NCBI GenBank assembly: GCA_963842535.1
Contig: CAWJGP010000008.1
Location: forward strand, 26,190 to 90,189
Direction: 5' to 3'
Origin: an uncultured Actinomycetota bacterium
GTDB taxonomy: Bacteria; Actinomycetota; Actinomycetes; Propionibacteriales; Nocardioidaceae
Length of the DNA stretch: 64,000 nucleotides
Position 1 is the stretch's first letter. Each line of letters starts with the position of its first letter. This document shows positions 1-64,000 of this stretch, piece by piece. The notes below the pieces were generated by a model. That model was not told the DNA's origin, did not search any database, and saw only the letters and a list, made by a program, of their open reading frames with translations. Position numbers and translations under genes: made by a program.

Positions 1-57
1 GCGGGTGCTGAGGATGATGTGCTCACCCTCGTTCAGGATCCTGCGCGATACGACCAC
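1..57 (-). CDS. 5' end of a probable PH-domain (bPH_2) membrane protein, running off the window edge
   Basis: GTG at 57 opens VVVSRRILNEGEHIILSTR to position 1. A CATGAT -10-like hexamer lies 6 nt upstream. Such genes usually follow birA in actinobacteria. Confidence 0.5.
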   Translation of the reverse strand, partial: MVVSRRILNEGEHIILSTR

Positions 58-97
58 AGCGAGATCATGCCACGGCGGCGCCGGCCCCAGCCCGTTC

Positions 98-878
98 TTA
101 CCGCGCCCTCACGTAGACCACGTCGCCCGCACCGAGATGCTCCTCCCCGGCCTCAGTGCGTACGACGAGCCGCCCGTTCGGGTCCACGTCGACGGCCTGG
201 CCGACCACCTCGCCGCCCGGGACCGCGACCCGCACCTCCTGGCCGGGGGTGCGACACAGCTCGAGATAGGCAGCCCGCAGGTCCCCGCCCGCCCGCCACT
301 CGTCGTACCGGGCGGCCAGCTCCTCGACCAGAGCCGCCAGCAGCGCCGACCGGTCCACCGCGCCCCCGGTGAGGATCGAGAGCGAGGTCGCCTCCGGCAC
401 CGGGAGCTCGTCGGCCGACTGGGTGCAGTTGATGCCGACCCCGACCACCGCGGCAGCGGAACCGCCGTGCTCGACCCGCTCCAGCAGGATGCCGCCGAGC
501 TTGTGGCCGTCGGCGAGCACGTCGTTGGGCCACTTCAGCTCGACCTCGACGCCCGTGACCCGGCGTACCGCTGCCGCAGACGCGACCCCGGTCAGCAGCG
601 GGAGCCACGGCCAGCTCTCGGCTGAGATGTCGCCGGGCACGAGCAGGAACGACACGGTCACGGACGTGCGGGCCGGGGTCACCCACTCGCGGCCGAGTCG
701 CCCGCGGCCGGCGGTCTGGTGCTCGGCCACCAGGACGAGACCTTCCTGCTCTCCCGCCCGGAAGCGCTCGGCGACATCTGCGTTGGTGGACGCGGTCTCG
801 TCGACCACCTCCACCCGCCATCGGGAGTCGACCCCGGTCGGCATCGATCGGTGGGCGGCTGTCCTCGTGATCGCTCAT
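98..878 (-). CDS. birA: Biotin-[acetyl-CoA-carboxylase] ligase, with an apparent +1 frameshift near 832-835
   Basis: Motifs [31 protein letters not shown] and C-terminal GDV are present. Best start is ATG 878 ([21 protein letters not shown] 7 nt upstream), one base out of frame with the rest (98..844). Confidence 0.9.
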
Positions 879-954
879 GCCCACTAGATTGGCGCAGGAA
901 CGAGTCGGCGGCCAGCCCGAGGGCCCTGACGACCGAGGTCGAGGAGTCGAGCAC

Positions 955-2589
955 GTGAGCGCAGCACCCGGCGAAGGCACCGACGTCCCGAAGGACATCG
1001 ACATCCACACCACCGAGGGCAAGCTGGCCGACCTCGACCGGCGCATCGACGAGGCCGTGCATGCGGGCTCGACCAAGGCCGTCGAGAAGCAGCACGCCAA
1101 GGGCAAGTGGACCGCACGGGAGCGCATCGAACACCTCTTCGACGACGGCTCGTTCGTCGAGCTCGACGAGCTCGCGCGGCACCGCTCGGTGGCGTTCGGG
1201 CTGGAGAAGAACCGCCCCTACGGCGACGGTGTGATCACCGGCTTCGGCACCATCGACGGCCGCCAGGCCTGCGTGTTCTCGCAGGACTTCACCGTGTTCG
1301 GTGGCTCGCTGGGCGAGGTCTACGGCGAGAAGATCTGCAAGGTCATGGACCTCGCCATCAAGACCGGCTGCCCGATCATCGGCATCAACGAGGGCGCCGG
1401 CGCCCGCATCCAGGAGGGTGTGGTCTCGCTCGGCCTGTACGGCGAGATCTTCAAGCGCAACGTGCACGCCAGCGGCGTGATCCCGCAGATCAGCCTGATC
1501 ATGGGCTCCTGCGCCGGAGGTCACGTCTACTCCCCCGCCGTCACCGACTTCACGATCATGGTCGACGGCACCTCGAACATGTTCATCACCGGTCCCGACG
1601 TCATCAAGACGGTCACCGGCGAAGACGTGTCCATGGAGGAGCTCGGCGGCGCCCGGACCCACAACACCAAGTCCGGCAACGCCCACTACATGGGTAGCGA
1701 CGAGGAGGACGCGCTCGAGTACACCAAGGCGCTGCTGTCCTACCTGCCGCAGAACAACCTCGACGACCCGCCGGTGTACCACGAGGCCGCCGACATGGAG
1801 ATCACCGACGAGGACCGTGCCCTCGACTCGGTGATCCCCGACTCGCCCAACCAGCCCTACGACATGAGGACGGTGATCGAGGGAATCGTGGACACTGATG
1901 AGAACGGTGAGGGCGAGTTCCTCGAGGTGATGCCGCTCTTCGCGCCGAACATCGTGATCGGCTACGGCCGCGTCGAGGGCAAGTCGGTCGGTGTCGTGGC
2001 CAACCAGCCGATGCAGTTCGCCGGCACCCTCGACATCGACGCCTCGGAGAAGGCAGCGCGCTTCGTGCGCACCTGCGACGCGTTCAACATCCCGGTCCTG
2101 ACCTTCGTCGACGTCCCCGGCTTCCTGCCCGGTACCGACCAGGAGTGGAACGGCATCATCCGGCGCGGCGCGAAGCTGATCTACGCCTACGCCGAGGCGA
2201 CCGTCCCGTTGGTCACGATCATCACCCGCAAGGCCTATGGCGGGGCGTACGACGTGATGGGGTCCAAGCACCTCGGTGCCGACATCAACCTCGCCTGGCC
2301 GACCGCGCAGATCGCCGTGATGGGTGCCCAGGGCGCCGCCAACATCCTGCACCGCAAGGAGCTGGCCAAGGTCGAGAAGGACGGCGGCGACGTCGAGCAG
2401 CGACGGGCCGAGCTGATCACGGACTACGAGGACACGCTCGCCAACCCCTACATCGCTGCCGAGCGCGGCTACATCGACGCAGTGATCACCCCCCACGAGA
2501 CCCGGATCGAGATCGTCCGCGCGCTGCGGTTGCTCGCGTCCAAGCGCGAGACGCTGCCGCCCAAGAAGCACGGGAACATCCCGCTGTGA
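955..2589 (+). CDS. pccB: Acyl-CoA (propionyl-CoA) carboxylase carboxyltransferase beta subunit
   Basis: Motifs [26 protein letters not shown]-like [17 protein letters not shown] and KHGNIPL. GTG 955 follows GAGGAG at 941-946. Confidence 0.95.
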
Positions 2590-2810
2590 CAGACACTCCT
2601 GAGCAGGAGCAGCCCCTCCTCCGCATCGTCAAGGGCGACCCGACCCCGGAAGAGGTCGCGGCTCTCGTCGCGGTCGTGTCCGCGATGGCCGCTGGCGCTC
2701 AGGCAGCCGGAGCCGAGGACCGACCCAAGCCGGAGTGGGGCGCCCACCACCGCAAGGTGCGCAGCACCCACCGACACGGCGCGGGCGCCTGGCGTGCCTC
2801 GGCGCGCTGA
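2586..2810 (+). CDS. Acyl-CoA carboxylase epsilon subunit
   Basis: [20 protein letters not shown] and a C-terminal W...GAW(R) motif. GTGA overlap with the pccB stop. Lies in the frame of ORF 2145..2810. Confidence 0.85.
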
Positions 2811-2817
2811 AGCCCAC

Positions 2818-3417
2818 ATGCCAACTCCCCCTCAGCTGATCCTCGCCTCGGCCTCCCCTGCCCGGCTCAAGACCCTGCAGAGCGCCGGGCTGTCCCCCGA
2901 GGTCGTGGTCAGCGGGGTCGACGAGTCGACCGTCGAGGTGACGGCGCCGGCCGACTACACGCTCAAGCTGGCCCAGCTCAAGGCGGTTGCCGTCGCGTCG
3001 AACCAGAAGCGGGCGATCGTCATCGGCTGCGACTCGGTGCTGGCGCTGGACGGCGAGATCCTCGGCAAGCCCGCGAGCGACGAGGAGGCGATCGCGCGCT
3101 GGAAGCAGATGCGCGGCCGGGCCGGCGTACTGCACACCGGGCACTGCGTGATCGACACCCATCGCGAGGTGTGGCTGGCGCGGTCGGCAGCGACCCAGGT
3201 GCGCTTCGCGCAGGTCTCGGACGAGGAGATCGAGGCGTACGTCGCCACCGGCGAGCCGTCAGCGGTGGCCGGGGCCTTCACTCTCGACGGGCTCGGCGGG
3301 GCCTTCGTGTCCGGTGTGACCGGCGACCCCCACAACGTCGTGGGGATCAGCCTCCCACTGCTCCGGCTGATGCTCGAGGAGCTCGGCTTCGTCTGGACGG
3401 AGTTCTGGGCCCGCTGA
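2818..3417 (+). CDS. maf: Maf family nucleoside triphosphate pyrophosphatase
   Basis: LILASASPAR, IGCDSV, GKP, AGAFTLDG, NVVGISL. Confidence 0.95.
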   Translation: MPTPPQLILASASPARLKTLQSAGLSPEVVVSGVDESTVEVTAPADYTLKLAQLKAVAVASNQKRAIVIGCDSVLALDGEILGKPASDEEAIARWKQMRGRAGVLHTGHCVIDTHREVWLARSAATQVRFAQVSDEEIEAYVATGEPSAVAGAFTLDGLGGAFVSGVTGDPHNVVGISLPLLRLMLEELGFVWTEFWAR

Positions 3418-3930
3418 CCCAGGATCCAGCTCAGCCTCGAGCTCAGGCCCCGGCTCGACCACGATGGCGTGGAGCAGGCCGCCGCCCTTGTGCCGCTTGA
3501 ACACGAACCTGCGGAACGCCCAGAACCGGACAGCCATGCCGAGGACGGCGCCCACGACATTGGCCGAGATGTTGTCGGCGAGCGCGGAGTCCCAGTCGAT
3601 GACGTTGCGCGTGATCCACAGACAACCCATCGGGATCAGGAACGACGTCAGGTTGACGAGGACGAAGTTGAGCGCGCCGCCATACGGTCCAGCCGGCTGC
3701 CGGTTCTTGAAGGCATAGCGCCGGCTGCCGTAGAAGCTGATCCCCATGCCCACGCAGTTCGCGAGGAACCACGACGTGACCGGCCAGCCGTTCAGGACGC
3801 CCGGCCTGGAGATGCCGGTGATGCCGTGCACCAGAACGTTGAACAGCACCACGGCAACGATCGTGGCGACGATGTTGACCGCAGAGAACTTCGCTGCCTC
3901 GCCGCCGATGCGTCGCAGTCGCGATCCCAT
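3259..3930 (-). CDS. GtrA family membrane protein (lipid-linked sugar translocase-like)
   Basis: AKFSAV, four hydrophobic segments, SFYGSRRYAF and RFWAFRRFVF. TAGCCT lies 6 nt upstream of the ATG. The C-terminal tail overlaps maf antisense. Confidence 0.8.
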   Translation of the reverse strand: MGSRLRRIGGEAAKFSAVNIVATIVAVVLFNVLVHGITGISRPGVLNGWPVTSWFLANCVGMGISFYGSRRYAFKNRQPAGPYGGALNFVLVNLTSFLIPMGCLWITRNVIDWDSALADNISANVVGAVLGMAVRFWAFRRFVFKRHKGGGLLHAIVVEPGPELEAELDPGSAGPELRPDEAELLEHQPEQWEADPHDVVGVAGHTGHEGPAEPVESEGPGHR

Positions 3931-3967
3931 ACCTGCAGGCTAGGTGAGGAACAGGCAGGATGAGCGC

Positions 3968-4840
3968 ATGCGCGGCCTGATCCTCGCCGGTGGAACCGGC
4001 TCACGACTCCACCCGGTGACGCTCGGCATCAGCAAACAGCTGGTCCCGGTCTACGACAAGCCGATGATCTACTACCCGCTCAGCACCCTGATGCTGGCCG
4101 GCATCCGCGACATCCTGCTGATCACCACGCCCCACGAGGCCGAGTCGTTCGAGCGGTTGCTGGGCGACGGGTCCAGGTTCGGCATCTCGATCACCTACGC
4201 CCAGCAGCCGAGCCCCGACGGCCTGGCGCAGGCGTTCACGATCGGGGCCGACTTCATCGGCACCGAGCCGAGCGCGCTGATCCTCGGCGACAACCTGTTC
4301 TACGGGCAGGGCTTCGGCCGGCAGCTCGACCGGTTCAGCGACGTCGAGGGTGCCACGGTGTTCGCCTACCGGGTCTCGGATCCGAGCTCGTACGGCGTCG
4401 TGGAGTTCGACGACTCCGGGCGGGCCATCTCCCTGGAGGAGAAGCCGGAGAACCCCCGGAGCAGCTTCGCCGTACCCGGCCTCTACTTCTACGACAACGA
4501 CGTGATCGAGATCGCCCGCAACCTCGAGCCATCGGCCCGCGGCGAGTACGAGATCACCGACATCAGCCAGCACTACCTCGAGCAGGGTCGCCTCAACGTG
4601 GAGGTGCTCGAGCGCGGGTTCGCCTGGCTGGACACCGGGACCTTCGACTCGCTCTCGGACGCGGGCAACTTCATCCGCACGATCGAGCACCGCCAGGGGC
4701 TCAAGGTGGGGGCGCCGGAGGAGGTCGCCTGGCGGCAGGGCTTCCTGACCGACGACGAGCTGCGTGAGCGGGCCGAGCCACTGCTGAAGTCGGGCTACGG
4801 GGAGTACTTACTGCAGCTCCTCGAGCCCGAGCACTTCTGA
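3968..4840 (+). CDS. rfbA: Glucose-1-phosphate thymidylyltransferase
   Basis: [49 protein letters not shown]. Confidence 0.97.
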
Positions 4841-5671
4841 GGCAGCGCTCGCCCAGCGCTCCTCCCACGGCCCGATCGGGGCGATGCCGACTGCATGCAG
4901 CTTGTCGTGGCCGAGCACGGAGTACGCCGGTCGCGGCGCCGGCCGCACGAAGCTCGCGGAGTCGGTCGGCGTGACCACGTCGGGCGGCAGCCCGGCGCTC
5001 TCGACCACGCGGCGGGCGAAGTCGAACCACGATGTCTCGCCGGTCGACGTCGCGTGCCAGGTGCCGGCCGGGGCCTCGGCCTCGACCAACCGGACGATCA
5101 GCTCGGCGACGTCAGCGGTCCACGTGGGCTGACCGAACTGGTCGTCCACGACGCTGACTGAGCCCTTCTCACGTGCGACTCGGGAGATCGTGCGCGGGAA
5201 GCACGCCCCGTTGGCGCCGTACAGCCACGCCGTGCGCACCACCAGGTGATGCTCCGGGGCGGCCGCTCGCACGGCGGCCTCGCCGGCCGCCTTGGTCCGC
5301 CCGTACGCCGAAGCCGGGTCGGGCGGCGCGTCCTCGTCGTACGGCGTCCGCGCCGTGCCGTCGAAGACGTAGTCCGTGCTGACCTGCACGATGCGACGAC
5401 CGTGCCGAGCAGCCGCCCGGGCCAGCACACCCGGCGCCACGGCGTTGATCTCGTGGGCCTCGGCCTCGCTGTCCTCCGCGTCGTCGACAGCCGTCCAGGC
5501 GGCGCAGTTGACCACCACGTCGTGCGCAGCGACCGCCTCGGCGACCGCTGCCTCGTCGAAGAGGTCCAGGTCACCGCGGTCGACGGCTGTGTGCGAGATG
5601 TCGTGGCCCTCGAGCGCGCGCAGGACGTCTGTTCCCAGCATTCCGCGCGCCCCGGTCACCAGCCATCCCAC
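4808..5671 (-). CDS. rfbD: dTDP-4-dehydrorhamnose reductase
   Basis: [49 protein letters not shown] 5671 has TACCCT 6 nt upstream. Confidence 0.95.
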
Positions 5672-5704
5672 AGCGAGAGGGTAGCGACCCGCTAGCCTGC
5701 CTCG

Positions 5705-6328
5705 ATGGAGGTCCGCGAGCTCTCGATCCCCGGCGCGTTCGAGGTGACCCCCGTCAAGCACGCCGACGACCGGGGCACGTTCCTGGAGTGGTTCCGCGAG
5801 GACGTCTTCACCCAGGTCGTCGGCCACCCCCTCCACCTGGCCCAGGCCAACTGCTCGGTCTCGCAGGCGGGCACGCTGCGGGGCATCCACTTCGCCGAGC
5901 TGCCGCCTAGCCAGGCCAAGTTCGTCACCTGCGTCAGCGGCGCCGCCTTCGACGTCGCGGTCGACCTGCGCCTCGGCTCCACGTCGTACGGCCAGTGGGA
6001 CGCAGTGCTTCTCGACGACCAGGAGCGCAAGGCCGTCTACCTTCCCGAGGGGCTGGGGCACGCGTTCCTGGCCCTGGAGGACCACACGGTCGTCAACTAC
6101 CTGTGCTCGACCCCCTATGCCCCCGGCCGCGAGCACGCGATCCATCCCTTCGACCCCGAGATCGCCATCCAGTGGCCGACCGAGGACCGTCACGGCACCG
6201 GGATCACCCCCCTGCTCTCCCCCAAGGACGACGCCGCCCCCTCGTTGGCAGAGGTTCGCGGGACCGGACTGCTCCCGTCGTACGTCGAGGCCCTCGCCTT
6301 CACCCGGTCCCTCGGCGGTCCGCTGTAA
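5705..6328 (+). CDS. rfbC: dTDP-4-dehydrorhamnose 3,5-epimerase
   Basis: DDRGTF, NCSVS, GTLRGIH, QAKFV, VDLR, PEGLGHAF, LSPKD. Confidence 0.96.
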   Translation: MEVRELSIPGAFEVTPVKHADDRGTFLEWFREDVFTQVVGHPLHLAQANCSVSQAGTLRGIHFAELPPSQAKFVTCVSGAAFDVAVDLRLGSTSYGQWDAVLLDDQERKAVYLPEGLGHAFLALEDHTVVNYLCSTPYAPGREHAIHPFDPEIAIQWPTEDRHGTGITPLLSPKDDAAPSLAEVRGTGLLPSYVEALAFTRSLGGPL

Positions 6329-6462
6329 TTCGCCGACCGGTCAGCGGATGCACGCTGAAACACGGCGACCGGTCACTCGATGCACACTCCCGAGGCCCCG
6401 GCGTACACGGATTGACCGGTCGGCACTTCTGAGCGTGCAGGGAGTGACCGGTCGGCGAATTA
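6326..6462. repeat. 137-bp palindromic MITE/REP-like element with 18-bp terminal inverted repeats
   Basis: TAATTCGCCGACCGGTCA (6326-6343) and its exact reverse complement (6445-6462). Internal copies of the core at 6363 and 6413 give a 32-bp period. Confidence 0.85.
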
Positions 6463-7446
6463 GAGGAGACCTGCGCGGGCCTTGAGGGGCTCCCACCAGG
6501 TGCGGTTCGCGCGGTACCACTCGACTGTGTCCGCGAGACCCTGCTCGAACGGCACCTGCGGTTGGTAGCCCAGCTCGTGGCTGATCTTGGTGATGTCGAC
6601 CGAGTAGCGGAGGTCGTGGCCCAGGCGGTCGGTGACCTGCTTGACCTGGTCCCAGTCGGTGCCGGTGGCCTCGAGGAGGAGGCCGGTCAGCTCCTTGTTG
6701 GACAGCTCGGTGCCGCCGCCGATGTTGTAGGTCTCACCGGGCCGGCCACCCTCGAGCACGAGCTGGATGCCGCGGCAGTGATCGTCGACGTGCAGCCAGT
6801 CGCGCACGTTGGCGCCCTCGCCGTACAGCGGCACCTGTGCGCCGTCGATCAGGTTGGTCACGAACAGCGGGATGACCTTCTCGGGGAACTGGTAGGGCCC
6901 GTAGTTGTTCGAGCAGCGGGTGATGCAGACCGGAAGGCCGTGGGTGCGGTGGTAGGCCCGGGCGAAGAGGTCGCTGGAGGCCTTGGACGCCGAGTACGGC
7001 GAGTTGGGCAGCAGCGGCTGTTCCTCGTCCCAGCTGCCCTGCTCGATGGACCCGTAGACCTCGTCGGTCGAGACGTGCACGAACCTCTCGATCTCGTGGG
7101 CGCGCGCGGAGTCGAGCAGGTTCTGGGTCCCGACGACGTTGGTCATCACGAACTCCGCAGCGCCGAGGATCGACCGATCCACGTGGCTCTCGGCCGCGAA
7201 GTGCACGACCGCGTCGACCTCGCTCATCAGCCGGTCGACGGTGGGCCGGTCGAGGATGTCTCCCTCGACGAACTGCAGCCGCTTGTCGCCCGCCACCGGT
7301 GCGATGTTCGCAATGTTGCCTGCGTAGGTGAGCCTGTCGAGAACGACCACGGTCTCCGGCTCCACACCGCCCCAGGCTCCGGTCAGCACGGAGCGGACGT
7401 AGTGGCTGCCGATGAACCCGGCTCCGCCCGTGACCAGGACTCTCAT
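6460..7446 (-). CDS. rfbB: dTDP-glucose 4,6-dehydratase
   Basis: MRVLVTGGAGFIGS, HFAAESHVDRSI, STDEVYGS, YSASK, RCSNNYGP, RDWLHVDDH. Confidence 0.97.
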   Translation of the reverse strand: MRVLVTGGAGFIGSHYVRSVLTGAWGGVEPETVVVLDRLTYAGNIANIAPVAGDKRLQFVEGDILDRPTVDRLMSEVDAVVHFAAESHVDRSILGAAEFVMTNVVGTQNLLDSARAHEIERFVHVSTDEVYGSIEQGSWDEEQPLLPNSPYSASKASSDLFARAYHRTHGLPVCITRCSNNYGPYQFPEKVIPLFVTNLIDGAQVPLYGEGANVRDWLHVDDHCRGIQLVLEGGRPGETYNIGGGTELSNKELTGLLLEATGTDWDQVKQVTDRLGHDLRYSVDITKISHELGYQPQVPFEQGLADTVEWYRANRTWWEPLKARAGLL

Positions 7447-8387
7447 CTGTTGCCCTTCTGTTGCAGAAGCGCCTGCTGGCCGCGCATCGAGGTGAGCGTC
7501 TCCGCGATCCCCGCGACCATCGGTGTCCGCGCCAGGGACGAGGTCCATGGCCAGGCCACCGAGCGCAGGCGCAGGTCACGGACCTGGAACTGGGCGCTGG
7601 GCGAGGTGCCGAGGACTACAGGTGGGCGCTTCCGGGTGATCCGGCGCAGGTCGCCGAGCAGGGCTCCGATCGTGGTGGACCGCTCGCTCGCCAGCACCTT
7701 GAGGGCCCGTCTGCCGCGGGTCGTCACCGCGTCCAGACCCGCTATGGCCATGGCCGCTGCGTCGTCCACGAACAGGTAGTCGCGCATCGTGTCCAGCGAG
7801 ACGTACACGCTCAGCGGCTGGCGGTTGAGCTGGGCGCGACACAGCTGGGAGACAAGCCCCTGGGGCTTGTTCAGGTCCTGGCCGGGGCCGTAGAGGTTCG
7901 AGAGCCTGCCGACGAGCAGCGCCGCCCCGGTGCGTACGGCGAACTCGGTCGCGATCTCCTCCGAGCGCAGCTTGGCCATGCCGTACGACGAGATCGGTGA
8001 CGGCTCCGTGCGCTCGGTGAAAGGAGCACCGGACGACCCGGCGTACACCCCGCCGGCAGAGGAGGCGAGGAAGAACCCGCGCCCTGTCGTCTCGGCACCG
8101 GGATCCCAGCCGGCGAGGAAATCCCCCAGGACTGCGATCTCTGCCTCGAGCTCCTCGGCGCTGCTGCCGATCACGCCCGCGCCGGCGCACCAGTAGACCT
8201 CCCACTGCGTCGGGAGCGATGCCGCCTCCTGAAGGAGTGCCGCGACCGAGGCGTCGTGGTCGCCCCACGGCACCGATGTCGTGCGCACCTCGCGGCCCAG
8301 GGTCTCCAGCCGCCGGCACACGGCGCTGCCGAGCAGCCCGCCGGCGCCGATCACCCAGGCGGTGCGCCCGCCCAGCCCGTCGGCCAC
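7443..8387 (-). CDS. NAD-dependent epimerase/dehydratase (extended SDR)
   Basis: VIGAGGLLG, SSAGGVY, YGMAK (YxxxK), NLYGPGQ, RDYLFVDD. The start could instead be 8417. Confidence 0.88.
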   Translation of the reverse strand: MADGLGGRTAWVIGAGGLLGSAVCRRLETLGREVRTTSVPWGDHDASVAALLQEAASLPTQWEVYWCAGAGVIGSSAEELEAEIAVLGDFLAGWDPGAETTGRGFFLASSAGGVYAGSSGAPFTERTEPSPISSYGMAKLRSEEIATEFAVRTGAALLVGRLSNLYGPGQDLNKPQGLVSQLCRAQLNRQPLSVYVSLDTMRDYLFVDDAAAMAIAGLDAVTTRGRRALKVLASERSTTIGALLGDLRRITRKRPPVVLGTSPSAQFQVRDLRLRSVAWPWTSSLARTPMVAGIAETLTSMRGQQALLQQKGNR

Positions 8388-8391
8388 CAGC

Positions 8392-9405
8392 TCAGGGCCG
8401 CTGTCGTGGCCGGCCAAGGGGACCGTCCGCGGGGTCCTGGGTGATCAGGTAGAGGGGCTTGCCCATCGCCATGTTGACGGCGACTCCGACGTACTCCGCG
8501 ATCACGCCTAGCGAGAACAGGATCGCGCCGGTGGAGATCAGGATGACCACGATCAGCGAGGTCCAGCCCTCGGTGGGCGCGGGGTGCACCAGCTGTCGGT
8601 AGGCCACGAACGCGGCGATGAGCAGGCCGACCAGGGCGAAGACGATGCCGAGCACGCTGACCAGGCGGAGACCGCGCGTGCCGCCCGTGAGGACCATCCG
8701 CCAGAAGTGCGAGAGCAGCGTGCGTCGCGAGTATCCCGAGCGGCGCTCCTCGCCCTCCGTGCGCAGCTCGACCGGGGCGGTCGCCGTGCCTCCAGCCACC
8801 CAGGCGAGGGCGACGTCGAGGTAGACACCGGCGCCGGCGTACGCCGCCACGCTGCGGCCCACCTCACCGAGGATCAGCCGGAAGCTGTGGAACGACGATG
8901 CGTCTGAACCTCCGCTGAGCGCGCTGACCATCCGCTTGGCCCCGCGGGAGGCGGCGTTGCGCACGGAGCCGTGCGGGGGCGGGTTGGTCGGCTTGGCATA
9001 GATGACGCTGGCCTGCTCGGTCAGCGCGACGTCGAGCATGGCGCCGATGTACGCCGGGTCGTGCTGGCCGTCCTCGTCGATGGTGACGATCCAGTCCCCG
9101 CCCGACGACGACATCCCGGCCAGCGTCGCGGCGTGCTGGCCGAAGTTGCGGCTGAGCCAGATGGCCCGCACGAAGGGGTACGCCGCCTGCATCTCGCGCA
9201 GCACGCGAGCGGAGTCGTCCGGGCCGCAGTCGTGGACCAGGAGCACCTCGGCCACCCGGAAGGGCACGCCGCCCGGGGTGGCGACGTGCTCGGTGAGTGG
9301 GACGAGGTCGGCGATGACCGACGGCAGCTGGTGTTCGGCCTGGTAGATCGGGATGACGACCGAGACGAGGTGCTCGCCCGCGGGTGACGCGGATTCGGCT
9401 GGCAC
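8392..9405 (-). CDS. GT2 polyprenol-phosphate glycosyltransferase (GtrB/ArnC-like) with two C-terminal TM helices
   Basis: VSVVIPIY, LSRNFGQHAATLAG, TIDEDGQHDP and two C-terminal hydrophobic helices. TATAGT lies 7 nt upstream of GTG 9405. Confidence 0.9.
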   Translation of the reverse strand: MPAESASPAGEHLVSVVIPIYQAEHQLPSVIADLVPLTEHVATPGGVPFRVAEVLLVHDCGPDDSARVLREMQAAYPFVRAIWLSRNFGQHAATLAGMSSSGGDWIVTIDEDGQHDPAYIGAMLDVALTEQASVIYAKPTNPPPHGSVRNAASRGAKRMVSALSGGSDASSFHSFRLILGEVGRSVAAYAGAGVYLDVALAWVAGGTATAPVELRTEGEERRSGYSRRTLLSHFWRMVLTGGTRGLRLVSVLGIVFALVGLLIAAFVAYRQLVHPAPTEGWTSLIVVILISTGAILFSLGVIAEYVGVAVNMAMGKPLYLITQDPADGPLGRPRQRP

Positions 9406-9449
9406 GCGCCCGACTATAGTCACGATCGTCCCGGCCGGGAGGGTGATGG

Positions 9450-10319
9450 ATGGAGAGCGTGCCGCGAGTGTCGCCCCGAGTGTCAGTGGTGATCCCGGCC
9501 TTCGAGAACGAGCACTACATCCGCGCGACCGTGGAGTCGGTGCTCGCGCAGACCTACCAGGACTTCGAGCTGGTCATCGCCGACCACAGCTCCGCTGACC
9601 GCACCTGGGAGATCCTGCAGGACTTCGCCGGAGACGAGCGGGTCCGCCTGCTGCGCACCCCGGCGGGTGGCGGCGCGGAGCGCAACTGGAACGCCGTGAC
9701 CGAGGCAGCGCGCGGCGAGCTGGTGAAGCTCGTCTGCGGCGATGACCTGCTGTCGCCCGGGTCCCTCACCGCCCAGGTGGCGGCCTTCGACGCGCAGGAC
9801 TCAGGCGTCGTGATGGTGGCGTCGGCCCGCGACATCATCGACGCCTCCGACCGGCCGGTCGTCAGCGCGCACGGGCTCGGCGGGCTCTCCGGCCGGGTGC
9901 CCGGACGTGAGGCGATCCGCCACTCCGTGCTTCGCGGGGCCAACATCTTCGGTGAGCCGTGCTGCGTGCTGATTCGTCGTACGACGCTCGAGTCGGTGGG
10001 CGGCTGGCACGCGAACCCGGGGTACATGATCGACCAGGCGACGTACTGCCGGGTGCTGATGCACGGAGACCTGGCGATCGCACCGGGCTCGCTGGCTGCG
10101 TTCCGACTCAATGCCGGTCAGTGGAGCGTGAAGCTCGCTCGCGAGCAGGCAAAGTCAGCGGCCGAGATGCACCGGCAGATCGCCGAGCTTGAGCCCGGTC
10201 TGCTGAGCCCCCTCGACGTCCGCCGGGGGAACGCCCGCGCGATGCTGCGCGAGCTCCAGCGGCGGCTGGTCTACGTCTACCTCCGGCGCCGGATGCAGCC
10301 GGACACGCCGCACGGGTGA
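9450..10319 (+). CDS. GT2 glycosyltransferase
   Basis: VSVVIPAFENEHYI, ADHSSAD, NWN, LVCGDD, NIFGEP. Confidence 0.9.
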   Translation: MESVPRVSPRVSVVIPAFENEHYIRATVESVLAQTYQDFELVIADHSSADRTWEILQDFAGDERVRLLRTPAGGGAERNWNAVTEAARGELVKLVCGDDLLSPGSLTAQVAAFDAQDSGVVMVASARDIIDASDRPVVSAHGLGGLSGRVPGREAIRHSVLRGANIFGEPCCVLIRRTTLESVGGWHANPGYMIDQATYCRVLMHGDLAIAPGSLAAFRLNAGQWSVKLAREQAKSAAEMHRQIAELEPGLLSPLDVRRGNARAMLRELQRRLVYVYLRRRMQPDTPHG

Positions 10320-10328
10320 GCTGGCCGC

Positions 10329-10931
10329 TCACCCCGGCTTGACGGCGACCAGGCAGAACTCGTTGTAGACGAAGGCCCTTCCCGTCCAGCGCGGGAACGG
10401 AAAACTGAACCATGGTTGCGGTTCCAGCCCGACAGAGCGCGCGAGCTCAGCGAGGTCGTCGCCCGTGGTGAACACCACGTGCGTCGAGTCACTGGCATAG
10501 CCACGTTCCTGGGGACACACGAAGAACACCCTGCCGCCCGGGCGCAGGTAGGGCAGGTAGTCGCGCAGCAACGCGCGTGCGTCGGCGGCGGTCATGTGCT
10601 CGATCACGTGCGCCAGCAGGATGCCGTCGAAGGCATCGGGGACGCGCAGCTCGCTGGCCTCCCACTCGGCCACAGTCAGCGCTGTGACGCCGCGGTCACG
10701 GGCCACGGCGACCGCGTGGGTGTTGTGGTCGACGCCGACCGACCCGGGGTCGAGGGTCTCGAGGTTGCGACCGATCCCGCAGCCGACGTCGATCGTGCGG
10801 CCGAGGCGCTGGCGGCGGAGGTTCCAGCGGTACGGCGCCTGGACGTTCAGCGCCCGCTTCCACCACACCTGCTGCTTGGCCTGCAGCCTGCGCGCGTAGT
10901 CCTCACCCGAGGTGTCGCCGGGGACGGTCAT
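10329..10931 (-). CDS. Class I SAM-dependent methyltransferase
   Basis: IDVGCGIG (motif I), FDGILLAHVIEH, LRPGG. The ATG overlaps the acyl-CoA dehydrogenase stop (ATGA). Confidence 0.85.
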   Translation of the reverse strand: MTVPGDTSGEDYARRLQAKQQVWWKRALNVQAPYRWNLRRQRLGRTIDVGCGIGRNLETLDPGSVGVDHNTHAVAVARDRGVTALTVAEWEASELRVPDAFDGILLAHVIEHMTAADARALLRDYLPYLRPGGRVFFVCPQERGYASDSTHVVFTTGDDLAELARSVGLEPQPWFSFPFPRWTGRAFVYNEFCLVAVKPG

Positions 10932-12094
10932 TCGACGGGAAGACCAAGACCGCGTGCGATGAGCATGCGCTGGACCTCCGAGGTGCCCTCGCCGATCTCG
11001 AGGACCTTGGCGTCGCGGTAGAACCGGGCCACGGGGTACTCCTCCATGAAGCCGTAGCCCCCGAAGACCTGGGTGGCGATCCGGGTGGCCGTCACCGCCG
11101 ACTCGGTGGCGTAGAGCTTGGCGATCGCGGCAGCGTGCTTGAACTCCTTCATCGGCTTGCCGGCGTCCCTCATCCACGCGGCCCGGTAGGTCAGCTGCCG
11201 GCTCGCGGCGAGCATCACCTCCAGGTCGGCGATCTGGAAGGCCACCCCCTGCTTGCGCCCGATGGGCACTCCGAACGTGGTCCGCTCCCCGGCGTACTGC
11301 AGGCTCGCGTCCACGCACGCCTGGATGCAGCCGACTGCGAGGGCGGCGATGGCGACCCGGCCGTCATCGAGGATCGCGAGGAACTGGGCGAAGCCGCGGC
11401 CCCGCTCCCCCAGCAGGTTGGACTCGGGCACCCGGGCGTCGCTGAAGCTCAGCGGGTGGGTGTCCGAGGCGTGCCAGCCGAGCTTGTCGTAGGCCTTCTC
11501 GGCGGTGAAGCCCTCGGTTCCGCTGGGGACGATGATCGTGGAGACCTCGGCCTTGCCGTCCTCACGCTCGCCAGTCTTCGCGGTGACCGTCACCAGGCTG
11601 GTGATCTCCGAGCCCGAGTTGGTGATGAACTGCTTGCTGCCGTTGATCACCCACTCGCCGTCACGCAGCTCGGCCTTGGTCTTGGTGGCGCCCGCGTCGG
11701 AGCCGGCTCCGGGCTCGGTCAGGCCGAAGCCGGCCAGCTTGCGTCCCTCGACCAGGTCGGGCAGCCAGGTGTCCTTCTGCTCGTCGGTGCCGAAGGTCAG
11801 GATCGGGTTGATGCCGAGCCCGACAGCCGCCTCCAGGGTGATCCCCATCGACTGGTCGACCCGGCCGAGCTCCTCGATGGCGACGCACAGGCTGGTGAAG
11901 TCACCGTCGGCCCCGCCGTACTGCTCCGGTGCGTTCAGCCCGAACAGCCCCAGCTGGCCCATCTTCTGCACCACGTCGACCGGGAAATGGTGGTCCCGGT
12001 CCCACTGGGCTGCGTGCGGAGCGATCTCCTTCTCCGCGAAGTCGCGGACCGTACGACGGAACTGTTCGTGGTCCTCGGAGAGCTCGAAGGTCAT
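10928..12094 (-). CDS. Acyl-CoA dehydrogenase
   Basis: GFGLTEPGAGSDA, INGSKQFITN, KLGWHASDT, LDDGR, GGYGF, EIGEGTSEVQR. TATTGT lies 6 nt upstream of ATG 12094. Confidence 0.95.
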   Translation of the reverse strand: MTFELSEDHEQFRRTVRDFAEKEIAPHAAQWDRDHHFPVDVVQKMGQLGLFGLNAPEQYGGADGDFTSLCVAIEELGRVDQSMGITLEAAVGLGINPILTFGTDEQKDTWLPDLVEGRKLAGFGLTEPGAGSDAGATKTKAELRDGEWVINGSKQFITNSGSEITSLVTVTAKTGEREDGKAEVSTIIVPSGTEGFTAEKAYDKLGWHASDTHPLSFSDARVPESNLLGERGRGFAQFLAILDDGRVAIAALAVGCIQACVDASLQYAGERTTFGVPIGRKQGVAFQIADLEVMLAASRQLTYRAAWMRDAGKPMKEFKHAAAIAKLYATESAVTATRIATQVFGGYGFMEEYPVARFYRDAKVLEIGEGTSEVQRMLIARGLGLPVE

Positions 12095-12135
12095 GCCCAG
12101 ACAATACGACTCAGTTCGGGCTCTAGACTCGGGTG

Positions 12136-13108
12136 GTGACTTTGATGAGTTCAAAGGCGAGCTCGCTGTCGGATGTCACTTCTTCCGACTCAGCGCTGCG
12201 CCGATTCCTGCACGGGTTGCCCGGTGTCGACCAGGTGGGCGCCGAGCAGCGCGCCGCCGGCCTAGGGACCCGCTCCATCAAGACCTCGGCCAAGGAGTTC
12301 GCCATCGACCTGGCGATCCGGATGGTCGACCTCACCACCCTCGAGGGCGCCGACACGCCGGGCAAGGTGCGGGCACTGGCCTCCAAGGCGATGCGCCCGG
12401 ACCCGGCCGACCAGACCTGTCCCCAGGTGGCCGCCGTCTGCGTCTACCCCGACATGGTCCCCTACGCGAAGGAGACGCTCGGGCTCCTCCGGCGTACACA
12501 TCGCCTCGGTCGCCACCGCCTTCCCGAGCGGCCGTGCGGCGATGGACATCAAGCTCGCGGACGTCAAGGACGCGGTCGACGCCGGCGCCGACGAGATCGA
12601 CATGGTGATCGACCGCGGCGCCTTCCTGTCCGGGCGCTACATGGAGGTCTACGAGGAGATCGTCGCGGTCCGCGAGGCCTGCGCCCGTTCTGATGGAAGG
12701 GGGGCCCACCTGAAGGTGATCTTCGAGACCGGCGAACTGCAGACCTACGACAATGTACGACGCGCCAGCTGGCTCGCGATGATGGCCGGCGGCCACTTCA
12801 TCAAGACCTCCACCGGCAAGATCCAGCCCGCCGCGACGCTGCCAGTGACCCTGGTGATGCTCGAGGCGGTCCGGGACTACCGCGAGGCCACCGGACAGAT
12901 GGTCGGCGTGAAGCCGGCCGGCGGCATCCGCACCTCCAAGGACGCGATCAAGTACCTCGTGACCGTCAACGAGATCGCCGGCCCGGACTGGCTGGACCCC
13001 GACTGGTTCCGCTTCGGTGCCTCCACGCTGCTCAACGACCTGCTGATGCAGCGGACCAAGATGGCAGAAGGCCGCTACTCCGGCCCCGACTACTTCACCC
13101 TGGATTGA
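12136..13108 (+). CDS. deoC: Deoxyribose-phosphate aldolase, with an apparent +1 frameshift at 12481-12483
   Basis: Frame 1 has DLTTLEG and AAVCVYP. Frame 2 has SVATAFPSG, DEIDMVIDRG, KVIFETGEL, FIKTSTGK, KPAGGIR, RFGAS. Start is GTG 12136 (TAGACT 6 nt upstream) or ATG 12145. Confidence 0.9.
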
Positions 13109-13114
13109 TCACCG

Positions 13115-14552
13115 ATGGCCAAGAACACTTTCGAGTACGCACCGGCTCCCGAGTCCCGCTCGGTGGTCGACATCAAGTCCTCCTACGGGCTGTTCATCAA
13201 CGGCGAGTTCGTCGACGGCAGCGGTAAGTCGTTCAAGACGATCTCCCCCAGCACCGAGGAGGTGCTCGCCGAGGTCGCCGAGGCCGACCAGAGCGACGTC
13301 GACGCAGCGGTGAAGGCGGCCCGTCGCGCCTACACACGCGTGTGGTCGCGGATGAGCGGTGCCGAGCGCAGCAAGTACCTCTTCCGGATCGCCCGGATCA
13401 TCCAGGAGCGTGCGCGCGAGATCGCCGTGCTCGAGTCGATCGACAACGGCAAGCCGATCAAGGAGTCCCGCGACGTCGACATCCCGACAGCCGCGGCCCA
13501 CTTCTTCTACTACGCCGGTTGGGCCGACAAGCTCGAGCACGCAGGCTACGGACCGGACCCGCAGCCACTGGGCGTCGCCGGGCAGGTGATCCCGTGGAAC
13601 TTCCCGTTCCTGATGCTCGCCTGGAAGATCGCCCCCGCCCTGGCCACGGGGAACACCGTCGTACTCAAGCCGGCGGAGACGACGCCGCTGACCGCCCTGT
13701 TGTTCGCCGAGATCTGCCAGCAGGCCGACCTGCCGCCGGGAGTCGTCAACATCCTCACCGGCGCCGGCGCGACCGGGCAGGCGATCGTGTCCCACCCGGA
13801 TGTGGACAAGGTCGCGTTCACCGGTTCCACCGACGTCGGCCGGGCCATCGCCAAGGCAGTGGCCGGCTCGAAGAAGAAGGTCACCCTCGAGCTCGGCGGC
13901 AAGGCCGCCAACATCGTCTTCGACGACGCCCCGGTCGACCAGGCCGTCGAGGGGATCGTCAACGGCATCTTCTTCAACCAGGGCCACGTGTGTTGCGCAG
14001 GCTCGCGTCTGCTGGTGCAGGAGTCGGTCGCCGAGGACGTGCTCGACGCGCCTCAAGCGCCGGATGGGCACGCTGCGCGTGGGTGACCCCCTCGACAAGA
14101 ACACCGACATCGGTGCGATCAACAGTGCCGAGCAGCTCGCCAAGATCCGCGAGCTCTCCGACATCGGCGAGGCCGAGGGCGCCGGTCGCTGGTCACCCAA
14201 GTGCGACCTGCCCGACCACGGGTTCTGGTTCCCGCCGACGATCTTCACCGGCGTCACCGCCGCGCACCGGATCGCGCGCGAGGAGATCTTCGGCCCGGTC
14301 CTGTCGGTGATCACCTTCCGGACGCCGAAGGAGGCCGTCGAGAAGGCCAACAACACGCCGTACGGGCTCTCCGCGGGCATCTGGAGCGACAAGGGCTCGC
14401 GCACGCTGTGGATGGCCAGCCAGCTGCGGGCCGGCGTGGTGTGGTCCAACACGTTCAACCGGTTCGACCCGGCCAGCCCGTTCGGCGGCTACAAGGAGTC
14501 GGGCTACGGCCGCGAGGGCGGCCGCCACGGACTCGAGGGGTATCTGAAATGA
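13115..14552 (+). CDS. Aldehyde dehydrogenase catalytic chain, with an apparent +1 frameshift at 14051-14052
   Basis: IPWNFP, KPAE, FTGST, LELGGK, catalytic GHVCCAG, then in the next frame EEIFGPV and PFGGYKESGYGREGG. Confidence 0.9.
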
Positions 14553-15406
14553 CGAGGATCGACGTCAGGAAGACCTACAAGCTCTACATCGGCGGGGCCT
14601 TCCCCCGCTCGGAGTCGGGCCGCTCCTACGTCGTCAACGACGCCAAGGGCAGGTTCTGGGCCAACGCCTCGCATGCGTCCCGCAAGGACGCCCGTGACGC
14701 CGTGAAGGCGGCCAGGGCGGCCTTCGGAGGCTGGTCCTCGCGCACGGCGTACAACCGCGGCCAGGTGGTCTACCGGATCGCCGAGGTGCTCGAGGACCGT
14801 CGCGACCAGTTCGAGTCCGAGCTGCGCACTGCCGAGGGCGTCACGGCGGCGAAGGCGCGCACCTACGTGGACGCCTCGATCGACCGGTTGGTCTGGTACG
14901 CCGGATGGGCGGACAAGATCGCCCAGGTCACCGGCGGTGCCAACCAGGTCGCCGGGCCGTACTTCAACCACACCGCGCCCGAGCCCAGCGGCGTCATCGC
15001 CGTGGTCGCACCAGCCGGACCGCTGCTCGGGCTGGTCAGCGTCGTCGCGCCGGTCATCGTCACGGGCAACACCGCCGTGGTGATCGCGAGCGAGCCGCAC
15101 CCGCTGACCGCGATCACGCTCGCCGAGGTGATGGCCACCTCCGACGTCCCGGGCGGCGTGGTGAACATCCTGACCGGCCCGCAGGCCGAGATCGCCCCGT
15201 GGCTGGCATCGCACATGGACGTCAACGGCATCGACCTCACCGGCGTCGGCAACACCGAGCTCGCCCGCAAGCTCGAGGTGGACGCGGCCGAGAACCTCAA
15301 GCGGGTCCGCCGCGCCGGCCTCGAGGACCTGCTGGCGCCCCCGGAGCTGGACCGGATGACCCGGTTCCAGGAGGCCAAGACCGTCTGGCACCCGATCGGG
15401 GTCTGA
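14549..15406 (+). CDS. Truncated aldehyde dehydrogenase-like partner (NAD-binding fold only)
   Basis: KTYKLYIGG, YAGWADK, GNT, GVVNILTG, C-terminal KTVWHPIG. No catalytic Cys domain. ATGA overlap with the preceding gene. Confidence 0.85.
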   Translation: MTRIDVRKTYKLYIGGAFPRSESGRSYVVNDAKGRFWANASHASRKDARDAVKAARAAFGGWSSRTAYNRGQVVYRIAEVLEDRRDQFESELRTAEGVTAAKARTYVDASIDRLVWYAGWADKIAQVTGGANQVAGPYFNHTAPEPSGVIAVVAPAGPLLGLVSVVAPVIVTGNTAVVIASEPHPLTAITLAEVMATSDVPGGVVNILTGPQAEIAPWLASHMDVNGIDLTGVGNTELARKLEVDAAENLKRVRRAGLEDLLAPPELDRMTRFQEAKTVWHPIGV

Positions 15407-15490
15407 CCGCCACCGGGCGTCATACGAATCGTGGCCTTGAGCGCTCCGTCCGTATGACGTCCCGGGGAGCTGGCGTCCTAGTCTGGGTCG

Positions 15491-16105
15491 ATGCGCGCGA
15501 GGGTGATCGTCCTGGCCGGGCCCTCCGGTTCCGGCAAGTCGCACCTCGCCGACCGCCTGCGGCTACCCGTGCTCCGGCTGGACGACTTCTACAAGGACGG
15601 TGACGACCCGACCCTGCCGCACCTCGACCTGGCGGGTGGCGAGCCCATCGTCGACTGGGACCATCCCACGTCCTGGAACGCCGAGGACGCCGTGGCGGCG
15701 GTCGAGGAGCTGTGCCGGACGGGTTCGACCGACGCGCCGGTCTACGACATCGCGACGAGTGGACGGATCGGTCACCGGGTCCTGAACCTGACCGGCTCGG
15801 CGTACTTCGTGGCCGAGGGGATCTTCGCCCAGGAGATCGTCACCGAGTGCCGGCGTCGCGACCTGCTCGCGGACGCGGTGTGCGTGACCCAGCACCCCGT
15901 GGTCACGTTCGTACGCCGCCTCACCCGCGACCTGCGCGAGCACCGCAAGCCGCCGTTCTACCTGCTCCGCCGCGGCCTGCACCTGCTCATCGAGCAACGC
16001 GCCCTGGTCTCACGCGCGGAGCGGCTGGGCTGTCGCGTCGTCTCGCCCGACACCGCCTTCCGCGAGATCACCGGGCTGGTGCGGCTGGGCGCCACGCCCT
16101 CATAG
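15491..16105 (+). CDS. P-loop kinase, uridine-kinase-like
   Basis: Walker A GPSGSGKS, LDDFYKDG, PVYDI, EGIFA. TAGTCT lies 6 nt upstream. Confidence 0.75.
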   Translation: MRARVIVLAGPSGSGKSHLADRLRLPVLRLDDFYKDGDDPTLPHLDLAGGEPIVDWDHPTSWNAEDAVAAVEELCRTGSTDAPVYDIATSGRIGHRVLNLTGSAYFVAEGIFAQEIVTECRRRDLLADAVCVTQHPVVTFVRRLTRDLREHRKPPFYLLRRGLHLLIEQRALVSRAERLGCRVVSPDTAFREITGLVRLGATPS

Positions 16106-16116
16106 AGCCTGCGAGC

Positions 16117-16377
16117 TCAGCCCAGCGGCGCGAACAGGTCCACGGGGTTGCCGTCCCAGGCGTCCTTCAGCCCCTCCGCTCCCGCGTCAACGAGCTCGGC
16201 GTAGGCCGCGTCCACCTCCGCGGGCGACTCGCAGGCGAAGGCGATCGCCATCCGGTGGCCGCCGCTGGGCGGTGTCCAGGACTCGTGGAAGGACAGGATC
16301 GTGTCGCGGGTGTCGAAGGCGAGGGAGACAGCCATGTCGGCGACGACCATCTCGATGACTGCCGGTGTGAGCTTCAT
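16117..16377 (-). pseudogene. VOC/glyoxalase-family gene, probably internally deleted (86 aa)
   Basis: Keeps VVADMAVSLAF, WTPPSGGHRMAIAF.CESPAEVDAAYAEL and DGNPVDLFA, but lacks the segments this family normally has between them. Confidence 0.6.
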
Positions 16378-16496
16378 GCGGCTGACGCTAGTGAGTGGCT
16401 CAGGCGGCGTCTTGGACGGATCGGACACGTTCGCTGCGCAGCTCGGTCGACGTAGCCCGCCCACTGAGCCAACCTGCGACCAGGCACTGACAAGGG

Positions 16497-17615
16497 CTAG
16501 CGCAGCCCCAGCTCGGCGTACCCGGGCTTGATCACGTCGTCGATGATCCGCAGCCGCTGCTCGAAGTGCGAGAACGCCGACTTCATCGCGTTCACGGTCA
16601 CCCATCGGAGGTCGGCCAGGTCCCAGCCGAAGGCGTCGACCAGGGCAGTCATCTCGCGCGTCATCGAGGTGCCACTCATCAGCCGGTTGTCGGTGTTGAC
16701 CGTCACCCGGAACCGCTGCTGCGCCAACAGGCCGATCGGGTGCTCGGCGATGGACGCAGCGGCACCGGTCTGCACGTTGGAGTGCGGGCACAGCTCGAGC
16801 GGGATGCGCTTGTCGCGGACGTACTGCGCCAGCCGGCCGAGCCTCGGGGCGCCGTCGTCATCGATGGTGATGTCGTCGATGATGCGTACGCCGTGACCGA
16901 GACGGTCGGCGCCGCACCACTGGATCGCCTGCCAGATCGACGGCAGCCCGAACGCCTCGCCCGCGTGGATGGTGAAGTGGGCGTTCTCCCGCTGCAGGTA
17001 CTCGAACGCGTCGAGGTGCCGGGTGGGCGGGTAGCCCGCCTCCGCGCCCGCGATGTCGAAGCCGACCACGCCGTCGTCGCGATGCTGTACGGCGAGCTCG
17101 GCGATCTCCCGCGACCGTGCCTGGTGGCGCATCGCGGTGAGCAGCTGCTTGACGACGATGCCGCCCGGTGAGCCGTTGCTCGTTGAACCTGCCTGGGCCA
17201 TCCCCTCGTCGAAGCCGAGCTGGACCGCCTGGACCACTTCCTCGAGGGTGAGGCCGTCGTTCAGGTGCTGCTCGGGGGCGTAGCGGACCTCGGCGTAGAC
17301 CACGCCGTCGGCCGCCAGGTCCTCCACGCACTCGCGGGCCACGCGGGTGATGTGGTCGGCGCGCTGCATCACGGCCACCGTGTGGTCGAACGTCTCGAGG
17401 TAGCGCACCAGCGACCCGCTGTCGGCAGACTCGCGGAACCATCGCCCGAGGGAGTCCGCGTCGTCGGCAGGCAGCGTGTGACCGGCCTCGCGGGCGAGCT
17501 CCACGATCGTGGCGGGCCGCAGCCCTCCGTCGAGGTGATCGTGCAGCAGCACCTTGGGTACAACCCGAATGAGGTCCGGGTTCAGGTCCTGGGTGAGCGG
17601 GGTAGGTTCGGCCAC
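16497..17615 (-). CDS. add: Adenosine deaminase
   Basis: [53 protein letters not shown]. Start could be 17615 or 17627. Confidence 0.95.
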
Positions 17616-17641
17616 GACTTCATCCAAGCAGAGGAGAGCGC

Positions 17642-18097
17642 ATGCGCGTGTTCAGCTCGTTCGAGGAGATCGAGAAAGCCGCCGGTGAGGAGATCGGTAC
17701 GACGGACTGGGTCGAGATCACGCAGGACCGCGTCGACAAGTTCGCCGATGCGACCGGTGACCACCAGTGGATCCATGTCGACGTGGAGAAGGCGAAGGAC
17801 GGCCCGTTCGGCGGCACCATCGCTCACGGCTACCTGACGCTTGCGCTGGTGCCGTGGCTGGGCAGCCAGGTGTTCTCGCTCGAGACGCCGGGCGCCAAGC
17901 TGAACTACGGCGTCAACAAGGTGCGCTTTCCCAACCCGGTTCGCGTCGGCTCACGGGTGCGCGCCAAGGTCGCGGTCGGCGAGGTCACCGACATCCCAGC
18001 TGGCAAGCAGCTGACGCTGAAGTACGTCGTCGAGATCGAGGACCAGGACAAGCCCGCCTGCGTGGCCGAGACCGTCGTACTGCTTCTAGAGGGCTGA
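17642..18097 (+). CDS. MaoC family dehydratase
   Basis: [33 protein letters not shown]. Confidence 0.92.
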
Positions 18098-18151
18098 GCC
18101 TCAGCCGATTTCGACGATCCCGAGCCGAGGTCCAGGGCCTCGGGTCGCCGA

Positions 18152-18186
18152 ACATCCGACGACCATCTGCTCAAGTCGTGGGATGT
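18152..18186. terminator. Stem-loop between convergent maoC and deoA genes
   Basis: ACATCCGACGAC (18152-18163) and GTCGTGGGATGT (18175-18186) pair at 11 of 12 positions, with an 11-nt loop. Confidence 0.5.
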
Positions 18187-18206
18187 CTACCTCGACTGTA
18201 ACCGCA

Positions 18207-19499
18207 CTAGCTGATCCGGTCGAGAACGATCGGCGTCCTTTCGTACGCCGACCCCGCACCTGTTGGCGTCACGTCGTACCCACCCTCGAGGGACGCCAGC
18301 GCCCGCTCGAAACGCTCCGGTTCGTCGGTGTGCAGGGTCAGCAGCGGCTGACCTGACGTGACCTCGTCACCCGGGCGGGCGTGCCACTCGACACCGGCGC
18401 CCGCCTGGACCTCAGCGCCCTGCGTGGCGCGGCCGGCGCCCAGTCGCCAGGCGGCGAGACCCACGGCCATCGCGTCGAGCCTGGTGAGTACGCCGGAAGC
18501 CGGGGCCGTGACGACATGGGTCTCCTTCGCCGTCGGGAGCTCGGCAGCGGGATCCCCGCCCTGTGCCGCGATCATCCGTCGCCAGGCGTCCATCGCTCCG
18601 CCGGAGGCGAGCACCTCCCCAGGATCCAGATCGGTCCGTCCCGCCCCTTCCAGCATCTCCCGGGCCAGTGCGACGGTGAGCTCGACGACGTCGGCCGGTC
18701 CACCGCCGGCGAGGACCTCGACGGACTCGCGCACCTCCAGGGCGTTGCCTGCGGTGTAGCCGAGCGGGGTGGACATGTCGGTGAGCAGGGCGACCGTGCG
18801 GACGCCAGCGTCGTTGCCCAGCGCCACCATCGTCGAGGCCAGCTCACGCGCTCGTTCGAGGTCCTTCATGAAGGCGCCGGTGCCCACCTTCACGTCGAGC
18901 ACCAGCGCGCCGGTCCCCTCGGCGATCTTCTTGCTCATGATCGAGGATGCGATCAACGGGATCGCCTCGACGGTCCCGGTCACGTCACGCAGCGCGTAGA
19001 GCTTCTTGTCGGCCGGCGCCAGCCCCGACCCGGCCGCGCAGATGACCGCGCCCACGTCCTCGAGCTGGGCGAGCATCGCCTCGTTGGACAGCGCGGCCTG
19101 CCACCCGGGGATCGACTCCAGCTTGTCCAGCGTGCCGCCGGTGTGGCCCAGGCCGCGCCCCGAGAGCTGGGGTACGGCGACCCCGCACGCCGCGACCAGT
19201 GGCGCCAGCGGCAGCGTGATCTTGTCGCCGACCCCGCCGGTGGAGTGCTTGTCGGCGGTCGGCCGGGAGAGCGAGGAGAAGTCCATCCGCTCACCACTGG
19301 CGATCATCGCGTTGGTCCAGCCAGAGATCTCGCGGCGGTTCATCCCGTTGAGCAGGATGGCCATCGCGAGCGCGGACATCTGCTCGTCGGCCACCTCGCC
19401 CCGCGTGTAGGCGTCGATCACCCAGTCGATCTGGCTGTCGCTCAGCTCGGCTCCGTCGCGCTTGGCGATGATCACCTCGACTGCGTCGTGCGCTGCCAT
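18207..19499 (-). CDS. deoA: Thymidine (pyrimidine-nucleoside) phosphorylase
   Basis: DKHSTGGVGDK, SGRGLGHTGGTLDKLE, LYALRDVTGTV, SSIMSKK, DVKVGTGAFM. Confidence 0.96.
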   Translation of the reverse strand: MAAHDAVEVIIAKRDGAELSDSQIDWVIDAYTRGEVADEQMSALAMAILLNGMNRREISGWTNAMIASGERMDFSSLSRPTADKHSTGGVGDKITLPLAPLVAACGVAVPQLSGRGLGHTGGTLDKLESIPGWQAALSNEAMLAQLEDVGAVICAAGSGLAPADKKLYALRDVTGTVEAIPLIASSIMSKKIAEGTGALVLDVKVGTGAFMKDLERARELASTMVALGNDAGVRTVALLTDMSTPLGYTAGNALEVRESVEVLAGGGPADVVELTVALAREMLEGAGRTDLDPGEVLASGGAMDAWRRMIAAQGGDPAAELPTAKETHVVTAPASGVLTRLDAMAVGLAAWRLGAGRATQGAEVQAGAGVEWHARPGDEVTSGQPLLTLHTDEPERFERALASLEGGYDVTPTGAGSAYERTPIVLDRIS

Positions 19500-20677
19500 C
19501 AGACCCCTTCGCTCATCGTTCGACCACCTTGCACGGTGACCCTACGGAACCCCCGGAGCACGAACGTGCCCCGGCTCTCCGGCTCGCCGGCCAGGCCCAG
19601 GTCGGGGAACCTCGCGAACAGCGCGTCCAGCGACTCGACCAGCTCCATCCGGGCGAGCGGAGCACCCAGGCAGAAGTGCACGCCGGCGCCGAAGGCGAGG
19701 TGCGGGTTCGGGTCGCGCGCCGGGTCGAAGCTGTCCGCCTCCGCGAAGACGGCGGCGTCGCGGTTGGCGGCCCCGAGCAGTGCGGAGATCTTCTGGCCCT
19801 CCTCGATCGTCACGCCCGCGACCTCCACGGACTCTGTCGCCGTCCGCTCGAAGAGCTGGAGCGCAGAGTCGAACCGCAGCATCTCCTCGACAGTGGTTGC
19901 CAGGTCGGGCCCGGGGTGCAGGCCGCGCGAGAGCAGGGCGACCAGGCCGTTGCCGAAGACGTTCACCGAGGCCTCGTGGCCGGCGTTGAGCAGCAGCACG
20001 ACGGCCGCGACCAGCTCGTCGTCGCTCAGTCCGGCTGCCAGCAGGTCGGTGGTGAGGTCCTCACCGGGTTCGGTGCGTCGCCGGTCGAGGTGCTCGCGCA
20101 CGTGGTCGGCGAACTGACCCGCGGCCGCCACCGCGTCGTCGACCACCTCCTGCGAGGGCGACGGCTCGTACATCCGCACGATCGCCTGCGACCAGCCGCG
20201 CAGCGCCGGCACGTCCGCGCCGGAGAGCCCGATCAGCTCGGCGATGACCAGGACGGGCAGCGGCTCGGCGTACTCCCCGATGACGTCGAAGCCCGACGGG
20301 TCCACCTCGGAGAGCAGCGACTCGGCCAAAGACTGCACGCGCGGACGCAGCCGCTCGACGTGCCCGCGGTTGAAAGCGCCGGCGACCGCGCGCCGCAGCC
20401 GGGTGTGCTCGGGAGGCTCGTTCTCCATCATCTGGTTGCGGTGGAGCAGGTTGAACGGCTCCAGGTAGGCGGCCGGCTCACGGTCGCGCCAGATGCGGCC
20501 GAGTCGACGGTTGCGCAATACCGACCCCGCGGCTGCGTGCGAGAAGGTGAGCCAGCTGCCGCTCGGTTCGTGCCAGGCCACCTGGTGTCGACTGCGCTCG
20601 CGCGCGAAGTGGGGGTAGGGGTCCGCGACGACGTCGGCCGCGCTCAGGTCAATCGAGGTCGTGGGGGCCGAAGGCAT
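19499..20677 (-). CDS. Cytochrome P450 (CYP107-like)
   Basis: DPYP, EPPEHTRLR, I-helix NAGHEAS, ExxR (EEMLRFD), heme ligand FGAGVHFCLG. Confidence 0.95.
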   Translation of the reverse strand: MPSAPTTSIDLSAADVVADPYPHFARERSRHQVAWHEPSGSWLTFSHAAAGSVLRNRRLGRIWRDREPAAYLEPFNLLHRNQMMENEPPEHTRLRRAVAGAFNRGHVERLRPRVQSLAESLLSEVDPSGFDVIGEYAEPLPVLVIAELIGLSGADVPALRGWSQAIVRMYEPSPSQEVVDDAVAAAGQFADHVREHLDRRRTEPGEDLTTDLLAAGLSDDELVAAVVLLLNAGHEASVNVFGNGLVALLSRGLHPGPDLATTVEEMLRFDSALQLFERTATESVEVAGVTIEEGQKISALLGAANRDAAVFAEADSFDPARDPNPHLAFGAGVHFCLGAPLARMELVESLDALFARFPDLGLAGEPESRGTFVLRGFRRVTVQGGRTMSEGV

Positions 20678-21068
20678 CCGGCAGCACCTCGTCCATGCGG
20701 CGTACGCCCGAGACGGTGAGCAGCAGCAGCTCGGGCCCGCCGTTCTCGATCAGCAGCTGGCGGCAGCGCCCGCACGGCATGATCACCTCGGACCTGCCGT
20801 TGACGCAGACCGCGTGGGTCAGCCGGCCGCCGCCGGTGATGTGCAGCTGGGAGACCATCCCGCACTCCGCGCACAGAGCGACGCCGTACGCCGCGTTCTC
20901 CACGTTGCAGCCGGCCACGACCCGGCCGTCGTCGACGAGCGCGGCAGCGCCCACCGGGAAGTTCGAGTACGGCGCGTAGGCATGGGTCATCGCCTCCCGG
21001 GCCGCGTCGAGCAGGACGTCCCAGTCGAACTCCTGATCGGAGCCTCGCTCGGACTCTGGCACGGTCAC
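20649..21068 (-). CDS. cdd: Cytidine deaminase
   Basis: AYAPYSNFPVGAA, GCNVENA, CAE, MPCGRCRQ. Confidence 0.96.
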   Translation of the reverse strand: MTVPESERGSDQEFDWDVLLDAAREAMTHAYAPYSNFPVGAAALVDDGRVVAGCNVENAAYGVALCAECGMVSQLHITGGGRLTHAVCVNGRSEVIMPCGRCRQLLIENGGPELLLLTVSGVRRMDEVLPDAFGPHDLD

Positions 21069-22333
21069 CCTGCCTGGCCGCGGCGATATCGCACGCCGTC
21101 GGCCTTGGGCATTCGTAGTCGCTGCGAGGCCAGGGACAGCACGAGCAAGGTGGTGAGGTAGGGCGTCATGCCGGTGAAGTCGCCTGGAATCTCGTCGGTG
21201 GTCAGGTAGAGCACGATCAGGCCCACGCCGATGACCAGGCTGGACACCGCCTGGAACCTGCTGCTGCCGCGGTAGGTGAGCCAGGCCGCCAGCAGCACCA
21301 GGATCACCCCGATCAGCAGCAGGAGTGCGTGCACGGACTCACCGCCGCTGCGCAGCCGCAACGCGTCGGTGTAGCCGAAGAGGCCGGCGCCGAGCAGCAG
21401 GCCACCGGGCCTCCAGTTGCCGAAGATCATCGCGGCGAGGCCGATGTAGCCGCGTCCGCCGGTCTGACCGTCGCGGTAGACCGAGGCGTCCTCCACGAGG
21501 AAGGCGCCACCCAGTCCGGCGCAGGCGCCGGAGATGATGACCGCGATGTACTTGTACTTGTAGACGTTGACGCCGAGGGTCTCCGCGGCCGTGGGGCTCT
21601 CGCCGCACGATCGGACCCGCAGCCCGAAGGTGGTCCGCCAGAGCAGCCACCAGGTCAGCACGAAGAGCGCCAGGCCCAGCACGGTGAGCATGGACAACCG
21701 CGTGGCGAAGCCGCCCACGACTGCGGCCAGGTCGGAGATGAAGAACCATCCCTTGTCCTCGATGCCCTTGGCAGCATCGGCAAGACCGGGGATGTCGAAG
21801 GTCGGCAGCGGTTTCACCGGCGGGGACTGGGTAGGGCCACCACCGGGCTTCCCGGTGAACGCGATGTCGGCGAGATACTGAGCAGCGCCGAGCGCGATGA
21901 TGTTGATGGCCACGCCGGACACGATGTGGTCCACACCGAAGCCCACGCAGGCGATCGCGTGCAGGAGACCGGCCAGGGCGCCGAAGAACAGCGCGAAGGC
22001 GACACCTGCCCACATCCCCCACTGGTAGCCCGCGAACCCGGCGCCGAAGGTGCCCATGATCAGCATGCCCTCGAGCCCGATGTTGACCACGCCCGAGCGC
22101 TCGGACCACAGGCCGCCGAGACCGGCGAGTGCGATCGGCATGGCGGCGCGGATCGCCGCCCGGATCGTGCCGGACGAGGCGACGTCATCTGCGCCGGTGA
22201 TCACCCGCAGGGTCGCCAGCAGCACGATCACGCCGGCGATCGCGAGCAATATCCACGGCCAGGTGAACCGGAACTTGTCCCCGGACGGTGCTGCGGGCGT
22301 CTCGACCGGAGCCGATGCAGCGGGAGCCACCAT
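21065..22333 (-). CDS. Nucleoside ABC transporter permease
   Basis: SERSGVVNIGLEG, LRVRSCGESP, GRGYIGLAAMIFG, multiple TM helices. Confidence 0.92.
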   Translation of the reverse strand: MVAPAASAPVETPAAPSGDKFRFTWPWILLAIAGVIVLLATLRVITGADDVASSGTIRAAIRAAMPIALAGLGGLWSERSGVVNIGLEGMLIMGTFGAGFAGYQWGMWAGVAFALFFGALAGLLHAIACVGFGVDHIVSGVAINIIALGAAQYLADIAFTGKPGGGPTQSPPVKPLPTFDIPGLADAAKGIEDKGWFFISDLAAVVGGFATRLSMLTVLGLALFVLTWWLLWRTTFGLRVRSCGESPTAAETLGVNVYKYKYIAVIISGACAGLGGAFLVEDASVYRDGQTGGRGYIGLAAMIFGNWRPGGLLLGAGLFGYTDALRLRSGGESVHALLLLIGVILVLLAAWLTYRGSSRFQAVSSLVIGVGLIVLYLTTDEIPGDFTGMTPYLTTLLVLSLASQRLRMPKADGVRYRRGQAG

Positions 22334-22334
22334 C

Positions 22335-23437
22335 TCAGCTCACCCCCTCGGGTGCCGGGGCCGCAGTCCTCGACTCGGCCAGCTGCTGGGCGACCTTGCG
22401 TTGCTCGGCAGCGGTGTTGACGCGTCGTACGACTTCGTAGGCGATCACCACGGAGAGCACGATCACGCCCTGGATGATGTTCACGATCTCGTCGGAGACA
22501 CCGGCCCGGATCTGCAAGGGGTTGGACTGCTCGTTGAGGAACGCGAAGAGCAGGGCACCGAAACCGATCCCGATCGGGTGGTTGCGACCGAGCAGAGCGA
22601 CGGCGATGCCGGCGAAGCCCAGGCCGGGCTGGAACGTGACGCCGTAGGAGTAGGAGTCGCCGAACAGCAGCGGCATCCCGATCAGGCCGGCGATCGCGCC
22701 ACTGATCAGCATCGAGTAGACGGTCATCCGGCCGACGCTGATGCCTGCCGCCACAGCAGCCGACTCGGACTGACCGGTGGCCCGCAGGTTGAAGCCGAAG
22801 CGGGTGCGTCCGAGCAGCAGCCAGTAGAAGAGTCCGGCGAGAACGGCAAGCAGCGCCATCGTGTAGATGTTGTTGGTGGCATTGGGGATGAGGTCGAACC
22901 CCTTCAGCCTGCTGCTCTCCGGGATCGGCGTCGTGGTGATGTTGTTGCTCCCCCCGACCGCTACCTTGCGGAGCAGGAAGGCCACCACAGCAGTGGCGAT
23001 CGCGTTGAGCATGATCGTGGAGATCACCTCACTGACGCCCCGCGTGACCCGCAGCAGGCCTGCGATCCCGGCCCACATCGCGCCCACACACATCGCCACG
23101 AACACCGCGAGGATGATGTTGAGGAAGCCCGGCAGCCAGGCCTCACCCGCCACCCAGGCCGCGACGAACGCGGCGATGCGGTACTGGCCGTCGACACCGA
23201 TGTTGAACAGGTTCATCCGGAAGCCGACCGCCGCCGCGAGTGCGGAGAGGTACAGCACCGAGCCTGAGTTGATGATGTTCACCATGTTGCGTGGCCCGGG
23301 GACGCTGAAGATCGTGTCCCAGACCGCGCCGACCGGGTCGCCGGCGGCCAGCAGGATGATCGTGGTGACGAGGAGCGCGAACACGATCGCGAGGAAGGGC
23401 GCGGCGACGGTCAGCGCGAGCTGTCTCGGGTCGAACT

Positions 23438-23441
<4 letters not shown>
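22335..23441 (-). CDS. Nucleoside ABC transporter permease
   Basis: NLFNIGVDGQY, EVISTIMLN, GFNLRATG, GFAGIAVALLGRNHP. Confidence 0.92.
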
Positions 23442-24975
<1,534 letters not shown>

Positions 24976-25018
24976 GTCAGCTCCTCCTCACAGCCCGCTC
25001 CACGGTCTCGACAGACCA

Positions 25019-25058
25019 TGAGCCCGGGACGCACGCTACCGCGTCCGTCCCGGGCTCA
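25019..25058 (-). terminator. Intercistronic stem-loop after the binding-protein gene
   Basis: 13-bp perfect stem TGAGCCCGGGACG (25019-25031) / CGTCCCGGGCTCA (25046-25058). No U-tract, so it may stabilise mRNA rather than terminate. Confidence 0.65.
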
Positions 25059-25090
25059 CGCTAGTCCTGTTACGCGTCAGCGCAGCAGGG

Positions 25091-26128
25091 TCATTCCGAG
25101 GGAACCTCGATCTCCCCTGAGATGATCTTCTCCTTGAACTCGTCGATCTGGGCGGCGATGTCGTCGACCTGACCGCCGGTCTTGGAGTAGTCCACACCGC
25201 CGGCCTCGAGGTCGAAGACGATCGGGCCACTCTGGGTGTCGTCGTCCACGAAGCTCTTGATGTAGTCGTAGACCGCGACGTCGACCTTCTTCAGCATCGA
25301 GGTCATCACCACCGGCTGCAGGTCCGGCGGCACGGTGTTGTACTGGTCGGAGTCGACACCGATGCCGAGGCCCTTGGCGGCCTTGGCAGCCTGGAACACA
25401 CCCAGGCCCGAGCCACCCGCGGCGTGGAAGACCACGTCAGCGCCACCGTCGAACATGCCCTCGGCGGCGGTCCGGCCCTTGGCCGGGTCACCGAATCCGG
25501 AGAAGTCCGGCGGCTGGGTCAGGTAGGTCGACTGGATCTTGATGTTCGGGTCGACCGCTTCGACGCCGGCCTTGAACCCCGCCTCGAACTTCTTGATCAG
25601 CGGGACGTTGACGCCACCGACGAATCCGACGCTCTTCTTCTTGGACTTCAACGCGGCTGCGACGCCGACGAGGAAGGAGCCTTCGTGCTCGGTGAACACC
25701 AGGTTGGCGACGTTGTCGCCCTTGGCGTCCTCACTGTCGATGAGACCGAACTGAGTGTCGGGGAACTGCGGCGCGACCTTGGTGACGGCCGGTGCATAGG
25801 CGAAGCCCACGGCGATCACCGGGTTGAAACCGGCCTCGGCCATCTGGATCAGTCGCTCTTCACGTGCCGACTCCGGCTCACCGTCCGCTGCCTCGGACTC
25901 CTGCGGTTCCACATCGAACTCGGTCTTGGCCTTGTCCAGGCCAGCTGCCGCAGCGTCGTTGAAGGACTGGTCACCACGGCCACCGACGTCGTACGCCAGC
26001 CCGACCTTGACTTTGTCTCCCCCGCCGGTGTCGGTCTTGGCGTCACCGCTCTCGGGGTCGTCGCCGCAGCCCGCGAGTAGCAGCGACAACGCTGCGATGG
26101 CTACTGAGATCTTGCTTAGCTTGCGCAA
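25091..26128 (-). CDS. BMP family nucleoside-binding lipoprotein
   Basis: Lipobox LLLAGC, GGRGDQSFND, EHEGSFLVG, GVDSDQY, SMLKKVD. TTG start follows GAGGAGG. Confidence 0.93.
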   Translation of the reverse strand: MRKLSKISVAIAALSLLLAGCGDDPESGDAKTDTGGGDKVKVGLAYDVGGRGDQSFNDAAAAGLDKAKTEFDVEPQESEAADGEPESAREERLIQMAEAGFNPVIAVGFAYAPAVTKVAPQFPDTQFGLIDSEDAKGDNVANLVFTEHEGSFLVGVAAALKSKKKSVGFVGGVNVPLIKKFEAGFKAGVEAVDPNIKIQSTYLTQPPDFSGFGDPAKGRTAAEGMFDGGADVVFHAAGGSGLGVFQAAKAAKGLGIGVDSDQYNTVPPDLQPVVMTSMLKKVDVAVYDYIKSFVDDDTQSGPIVFDLEAGGVDYSKTGGQVDDIAAQIDEFKEKIISGEIEVPSE

Positions 26129-26300
26129 GATTCCTCCTCATGGTTGGTATCGCACCGCGAAGACACGGAGCCGATTCATCGGCACCCTAGTGCGGGCGCG
26201 ACTCCGCGGAGTAGAGGTGGAGGTCCATTTTCAGGTTCGTTACAAGGTAGTGACCAAGGCGGCTAGTCCAGCGGCGCTGCGAACGCGGTCAGCGGTCTAC

Positions 26301-27494
26301 TCAGCGGGCGGTGAGCGCGTGGATGGCCGCGGCCGCCAGCACCTTCGCCGCGATCGGCACGGCCCGCTCGTCCACCCTCAGGTCACCCTGGTGCAGGTCG
26401 TACGTCGGGCCGCCGGGGGTGCGGGTGCCCAGCCGGGCCATCGCACCCGGCACGCTGTCGAGGTACCACGCGAAGTCCTCGCCGCCCAGACTCTGCGAGG
26501 TGGCGACGTGACCCTCCTCGCCGAGGATGGCCTCCACTGCGTGGCCGAGCAGCACGGTGGAGCGGTGCTCGTTGACCACGGGGGGCACGCCGCGGACGTA
26601 GGTGACGGTCGGCACCACACCGTACGGCTCGACGATCTGGTCGATCGTGTCCCGGATCAGCTCCTCGGCGTCGACCCAGGCGACGGCGTCGAGCATCCGG
26701 ACGGTGCCACCCGCGCGGCCGGTCGCCGGGATGACGTTGACCGCGGACCCGGCGCGAACCATGCCCCACACGACGCTGACCCCGGCGCGCGGGTCGAGCC
26801 GGCGGGACAGGACGGCGGGTAGCTCGGTGACCAGCTTGCCCAGCGCGAAGGTGAGGTCCTCGGTGAGGTGTGGTCGCGACGTGTGCCCGCCCTTTCCGGA
26901 GAGCAGCACGTCGAGGTGGTCGGCGGCGCCCGTCAGCGGACCCTCGCGCAGGCCCACCGTGCCGACGTCGAGGCCGGGGTCGGCGTGCAGCCCGAAGATC
27001 CGTGAGACGCCGTCCAGGGCGCCCGCCTCGATCGCCATCAGGGCGCCCCCCGGCATGATCTCCTCGGCCGGCTGGAAGACCAGCCGGACGCGGCCAGGGA
27101 GCTCGTCGGCGATGGCTGCGAGCGCCAGCCCTGCGCCGACCAACGAGGAGGCGTGGACGTCGTGCCCGCAGGCGTGGGCGACACCCGCGACGGTGCTCGC
27201 CCAGGGGTCGTCGGTCCGGTCCTCGACGGGGAGCGCGTCGAGGTCGGCACGCAGCGCGACGACGGGCCCGGGACCCGAGCCGATGTCCACGAGAAGACCG
27301 TTGCGCGGCAGTGCCCGTGGCGTGAGGCCGGCCTCGTCGAGCCGCTTGGCGATGACCGTCGAGGTCCGTTCCTCGGCCCAGGACAGCTCCGGGTGCGCAT
27401 GCAGGTCACGACGGAGCTCGATCAGCTCCGGAGCAAGCAGGTCGACCTCGGACCGGGCTCGGGCAAGGTGGGGAATGATGGGCGAAGTCGACAC
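26301..27494 (-). CDS. M20 family amidohydrolase
   Basis: RRDLHAHPELS, LRADLDALP, HACGHDVH, FQPAEE, GGHTSRPH, GGEDF. Confidence 0.92.
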   Translation of the reverse strand: MSTSPIIPHLARARSEVDLLAPELIELRRDLHAHPELSWAEERTSTVIAKRLDEAGLTPRALPRNGLLVDIGSGPGPVVALRADLDALPVEDRTDDPWASTVAGVAHACGHDVHASSLVGAGLALAAIADELPGRVRLVFQPAEEIMPGGALMAIEAGALDGVSRIFGLHADPGLDVGTVGLREGPLTGAADHLDVLLSGKGGHTSRPHLTEDLTFALGKLVTELPAVLSRRLDPRAGVSVVWGMVRAGSAVNVIPATGRAGGTVRMLDAVAWVDAEELIRDTIDQIVEPYGVVPTVTYVRGVPPVVNEHRSTVLLGHAVEAILGEEGHVATSQSLGGEDFAWYLDSVPGAMARLGTRTPGGPTYDLHQGDLRVDERAVPIAAKVLAAAAIHALTAR

Positions 27495-27555
27495 AACCGA
27501 CAAGATTACCGGTCTCCGGCTCCTCCCGAGGACGCCTGTCCGAACAGGGCGCGAG

Positions 27556-28566
27556 TCAGTCCTCGTCCTCCCGGTCCCCGTCATTCCGATCTTCGTCGTA
27601 CGCCGCCACGAGGCGGTCGGCGGCCAGTGGTGCTGTCAGCTCGCCGGCGAGCAGCTCACGTCGTACGTCGTCACGGATCGCGCGCACCCCGGGTGAGCGC
27701 CGGAGCCGTTGGGCGAGCACGTCGCGCACGATCGCCCAGGTGAACTCCAGCTGCTGCTCGGCTCGCTTGTCGGCGAGGCCTTGCTCCCCCAGCGAGTCGC
27801 GGTGCCCGAGCACCCGTTCCCAGACCTTGTCCACGTCGGTGCCGTGCAGGCCGGAGCAGGTGAGCACCGGCGGCACCCAGCCGTCGCCGGAGGAGTGCAC
27901 CAGTCGCAGTGCGCCGGCCAGCTCCTTGGCCGCGGACTCCGCCTCGGCCGCGCGGTCGCCGTCAGCCTTGTTCACCGCGATCACGTCGGCGATCTCGAGG
28001 ATCCCCTTCTTGATGCCCTGGAGCTGGTCGCCGGTGCGCGCGATGGTCAGGAACAGGAACGTGTCGACCATGCCCGCGACGGTGACCTCCGACTGGCCGA
28101 CTCCCACCGTCTCCACGAGGATCACGTCGTACCCGGCAGCCTCGAGCACGATCATCGCCTGGGTGGTCGCCCGGGCGACGCCGCCGAGCGTCCCCGCTGT
28201 CGGGGACGGGCGGATGTAGGCGTCGGGGTTGGCCGAGAGCTTCGCCATCCGGGTCTTGTCGCCGAGCACGGACCCGCCGGTGCGCACCGAGGACGGGTCG
28301 ACCGCGAGCACCCCCACCGTCTTGCCCTGCCCGGTGAGGTGCTCGCCGAGGGTCTCGATGAACGTCGACTTGCCGACGCCGGGAACTCCGGAGATCCCCA
28401 CCCTGACTGTTCCGGGGTCACTGGAGGTCAGCTCCGTCAGCAGCTCGCGTGCGGTCGCCTGGTGGTCCGGGCGGGCCGACTCGACCAGCGTGATCGCCCG
28501 GGACACCGAGGCGCGCTTTCCCGCGCGGACTCCCTCGACGAGCTCGTCGACGTCGTAGGCGGCCAT
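27556..28566 (-). CDS. meaB: Methylmalonyl-CoA mutase-associated GTPase
   Basis: GVPGVGKST, AVDPSS, GDKTRM, ETVGVGQSE, QGIKKG, NKAD. Confidence 0.95.
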   Translation of the reverse strand: MAAYDVDELVEGVRAGKRASVSRAITLVESARPDHQATARELLTELTSSDPGTVRVGISGVPGVGKSTFIETLGEHLTGQGKTVGVLAVDPSSVRTGGSVLGDKTRMAKLSANPDAYIRPSPTAGTLGGVARATTQAMIVLEAAGYDVILVETVGVGQSEVTVAGMVDTFLFLTIARTGDQLQGIKKGILEIADVIAVNKADGDRAAEAESAAKELAGALRLVHSSGDGWVPPVLTCSGLHGTDVDKVWERVLGHRDSLGEQGLADKRAEQQLEFTWAIVRDVLAQRLRRSPGVRAIRDDVRRELLAGELTAPLAADRLVAAYDEDRNDGDREDED

Positions 28567-30731
28567 CAGGCGGTCGCGTGGCCCAGCTGTGCGGAGAGCT
28601 TGTCGAGCAGCTCGAGCGCAGCCACGGCGATGACCGTGCCCGGCCCGAACACGGCGGCGGCACCCATCTCCTTCAGCGTGGGTACGTCGTCGGGCGGGAT
28701 CACACCACCGACCACGATCATCACGTCCTCGCCACCGAGGTCGGCAAGGGCCTCCTTGAGCGCGGGGACCAGGGTGAGGTGACCGGCGGCCAGCGAGTTC
28801 ACCCCGACGATGTGCACGTCCGCGTCGACCGCCTGCTGGGCGACCTCCTCGGGCGTGGAGAAGAGCGGACCCACGTCGACGTCGAAGCCCATGTCGGCGA
28901 AGGCGGTGACGATGACCTTCTGCCCGCGGTCGTGGCCGTCCTGGCCCATCTTGGCGACCAGGATGCGCGGCCGACGTCCTTCGTCCTCGGCGAACTGCTC
29001 GGTGGCGGCGAGCACCTTCTCCATGGCCTCGTTCGACCCTGACTCGCGCTTGTACACACCCGAGATCGTACGGATCACGGCACGGTGCCGGCCGTAGACC
29101 TTCTCGAGCGCATCGGAGATCTCACCGACTGTCGCCTTGGCGCGCGCGGCGTCCACCCCGAGCGCCAGCAGGTTGCCGTCGAGCGAGCCGTGCACGTGTC
29201 CGTCCTCGGCCGACCTGGTGAGCGCGTTCAGCGTGCGCTCGACCTCCTCCGAGTCGCGTTCCTCGCGCAGCCGCTCGAGCTTGGCCAGCTGCTGCTTGTA
29301 GACGCTCGCGTTGTCCACGCGGAGTACGTCCAGCTGGTCTTCGTCGGCGAGCCGGTAGGTGTTCACCCCGACCAGCTTCTGGGCGCCCGAGTCGAGCCGC
29401 GCCTGGGTGCGGGCGGCCGCCTCCTCGATGCGCATCTTCGGCAGCCCCTCCTCGATCGCCTTGGCCATGCCGCCGTGCTGCTCGGCCTCCTGGATGTGCG
29501 CCCAGGCGCGCTCGGCGAGATCGTGGGTGAGCCGCTCGACGTAGTAGGAGCCGGCCCAGGGGTCGATGGTGCCCGTCGTTCCCGACTCCTGCTGCAGCAG
29601 GAGCTGGGTGTTGCGTGCGATCCGCGCAGAGAAGTCGGTCGGCAGCGCGATCGCCTCGTCGAGGGCGTTGGTGTGCAGCGACTGGGTGTGGCCCTGAGTC
29701 GCGGCCATCGCCTCGATGCAGGTGCGCTGGACGTTGTTGAACACGTCCTGCGCAGTCAGCGACCAGCCGGAGGTCTGGCTGTGGGTGCGCAGCGAGAGCG
29801 ACTTCGGGTTCTGCGGCTCGAACTGGCTGACCAGCCGGGCCCAGAGGGCGCGTGCCGCCCGCATCTTGGCGACCTCCATGAAGAAGTTCATCCCGATGGC
29901 CCAGAAGAAGCTCAGCCGAGGGGCGAACTCGTCGATGGTCAGGCCCGCGTCCAGCCCCGCGCGGATGTACTCGACACCGTCGGCGAGCGTGTAGGCGAGC
30001 TCGAGGTCGGCCGTCGCCCCGGCCTCCTGGATGTGGTAGCCCGAGATCGAGATCGAGTTGAACCGCGGCATCTTCTGGGAGGTGTAGCCGAAGATGTCGC
30101 TGATGATCCGCATGCTCGGCTGCGGCGGGTAGATGTAGGTGTTGCGGACCATGAACTCCTTGAGGATGTCGTTCTGGATGGTCCCCGTGAGCTGTTCCGG
30201 CTTCACCCCCTGTTCCTCCGCGGCCGCGATGTAGAGCGCGAGCACCGGCAGCACCGCGCCGTTCATCGTCATGCTGACGCTCATCTCGTCGAGGGGGATG
30301 CCCTCGAAGAGCGTGCGGGCGTCGTAGATGGAGTCGATCGCGACACCGGCCATCCCGACGTCGCCCTTGACCCGTGGGTGGTCGGAGTCGTAGCCACGGT
30401 GGGTCGCCAGGTCAAAGGCGACGCTCAGCCCCTTCTGGCCAGCGGCCAGGTTGCGGCGGTAGAACGCGTTGGACTCCTCGGCGGTGGAGAACCCGGCGTA
30501 CTGGCGGACGGTCCACGGCTGGGTGGTGTACATCGTCGGGTAGGGGCCTCGTAGGAACGGCGCGAGCCCTGGATAGGTGTCCAGTGCGTCCAGACCCTCG
30601 AGGTGCTCGGGGCCGTAGACGGGCAGGATGCCGATGCCCTCGGGCGACTCCCACGTCTCCCCCTCGACGCGCTCCTTCGAGGTGACCTCGCCCGCAAGGG
30701 GCAGGTCGGCGAAGCTCTCCGGGATGCTCAT
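28566..30731 (-). CDS. mutB: Methylmalonyl-CoA mutase large (B12-binding) subunit
   Basis: [25 protein letters not shown], and the DGHDRG cobalamin motif (DxHxxG). Confidence 0.96.
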
Positions 30732-32524
30732 GCCAGCTTCTCCCTCGTCCGGTGGAGGAAGTCGAGCGCATCCACGCCCATCGCGCAGGTGTCGTCGACC
30801 TCGACGCCGTCGACTCCCTTGCCTGCCAGGATCACCCACTCGGCACCAGCCTCGCGGAGCGTTTCGACGAGGTCGGCGCCCCACTCGGCGTACGCCTTGT
30901 CGTTGCCGACCAGGCAGACCACTGACTGGCCGCCGTCAGGTCCCTGGTAGTCGTTGAGGACGGCCTCGAGGTCGTCGTGGTGTCCCCCGTTGATCACGTC
31001 GATGCCGCCGGCCGCGAACAGGTTCGTGGCGAAGGTGGCGCGGGCCGTGTGCGCCGCGATCGGGCCCATCGTAGCCAGAAACACCTTGTCCTTCGCCGGC
31101 TCGTCGCGGAGCTCCTCGAAGTGCTCTCCGTAGGGGCGGACGGGCACTGCTCCCTCGGCGTACGGCGTGCGCTCGGGCAGGGTCTCGTGCAGGTTCGGGA
31201 ACTCTGTCAGCCCGGTCAGCGGGCGCTTCCGCGTGGCGATCTGCCCGTCGCGCTCGGTCACCACGTCGTCGATCCGTGACTGCAGGGACCCGTCCTCGAG
31301 AGCCTCCAGCACCCCACCCGAGGACTCGATGCGCCCGAGCTCCTCCCACCCGGCAACGGCGAGGTCGTCGGTGAGCTTCTCCACCGCGAAGGCGCCACCT
31401 GCTGGGTCGGCGACCTTGGCGACGTGGGACTCCTCGACCAGCAGGGTCGAGGTGTTGCGGGCGATCCGGCGGGCGAAGGCGTCAGGCAGGCCCAGCCGCG
31501 CGTCGAACGGCAGCACGGTCACCGCGTCCGCGCCACCGACGCCGGCCGCGAAGGCAGCGACGCAGGTGCGCAGCATGTTCACCCAGGGGTCGTACTTGGT
31601 CATCATCGGTCGCGACGTGACCACGTGCAGCGTCATGTTGCGGCGGTCCTCCGACGCGCCGCTCAGCTCGAGCATCCGCGCCCACAACCGGCGTACGGCG
31701 CGCAGCCGCGCGATCGTCACGAACTGCTCGTCGCTGGCGGCGAGCCGGAACTCCATCAGCCCGGCTGCCTCGTCGACCGGGACTCCGGCCGCCTCGAGCG
31801 CGCGCAGGTAGTGGGCACCGAGCGCCAGCACGTAGCCGAGCTCCTGCACATCGGAAGCCCCGAGGTCATGGACCGCCGTCCCGTCGACCACCAGTGCCCG
31901 GCAGCCCAGCTTCTGGGCGAGTTCAGCGGAGTCGGCCACTAGGTGGTCGAGCAGCGAGCGAAGCGAGTGATCAGTCGAGACCACGCCGCGCACGTGCGCA
32001 CCGACCGGATCAACCCCCAGATTGGTGCCCTCGGCGAGTTGGGTGCCCTCAGCCAAGGCCGCGAACGCATTGGCTGCTCCCAGCGGGTCCGACGGGGCGT
32101 CGAGCACGACCGGGGCGACGTCGAGCAGCACGTTCTTCAGCACGTCTGGCAGGTCGGAGACGTCGATGCCGGAGGCACCCACCTGTACCCAGAGCGAGGT
32201 GACCCCGTTCTCCAGGTCAGTGAGCGCGGCCGTGTTCGATGCCTTGGCGTCGGGGTCGGCCAGGAGTGCGCGCACGTCCCAGCCGTCGCCGCGGGCTGGG
32301 GGCCGGACCGGCTCGGGCAGGTCGGCGACCAGGGCGGGAGTGCCGAGAGGGGTGATCGAGATGCCATCGAGCGTGGTGCTGGCGAGCTTGGTCCAGACGG
32401 CGCTGTCGGGGTCGTCGTCGCTCAGCCGGCGCGCCTTGCGGAGCACGGCCGCGGCACTCTTCTCCCACTCGCTCACGTCGTGCTCCTGCCCTTCATCGAG
32501 GGACAGGTGCGCATCACTGCTCAT
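30728..32524 (-). CDS. mutA: Methylmalonyl-CoA mutase small subunit
   Basis: [37 protein letters not shown]. No DxHxxG motif. ATGA coupling to mutB. TATCCT lies 6 nt upstream of the ATG. Confidence 0.92.
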
Positions 32525-32618
32525 GGGCGAAGGATATGGACCGCTGTCGGTGAGCGATAGCGACTGTGAAATACCCGACCTCGTCTCACCCAGCGCCCGC
32601 TCGCCTAGGGTCGGGGTC

Positions 32619-33185
32619 GTGATCCTGGGTGAGGAGCTGGCGCTTCGGGTTCCGGTGCGCGGGGACCGGGAACGGTGGCTGGAGCTGCTGCACGACCCTG
32701 AGCAGCTGCGCTACGGCATGCCGGCGGTCGTGCCGGTGCCGGACAGCTTCGAGCAGCTCGACAAGCGGGTGACCGAGGCTGCCGAGCGGTTCGAAGCCCT
32801 GCAGCCGGGCACCCTGGCGGTGGTCGCTGCCGAGGACCCAGACCACTTCCTGGGCACCGTGGGCTGGAACTTCCACCTGCCGCCGGCGCTCCGCATCGCC
32901 GACATCGGGTACGCCGTGCACCCGGACGCGCGCGGCCAGGGGGTTGCGACCCGATCCATCCGCACGCTCACCCGGTGGCTGACCGAGGACGCCGACGGAC
33001 CACGCCTCGCCCGGGTTCAGCTCGACCACAGCGTGGAGAACAACGCCTCGTGCCGGGCGGCGCTCGCAGCCGGGTTCGAACGCGAGGGCATCCGACGCGG
33101 TTACCTGCCACTGCGCGACCCGGAGGCTCCCGGAGGCTCGCGCCGCCACGATGTCTGCCTGCACGGCCTTGCCTTCGGCGACTGA
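32619..33185 (+). CDS. GNAT (RimJ/RimL-type) acetyltransferase
   Basis: IGYAVHPDARGQGVAT, NNASCRAALAAGFEREG. TAGGGT lies 7 nt upstream of GTG 32619. Confidence 0.85.
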   Translation: MILGEELALRVPVRGDRERWLELLHDPEQLRYGMPAVVPVPDSFEQLDKRVTEAAERFEALQPGTLAVVAAEDPDHFLGTVGWNFHLPPALRIADIGYAVHPDARGQGVATRSIRTLTRWLTEDADGPRLARVQLDHSVENNASCRAALAAGFEREGIRRGYLPLRDPEAPGGSRRHDVCLHGLAFGD

Positions 33186-33282
33186 GGCCCACCCGACAGC
33201 CAGCCCAGCAGCAGCGCAGCCGTTCACTCCCCGCTCACATCGCGGACACTCGGGCGACACGGGGCTGAGCGACGCTGGCCGC

Positions 33283-34224
33283 ATGCGCATCGCACTCGTG
33301 ACCGAGCAGTTCGCACCCAGCACGGCGCCGTCGGCACACGTCACCCGTGAGGTGGTGTCCCGCCTGACCGACGGCGGGCACGACGTCGTCGTCTTCGCAG
33401 GCGGGCGTGGCCAGGCGACCTTCCGCGGGGCCCGGCTCTTCTGGGCCAGCCGGATGACCCCGGTGTCGGCCATCCGCGAGGCGCTGGTGCTCTCCCAGCC
33501 GGACGTGGTCCACCTGATCGACCCGCACCGGCTCGGCATCAAGGTCGCCGAGGCGGCCGACCGGCTCGGCGTACCGACCGTCGTGCTGCACCCGCGCACC
33601 TGGAAGCCGGGCGTCGACCTCGCCGACCACCACCCCGGCCTGCGCGACGAGGAGCTGCACGACCGCTGGGCGCGGCTCCACTCCCCCGACGGCGGCCGGC
33701 TCGTCGTCGGGTACGTCGGCCCGCTCGAGCGCACGAAGGTGCTCAACCGGCTGACCATGGTCGCCCGGCTGCCCGGGGTGCGCCTGGTCGCGCTCGGCGA
33801 CGGCCCGGGCGCTGAGGGCCTGCGTGCCGCGGGAGCCAAGGTGATCCCGCACCCGCCGAGCCTCGAGCGCGCCCAGTGCGTGGCCTCCTTCGACGTGCTG
33901 CTCCAGCCGCGGAAGAAGGAGATCTACGCCCCCACCGTGCACGAGGCCCTCGCCAGCGGGGTGCCGGTGGTGGCCTACGACAGCGGCACCGCCTCGGACG
34001 CCGTGCGGCACGAGCACAACGGGCTGCTGGTCGACACCGACCGCGGCGGCAAGTCCTTCGCCCGAGCAGTGGCCAGGCTCGCCGCCAGCCCCGACCTGCG
34101 GTTCACCCTCGCCGCGGCCGCTCGCCAGTCCGTCTCGGGGCGCACCTGGGACGACGCGGTCGCCGAGCTGGTGGACGAGCACTACCCCGCCGCCCTCAAG
34201 CGCGGCACTGTGGCCATCGGCTGA
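33283..34224 (+). CDS. GT4 glycosyltransferase (shortened)
   Basis: MRIALVTEQF, GHDV, PDVVHL, EIYAPTVHEALASGVPVVA (Ex7E), VRHEHNGLL. Confidence 0.85.
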   Translation: MRIALVTEQFAPSTAPSAHVTREVVSRLTDGGHDVVVFAGGRGQATFRGARLFWASRMTPVSAIREALVLSQPDVVHLIDPHRLGIKVAEAADRLGVPTVVLHPRTWKPGVDLADHHPGLRDEELHDRWARLHSPDGGRLVVGYVGPLERTKVLNRLTMVARLPGVRLVALGDGPGAEGLRAAGAKVIPHPPSLERAQCVASFDVLLQPRKKEIYAPTVHEALASGVPVVAYDSGTASDAVRHEHNGLLVDTDRGGKSFARAVARLAASPDLRFTLAAAARQSVSGRTWDDAVAELVDEHYPAALKRGTVAIG

Positions 34225-34364
34225 CCGCCGCCGACATCTCCGTGGGGCTGCCCGGGAACGTACGCCGGGAGTGTTAGCGTCCACGCATCTTGCCTGGTCG
34301 GTCCGTCGGCAGAGCCACGCCGCGGACACCAGCGATCGAGTCGAACCCCGGAGGACTCCAGGTC

Positions 34365-35210
34365 ATGGGAAAAGCCGCAGCAGCATGGTCCGCTCTCCAG
34401 GAGGGAGGGCCGCGCGAGCTCATCAGCCGCACCAGGTCATGGGGCGCGCGCGCCTTGGACCCGGGTGCGGAACAGAGCACTCCGCCGGCTGCTCCGCCCG
34501 CGCCTGCCGCCCCAACCGGGAAGAACGCAGCGAACGTCGGGTTCGCCCAGGCCATCCAGTTCTTCAAGGCGCGGCACGCCAACTACGAGAAGCTCGCCGA
34601 CGCGATCGCGCCCCATCTCGATCCTGACGGGGTGCTCTTCGACATCGGCGCGAACATCGGCTACTTCAGCATGGTGGTCGGCGACCGCACCGGCTTCCGC
34701 GGCTCTGCGCACCTCTTCGAGCCCATCCCGCACCTCGCCCAGTTCTGCTTCCGGAGCCTGGTCGATGCCGAGTTCTCGATCGCGGTGCACCAGTACGGCC
34801 TCAGCGACAGCGACGGCCACGTGGACATCTTCATCGACACCAAGGGCAACTTCGGCTGGAACACCATGATCGGTGAGCGCGCCACCGCCATGACTCCCCA
34901 GCGGATCACCGTGCGCCGCTTCGACGGGATCGGCCTCACCGTCGTCCCGTCGGTGATCAAGATCGACGTCGAGGGCGCCGAGTACCTCGTGCTGCGGGGT
35001 CTGCTGCCTGCGCTGAGGAGCTGGGAGAAGCGTCCTCCGATCCTGTGCGAGATCGGGTGGGGCGCCCAGGGGCACCCGGCCTGGAAGGACGAGCTGGAGG
35101 TCTTCGAGGAGCTCAAGCAGCTCGGCTACCGCCCGACCAGCCTGGAGGGCGAGCCGGTGGTGCTCGAGGAGATCGACAAGACCTGCGACGTCATGTTCCT
35201 TCCAGGCTGA
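34365..35210 (+). CDS. FkbM family methyltransferase
   Basis: FDIGANIGYFS, FEP, GLSD, IKIDVEGAE. SD GGAGGA precedes the ATG. Confidence 0.9.
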   Translation: MGKAAAAWSALQEGGPRELISRTRSWGARALDPGAEQSTPPAAPPAPAAPTGKNAANVGFAQAIQFFKARHANYEKLADAIAPHLDPDGVLFDIGANIGYFSMVVGDRTGFRGSAHLFEPIPHLAQFCFRSLVDAEFSIAVHQYGLSDSDGHVDIFIDTKGNFGWNTMIGERATAMTPQRITVRRFDGIGLTVVPSVIKIDVEGAEYLVLRGLLPALRSWEKRPPILCEIGWGAQGHPAWKDELEVFEELKQLGYRPTSLEGEPVVLEEIDKTCDVMFLPG

Positions 35211-35254
35211 CCCCCCTTCTAGACCACGTGTGGCGCGCCCCCTAGTCTCTGTGA

Positions 35255-36376
35255 ATGCCACTCGTGGACGGTCTCCGTCGCTACCTCGGCGACCCTGTCG
35301 CGTCGTGGCGCACCGGCAGTCCGCAGAGCCAGGGGCTCACCCTCGCCACGCTCCTGCTCGGCGTAGCGCTCTGCTTCGTGGTGTCGGTCCTCGAGTACTC
35401 CCTGATGCCGATGACGACGTACTACATCTGGCTGCTGCTCGGGATGCTGCTCCTCCGGTACCGGCCACTGCTGGTGCTCTCGCTCGTGACAGGTGCCGCG
35501 GCCGTGGCCGCGGTTCTGCTCGACCCACCGATGAACGCCGCCCGGATCACGTCCATCGTCACGTTGCTGATCTCCCTCGCCCTGATCCTGTACGCCTCCA
35601 GCCGCCAGCAGAGCGGCCTGCCCGGGCCGGTCAGCGAGGCCATGCTGACCGACCTGCGGGACATGCTGCAGTCCCAGGGCAAGATCCCTGAGCTGCCCGA
35701 GGGCTGGCGGTCGCAGTCGGCGATGCTGGCCGCGAACGACGTCGGGTACGGCGGCGACTTCCTGGTCGCGAACCTCCACGACGAGGGACGTCGCCTGGAG
35801 CTGATCCTCGTCGACGTCGTCGGAAAAGGGGTCGGGGCGGCCTCACGTGCGCTGCAGTTCGGTGGCGCGCTCGGCGGGCTGATCGGCGCCCTGCCACCGC
35901 GGCAGCTGTTCGCCGCCGCCAACGACTTCTTGCTGCGACAGCACTCCGACGAGACCTTCGCGACGGCCGTGCACGTCCTCCTCGACCTCGAGACCGGCGA
36001 CTACCAGCTGATCAGCGCCGGGCACCCGCCGGTCCTCGTGTGGTCGCGGGCAGCCGGTGAGTGGGCAGTCGACGAGGCACGGGGTACGGCGCTCGGGATC
36101 ATGGCGAACCCTGAGCTGCACACGACAGGCGGGCGGCTCGAACAGGGCGACGCGCTGCTGTTCTACACCGACGGCGTGGTCGAGACCCGCACGTCGCATC
36201 TCGACGACGGCGTCGCCTGGCTGCAGCAGCAGGCGTCACGCGCGATCGCCCCGGGGTTCGAGGGCGCGGCGCAGCGCATCATCCAGAGCGTGAGCCAGGG
36301 CGACGACGACCGTGCAGTGCTGATCCTCGACCACGCAGCCCAGTCGGCGAAACGCACTGCAGAGTTCGCCGGCTGA
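35255..36376 (+). CDS. Membrane-anchored PP2C/SpoIIE-type phosphatase
   Basis: N-terminal TM helices, GGDF, DVVGKG, SAGHPP, LLFYTDGVVE, DDRAVL. Confidence 0.9.
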   Translation: MPLVDGLRRYLGDPVASWRTGSPQSQGLTLATLLLGVALCFVVSVLEYSLMPMTTYYIWLLLGMLLLRYRPLLVLSLVTGAAAVAAVLLDPPMNAARITSIVTLLISLALILYASSRQQSGLPGPVSEAMLTDLRDMLQSQGKIPELPEGWRSQSAMLAANDVGYGGDFLVANLHDEGRRLELILVDVVGKGVGAASRALQFGGALGGLIGALPPRQLFAAANDFLLRQHSDETFATAVHVLLDLETGDYQLISAGHPPVLVWSRAAGEWAVDEARGTALGIMANPELHTTGGRLEQGDALLFYTDGVVETRTSHLDDGVAWLQQQASRAIAPGFEGAAQRIIQSVSQGDDDRAVLILDHAAQSAKRTAEFAG

Positions 36377-36380
36377 GCCC

Positions 36381-37157
36381 CTAGACCGCGGTGCGGCCGT
36401 CGTCGTCCTTGTTGCGCACGCCGATCTTGTTGCCCAGCCACACCAGCGGGTCGTACTTGCGGTCGACGACGCGCTCCTTCATCGGGATGATCGCGTTGTC
36501 GGTGATCTTGATGCCCTCGGGGCAGACCTCGGTGCAGCACTTGGTGATGTTGCACATCCCCAGGCCGGCCGCTCCCTGGGCGAGCTCCCGGCGGTCATGG
36601 GTGTCCAGCGGGTGCATGTCGAGCTCGGCGTACCGCAGGAAGAAGCGCGGTCCGGCGAACGCCGGCTTGTTCTCCTCGTGGTCGCGTACGACGTGGCAGA
36701 CGTTCTGGCACAGGAAGCACTCAATGCACTTGCGGAACTCCTGCCCGCGCTCGACGTCGACCTGCGCCATCCGCCGCTTGCCGTCCTCGTCCCTGGGCGG
36801 CGGGGCGAAGGCCGGCAGCTCCTTGGCCTTCTCGTAGTTGTAGGACACGTCGGTGACCAGGTCGCGGACGATGGGGAAGGTGCGCAACGGCGTGACCGTG
36901 ATCGTCTCGGACTCGTCGAAGTCGGAGAGTCTGCTCATGCACAGCAGGCGCGGCTTGCCGTTGATCTCGGCGCTGCACGACCCGCACTTGCCGGCCTTGC
37001 AGTTCCATCGCACCGCGAGGTCGCCCGCCTGCGTGGCCTGGACCCGGTGCAGTGCGTCCAGGACCACCTCGCCCTCGGAGACCTCCACGGAGTAGTCGGT
37101 GAGCTCACCGGCGTACTTGTTGCCCCGCCACACCTTCATCTTCAGCTCGTAACCCAT
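36381..37157 (-). CDS. sdhB: Succinate dehydrogenase/fumarate reductase Fe-S subunit (Sdh1-type operon)
   Basis: CKAGKCGSC, CIECFLCQNVC, CNITKCCTEVCP. Confidence 0.93.
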   Translation of the reverse strand: MGYELKMKVWRGNKYAGELTDYSVEVSEGEVVLDALHRVQATQAGDLAVRWNCKAGKCGSCSAEINGKPRLLCMSRLSDFDESETITVTPLRTFPIVRDLVTDVSYNYEKAKELPAFAPPPRDEDGKRRMAQVDVERGQEFRKCIECFLCQNVCHVVRDHEENKPAFAGPRFFLRYAELDMHPLDTHDRRELAQGAAGLGMCNITKCCTEVCPEGIKITDNAIIPMKERVVDRKYDPLVWLGNKIGVRNKDDDGRTAV

Positions 37158-37159
37158 GC

Positions 37160-39046
37160 CTACTCCTTGCTCGCGACGGGCGCGGGATCGAAGAACGTCT
37201 TCAGCTCGTCGGGCATCACCGGCAGCGACTGGTGCTCCAGCTCGACCCCGTCACCACTGCTGTTGAGCGCGAGCACGAGGTTCTTCGTGCCCCACTCGTC
37301 GTTCGGCCCGGGGTAGTCGTCGCGGGTGTGGCCGCCGCGGGACTCCTGGCGCTCCAGGGCGGCCTTGGCGATGCACTCGGAGACGATCAACATGTTGCGC
37401 AGGTCCATCGCCAGGTGCCAGCCCGGGTTGTACTGCCGATGGCCCTCGACGGCGAGCTGCGCGGCCCGCGCCTTGAGTGCCTCGATCTGCTCCAGGGACC
37501 GCGTCAGCTCCTCCTCGGTCCGGATGATGCCGACCAGGTCCTGCATGGTCTCCTGGAGGTCCTGCTGGATCGTGTAGGGGTTCTCGCGACCGCTGGTGTC
37601 CTCGAACGGCGCGAGCGCGTAGTTCTCGGCAGCGAGGACGTCCTCGTGCGCCACAGTCAGGTCCCCCGCCTGCTCGGCGTGGGCCGCGGCCGCCTCGCCG
37701 GCCCGCCGGCCGAAGACGAGGAGGTCCGACAGCGAGTTGCCGCCCAACCGGTTCGAGCCATGCATCCCACCGGAGCACTCCCCCACTGCGTACAGCCCGG
37801 GCACGCCACTGAGCTCCGTGTCAGCGTCCACCTCGACCCCGCCCATCACGTAGTGGCAGGTGGGACCGATCTCCATCGGCTCGGCGGTGATGTCGACGTC
37901 TGCGAGCTCCTTGAACTGGTGGTACATCGAGGGCAGCCGGCGCCGGATGAACTCCGGGTCGCGGCGCGAGGCGATGTCCAGGAAGATCCCGCCGTGCGGT
38001 GACCCCCGGCCGGCCTTGATCTCGGAGTTGATCGCCCGGGCGACCTCGTCGCGCGGGAGCAGCTCGGGCGGACGACGGTTGGCCTTCTTGTCGTCGTACC
38101 AGCGGTCCGCCTCCTCCTCGGTGTCGGCGGTCTCGCTCTTGAAGAACTCCGGGATGTAGTCGAACATGAACCGCTTGCCCTCGGAGTTCTTCAGGATGCC
38201 GCCGTCGCCACGCACCGACTCGGTGACCAGCAGCCCCTTCACCGAGGGGGGCCAGACCATGCCCGTCGGGTGGAACTGCACGAACTCCATGTTGATCAGC
38301 CTCGCTCCGGCGCGCAGGGCCAGCGCGTGCCCGTCGCCGGTGTACTCCCACGAGTTCGACGTGACCTGGTAGGACTTCCCGATCCCACCGGTCGCCAGGA
38401 TCACCGACGGCGACTCGAAGACCACGAACCGGCCGGTCTCGCGCCAGTAGGCGAACGCGCCGGAGATCTGGTCAACCCCATCAGACGACGGAGTCTTCAG
38501 CAGCTCGGTGACCGTGCACTCCATGAACACATCGATCCCGAGGGCCACGGCCCGCTGCTGCAGGGTGCGGATCATCTCCAGCCCGGTGCGGTCGCCGACG
38601 TGGGCGAGCCGGGCGTAGCGGTGCCCGCCGAAGTCGCGCTGGGAGATCAGGCCGTCCTCGGTGCGGTCGAAGAGTGCGCCCCAGTCCTCGAGCTCCATCA
38701 CCCGCTCGGGCGCCTCCTGGGCGTGCAGCTGTGCCATCCGCCAGTTGTTGAGCATCTTCCCGCCACGCATCGTGTCGCGGAAGTGCACCTCCCAGTTGTC
38801 CTCCGGGTAGGCGTTGCCCATCGAGGCCGCGATGCCGCCCTCGGCCATCACCGTGTGAGCCTTGCCCAGCAGCGACTTGCAGACGATCGCGGTGCGGGCC
38901 CCTGCGTCGTGTGCTGCGATCGCTGCTCGCAGGCCGGCCCCGCCCGCGCCGACCACGACCACGTCGTAGGAATGCGTCTCCAGCCCGTGGCCGACAGCCT
39001 CGTCGGAGGACATGCGGTTGCCAGTCATCGGGTGTCGATCTGTCAT
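37160..39046 (-). CDS. sdhA: Succinate dehydrogenase/fumarate reductase flavoprotein (Sdh1-type operon)
   Basis: GAGGAG, KAHTVMAEGG, QFHPTG, HYVMGG, HGSNRLGGNSL, ESRGGH. Confidence 0.95.
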   Translation of the reverse strand: MTDRHPMTGNRMSSDEAVGHGLETHSYDVVVVGAGGAGLRAAIAAHDAGARTAIVCKSLLGKAHTVMAEGGIAASMGNAYPEDNWEVHFRDTMRGGKMLNNWRMAQLHAQEAPERVMELEDWGALFDRTEDGLISQRDFGGHRYARLAHVGDRTGLEMIRTLQQRAVALGIDVFMECTVTELLKTPSSDGVDQISGAFAYWRETGRFVVFESPSVILATGGIGKSYQVTSNSWEYTGDGHALALRAGARLINMEFVQFHPTGMVWPPSVKGLLVTESVRGDGGILKNSEGKRFMFDYIPEFFKSETADTEEEADRWYDDKKANRRPPELLPRDEVARAINSEIKAGRGSPHGGIFLDIASRRDPEFIRRRLPSMYHQFKELADVDITAEPMEIGPTCHYVMGGVEVDADTELSGVPGLYAVGECSGGMHGSNRLGGNSLSDLLVFGRRAGEAAAAHAEQAGDLTVAHEDVLAAENYALAPFEDTSGRENPYTIQQDLQETMQDLVGIIRTEEELTRSLEQIEALKARAAQLAVEGHRQYNPGWHLAMDLRNMLIVSECIAKAALERQESRGGHTRDDYPGPNDEWGTKNLVLALNSSGDGVELEHQSLPVMPDELKTFFDPAPVASKE

Positions 39047-39841
39047 TTAGAAGAACCTCAGGTCGTTGATCGTGTTCGTCGACAACAGCAGGACGTAGAG
39101 GTCGGCGATGGCCACGGAGAACAGCGAGAGCCAGGCGTAGCGCGCGTGGTTGGCATTGTGCTTGGAGACCCAGGTCCAGAGCCGGTAGCGGATCGGGTGC
39201 TTGCTGAAGTGCCGCAGGCGGCCGCCGACCGCGTGCCGGCACGAGTGGCAGGACAGCGTGTACATCCAGATGAAGTAGATGTTCACCAGGAAGACGACGG
39301 TGCCGAGGCCCATGTGGCCCCACTCCCCGTGCTCGTCGCGGAAGGCCAGCACCGTGTCGAAGCTGAGGATCAGGGCGACCACCACGGCGGCGTACCAGAA
39401 CCAGCGGTGCAGGTTGTTCAGGATCAGCGGCAGCCGGGTCTCGCCGCTGTAGGACATGTGCGGCTCGGCGACACCGCACGCCGGCGGGCTGAGCCAGAAG
39501 GAGCGGTAGTACGCCTTGCGGTAGTAGTAACACGTCATCCGGAAGCCCAGGGGAAAGATCAGGATGATCAGCGCGGCCGAGAGCGGCCACCACGCGAACG
39601 GCTGGCCGAAGTCGGAGGCGCCCTCGACGCAGTCACCCAGGCAGGGAGAGTAGAACGGGGACAGGTAAGGCTTGGCGTAGTAGTGCGAGCCCTGGAAGGC
39701 GCGGATCGTGGCGTAGATGACGAACGCGGTGAACACGAGGAAGGTGGTCAGCGGGTACAGCCACCACCGGTCGGCGCGCATGGTCCGTTCCTCGATACGT
39801 GCTCGAGTCCGTCCCCGTACGCCTGCGTCCGTCGACGCCAT
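39047..39841 (-). CDS. Membrane anchor of mycobacterial Sdh1 type (Rv0249c/SdhF-like)
   Basis: YLSPFYSP, CYYYRKAYYRSFW, SCHSCRH, multiple TM helices. Lies directly upstream of the flavoprotein. GGAGG 5 nt before ATG 39841. Confidence 0.85.
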   Translation of the reverse strand: MASTDAGVRGRTRARIEERTMRADRWWLYPLTTFLVFTAFVIYATIRAFQGSHYYAKPYLSPFYSPCLGDCVEGASDFGQPFAWWPLSAALIILIFPLGFRMTCYYYRKAYYRSFWLSPPACGVAEPHMSYSGETRLPLILNNLHRWFWYAAVVVALILSFDTVLAFRDEHGEWGHMGLGTVVFLVNIYFIWMYTLSCHSCRHAVGGRLRHFSKHPIRYRLWTWVSKHNANHARYAWLSLFSVAIADLYVLLLSTNTINDLRFF

Positions 39842-39980
39842 CGCCACCTCCGCAGCCCTCGGTTTTGGTCACCCCGCGTGACCCAGACCACTCTTGCCGC
39901 AAGGCACGAGAAAGCGAAAGGGGCGCGCAGACATATGTCACATCCCCCGGAGTCTTCGGTACCTGTAGCAGAGGGATACG

Positions 39981-40688
39981 GTGACCATTGTGGCAACTGC
40001 GACTCTCGTCAAGGACAGCAGGTCGACTCGATCGACCATTGCACTGAAGCTCCTCATGGCCGTCAGCGGCATCATCTTCATCGGGTTCGTGCTCGCGCAC
40101 ATGTACGGCAACCTCAAGGCCTTCGCCGGTCACGACGCCTACAACGAGTACGCGCACCACCTGCGTGAGTTCGGCGAGCCGATGCTTCCGCGCACCGGTT
40201 TCCTCTGGGTTCTCCGGGTTGCGCTGCTCGCCTCGCTCGTCGTGCACGTCGCCGCCGCCGTCGCACTCTGGCGCCGGGCCAGCAAGGCCCGACCGATCAA
40301 GTACGTGATGAAGAAGAACAACCACTCGACCTGGGCCTCGCACCTGATGCGCTGGGGCGGGGTCACGCTGCTGCTGTTCATCGTCTGGCACCTGCTGAAC
40401 TTCACCATCGGGAAGGTCAACGTCACCGGTGGCTCGACCAACGACCCCTACGACCTGCTCGTCGACTCGTTCTCGACGTGGTGGCTGACGCTGATCTACC
40501 TGTTCGCGATGGCGATGCTCGGCGCTCACCTGCACCACGGCATCTGGAGCTCGCTCCAGACCCTGGGCCTCACCAACAACGAGCACGCCCGCACCCGGGC
40601 CAAGGTGTTCGGCTTCGTGCTGGCGCTCATCATCACGATCGGTTTCTCACTCGTTCCGATCTTCGTCCTCGCCGGCGTCATCGACTAG
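39981..40688 (+). CDS. sdhC: Succinate dehydrogenase cytochrome b subunit (single-anchor, type B)
   Basis: K..MAVSG, HMYGNLK, five TM helices, His residues in AHM, HV, WHL and HLHHG. Confidence 0.9.
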   Translation: MTIVATATLVKDSRSTRSTIALKLLMAVSGIIFIGFVLAHMYGNLKAFAGHDAYNEYAHHLREFGEPMLPRTGFLWVLRVALLASLVVHVAAAVALWRRASKARPIKYVMKKNNHSTWASHLMRWGGVTLLLFIVWHLLNFTIGKVNVTGGSTNDPYDLLVDSFSTWWLTLIYLFAMAMLGAHLHHGIWSSLQTLGLTNNEHARTRAKVFGFVLALIITIGFSLVPIFVLAGVID

Positions 40689-40703
40689 GGGGTCAGTACA
40701 CCC

Positions 40704-42745
<2,042 letters not shown>

Positions 42746-42749
<4 letters not shown>

Positions 42750-43489
42750 ATCTGACTCTCAAGATCTGGCGCCAGCCCGACGCCGCCGCCGAGGGTGCCA
42801 TGCACACCTACGAGGTCGAGGACATCTCCGAGGACATGTCCTTCCTCGAGATGCTCGACGTGCTCAACGAGCGGCTGAACGCCGAGGGCGAGGAGCCGGT
42901 CGCGTTCGACTCCGACTGCCGCGAGGGCATCTGCGGCATGTGCGGGTTGATGATCAACGGCGAGGCCCACGGTCCCCAGGTCACCACGACCTGCCAGCTG
43001 CACATGCGCTCGTTCACCGACGGCGAGACCATCACGATCGAGCCCTGGCGGGCCGACGCGTTCCCCGTGATCAGGGACCTGTGCGTCGACCGTCGCGCGT
43101 TCGATCGGATCATCCAGCAGGGTGGCTACATCTCCGTCAACACCGGCGCCGCACCCGACGCGCACGCGACGCCCGTGCCCAAGGACAACGCCGACCGCGC
43201 CTTCGACGCGGCGACCTGCATCGGCTGCGGGGCCTGCGTCGCGGCTTGTCCCAACGGCTCGGCCTCGCTGTTCGTCGGCGCGAAGATCACCCACCTCGGC
43301 GAGCTGCCGCAGGGCCAGGCCGAGCGCGACGCCCGCGTGGTCAGCATGGTCGGCCAGCACGACCACGAAGGCTTCGGCGGCTGCACCAACATCGGTGAGT
43401 GCACGGCTGCGTGTCCCAAGGAGATCCCGCTCGACGTGATCTCCCAGCTGAACCGGGACCTCAGGACGGCTATCCGGCACGGACACTGA
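42746..43489 (+). CDS. sdhB: Succinate dehydrogenase/fumarate reductase Fe-S subunit (type B operon)
   Basis: [32 protein letters not shown]. Confidence 0.95.
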
Positions 43490-43555
43490 TTCCGCTATTC
43501 GGACTATTCATTACAAAAGCCTCATAAATGAGGCCTAGCACCTACCCTCCCTTCC

Positions 43556-44632
43556 ATGGGGGATATCCGCGCGCGGCCGAAATCGGCCCCGAGATGGGCG
43601 TCGAGACTGGCGCTGTGCGCTGCCGTGTTCCTCATCGGTGGTGGCTCGGTGCACGCAGGGAATCCAGCCGCTTCGGCGGTGCCCGCCTCCCGCGACGACG
43701 CCGGTGCCACCACCGACTCCCGGGTGCTGGCTGCGAGGGTCGCGGCACGCACCGCGACGACCCGTACGACGCCCCGGTGGGCCGGCTCGGTCAACACCAA
43801 CGACCAGGCGGCGGTCAACGCGGCGTACATGAGCCAGTTCCACCCCGGCTTGAACGTCCCCACCGGTTGGGCAGGTAGCGACAGCCGCTGCATCGCCGGC
43901 AGCCAGGCGTCCGGATCGCGCAGCTCCACCCTGCGCGCCCTCAACTTCACCCGCTCGCTGGCGGGACTGGCCCCGGTCACCTTCTCGACGGACCTGAACT
44001 CACGCTCCCAGCAGACCGCCCTGCTGATGTCGGCCAACAACGCGCTCAGCCACAAACCGCCGTCGTCGTGGCGGTGCTACACGGCCGTGGCCGGAGCCAA
44101 CGCCGGGAAGTCCAACCTGGCCCTCTCCTACCCCTCGATCACCTCGTCGGGCGTCGTGGCGCAGTACCTCGAGGACGCGGGCAGCACCAACCGCCACGCC
44201 GGGCACCGCAGGTGGCTGCTGAACCCCTTCTCCACGACGATGGGGTCGGGCTCCACGAAAACTGCCAACGCGATCACCGTGATCGGGCCGACGTCGGCGT
44301 CCAAGCCAAACCCCGCTGTCGTCCCCTGGCCCACCGCCGGCTGGTTCCCGAACACGCTCGAGCCGTCCGGTCGCTGGTCCCTCTCGCTGGGCGACCGTGC
44401 CCTGAGCTTCCGCTGGGCGTCGGTGCGGGTGTGGCGCAACGGCAAGCTGATCACTGCCACCAAGAACCCGGTCGTCGACGGTTACGCACAGCCGACGCTC
44501 GTGTGGCAGGTCCCGGCGAACCTGGCCCGTTCGGGCACGTTCAAGGTCGAGGTGAGCTCCATCCGGGCGACGGCCAAGAGCACGCGCTACACCCGCACCT
44601 ACACCGTACGGATGTTCACGCCGGGCAACTGA
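43556..44632 (+). CDS. Secreted CAP/SCP-domain protein
   Basis: Signal-peptide-like N-terminus, NFTRSLAGL, LSH, SNLA, GHRRWLLNP. Start uncertain. Confidence 0.82.
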   Translation: MGDIRARPKSAPRWASRLALCAAVFLIGGGSVHAGNPAASAVPASRDDAGATTDSRVLAARVAARTATTRTTPRWAGSVNTNDQAAVNAAYMSQFHPGLNVPTGWAGSDSRCIAGSQASGSRSSTLRALNFTRSLAGLAPVTFSTDLNSRSQQTALLMSANNALSHKPPSSWRCYTAVAGANAGKSNLALSYPSITSSGVVAQYLEDAGSTNRHAGHRRWLLNPFSTTMGSGSTKTANAITVIGPTSASKPNPAVVPWPTAGWFPNTLEPSGRWSLSLGDRALSFRWASVRVWRNGKLITATKNPVVDGYAQPTLVWQVPANLARSGTFKVEVSSIRATAKSTRYTRTYTVRMFTPGN

Positions 44633-44666
44633 CGCCCGCGACGGCCCCATCAGTCAGACGGAGCCG

Positions 44667-45185
44667 TCAGAGGGAGTCGCCGAGCTCGAACGCGTGCGTC
44701 GGCTTCCAGCCCGTGGCGTCGTCGTGGAGGTACATCCACATCTCCTGCACCTCGAACGCAGCGTCGAAGTCCTGGAGGTCGGTGAACGCCTGCTCGAGCT
44801 GCTCGTCGCTGAGGTGGTGCGCGACCGTGACGTGCGGGTGGTAGGGAAACAGGCGCTCGATGGCCAGCGGCCCCTGCCGTACGCCGATCGCGAGCTGTTC
44901 ACACTGGCTGATCCCCTCGACCACCCCGACGAAGACCACCGGGGAGACCGGCTGGAAGGTGCCGGTCCCGCGGAGGTGGACCCGGAACGGCATCAGCTCC
45001 GCGGCGACCATCGCCAGGTGCGACACGACCGCATCGACGTCCCCGTCGGCCACCTCGTGCGGGGGCAGCAACGTGATGTGGGTCGGGATGTAGCGCGCGG
45101 CATCGTCGCCCGCCGCGATGCGGTACTCCTGGAGCTCGGTTCCCCATGGGTCGGGAACGGCGACAGAGACGCCGATGGTGGGCAT
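44667..45185 (-). CDS. 2H phosphoesterase (2'-5' RNA ligase family)
   Basis: Two HxT motifs (PTHITL, HPHVTV). TAAGGT lies 6 nt upstream. Confidence 0.92.
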   Translation of the reverse strand: MPTIGVSVAVPDPWGTELQEYRIAAGDDAARYIPTHITLLPPHEVADGDVDAVVSHLAMVAAELMPFRVHLRGTGTFQPVSPVVFVGVVEGISQCEQLAIGVRQGPLAIERLFPYHPHVTVAHHLSDEQLEQAFTDLQDFDAAFEVQEMWMYLHDDATGWKPTHAFELGDSL

Positions 45186-45223
45186 TCGCCGACCTTACCT
45201 AGCCGGTCCAGTGACTGAGATGG

Positions 45224-46252
45224 TCACCTGGGCACGAACCCGACGCGGTCGTAGACGTCGGCGAGGGTCCGCCTGGCCACCTCGCCGGCGGTGGCCGCAC
45301 CCGCGCTGAGCACACGCTGCAGCTCGGACCGGTCGTCGAGCAGCTCCAGCGTGCGGTTGCGGAACGGGGTCACGAACTCGACCACCACGTCGGCCAGGTC
45401 ACCCTTGAGCTCGCCGTACCCCTTCCCGTCGTACGACGTGACGAGGTCCTCGATGCTGCGCCCGCTGAGGGCCGAGTAGATCGTGAGCAGGTTGGAGACG
45501 CCTGGCTTCTCCTCGGGGTCGAAGCGGATCTCGGACCCTGAGTCGGTCACGGCCGAGCGGATCTTCTTGGCCGAGACCTTGGGGTCGTCGAGCATCTCCA
45601 CGATCCCGGTGATGCTCGAGTTGGACTTCGACATCTTGATCGCCGGGTTCTGCAGGTCGAGGATCTTCGCGGTCGACTTGAGGATGTAGGGCTCCGGCAG
45701 TCGGAAGGTCTTCTTGTAGCGGTGGTTGAAGCGCTGCGCGAGGTCGCGGGTCAGCTCGAGGTGCTGGCGCTGGTCCTCCCCCACCGGGACGTACTCCGGC
45801 CGGTAGAGCAGGATGTCGGCCGCCTGCAGGACCGGATAGGTGAACAGCCCGACGGAGGCGGCTCCCTCGCCGTCCTTGGCTGACTTGTCCTTGAACTGCG
45901 TCATCCGCCGCGCTTCACCGAACCCGGTCAGGCACTCCAGCACCCGGGTGAGCTCCGAGTGCTGGGGCAGGTGCGACTGCACGAAGATCGCCGAGCGCTC
46001 CGGGTCGATGCCCATGGCGATCAGCTGCGCCGCCGCGACCAGGGTGCGCTCGCGCAGCTGCTTCGGTTCCGGCCCTGGTTCGAGCGCGTGCAGGTCCGCG
46101 ATGAAGAAGAACGGCTGGTGTGTCTCCTGAAGATCCACCCACTGCCGCAGCGCGCCCAGGTAGTTCCCGAAGTGGAACGAGTCGCTGGTGGGCTGGATGC
46201 CGGACAGGACGCGCGGGAGGGCTGGCTTCTCAGCCGGGGTCTGCTGGGACAT
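45224..46252 (-). CDS. trpS: Tryptophan--tRNA ligase
   Basis: [37 protein letters not shown]. Confidence 0.97.
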
Positions 46253-46317
46253 GGCGGCCATTGTTCCAGCAGCAGTGGGCGGACCCGACACGGGTTTGCC
46301 CCGGCACAATGAGCGGC

Positions 46318-47463
46318 ATGCCCGACGCACACAGCATCGTCCCGACCCTCACCGACGGCGTCGTCGTACTGCGTGCTCCCACCGACGAGGACATCGACGG
46401 TTCCGTGGAGCAGTGCCAGGACCAGCTGAGCCAGCAGTGGACCAGGGTGCCGTCGCCGTACACCCGCGACGACGCGCGCAGGTACCTGCGGCACATCATC
46501 CCCGGTGGCTGGGAGACCGAGCGCGAGTGGGGGTTCGTCGTGGAGGCGCGCGACGACGACGGCGTGCCGCGCTTCGCCGGCACCATCTCGCTGCGCAACG
46601 AGGGCGACGGACGCGCGGAGATCGCCTACGGATCTCATCCGTGGGTGCGCGGACGCGGCGTGATGGAGCGAGCCCTGCGGCTCCTCCTCGACTGGGGCTT
46701 CGCCGAGCGCGACCTGCAGACAGTGATCTGGCTGGCCCGCCGGGGCAACTGGGCCTCTCGCCGCCTGGCCTGGAAGCTGGGCTTCAGCGTCGACGGAACA
46801 CTGCGCCAGTGGCTCCCCCAGCGCGACGGTCTCGCCGACGCGTGGGCGGGCACGTTGCGTCGCGGCGAAGCAATGGCGCCGCGCACGGAGTGGCTCCGCA
46901 CGCCGACGATCACGGGCGCCTCCGTGGTGCTGCGCGCCTCGGTGGACGCTGACATCCCGCGAGTCATCGAGGCAACCAACGACCCGTGGCTGCAGCGGTA
47001 CAGCCAGAGCATCCGCGAGCACGCGCCGCACGACGAGGGCACGGTCCGCGCCCGGGACCTCGACCACCTCGAGGAGAGCGCGGTGGGCTTGTCGATCAGC
47101 TGGACGATCGCGGATGCCCCGACCGATGCCTTCCTCGGCTCGATGGTCATCTATCGCATCCATCCGGGTCGCGAGGCGGAGGTCGGCTACTGGACGCACC
47201 CCGATGCGCGTGGACGCGGCGTGGCCACCGAGGCCTGTCGGCTCGCCGTACGGCACGCCTTCATCGACGCCGAGGACGGCGGGATGGGGCTGCACCGGCT
47301 GGCGGCGTACGCGTCCGAGGACAACCCCGCCTCCCAGCGGATCCTCGAGCGCACCGGCTTCACCCGCATCGGGCTCGAACGGCGCAGCACGCTGCTGCCG
47401 GACGGCAGCTACGTCGACACAGCGGTGTACGACCAGCTGGCCGAGGAGTACTCCAGGGTCTAG
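46318..47463 (+). CDS. Tandem two-domain GNAT (RimJ/RimL-type) acetyltransferase
   Basis: Two repeats: [13 protein letters not shown]...[13 protein letters not shown] and [13 protein letters not shown]...[19 protein letters not shown] lies 7 nt upstream of ATG 46318. Confidence 0.88.
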
Positions 47464-48701
47464 GCGGTACGACGGTGCAGGGCGGCCGATGCCAGCAGCA
47501 CCAGCAACCCGGCCGCCGCCAGCCCGGCCCCGACCCAGCTCGCCGAGGTGTAGCCGAACCCGGCGGCCACCACGAGACCACCCAGCCACGCACCGAGGGC
47601 GTTGGCGATGTTGAGGGAGGCGTGGTTCATCGCGGCGCCGATGGTCTGCGCACTGCCCGCGACCTGCATCAGCCGCATCTGCAGGTTCACCACGAGCACC
47701 GAGGTGACCATGCTGAGCGTGAAGACTGTCAGCACGCCGGCCACGAAGAACTGCGAGGTCCAGGTGAACAGCACGAGCGTCAGCGACATCGCTACCGAGG
47801 AGGCCAGCAGCGAACGGAAGATCGACCAGTCAGCGAGCCGGCCACCGAGCGGCGTACCGAGCACCATGCCGACCCCGAAGGCAAGCAGGTACAGCGGAAC
47901 CACGCCCTCGGAGAGCCCGGCGACGTCGGTGACCGTGGGGGCGATGTAGGTGTACATCGCGAACATGCCGCCGAAGCCGATCGCCCCGGCGAGCAGGGTC
48001 AGCAGCACCTGCGGATCCTTGAAGGCGCTCAGCTCGTTGCGGCCGGTCGCCTCGCGGTTCCCCGCCACGTGCGGGACCAGCCAGAGCACCAGGGCTGCGG
48101 TGATCGCGGCGAGCACCGTCACCAGCCAGTACGCCGACCGCCAGCCCGCGTGCTGGCCGAGCCACGTGGCAGCCGGGACACCGGCGACGTTGGAGACGGC
48201 CAGCCCGAGCATCACCCTGCTGACCGCGCGGCCACGACGCTCGGGAGTGACCAGGTCGGCGGCCACGAGCGAGGCGACGCCGAAGTAGGCGCCGTGCGGC
48301 AGTCCGGCGAAGAAGCGAGCGAGGGTGAGCGAGGTGAAGCCGGTCGCCAGCGCGCTCGCTGCGTTGCCGATCAGGAAGACCAGCATCAGCCCGATCAGCA
48401 GCTCGCGTCGCGGCAGCCGGGCGCCGAAGACGGCGATCAGGGGCGCGCCGACCACGACCCCGATGGCGTACGCCGAGATCACGTAGCCGGCGGTCGGGAT
48501 GGACACATCGACCCCGGAGGCAAGCTGGGGCAGCAGTCCCATCGAGACGAACTCGGTGGTGCCGATGGCGAAGCCGCCCATCGCCAGCGCGACCAGCGCG
48601 AACCCGATCTGGAGTGGTGACCCTCGGCGGGCAGCCTCATGCCTCCGCGCGCGCCCGCTCAGCGCAATCGCGTCCGGGGTCTCGTCGATGCTCGTGGTCA
48701 C
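47460..48701 (-). CDS. MFS efflux transporter (Cmx/AraJ-like)
   Basis: FAIGTTEF, ISAYAIGVVVGAP, ARFFAGLPHGAYFG, NIANALGAWLGG, about 12 TM helices. Confidence 0.9.
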   Translation of the reverse strand: MTTSIDETPDAIALSGRARRHEAARRGSPLQIGFALVALAMGGFAIGTTEFVSMGLLPQLASGVDVSIPTAGYVISAYAIGVVVGAPLIAVFGARLPRRELLIGLMLVFLIGNAASALATGFTSLTLARFFAGLPHGAYFGVASLVAADLVTPERRGRAVSRVMLGLAVSNVAGVPAATWLGQHAGWRSAYWLVTVLAAITAALVLWLVPHVAGNREATGRNELSAFKDPQVLLTLLAGAIGFGGMFAMYTYIAPTVTDVAGLSEGVVPLYLLAFGVGMVLGTPLGGRLADWSIFRSLLASSVAMSLTLVLFTWTSQFFVAGVLTVFTLSMVTSVLVVNLQMRLMQVAGSAQTIGAAMNHASLNIANALGAWLGGLVVAAGFGYTSASWVGAGLAAAGLLVLLASAALHRRTA

Positions 48702-48769
48702 CCCTTCTGCAACGCGGAGGCGCCGCCCGGATTCCCGGACGGCGCCAACGAGTGCTGTTACCTACGTCT

Positions 48770-50989
<2,220 letters not shown>

Positions 50990-51019
50990 GTGTGACTCCT
51001 GCGCGTCAGTTCGGGGATT

Positions 51020-51037
51020 TATCTTCACATCAAGATA
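51020..51037. promoter_or_regulatory. Palindromic operator TATCTT-N6-AAGATA upstream of icd
   Basis: Perfect 6-bp arms (TATCTTCACATCAAGATA), AT-rich in a GC-rich background, about 30 nt before the icd start. Confidence 0.65.
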
Positions 51038-51176
51038 CCGCACGGGCTCGACGGTCGATCCGTCGCCAGCCTGTCAGGGGACCGTCGCCGCCACAACCGC
51101 CGCTGATCGGCCGCCCACGTATCTCCGGTACCCGTCTCTGCCTCTCCCTGGTGTAGCCCACGAACGGAGACACCCG

Positions 51177-51359
51177 ATGAACCGCATGACCCCTGCCCTG
51201 GCCCGCCTGCTGGTCGCCGGACGCGAGGAGAAGTTCGAGCCGACGGCCGAGCCCACTGCCGCGCCGACCGAGACGGTCCGGATCCCCCAGCAGCGTCGTG
51301 GGGGCGGGCGGCACGTGCGCACCCGTCCGCGGACCGGGGTGCGCGTACCGCGACGCTGA
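51177..51359 (+). CDS. Small hypothetical protein (60 aa)
   Basis: ATG follows ACGGAGA. Third codon positions are GC-rich in the first two thirds. Fills the icd-mdh gap without overlap. Confidence 0.45.
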   Translation: MNRMTPALARLLVAGREEKFEPTAEPTAAPTETVRIPQQRRGGGRHVRTRPRTGVRVPRR

Positions 51360-51371
51360 CGGCGCTGCTAG

Positions 51372-52406
<1,035 letters not shown>

Positions 52407-52410
52407 ACCT

Positions 52411-52596
52411 CGCCGACCGGTCAGTCGATGTACGCCGGAGCACGCCGAGCGGTCAGTCGATGTACGCCGGAGCACGCCGAGCGGTCACTTCATGTCCAGT
52501 CATCGTGCGCGGATCGACCGGTGAGCGTCGTACGGCGCGCATCCAGTGACCGGTCAGCGTCGTACAGCGTGCATCCAGTGACCGGTCGGCGAATTA
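52411..52596. repeat. Expanded copy of the 32-bp-period palindromic element
   Basis: Left-arm units start at 52411, 52443 and 52475. Right-arm units start at 52515, 52547 and 52579, ending in TGACCGGTCGGCGAATTA, identical to 6445-6462. Confidence 0.85.
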
Positions 52597-52896
52597 CTAG
52601 CCGGGCTGGTTGGGGATCACGCTGGCGAGCACGATCATGGCGGTGCCGACCCCGCCCAGCATGAGTACGTCGACCCACCGGTTGCGGCGTACTCGGAGCA
52701 TCCCGGCGTCACGGTCACGCAGGAGTGCGCGGGCCAGCGCACCGAGGAGTAGGGCCAGGCCGATCAGGCCGACACCTCGACGCCACGGGCCCACTGCGAC
52801 GACCACCAGGCCGACGAGGCTGGTTGCCACGACGATCAGGTAGACCATCCCGCCCACGGTGGACGGGATGCGGCGTGGCTCGTCGGGTGAGCTCAC
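52597..52896 (-). CDS. DUF3017 small membrane protein
   Basis: [23 protein letters not shown]...DV. Lies directly downstream of folD, as is usual in actinobacteria. Confidence 0.85.
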
Positions 52897-53747
52897 GATT
52901 CGAGGGCTGCCTCGGCGCGCTCGACCACGTTGGACAGGAGCATCGCCCGCGTCATCGGGCCGACACCGCCGGGGTTCGGCGAGACCCACGCAGCGACGTC
53001 CCAGACGGCAGGGTCCACGTCGCCGGCGAGCTTGCCGTCGACACGCGAGACGCCGACGTCGAGCACGGCCGCGCCGGGCTTGACCATGTCGGCGGTGACG
53101 ATCGAGGGCACACCGGCCGCAGCCACGACGATGTCGGCCTGGCGCACGTGGGCCGCGAGGTCGCGCGTGCCGGTGTGGCACAGCGTCACCGTGGCGTTCT
53201 CCGTACGACGCGTGAGCAGCAGGCCGAGCGGGCGGCCGACGGTCACGCCACGACCCACGACCACGACGTCCGCGCCGTTGATCTCCACGCCGTGCCGGCG
53301 CAGCAGCGTCACGATGCCGAACGGCGTGCACGGCAGGGGCGCCGGCTTGCCCAGCACCAGCCAGCCGAGGTTGACCGGGTGCAGGCCGTCGGCGTCCTTC
53401 GCCGGGTCGATCTCACCGAGTACGGCGTTCTCGTCCACGCCCTTCGGCAGTGGCAGCTGCACGATGTAGCCGGTGCAGGCCGGGTTGTCGTTGAGGCGCC
53501 GTACGGCGGCCAGGATGTCGTCCTGAGAGGCGGTGCCGGGCAGGTCCTCGCGGATCGACTCGATCCCGACCTCGGCACAGTCCTTGTGCTTGCCGTTGAC
53601 GTACCACGTCGAGCCCGGGTCGTCGCCGACCAGGATCGTGCCCAGTCCTGGGGTGACACCGAGCTCGCGGAGCTTGGTCACTCGCTCGGTCAGCTCGGCC
53701 TTGATGGCCTTGGCCGTGGCGGTCCCGTCCAGCGTCTGCGCAGTCAC
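52893..53747 (-). CDS. folD: Methylenetetrahydrofolate dehydrogenase/cyclohydrolase
   Basis: [43 protein letters not shown]. Confidence 0.97.
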
Positions 53748-53773
53748 GTCGTGCATCCTCCCTGAAACCTGGC

Positions 53774-55387
53774 CTAGTGCGCGAAGTGGCGGGTGCCGGT
53801 GAAGTACATCGTCACTCCGGCCTGCTTCGCCGCCTCGATGGTCAGCTCGTCGCGCACCGACCCACCCGGTTGCACGATCGCGCTGACGCCCGCCTCGATC
53901 AGGATCTGCGGCCCGTCCTCGAACGGGAAGAACGCGTCCGACGCCGCCACCGAGCCGCTGGCCCGGTCCCCGGCGCGGCTGACTGCCAGCCGGCACGAGT
54001 CGACCCGGTTGACCTGGCCCATGCCGATGCCGACCGAGGCACCGCCCTTGGCGAGCAGGATCGCGTTGGACTTCGCAGCCCGGCACGCCTTCCAGGCGAA
54101 CGCGAGGTCCGCCAGCGTCTCGTCCGAGGCCGCCTCGCCGGACGCGAGCGTCCAGGTCGACGGGTCGTCGCCCTCGGCGTCGATCGCGTCGCGCACCTGC
54201 ATCAGCAGTCCGCCCGAGATCGGCCGGGTCTCGGCAGCCCCACCCGAGTGCACGGGATGGCAGACGAGGAGTCGCACGTTCTTCTTGCCCTGGAGGATCT
54301 CCACCGCCCCGTCGTCGTACGCCGGAGCGACGACGACCTCGGTGAACACCTCGGCCACCTGCTTCGCCATCTCCACCGTGACCGGCCGGTTCACCGCGAT
54401 CACGCCGCCGAACGCCGAGACCGGGTCGCACTCATGGGCCTTGCGGTGCGCGTCGGCGACGTCAGCCCCCACGGCGATGCCGCACGGGTTGGCGTGCTTG
54501 ATGATCGCGACAGCCGGCTCCTCGAAGTCGTACGCCGCCCGCCGGGCCGCGTCGGCGTCCACGTAGTTGTTGTAGGACATCTCCTTGCCGTGCAGCTGTT
54601 CGGCCTGCGCCAACCCCGGGCGACCGAAGCCCTGGCCGTACAGGGCGGCCGGCTGGTGCGGGTTCTCGCCATAGCGGAGCACCGCCGACCGGTCCCAGGT
54701 GGCACCGATCCAGGCCGGGAAGCCAGTGCCCTCGGAGCTGTCGACGAGTACGTTGCCCATCCAGCTGGCCACGTGCACGTCGTACGTCGCGGTGTGCACG
54801 AACGCCTCGGCGGCCAGCGCCCGGCGCTGCTCGAGGGTGAACCCACCGGCCTGCACGGCCTCGAGCACGTCGCCGTAGCGCTCGGGCGAGGTCACGATCG
54901 CGACCGACGGGTGGTTCTTCGCGGCGGCGCGCACCATCGCGGGGCCGCCGATGTCGATCTGCTCGACGCACTCGTCAGGGGAGGCGCCCGACATCACCGT
55001 CTGCGTGAACGGGTAGAGGTTGGACACCACCAGGTCGAACGGCGCGATCCCCAGCTCGGAGAGCTGCGCGACGTGGGTGGGCAGACGACGGTCGGCCAGG
55101 ATCCCGGCGTGCACCTTGGGGTGCAGCGTCTTCACCCGGCCGTCGAGGCACTCCGGGAAGCCGGTGAGGTCCTCGACCTTGGTCACGGGGAGGCCGAGGT
55201 CGTCGATCAGCTTGGCCGACCCGCCGGTGGAGACCAGCTCGACGCCGGCGTCGTGCAGGCCGCGCACGAGGTCCTCGAGGCCGGCCTTGTCATAGACGGA
55301 GACCAGCGCTCGCTTCAGTGGGCTCTTTCCATTTTCGGGGGTGTCCTGGGTGGGCTCAGCTGTGCCCTGTGACATTTCTTGGGTCAT
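53774..55387 (-). CDS. purH: Bifunctional AICAR transformylase/IMP cyclohydrolase
   Basis: [48 protein letters not shown]. Confidence 0.97.
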
Positions 55388-55995
55388 GCGCCGATCCGCA
55401 CCTTCCTGTCGGTGATCGTGAAGCCCTCGCGGGCCATCCGGCCCACGGTGTCGACGAGCATCCCGCGCTCGGCGACCTTGATGCGTTCGTGCAGCGACTC
55501 GACGTCGTCAGCGTCCTCCACGGGCACGGTCGTCTGCGCGATGATCGGCCCGGTGTCCACGCCCTCGTCGACGACGAAGAGAGTCGCGCCGGTGACCTTG
55601 ACCCCGTAGGCGAGCGCGTCCGCCGGGCCCGTCGTACCGGGGAAGGAGGGGCACAGAGCCGGGTGTGTGTTCACGACCCGGCCGGCGAACCGGCCGAGGA
55701 ACTCGGGTCCGACGAGCTTCATGAACCCGGCGAGGACGACGAGGTCGGGCTCGAAGGCCGCGACGGTGTCGGTCAGGGTGCTGTCCCAGTGTCCGCGGCT
55801 GGTGAACGCGGCCACCTTGCGCACGAACGTCGGGACGGCGGCCTTGTCGGCCCGCACCAGTCCCTCGGTGCCGTCCCGGTCGGCGCCGACTGCCACCACC
55901 TGGGCGCCGTACGCCGGGTCCTCGCACGCGTCGAGCAGTGCCTGGAGGTTGGTGCCGGCGCCGGAGACGAGTACGACGAGACGGGTTGCGGGCAC
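55384..55995 (-). CDS. purN: Phosphoribosylglycinamide formyltransferase
   Basis: [35 protein letters not shown] 55995 lies 6 nt after TAGCCT; alternative start 56001. Confidence 0.96.
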
Positions 55996-56014
55996 CGGCA
56001 CAGGCTAACCGGGA

Positions 56015-57280
56015 TCAAGCGCGGCGCTGCCACCAGGCAGTGACCACGCCCGCGACCAGCCCACCGAGGCTCATCGCCATCACCGCGGCCACCAGCACCT
56101 CCCCCAGGGGAGCGCCGATGTCGGCCATCCGGCCGGTGCCCATCGGACCGCCAGAGAGCGCGATCGCCAGGGTGGTCAGGACTGCCGCGCCGAAGCCGCA
56201 GCCGAAGCCGCGCAGCGCGGCGGAGTCGTACGACGTGACCCGGTAAGCACGCTGCGCGAGGACCGCGCCCACGGCGCCGACGACCACTGGCACCGCAAGC
56301 AGGCCAGCCGCCCACTCGGGGGTGGCCCCGTCGCCGGGCAGGGCCGCGAGCAACGGGAAGGCGGGGACCGGTCCGAGCGCGACGACGGTGGGCGACACCA
56401 CCGTCCCGGTGCCGATCGCGAAGCCCGGCCCCAGGAGGTAGGCGCTGCCGAACAGGACCGCGTTGGGCGCGACCGCGACCGTCGCGAGCGCGTACATCAC
56501 GTAGTCGCCCGGCCCGAGCTGCAGCTCGGACATCACCGTGGCCGCCTCGTTGAGCCCTGTGACGAGGGCAGCGGCCACCAGCACCGAGGACGCGACGACG
56601 AGCAGCAGGAACGACGCGGCGGCGCCGTACGCGATCGACCGGATCCAGCCGGGCACGCGCTCGACCCAGCCGCGGAGGTGACCCGTCCCGGAGGCGATGC
56701 CGAGCGTCCCAGCAGTCCCCGAGAGCAGCAGCGAGCCCACGATGGCCCGCCCGAGGCTGGGGCTGGCCGAGTCCTGCGCGGCGATCACGCAGGTGACCAC
56801 CGCTATCACGACGTAGATGCCGGTGAGGATCGTTGCCGCCAGCAGCACGGCCCGGTCGTCCTCGGGCGGCTCCGAGGTCGCCGCCGCCCAGCGCCCGGAG
56901 CGGTAGACGACCATCGCGATCAGCGCGGTCAGGGTGAGCGGCACGATCCCGAGAGGTACGCCGGACAGGGTCAGCTGCGCTCCATGGCCCACCAGCCACG
57001 CGTCCGCACCGACCCGGAGAGCGTCAGTGGTCTGGCCGTGCGCTCCGGCGTCGGCCAGGAACCAGCCGATGACGGCTACGCCCATGCAGGTGACCATCGC
57101 GGTGCCGGCAGCACCCAGGGCCGCGAGGGCGGCCGACACGGTGAGCGGTCGCCCCTCTGGCTCCGCGCCGGGCGTCGACCCGGAGGGGCGTCTGGAGAGG
57201 AGGCGGGACAGACGTCCGTAGACCCCAAGTGGACGTCCGGACGAGCCCGCGGAGGTCGGTCGGCTCAGCAGATCAGTCAT
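56015..57280 (-). CDS. DUF6350/PerM-like integral membrane protein
   Basis: WLVGHG, PNAV, PVPAFPLLAALP, GGPMGTGRM, many TM helices. Lies directly upstream of purN. Confidence 0.8.
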   Translation of the reverse strand: MTDLLSRPTSAGSSGRPLGVYGRLSRLLSRRPSGSTPGAEPEGRPLTVSAALAALGAAGTAMVTCMGVAVIGWFLADAGAHGQTTDALRVGADAWLVGHGAQLTLSGVPLGIVPLTLTALIAMVVYRSGRWAAATSEPPEDDRAVLLAATILTGIYVVIAVVTCVIAAQDSASPSLGRAIVGSLLLSGTAGTLGIASGTGHLRGWVERVPGWIRSIAYGAAASFLLLVVASSVLVAAALVTGLNEAATVMSELQLGPGDYVMYALATVAVAPNAVLFGSAYLLGPGFAIGTGTVVSPTVVALGPVPAFPLLAALPGDGATPEWAAGLLAVPVVVGAVGAVLAQRAYRVTSYDSAALRGFGCGFGAAVLTTLAIALSGGPMGTGRMADIGAPLGEVLVAAVMAMSLGGLVAGVVTAWWQRRA

Positions 57281-57346
57281 CGCTGTCCCATCCTGACCCA
57301 GGACGTCGGGTAGGCCGGAGAGGCACGCGGGTAGCCTCGGCCTGTC

Positions 57347-59230
57347 ATGCCCAAGCTTTCTGACGATCTTCTCGCCGAGTTCGACGCGTTCTACCTCGGC
57401 AGCCGCCGCCGGCTGGTTCTCGAGACCTACGCCCTGACGGGCGACCTCGCCGCTTCCCGGAACGCGGTCGGCGACGCCTTCGTGGCTGCCCGTCACCACT
57501 GGCGCAAGGTGGGCCGGCTGCCGGACCCGGAGGAATGGGTCCGACCACGTGCCTGGGCGATGGCCCAGCGGCGGCACGTGGCCCGGTTGTGGCGCCGGGA
57601 GAAGGGGCTGACCGAGGAGCAGAAGAGCGTGCTCGACGCTCTGCACCGGCTCCCGGACCAGCAGCGCAAGGTGCTCCTGCTCAGCCACCTGGCGGGCCTG
57701 AACGTCGCGGAGGTCGGCCGCGAGCTCGGTGAGACGCCGGCCCAGGTGGAGCATCTCCTCGCGGTCGCGACCAAGTCGTTCCGCCGCAGGACCGGCCGCA
57801 CGACGGAGGCCGCTGAGGCATTATCCGGGTCAGGCGACGGGGTGCTGAACGCGATCGAGTCGCTGGCGCCGATCGCCGAGGCCGCGGCACTCCCCCAGCC
57901 CGTCGCGATCCACCGCGGTGGCACCCGCCGCCGGCGGCTGCACGCAGTGGTCGGCGTCGCCGCACTCCTCGCCTTCACCCTCGTCTGCGGCACCTTCGTC
58001 GTTCGTGGCGGCGTCGATCAGCCCGCGTCCGCGGCGCCGGAGCGCACGCCGAGGCCGGTGACCGAGGCGATGATGCTGACCCCCGCGCAGGTACAGCCGC
58101 TGGCACCTCGCGAGCCGTGGCAGCTGCTCGACACCTCCGACAACACCTCGGGCACCGGCATCAACACGGTCTGCCAGGCCACCCGGTTCGCCGACCCTCA
58201 GGGCCGCGGGACGTTCGTCCGCACGTTCGCCGCCACCGGCGTACCCCGGCGCAACCTGCTCCAGACCGTCGAGATCTCGCGCACCCCCGAGGCCGCCGGC
58301 GCGGCGTACAAGACCACGTTGGGCTGGTTCGCGGGCTGCAGCGAGGCCCGGCTGCAGCTGCTCGGATCCTTCCGGGTGCGCGGGCTCGGTGAGGAGGCGC
58401 AGATGCTGAAGCTGCGCATCCCCAACGACGTACGCCGCACCTACGTCGTCGGGCTCGCCCGCACCGGCTTGCTGACTGTCTCGATGGTCCTGGAGACCCT
58501 CAACGGCCGACCCGTCGAGATCGCCCGCGCCGTGACGGCACTCACCGAGGCCGTGCGCAACGTGTGCGGCGCCGACCCGTCCGGTCCGTGCCCGGTCGCG
58601 GTCCGGGCCGCGCCGGTGCTGCCTCCACCCTCGGGCGAGACGCCGGGCACCCTGGCCGCCGCCGACCTGCCGGTAGTCGGCCGGGTCAACCGGCCCTGGG
58701 TCGGGACCCAGCCGGTGCCTGCGCGCCCCAACATCGCGGCGACCACCTGCGACAAGACCAACTTCCTCAAGGCCGGCGCGCCCGCGGCCGCGACCAGGAC
58801 GTTCCTGATCCCGCAGGCGAGGGTGTCCAAGCGCTTCGGCATCACCGAGACCTATGGCGCGTTCGCCACCCCGGCCCGGGCACGCGCTGTCGTGCGCGGC
58901 ATCTTGACCGACATGGCGACCTGCGAGAAGCGCGACCTCGGCGCCGAGGTCAGCAGCCAGGTTGTCCAGCCCGACGGGTACCGAGGGTCGGAGTACGCCC
59001 TGTGGCGCCTCGACAGCGAGATCAACAAGACCGCCTCCGTGGGGTTCTGGATGGGTGTGGCGCGGGTGGGCAGGTACGTTGCGCAGGTGAACTTCACGCC
59101 GGTCGGGAACAACGACATCGACGAGGTCACCTTCCAGGCGCTGATCTCGCGGGCACGCGACCGGCTCTTCGAGCTGACCGTCACCACACCATCGCAGGGC
59201 CCATCAGCGACCCCATCAACGGGCCCATGA
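57347..59230 (+). CDS. ECF sigma-factor-like N-terminus fused to one TM helix and two extracytoplasmic PknH-like sensor repeats
   Basis: Region 2-like FDAFY...YALTGD...DAF...DPEEWVR. Region 4-like ALHRLPDQQRKVLLL...VAEVGRELG. RRRRLH followed by a hydrophobic helix. Two Cys-paired repeats. Confidence 0.7.
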   Translation: MPKLSDDLLAEFDAFYLGSRRRLVLETYALTGDLAASRNAVGDAFVAARHHWRKVGRLPDPEEWVRPRAWAMAQRRHVARLWRREKGLTEEQKSVLDALHRLPDQQRKVLLLSHLAGLNVAEVGRELGETPAQVEHLLAVATKSFRRRTGRTTEAAEALSGSGDGVLNAIESLAPIAEAAALPQPVAIHRGGTRRRRLHAVVGVAALLAFTLVCGTFVVRGGVDQPASAAPERTPRPVTEAMMLTPAQVQPLAPREPWQLLDTSDNTSGTGINTVCQATRFADPQGRGTFVRTFAATGVPRRNLLQTVEISRTPEAAGAAYKTTLGWFAGCSEARLQLLGSFRVRGLGEEAQMLKLRIPNDVRRTYVVGLARTGLLTVSMVLETLNGRPVEIARAVTALTEAVRNVCGADPSGPCPVAVRAAPVLPPPSGETPGTLAAADLPVVGRVNRPWVGTQPVPARPNIAATTCDKTNFLKAGAPAAATRTFLIPQARVSKRFGITETYGAFATPARARAVVRGILTDMATCEKRDLGAEVSSQVVQPDGYRGSEYALWRLDSEINKTASVGFWMGVARVGRYVAQVNFTPVGNNDIDEVTFQALISRARDRLFELTVTTPSQGPSATPSTGP

Positions 59231-60396
59231 GCGGCTTCGAGCTGGAAGAGGGGCTGGTCTACCTCGACGGCAACTCGCTGGGCCCACCTCCCGCGGGCGT
59301 GGCGGAACGGCTGCAGGACGTGGTCCACCGGGAGTGGGGCAAGGGACTCATCCGCTCCTGGAACACCGCCAACTGGATCGAGCTGAGCCACCGGGTCGCC
59401 GCCAGGATCGCCCCGCTGATCGGGGTGCAGCCGGTCGACGTACACGTCGGCGACAGCACGAGCGTGACCCTGTTCAAGACCATGGTCGCCGCCGCGCGGA
59501 TGCGTCCCGACCGGCACGTGCTGGTCGTGGAGCCGTCCACCTTCCCGACGAACGGTTACATCGCCGCGGGTGTCGCCGACCTGATGGGTCTGGAGCTGCG
59601 CTGGTGCGACCCCGCGGACCCGCTGGCCGCGGTGGACGAGGACGTGGCGCTGCTCAGCCTGACCCACGTCGACTTCCGGACCGGGGCGATGTTCGACCTG
59701 GCCGGCATCACCGCCGGCGCGCAGGCACGCGGCGCGCTGATGCAGTGGGACCTGTGTCATTCGACCGGCGCGATGCCGATCGACCTCACCGGCGCCGGTG
59801 CTGACATCGCCGTCGGCTGTACCTACAAGTACCTCAACGGTGGCCCCGGCTCCCCGGCGTTCGTCTGGGTGGCGCCCGAGCACCAGGCCGATGCCCGGCA
59901 GCCGATCACCGGCTGGATGGGGCACGCGAACCCGTTCGCGATGGCGCGCACCCACACCCCGGTCGCGGGCATCGGCAGCTTCGCCTCCGGTACGCCGCCG
60001 GTGCTGGCGCTCTCCGCCCTCGAGGCGGCCCTCGAGGCGTTCGACGAGGTCAGCGTGGACGAGCTGCGGATCAGGTCGCTCGAGCTCACCGACCAGTTCA
60101 TGGCAGCTGTCGAGGAGCGGCTCCCCGGCGTCTTCGAGATCGTCACCCCGCGCGAGCACGCGCGCCGCGGCAGCCAGGTCTCCCTGCGCCACGACCAGGC
60201 GTACGGCGTGGTCCAGGCGCTGATCGCGCGAGACGTCGTCGGCGACTTCCGCGACCCCGACATCGCCCGCTTCGGCTTCGCCCCGCTCTACAACACCACC
60301 AACGACGTCCGGCTGGCCGTCGAGCGGCTCGAGGCCGTGATGGCGAACGAGGAGTACGCCGACCCGGCGTACTCCTCGCGCAATGCTGTTACTTAG
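59227..60396 (+). CDS. kynU: Kynureninase
   Basis: YLDGNSLG, DSTSV.LFK, WDLCHS.GA, PLP lysine in GCTYKYLNGGPG, GSQVS. ATGA overlap with the upstream gene. Confidence 0.93.
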   Translation: MSGFELEEGLVYLDGNSLGPPPAGVAERLQDVVHREWGKGLIRSWNTANWIELSHRVAARIAPLIGVQPVDVHVGDSTSVTLFKTMVAAARMRPDRHVLVVEPSTFPTNGYIAAGVADLMGLELRWCDPADPLAAVDEDVALLSLTHVDFRTGAMFDLAGITAGAQARGALMQWDLCHSTGAMPIDLTGAGADIAVGCTYKYLNGGPGSPAFVWVAPEHQADARQPITGWMGHANPFAMARTHTPVAGIGSFASGTPPVLALSALEAALEAFDEVSVDELRIRSLELTDQFMAAVEERLPGVFEIVTPREHARRGSQVSLRHDQAYGVVQALIARDVVGDFRDPDIARFGFAPLYNTTNDVRLAVERLEAVMANEEYADPAYSSRNAVT

Positions 60397-60409
60397 TCAC
60401 AGGAGTTGA

Positions 60410-60501
60410 CAAGTTTCACCGGTCGACCGGTGATTCCGGTCGTTGTACACCGAAACTTCACCCCACAACGTCAGGTTTCCCCGGCCGACCGGGGAAACCT
60501 G
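60410..60501. repeat. Tandem pair of related palindromes between convergent kynU and sucD
   Basis: TCACCGGTCGACCGGTGA (60416-60433, perfect palindrome) and CAGGTTTCCCCGG-CCGA-CCGGGGAAACCTG (60472-60501). Confidence 0.75.
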
Positions 60502-60514
60502 CAGCCGACCTGAC

Positions 60515-61423
60515 TTAGAGGCTCTCGAGGCCCTGCCCTTCAAGGATGGCCCGCATCAGCGAGGCTGTCTCGGAGGGCGTCTTGCCGACCTTGACCCCGG
60601 CCGCCTCGAGGGCTTCCTTCTTCGCCTGGGCGGTGCCCGAGGAGCCGGAGACGATCGCGCCGGCGTGGCCCATCGTCTTGCCCTCGGGGGCGGTGAAGCC
60701 GGCCACGTAGCCGACGACCGGCTTGGTCACGTGGTCGCGGATGTAGTCCGCGGCCCGCTCCTCGGCGTCGCCACCGATCTCGCCGATCATCACGATCGCC
60801 TTGGTGTCCGGGTCGTTCTCGAAGGCCTCGAGGGCGTCGATGTGCGAGGTGCCGATGACGGGGTCACCGCCGATGCCGATGGCGGTGGTGAAGCCGTAGT
60901 CCTTCAGCTCGAACATCATCTGGTAGGTCAGCGTGCCCGACTTCGAGACCAGGCCCACCGGGCCCTTGCCCGCGATGGTGTGCGGGGTGATGCCGGCGAG
61001 CGACTCCTCCGGGGTGATGATCCCCGGGCAGTTGGGCCCGATCATCCGGGTGCCCCCCTGGTTGCTGAGCCCATCCAGGTAGGCCCAGACCTCGGCCGAG
61101 TCCTGCACCGGCACGCCCTCGGTGATCACCACGAGCAGGCCGATGCCCGCGTCGATGGCCTCGATGCACGCGTCCTTGGTGAAGGCCGGCGGCACGAAGA
61201 CGACGGAGACGTCGGCTCCGGTCTCCGCCATCGCCTCCTTGACGCTCCCGAAGACGGGGAGGTCCTTGCCGCCGAGCTCGACCGACGTACCGGCCTTGCG
61301 GGCGTTGACGCCGCCGACGATGTTGGAGCCGGCCTCGACCATGAGGGTGGTGTGCTTGGAGCCCATGCCACCGGTCATGCCCTGGACGATGATCCTGGAG
61401 TCCTTGTTCAGGTAGATCGACAT
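60515..61423 (-). CDS. sucD: Succinyl-CoA ligase alpha subunit
   Basis: [41 protein letters not shown]. Confidence 0.97.
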
Positions 61424-61436
61424 ACTTCTCTCCGTC

Positions 61437-62615
61437 TCAGGCGCTGTGTTGTTCGGAATGGGCCAGCTCGGCGGCCTTGTCGGCCGCGCCGTCCATGGTG
61501 TCCACCAGCGTCACCAGGGGGTGGTTGGCCTCGTCGAGGATCCGGCGCCCCTCCGCCACGTTGTTCCCGTCGAGGCGTACGACGAGCGGCTTGGTCGCCT
61601 CGTCGCCGAGGATGTCGAGGGCACCGACGATGCCGTTCGCCACCTCGTCACAAGCGGTGATGCCGCCGAAGACGTTGACGAAGACCGACTTGACCTGCTC
61701 GTCGTGGAGGATCACGTCGAGGCCGTTGGCCATCACCTCGGCGTTGGCGCCACCGCCGATGTCGAGGAAGTTGGCCGGGGTGACCCCGCCGTGCTTCTCG
61801 CCGGCGTACGCGACGACGTCCAGCGTGGACATGACCAGTCCGGCGCCGTTGCCGATGATGCCGACCGAGCCATCGAGCTTGACGTAGTTCAGGCCCTTCG
61901 CCTTGGCCTTGGCCTCCAGCGGGTCGGCCGCGTCCTTGTCCTCGAACGCGGCGTGGTCCTCGTGACGGAACTCCGCGTTCTCGTCGAGGGAGACCTTGCC
62001 GTCGAGCGCCTCGAGCTTGTCGCCCTCCAGTCTCGCCAAGGGGTTGACCTCGACCAGCGTGGCGTCCTCCTCGACGAAGACCGTCCACAGCTGCTGGACG
62101 AGCGAGATCGCCTGGTCACGGAGCTCGGCGGGGAACTCGGCCTCGTCGACGATCGCGGTCGCCTTGGCCTCGTCCACGCCGGTGCCTGCGTTGATCGGGA
62201 TCTTCTTGACCGCGTCGGGGTTGGTCTTGGCGACCTCCTCGATCTCCACGCCACCCTCGACCGAGGCGATGCACAGGTAGGACCGGTTGGAGCGGTCGAG
62301 CAGGAAGGAGAAGTAGTACTCGTCCTCGATCGACTCGGCCGGGACCACGAGCACGCGGTTGACCGTGAGCCCCTTGATCTCCATGCCGAGGATGTTCGAG
62401 GCGTGCTCCTCGGCTTCCTCGGGGGACTTGGCCAGCTTCACGCCGCCTGCCTTGCCACGGCCGCCGGCCTTGACCTGCGCCTTGACGACCACCGTGCCAC
62501 CGATCTCCTCGGCGGCGGCGCGGGCGTCGGCTGCTGTCTCGACGGTCTTGCCGAGGGTCACCGGCACACCATGCTTGGCGAAGAGCTCCTTCGCTTGGTA
62601 CTCCATCAGGTCCAC
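61437..62615 (-). CDS. sucC: Succinyl-CoA ligase beta subunit
   Basis: [52 protein letters not shown]. Confidence 0.97.
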
Positions 62616-62744
62616 GGGTCAACCGCTCCTTATTGGCACTCGTCGGGTCCGTACGTCGGTCCGGGCACGCCCAGATTCCAGCGGGCGTCCGCTGCGCCTG
62701 ACCTTAGTCCCGAACGGCAGGCACCTTCCACGTAGGGTGCCTGC

Positions 62745-63641
62745 GTGAAACGCATCGAGACGCAGGTCACCCCGCGGGTCTCGCCTCCGGTCACCCTCGC
62801 GGTCACCGAGTACGGCGACCGGTCCGCGTCGACCCACGTGCTCCTGGTGCACGGCTTCCCGGACGACCAGCAGATGTGGGAGCCGGTCGTGGCCGCGCTG
62901 CCCGACGAGTGGCACGTGATCACCTATGACGTGCGCGGGTCCGGCCGCTCGACCCGACCGTTGGGCCGCGCCTCCTACCGCACCGAGGTGCTGGTCGAGG
63001 ACCTGATCGCCGTGCTCGACGCGACCTTGCCCGCCAGTGAGCGGGTCCACCTGGTCGGCCACGACTGGGGCTCGGTGGCCATGTGGGACGCGGTCGCCGC
63101 CGAGACCTGGGACCCCCGGCTCGAGGGTCGGCTGGCGTCGTACACCTCGGCCAGCGGACCACCGCTGGACCACCTGGCCAGCATGTCGGGAGGCTGGCGC
63201 GGGCAGCTGCGGATGCTGCCCCAGACCCTGCACAGCTGGTACGTCTGGCTGTTCCTGGTGCCCTGGCTGCCCGAGCGCGTGTGGGCACACTTCCAGTGGC
63301 TCGTCCGCCGGACCGCGCGCCGCCTGGACCCGACGATCGATCTGCTGCCGTGGGGACCCGACGTACGCCGCAACTCCCGCTACAGCCTGAACCTCTACCG
63401 GGCCAACGTCGTCTCCAGGCTCAGACGCCCTCTCCCCTGGCGTACGTCGATCCCGGTGCTGCTCGTCGTCGCGACGAAGGACGCCTGGCTCACCCCGGTC
63501 TCCGTGGCCGGGCTGGAGGCACGCTGCCGCGACCTGACCCGGGTGGAGGTCAACGAGGGCCACTGGCTGCCGCGGGCACGTCCGGTCGAGTTCGCCGACC
63601 TGGTCGCCGATTTCGTACGCCGCCACGGACGCCCAACGTGA
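62745..63641 (+). CDS. Alpha/beta-fold hydrolase (EphD N-domain-like)
   Basis: LVHGFPD, YDVRGSG, GHDWGS nucleophile elbow, C-terminal GHW. TAGGGT lies 6 nt upstream. Confidence 0.9.
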   Translation: MKRIETQVTPRVSPPVTLAVTEYGDRSASTHVLLVHGFPDDQQMWEPVVAALPDEWHVITYDVRGSGRSTRPLGRASYRTEVLVEDLIAVLDATLPASERVHLVGHDWGSVAMWDAVAAETWDPRLEGRLASYTSASGPPLDHLASMSGGWRGQLRMLPQTLHSWYVWLFLVPWLPERVWAHFQWLVRRTARRLDPTIDLLPWGPDVRRNSRYSLNLYRANVVSRLRRPLPWRTSIPVLLVVATKDAWLTPVSVAGLEARCRDLTRVEVNEGHWLPRARPVEFADLVADFVRRHGRPT

Positions 63642-63671
63642 CCCTGGGCGCGCCTGCCTCGTTGTAGTGGC

Positions 63672-64000
63672 ATGCCCACCCCACACACCGCACGGCTCAC
63701 CGCTGCCCTGACGACCGCCGCCCTGGCAACTGCCGGTCTCACGCTGGCCGGTGGCCACCAGGCCGCAGCGGCGGCCGCGGACACCACCCCGGGCTACAGC
63801 CTGGTTGCGCTGACCGTGCCGGTGAAGGTGGGCCCGAACAACGACCAGGCCTGCACGATCGACGCCGACCTCTACCTCCCGGATGGCACCAGCACCAGCC
63901 GCAAGGTCCCCGCGATCCTGGCCACCCACGGCTTCGGCGGCGACAAGGCCGACGACAACCAGACCGCCATCGGCAAGGGCTTCGTCGGCCAGGGCTACGC
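63672..64000 (+). CDS. Secreted CocE/NonD (peptidase S15)-like hydrolase, 5' part only
   Basis: Signal peptide ending in an Ala run, then CTIDADLYLP, AILATHGFGGDK, GQGY. Runs off the window edge. Confidence 0.7.
   Translation, partial: MPTPHTARLTAALTTAALATAGLTLAGGHQAAAAAADTTPGYSLVALTVPVKVGPNNDQACTIDADLYLPDGTSTSRKVPAILATHGFGGDKADDNQTAIGKGFVGQGY

Follow-up and report, generated by a model that had tools for sequence, protein, structure and literature searches.

A perM-paired gene of Nocardioidaceae joining an ECF-sigma-like module, one transmembrane helix and twin PknH_C-like ectodomains

The window analysed here, a 64,000-nucleotide stretch of DNA from an uncultured member of the Nocardioidaceae, contains a sigma-like gene between perM and a kynureninase gene (Table 1). 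The sigma-like gene is one ORF with an ATG start, encodes 627 aa and has a whole-ORF GC3 of 0.908, matching a coding frame. Its divergent neighbour, perM, likely starts at position 57280 (MTDLL...), leaving an intergenic gap of 66 bp. Of 82 loci, 81 have the two genes adjacent and head-to-head, in the order purH-purN-perM / sigma-like-kynureninase / sucD-sucC, and this holds even where identity falls to 28-33%. Kynureninase follows the sigma-like gene in 75 of the 82 loci; in the window its ATG overlaps the TGA of the sigma-like gene (ATGA), and the two are therefore probably co-transcribed. No protease gene was found in the conserved neighbourhood, and neither an anti-sigma domain nor a partner gene was recognisable in the locus. 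In Mycobacterium tuberculosis (Mtb), PerM acts in cell division and is divisome-associated, and perM is important for persistence. In Mtb perM shares an operon with Rv0954, and PknH ranked first among the proteins co-immunoprecipitated with Rv0954 (PMC8093794). Rv0954 itself, a perM neighbour, was considered as a homologue of the sigma-like protein and rejected, being an unrelated, Pro/Gln-rich protein with four TM helices.

Table 1. Features of the sigma-like gene and its neighbours (positions in the window; res, residues of the sigma-like protein)
Feature	Position	Strand	Remarks
perM-like integral membrane protein	56015..57280	-	Pfam PF19877, DUF6350/PerM; divergent neighbour
Putative extended -10, GGG-TAGCCT	57329..57337	+	9 nt before ATG
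Whole ORF	57347..59230	+	627 aa; sigma-like module, then TM segment and paired ectodomains
Sigma2-like domain	57374..57586	+	res 10-80; helices 6-31, 34-50, 62-78
Sigma4-like domain	57614..57793	+	res 90-149; Sigma70_r4_2 above gathering score
Region 4.2 'recognition' helix	57731..57790	+	res 129-148; degenerate
Cytoplasmic juxtamembrane linker	57794..57934	+	res 150-196; variable acidic/Gly stretch, short helices, Arg cluster
Single TM helix	57935..58003	+	res 197-219
Pro/Ala-rich extracytoplasmic spacer	58004..58063	+	res 220-239; low confidence
Ectodomain repeat 1 (D1) and C407-C415 loop	58064..58591	+	D1 res 240-406; PknH_C-like alpha/beta fold
Pro-rich inter-domain linker	58592..58651	+	conserved: VLPPPSGETPGTLAxADLP
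Ectodomain repeat 2 (D2)	58652..59182	+	res 436-612; PknH_C-like fold
C-terminal tail	59183..59227	+	low-complexity, non-conserved; pLDDT <50
Kynureninase gene	59227..60396	+	TIGR01814, 270 bits > cut-off 246

As proposed in a first-pass annotation made from the sequence, the chain brings together an ECF-type sigma2/sigma4 fold, a single TM helix and a pair of PknH_C-like ectodomains, as found by profile searches, Foldseek and hhalign. This architecture is common to 514 homologues of about 600 aa and is kept in full in 104 of the best 150 cluster representatives (50% clustering); the fusion gene was also located in 80 genomic loci, a set gathered with alignment A1 and thus skewed to close relatives. 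Besides these hundreds of orthologues, an independent assembly carries the fusion: an 1808-nt metagenome contig from an unrelated run spans positions 57324-59146 including the junctions, and its gaps are all in-frame. An indel or assembly error fusing two genes, for which no support was found beyond the window coming from a metagenome-assembled contig, has a negligible probability and is ruled out by the orthologues sharing the architecture. The gene is a genuine, conserved gene of soil actinobacteria (Nocardioidaceae), and the family looks specific to the Nocardioidaceae.

Residues of about 10-150 had been described as resembling regions 2 and 4 of SigE-type ECF sigma factors, which agrees with both the best NCBIfam match and the predicted fold. 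The top NCBIfam match of residues 10-149 is TIGR02983 SigE-fam_strep (E 4.8e-15), but neither this model (55.8 bits against a cut-off of 141.55) nor TIGR02937 sigma70-ECF (31.1 bits against 42.9) reached its cut-off. Pfam Sigma70_r4_2, whose gathering score is 25.7, matched residues 94-139 with 35.1 bits, and the sigma4 structures 3hug and 2h27 matched the AF2 model at TMt 0.78-0.80 in Foldseek. Pfam Sigma70_r2 gave no match in the window protein at E<=1, and one orthologue (P0150) scored 18.8 bits, under the gathering score of 24. The family profile aligned over positions 7-144, covering sigma2 and sigma4, to Mtb SigL (6dv9_F, E 2.8e-5), placing the sigma2-like domain on regions 2.1-2.4; it also matched the solved ECF sigmas BldN, SigE, SigK and SigJ, with region 2 aligned in SigL, BldN, SigE and SigK. 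The AF2 model of the full protein (pLDDT 82.5) superposes on whole ECF sigmas, with a Foldseek probability of 1.0 and TMt 0.64-0.71 for SigW, CnrH and RpoE-NepR, and the N-terminus does model as a sigma fold. In this model sigma2 and sigma4 are predicted to be arranged compactly, 'closed' as in sigma/anti-sigma complexes. Weak matches to the PhyR_sigma-like Pfam family were obtained in 14 of 32 members.

Conservation is uneven within this module. Nowhere is the protein better conserved than in sigma2, where identity is 70-84% when close orthologues are compared and 45-52% between distant ones. Sigma2 carries the conserved motifs LTGD, AVRDAFxAAW (region 2.2) and DPExWVRxRAW, and its invariant residues include R66, W64 and D33. 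The 4.2 helix is the worst-conserved structured segment, with a pairwise identity of 34% in alignment A1 and 24.5% in the diverse alignment A3. Its consensus reads A-E-Q/R-E-L-Q-T-A-T, as against V-K-S-R-L-x-R-A-R in SigL, CnrH, BldN and SigF, with E/Q/T occupying positions that are K/S/R in ECF sigmas; the K/R fraction is at most 0.31 at each of positions 131-148, and the mean net charge is about -1. The basic -35-contacting residues of a canonical 4.2 helix are thus missing from the family consensus, and the sigma-like domain may no longer read promoters as a normal sigma does.

Between sigma4 and the membrane lies a cytoplasmic stretch of only about 35-45 residues, in which AF2 places short helices at residues 165-171 and 174-179 (pLDDT 74-87), and which in a related strain carries an in-frame 15-nt indel (57810-57833). 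The TM helix, previously put at about 57945-58005, was found close to that position and is the sole hydrophobic segment of the protein (KD19 maximum 2.52; runner-up anywhere else 1.46). The Arg cluster RGGTRRRR directly precedes it, and the topology predicted by the positive-inside rule is N-in/C-out; one helix is followed by about 400 aa outside, as in proteins of the ECF48/52/53 type. The segment LPQPVAIHRGGTRRRR, present at residues 182-197, had been likened to the N-terminus of the cognate anti-sigma factors, but no anti-sigma family in NCBIfam or Pfam matched the window protein, this segment included, at E<=1. The HxxxCxxC ZAS motif is absent because the cytoplasmic stretch has no Cys, the protein having none before residue 214. 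The proposal of a sigma and its own anti-sigma/receptor in one chain therefore stands for the sigma fold, the TM helix and the ectodomains, whereas its anti-sigma part is not supported, given the missing ZAS motif and the short stretch available.

Outside the membrane, the spacer is poorly conserved (16-26% identity; pLDDT <50 across residues 218-233) and leads into the two repeats of about 170 aa with Cys pairs that had been noticed as resembling PknH sensor domains, a likeness now borne out by Foldseek and the invariant cysteines. D1 and D2 have an identical order of secondary structure in the AF2 model and were aligned by hhalign over 165 columns (probability 90%, E 1.5e-6) in the diverse alignment, scoring 45 where none of 30 column shuffles exceeded 18; on close orthologues the match was marginal (E 0.023), so that it is convincing with the diverse alignment only. 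As judged from these profiles, D1 and D2 are diverged duplicates of each other. The Cys pairs TVCQ (C276)/AGCS (C331) and TTCD (C468)/ATCE (C526) are mutually aligned, and a third invariant pair, C407/C415, is new here. All six cysteines are invariant in 35 diverse members and lie C-terminal to the TM helix, and the three pairs are predicted to form extracytoplasmic disulfides, as in PknH_C domains. Foldseek matched the PknH ectodomain 4esq, of alpha/beta sensor fold (probability 1.00, TMt 0.58, 201 columns), and TiME 7cu8/7cu9 (probability 1.00, TMt 0.43-0.56). The link to PknH and TiME comes from fold comparison only, as the profile of the C-terminal half matched no PDB sequence even at E 10. 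PknH_C (PF14032; gathering score 27 bits) gave no match in the window protein at E<=1 and sub-threshold matches in 14 of 32 orthologues (best E 2e-4); two further scores, for the orthologues P0190 (25.9 bits, E 1e-5) and P0250 (25.4 bits), also lie under the gathering score, and a few of the available annotations for relatives, precomputed, do name PF14032. Related strains have a 36-nt in-frame deletion in the C-terminal tail.

The sequence upstream of the gene also conforms to a pattern shared among orthologues. The position of the GGG-TAGCCT element would imply a leaderless mRNA, and of 75 orthologous loci, 40 have GnTAnnnT at 7-11 nt 5' of the start codon, whereas shuffling predicts 0.45; the conserved element is GnTAnnnT-N9-ATG. 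When an ECF-type -35/-10 pair was sought in the 75 upstream regions, TANNNT-type elements alone were conserved; the promoter thus looks to be of the housekeeping TANNNT type rather than the ECF type. GGTTC...GGTACCGTTC, from the distant clade, was rejected as an ECF promoter, its spacing exceeding that of GGAAC-N16-17-CGTT. A scan for E. coli-type promoters and terminators found none, which is unsurprising at 72% GC.

The sigma module is missing from some members of the family. At least 10 cluster representatives have the TM helix and the twin ectodomain but no sigma domain, and so does the orthologue of Marmoricola sp. Leaf446, which lies at the same locus. Because such orthologues persist, the ectodomain has, as far as comparison of the homologues tells, a function independent of the sigma module. 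Lipoprotein- or secreted-looking variants with a conserved ectodomain also occur among the relatives.

The protein is of a known kind, the ECF sigma with a fused transmembrane extension, and is distinguished by its PknH-type ectodomain. Its closest counterparts are the actinobacterial ECF48, ECF52 (SCO4117) and ECF53, in which an N-terminal sigma2/sigma4 core is likewise followed by a TM helix, or two, and by a long C-terminal part outside the membrane, and for which one-component signalling with proteolytic activation has been proposed (PMC8999054, PMC5826349). These groups, however, have a zinc-finger (ZAS-like) anti-sigma segment before the TM helix, whereas the Nocardioidaceae protein has neither ZAS nor cytoplasmic Cys, has a degenerate 4.2 helix and scores under the curated ECF cut-offs; outside, ECF52 carries a Pro-rich region and a carbohydrate-binding domain instead of a PknH_C duplication. 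IutY (ECF243) of Pseudomonas putida likewise unites a sigma and a membrane-spanning sensor in one polypeptide, and experiments have demonstrated that Prc/RseP proteolysis releases it (PMC8999054), so that the release hypothesis is modelled on its mechanism; it belongs, however, to proteobacterial cell-surface signalling and has a FecR-type anti-sigma part, whereas the Nocardioidaceae protein has no FecR/anti-sigma domain. PknH (Rv1266c) of M. tuberculosis has the same type of disulfide-bonded sensor fold, one TM helix and a cytoplasmic output domain, but its output is a Ser/Thr kinase and its sensor domain single, where the Nocardioidaceae protein has a sigma-like module and two sensor domains. 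TiME (Rv3705c) also has a PknH_C-type fold, an N-terminal membrane helix and two intramolecular disulfides (C71-C134, C176-C193) of a spacing comparable to C276-C331 and C407-C415; in contrast, it is a single domain, lacks any cytoplasmic module and assembles into 7- or 8-fold rings and tubes (PMC8378821). The sigma-like domain of PhyR, from the alphaproteobacterial general stress response, has a sigma2/sigma4 fold that has lost the canonical DNA-reading residues and binds a partner. This likeness is weak (2lfw: profile 4.5e-3, TMt 0.64) and an analogy only, PhyR being soluble and receiver-controlled, whereas the Nocardioidaceae protein is membrane-anchored and has no receiver or known NepR-like partner. 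The first-pass annotation had not recognised the domain combination as characterised, and in the ECF classification paper and the ECF review we found no description of a sigma-like, TM and PknH_C combination, nor of a PknH-type ectodomain on any sensor-fused ECF sigma. ECF283, which includes a Nocardioides example, was rejected as a match, being kinase-associated and of another architecture.

Starting from the observed architecture, topology logic, domain homologies, conservation pattern, synteny and promoter type, we tentatively favour, at somewhat less than an even chance, a single-pass protein of the cell envelope that signals across the membrane as a one-component device. Outside, the two disulfide-stabilised PknH_C-fold domains would bind an envelope ligand or partner, and a septal or cell-wall context is suggested by the strict pairing with perM. 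Inside, the ECF-sigma-derived sigma2/sigma4 module would be held at the membrane by the short linker, and this tethering would keep it unavailable. A signal at the ectodomain might free the module, most plausibly by site-1/site-2 intramembrane proteolysis as in IutY; among tethered sigmas, such release is demonstrated for IutY and predicted for ECF48, ECF52 and ECF53 (PMC8999054). The freed module could then engage the RNA polymerase (RNAP) core through the conserved surface of sigma2 (regions 2.2-2.4), and promoter recognition, if any, would be non-canonical, -10-driven or helper-dependent, because the 4.2 helix is degenerate. For the signalling device we count the profile and Foldseek homologies, the weak PknH_C matches, the conserved sigma2 with R66, the single TM helix with its Arg cluster, the ectodomain cysteines, the retention of the architecture among relatives, the perM synteny and the precedents for tethered sigmas; against it stand the decay of 4.2, the sub-cut-off scores, the non-ECF promoter, the sigma-less orthologues and the lack of a protease or anti-sigma. 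It is because of the first four of these that a working sigma requiring proteolytic release appears doubtful.

The same observations can be read in other ways. The first-pass idea of a SigE-type ECF sigma that is fully functional and shares its chain with the cognate anti-sigma domain and a receptor agrees with SigE-fam_strep topping the NCBIfam matches, and the short helices at 165-179, of moderate pLDDT, could conceivably pack on the sigma domains. It is nevertheless very improbable: no anti-sigma family was detected, neither Cys nor a His-Cys motif occurs in the cytoplasmic part, the 35-45 or so residues available there compare with the 80-90 or so that a class I anti-sigma domain takes up, and the 4.2 helix is non-canonical. 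Possible, yet on balance unlikely, is a membrane-anchored mimic that keeps the sigma fold without initiating transcription and forms an unreleased platform for a cytoplasmic partner, e.g., an anti-sigma-like protein, the RNAP core or a divisome component, whose binding would change with occupancy of the ectodomain; by analogy, it would be a transmembrane counterpart of the partner switch between the PhyR sigma-like domain and NepR. Such a mimic would suit the degenerate and acidic 4.2 helix, the scores under curated cut-offs, the weak PhyR_sigma-like matches, the housekeeping type of both promoter and synteny and the dispensability of the sigma domain in some lineages. The closed model also comes closest to sigmas in complex with an anti-sigma and to PhyR-SL/NepR (2lfw TMt 0.64, 5uxx 0.71), while holoenzyme-bound sigmas align to it at an rmsd of about 26 Å; AF2, however, tends to fold free ECF sigmas compactly in any case. 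Further against the mimic, the best conservation falls on sigma2, including the 2.2-2.4 equivalents, and is Arg/Trp-rich, as expected of an RNAP/DNA binder, the profile similarity to true ECF sigmas (2.8e-5) beats that to PhyR-SL (4.5e-3), and a partner gene was not seen in the locus.

We consider it rather improbable that a sigma mimic, having ceased to read promoters, acts as a membrane decoy, capturing or releasing an anti-sigma-like protein or the RNAP core according to what the ectodomain senses at PerM or the divisome; if true, this would couple transcription in Nocardioidaceae to the state of the cell wall or septum in a PhyR-NepR-like manner across the membrane. There is a still smaller chance that the protein is primarily a structural or scaffolding component of the envelope in the PerM/divisome neighbourhood, in which the ectodomain does the work, perhaps by cell-wall binding or TiME-like oligomerisation, and the sigma-like part is a relic or minor anchor. 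The conserved ectodomain of the sigma-less, lipoprotein- and secreted-looking variants, the strict synteny with perM, whose product is a cell-division protein in Mtb, and the constitutive look of the promoter are in line with this, and the TiME match recalls that PknH_C-fold domains can form structural rings (PMC8378821). A relic, however, is not expected to be the most conserved region of its protein, and the sigma module is retained in 104 of the best 150 representatives.

Among sigma factors, the sensor-fused ECF sigmas are seen as the counterpart of one-component systems, and very few have been tested. The present family amounts to a natural experiment: a sensor fold that in mycobacteria controls a Ser/Thr kinase is here joined to a sigma-like module. 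Its conserved sigma2 and decayed 4.2 helix bear on the evolution of sigmas into pseudo-sigmas, and the near-invariant pairing with perM could hint at what PknH-type domains sense. These questions are directly testable, because the hosts are harmless soil actinobacteria and cultured isolates exist for some of them.

The sigma-like protein, whose architecture, topology, homologies, conservation pattern and synteny are established here, is of a known kind: ECF-like sigmas extended by a TM helix and an extracytoplasmic part. The first-pass annotation had likewise treated TM-tethered ECFs as a known kind. Known fused ECF groups carry ZAS, SnoaL, TPR, carbohydrate-binding or multi-TM extensions (ECF re-classification paper; non-canonical ECF review, PMC8999054). 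The re-classification paper does not mention PknH in its main text. The family is uncharacterised, as had been suspected of this domain combination. New here are the duplicated PknH_C ectodomain, the decayed region 4.2 helix and the fixed perM pairing.

The sequence features first noted for the gene were all present, with coordinates essentially as originally reported, and the GC3 of the ORF (0.908) is usual for a true coding frame at such GC content. The top NCBIfam match of the N-terminus was SigE-fam_strep TIGR02983 (residues 10-149, E 4.8e-15), at 55.8 bits below its curated cut-off of 141.6, and the generic ECF model TIGR02937 was also below threshold (31.1 bits vs 42.9). Pfam detected region 4 alone (Sigma70_r4_2, residues 94-139, 35.1 bits, above the gathering score of 25.7), with no match to Sigma70_r2 or PknH_C at E<=1 in the window's protein; PknH_C scored below the Pfam threshold in 14 of 32 orthologues and reached 25-26 bits in distant members. 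An AlphaFold2 model was built with 32 orthologues as input (mean pLDDT 82.5). In Foldseek searches of the PDB, both ends of the model had matches at probability 1.0: ECF sigmas for the N-terminus (TMt 0.64-0.67 for SigW 5wuq, 0.67 for CnrH 4cxf and 0.71 for RpoE-NepR 5uxx), and for the C-terminus the PknH ectodomain 4esq (TMt 0.58) together with TiME/Rv3705c (7cu8 and 7cu9). A diverse 35-member family profile aligned to Mtb SigL across sigma2 and sigma4 (E 2.8e-5), and likewise with BldN, SigE, SigK and SigJ. The two ectodomain halves, judged by alignment, are homologous to one another: hhalign gave a probability of 90% (E 1.5e-6, 165 columns; score 45 vs at most 18 across 30 shuffles) with the Cys pairs in register, and the modelled secondary-structure elements follow an identical order. 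Six Cys are invariant among members down to 28% identity, and TiME has two disulfides of similar spacing (PMC8378821). Because the fold matches, profile matches, hhalign result and invariant Cys all agree, the original assignment of sigma region 4 and the PknH-type repeats is correct, and that of sigma region 2 probably so; the single TM helix was confirmed as well.

Features of the sigma-like gene, its product and the adjoining genes
Feature	Position	Strand	Identity, close orthologues	Identity, diverse members	Remark
Sigma-like gene	nt 57347-59230	+			ATG start, 627 aa
Sigma2 domain, helices	res 6-31, 34-50, 62-78		70-84%	45-52%	AlphaFold2 model
Sigma4 domain	res 90-149				four helices; AlphaFold2 model
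Region 4.2 recognition helix			34%	24.5%	
Short helices after sigma4	res 153-179				AlphaFold2 model
Long TM helix, then disordered spacer	res 185-218 (helix)				AlphaFold2 model
TM helix	res 197-219, nt 57935-58003	+			sole hydrophobic segment; RGGTRRRR immediately before
Two alpha/beta ectodomains	res 240-406 and 420-612		57-61%	35-38%	AlphaFold2 model
Cys pairs of the first-pass annotation	C276, C331, C468, C526				
Additional Cys pair	C407/C415				
Kynureninase gene	nt 59227-60396	+			TIGR01814, 270 bits, above cut-off
Putative extended -10 GGG-TAGCCT	nt 57329-57337				GnTAnnnT-type element

An indel artefact joining two genes is excluded. In a protein collection clustered at 90%, 514 homologues were recovered, and nearly all of the top 120 are 590-640 aa long (query coverage 96-98%, identity down to 51%). 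Searched with a profile of the C-terminal half alone, 1.84 billion representatives yielded 715 proteins at E<=1e-3 (273 at E<=1e-30), and 104 of the best 150 combine the sigma-like N-terminus with the complete twin domain. A 1808-nt Logan contig from an unrelated run spans 57324-59146 with 131 substitutions and 15 gapped bases; since all of the latter fall inside 57810-57833, the reading frame is preserved. The linker after sigma4 and the C-terminal tail both tolerate length change: in public metagenomes, related strains show the 15-nt in-frame difference in the acidic/Gly-rich linker (57810-57833) and, in three runs, a 36-nt deletion in the low-complexity tail (59187-59224). At the site equivalent to the former, orthologue P0007 has an expanded NG(N/A)G repeat.

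The 80 loci obtained from species-representative genomes all belong to Nocardioidaceae (Marmoricola, Nocardioides and unnamed MAGs); a 28%-identical member comes from Aeromicrobium, and when a 33%-identical member served as seed for a second search, the named matches came only from Nocardioides, annotated 'hypothetical' or 'sigma24 family'. In 81 of 82 loci the head-to-head neighbour encodes a PerM-family (PF19877) membrane protein, and the order purH-purN-perM, sigma-like-kynureninase, sucD-sucC is kept even in the most divergent members. The longest perM-like ORF (56015-57754, minus strand, 579 aa) would start at 57754 and overlap the sigma-like gene by 400 nt; this start was rejected, as the orthologue alignment and a conserved MTDLLSRP N-terminus place it most likely at 57280 (421 aa), thus leaving a 66 bp divergent intergenic region between start codons. 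Downstream, the gene for kynureninase, a tryptophan-catabolic enzyme, overlaps the sigma-like stop codon as ATGA; the sigma-like gene is followed by it in 75 of 82 loci. P0089, a database entry of 997 aa, was called as a read-through of both. One distant member's locus (L082, 1312-3060) has a DUF429 and RelA_SpoT fusion gene near its folD/purH block, which was not seen in the window's neighbourhood.

In Marmoricola sp. Leaf446 (NZ_LMRF01000001.1, ~5800-7173 of the retrieved locus), the orthologue lacks the entire sigma-like domain and is reduced to the TM helix and twin ectodomain behind a basic tail of ~25 residues, with locus and neighbours unchanged. P0122 is an independent case, and 18 of the best 150 representatives start with Met without a sigma module, at least ten of them in the short-tail/TM layout and a few resembling lipoproteins or secreted proteins. 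It follows that the ectodomain has some role independent of the sigma module. A third locus (L035) may have a similar layout. In three homologues (P0180, P0188 and P0132), a lipobox-like (VVAGC) or signal-peptide-like N-terminus replaces both TM anchor and sigma domain, so the twin-ectodomain module probably also exists as a lipoprotein or secreted protein.

The proposal that the sigma is fused to its own anti-sigma was not supported. The ~35-45 residues between sigma4 and the membrane had no anti-sigma family match in NCBIfam or Pfam and, because they contain no Cys, no ZAS motif; judged by sequence, this stretch is ruled out as a class I anti-sigma domain. Any inhibition would have to come from the membrane tethering itself. 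No part of the entire protein is better conserved than sigma2, with its near-invariant region 2.2 motif AVRDAFxAAW, loop DPExWVR and Arg run in regions 2.3/2.4. The region 4.2 helix is net acidic and conserved barely above the disordered spacer, with the family consensus A-E-Q-E-L-Q-T-A-T, whereas SigL, CnrH, BldN and SigF carry V-K-S-R-L-x-R-A-R. The module therefore seems to have retained the capacity for a sigma2-type contact, be it to RNAP core or to some other partner, while canonical -35 reading is unlikely.

Three models were ranked. Our leading but tentative reading is a tethered sigma-type regulator: proteolysis would free the module from the membrane, a mechanism demonstrated for IutY and suggested for ECF52 (PMC8999054), and the freed module would engage RNAP through sigma2 and read promoters non-canonically, with any ligand presumably bound by the ectodomain. 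Somewhat doubtful, in our view, is a sigma mimic that is never released: it would bind a partner while anchored in the membrane and so be a transmembrane counterpart of PhyR. Improbable is a mainly structural envelope protein of the PerM neighbourhood in which the sigma domain is accessory. M. tuberculosis PerM is divisome-associated and stabilises FtsB. Rv0954, its mycobacterial operon partner, is unrelated to the sigma-like protein, but its best co-purifying partner is PknH, which is the prototype of the ectodomain fold (PMC8093794); this coincidence with a perM-linked PknH-type ectodomain is a lead to any PerM link, not evidence.

No conserved ECF-type autoregulatory promoter (GGAAC-N16-17-CGT) was found in the 75 orthologous upstream regions. 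In 40 of them, GnTAnnnT, in most cases as GGTAGCCT or GGTAACCT, is placed 7-11 nt ahead of the start codon (0.45 expected from shuffles), the spacing of a housekeeping-type extended -10 promoter that gives rise to a leaderless mRNA. In a more distant clade, GGTACCGT stands ~40 nt upstream, together with a GGAGG ribosome-binding site. Within 57281-57346, close relatives share two further conserved blocks, GAGGCACGCGGG directly upstream of TAGCCT and CCCATCCTGACCCAGGA adjoining the perM start, which are candidates for the perM promoter or for an operator of a common regulator. In one MAG (L066, ~5900-6000), tandem CCCCGACTG/CCCCTGACTG repeat units lie directly upstream of the sigma-like gene.
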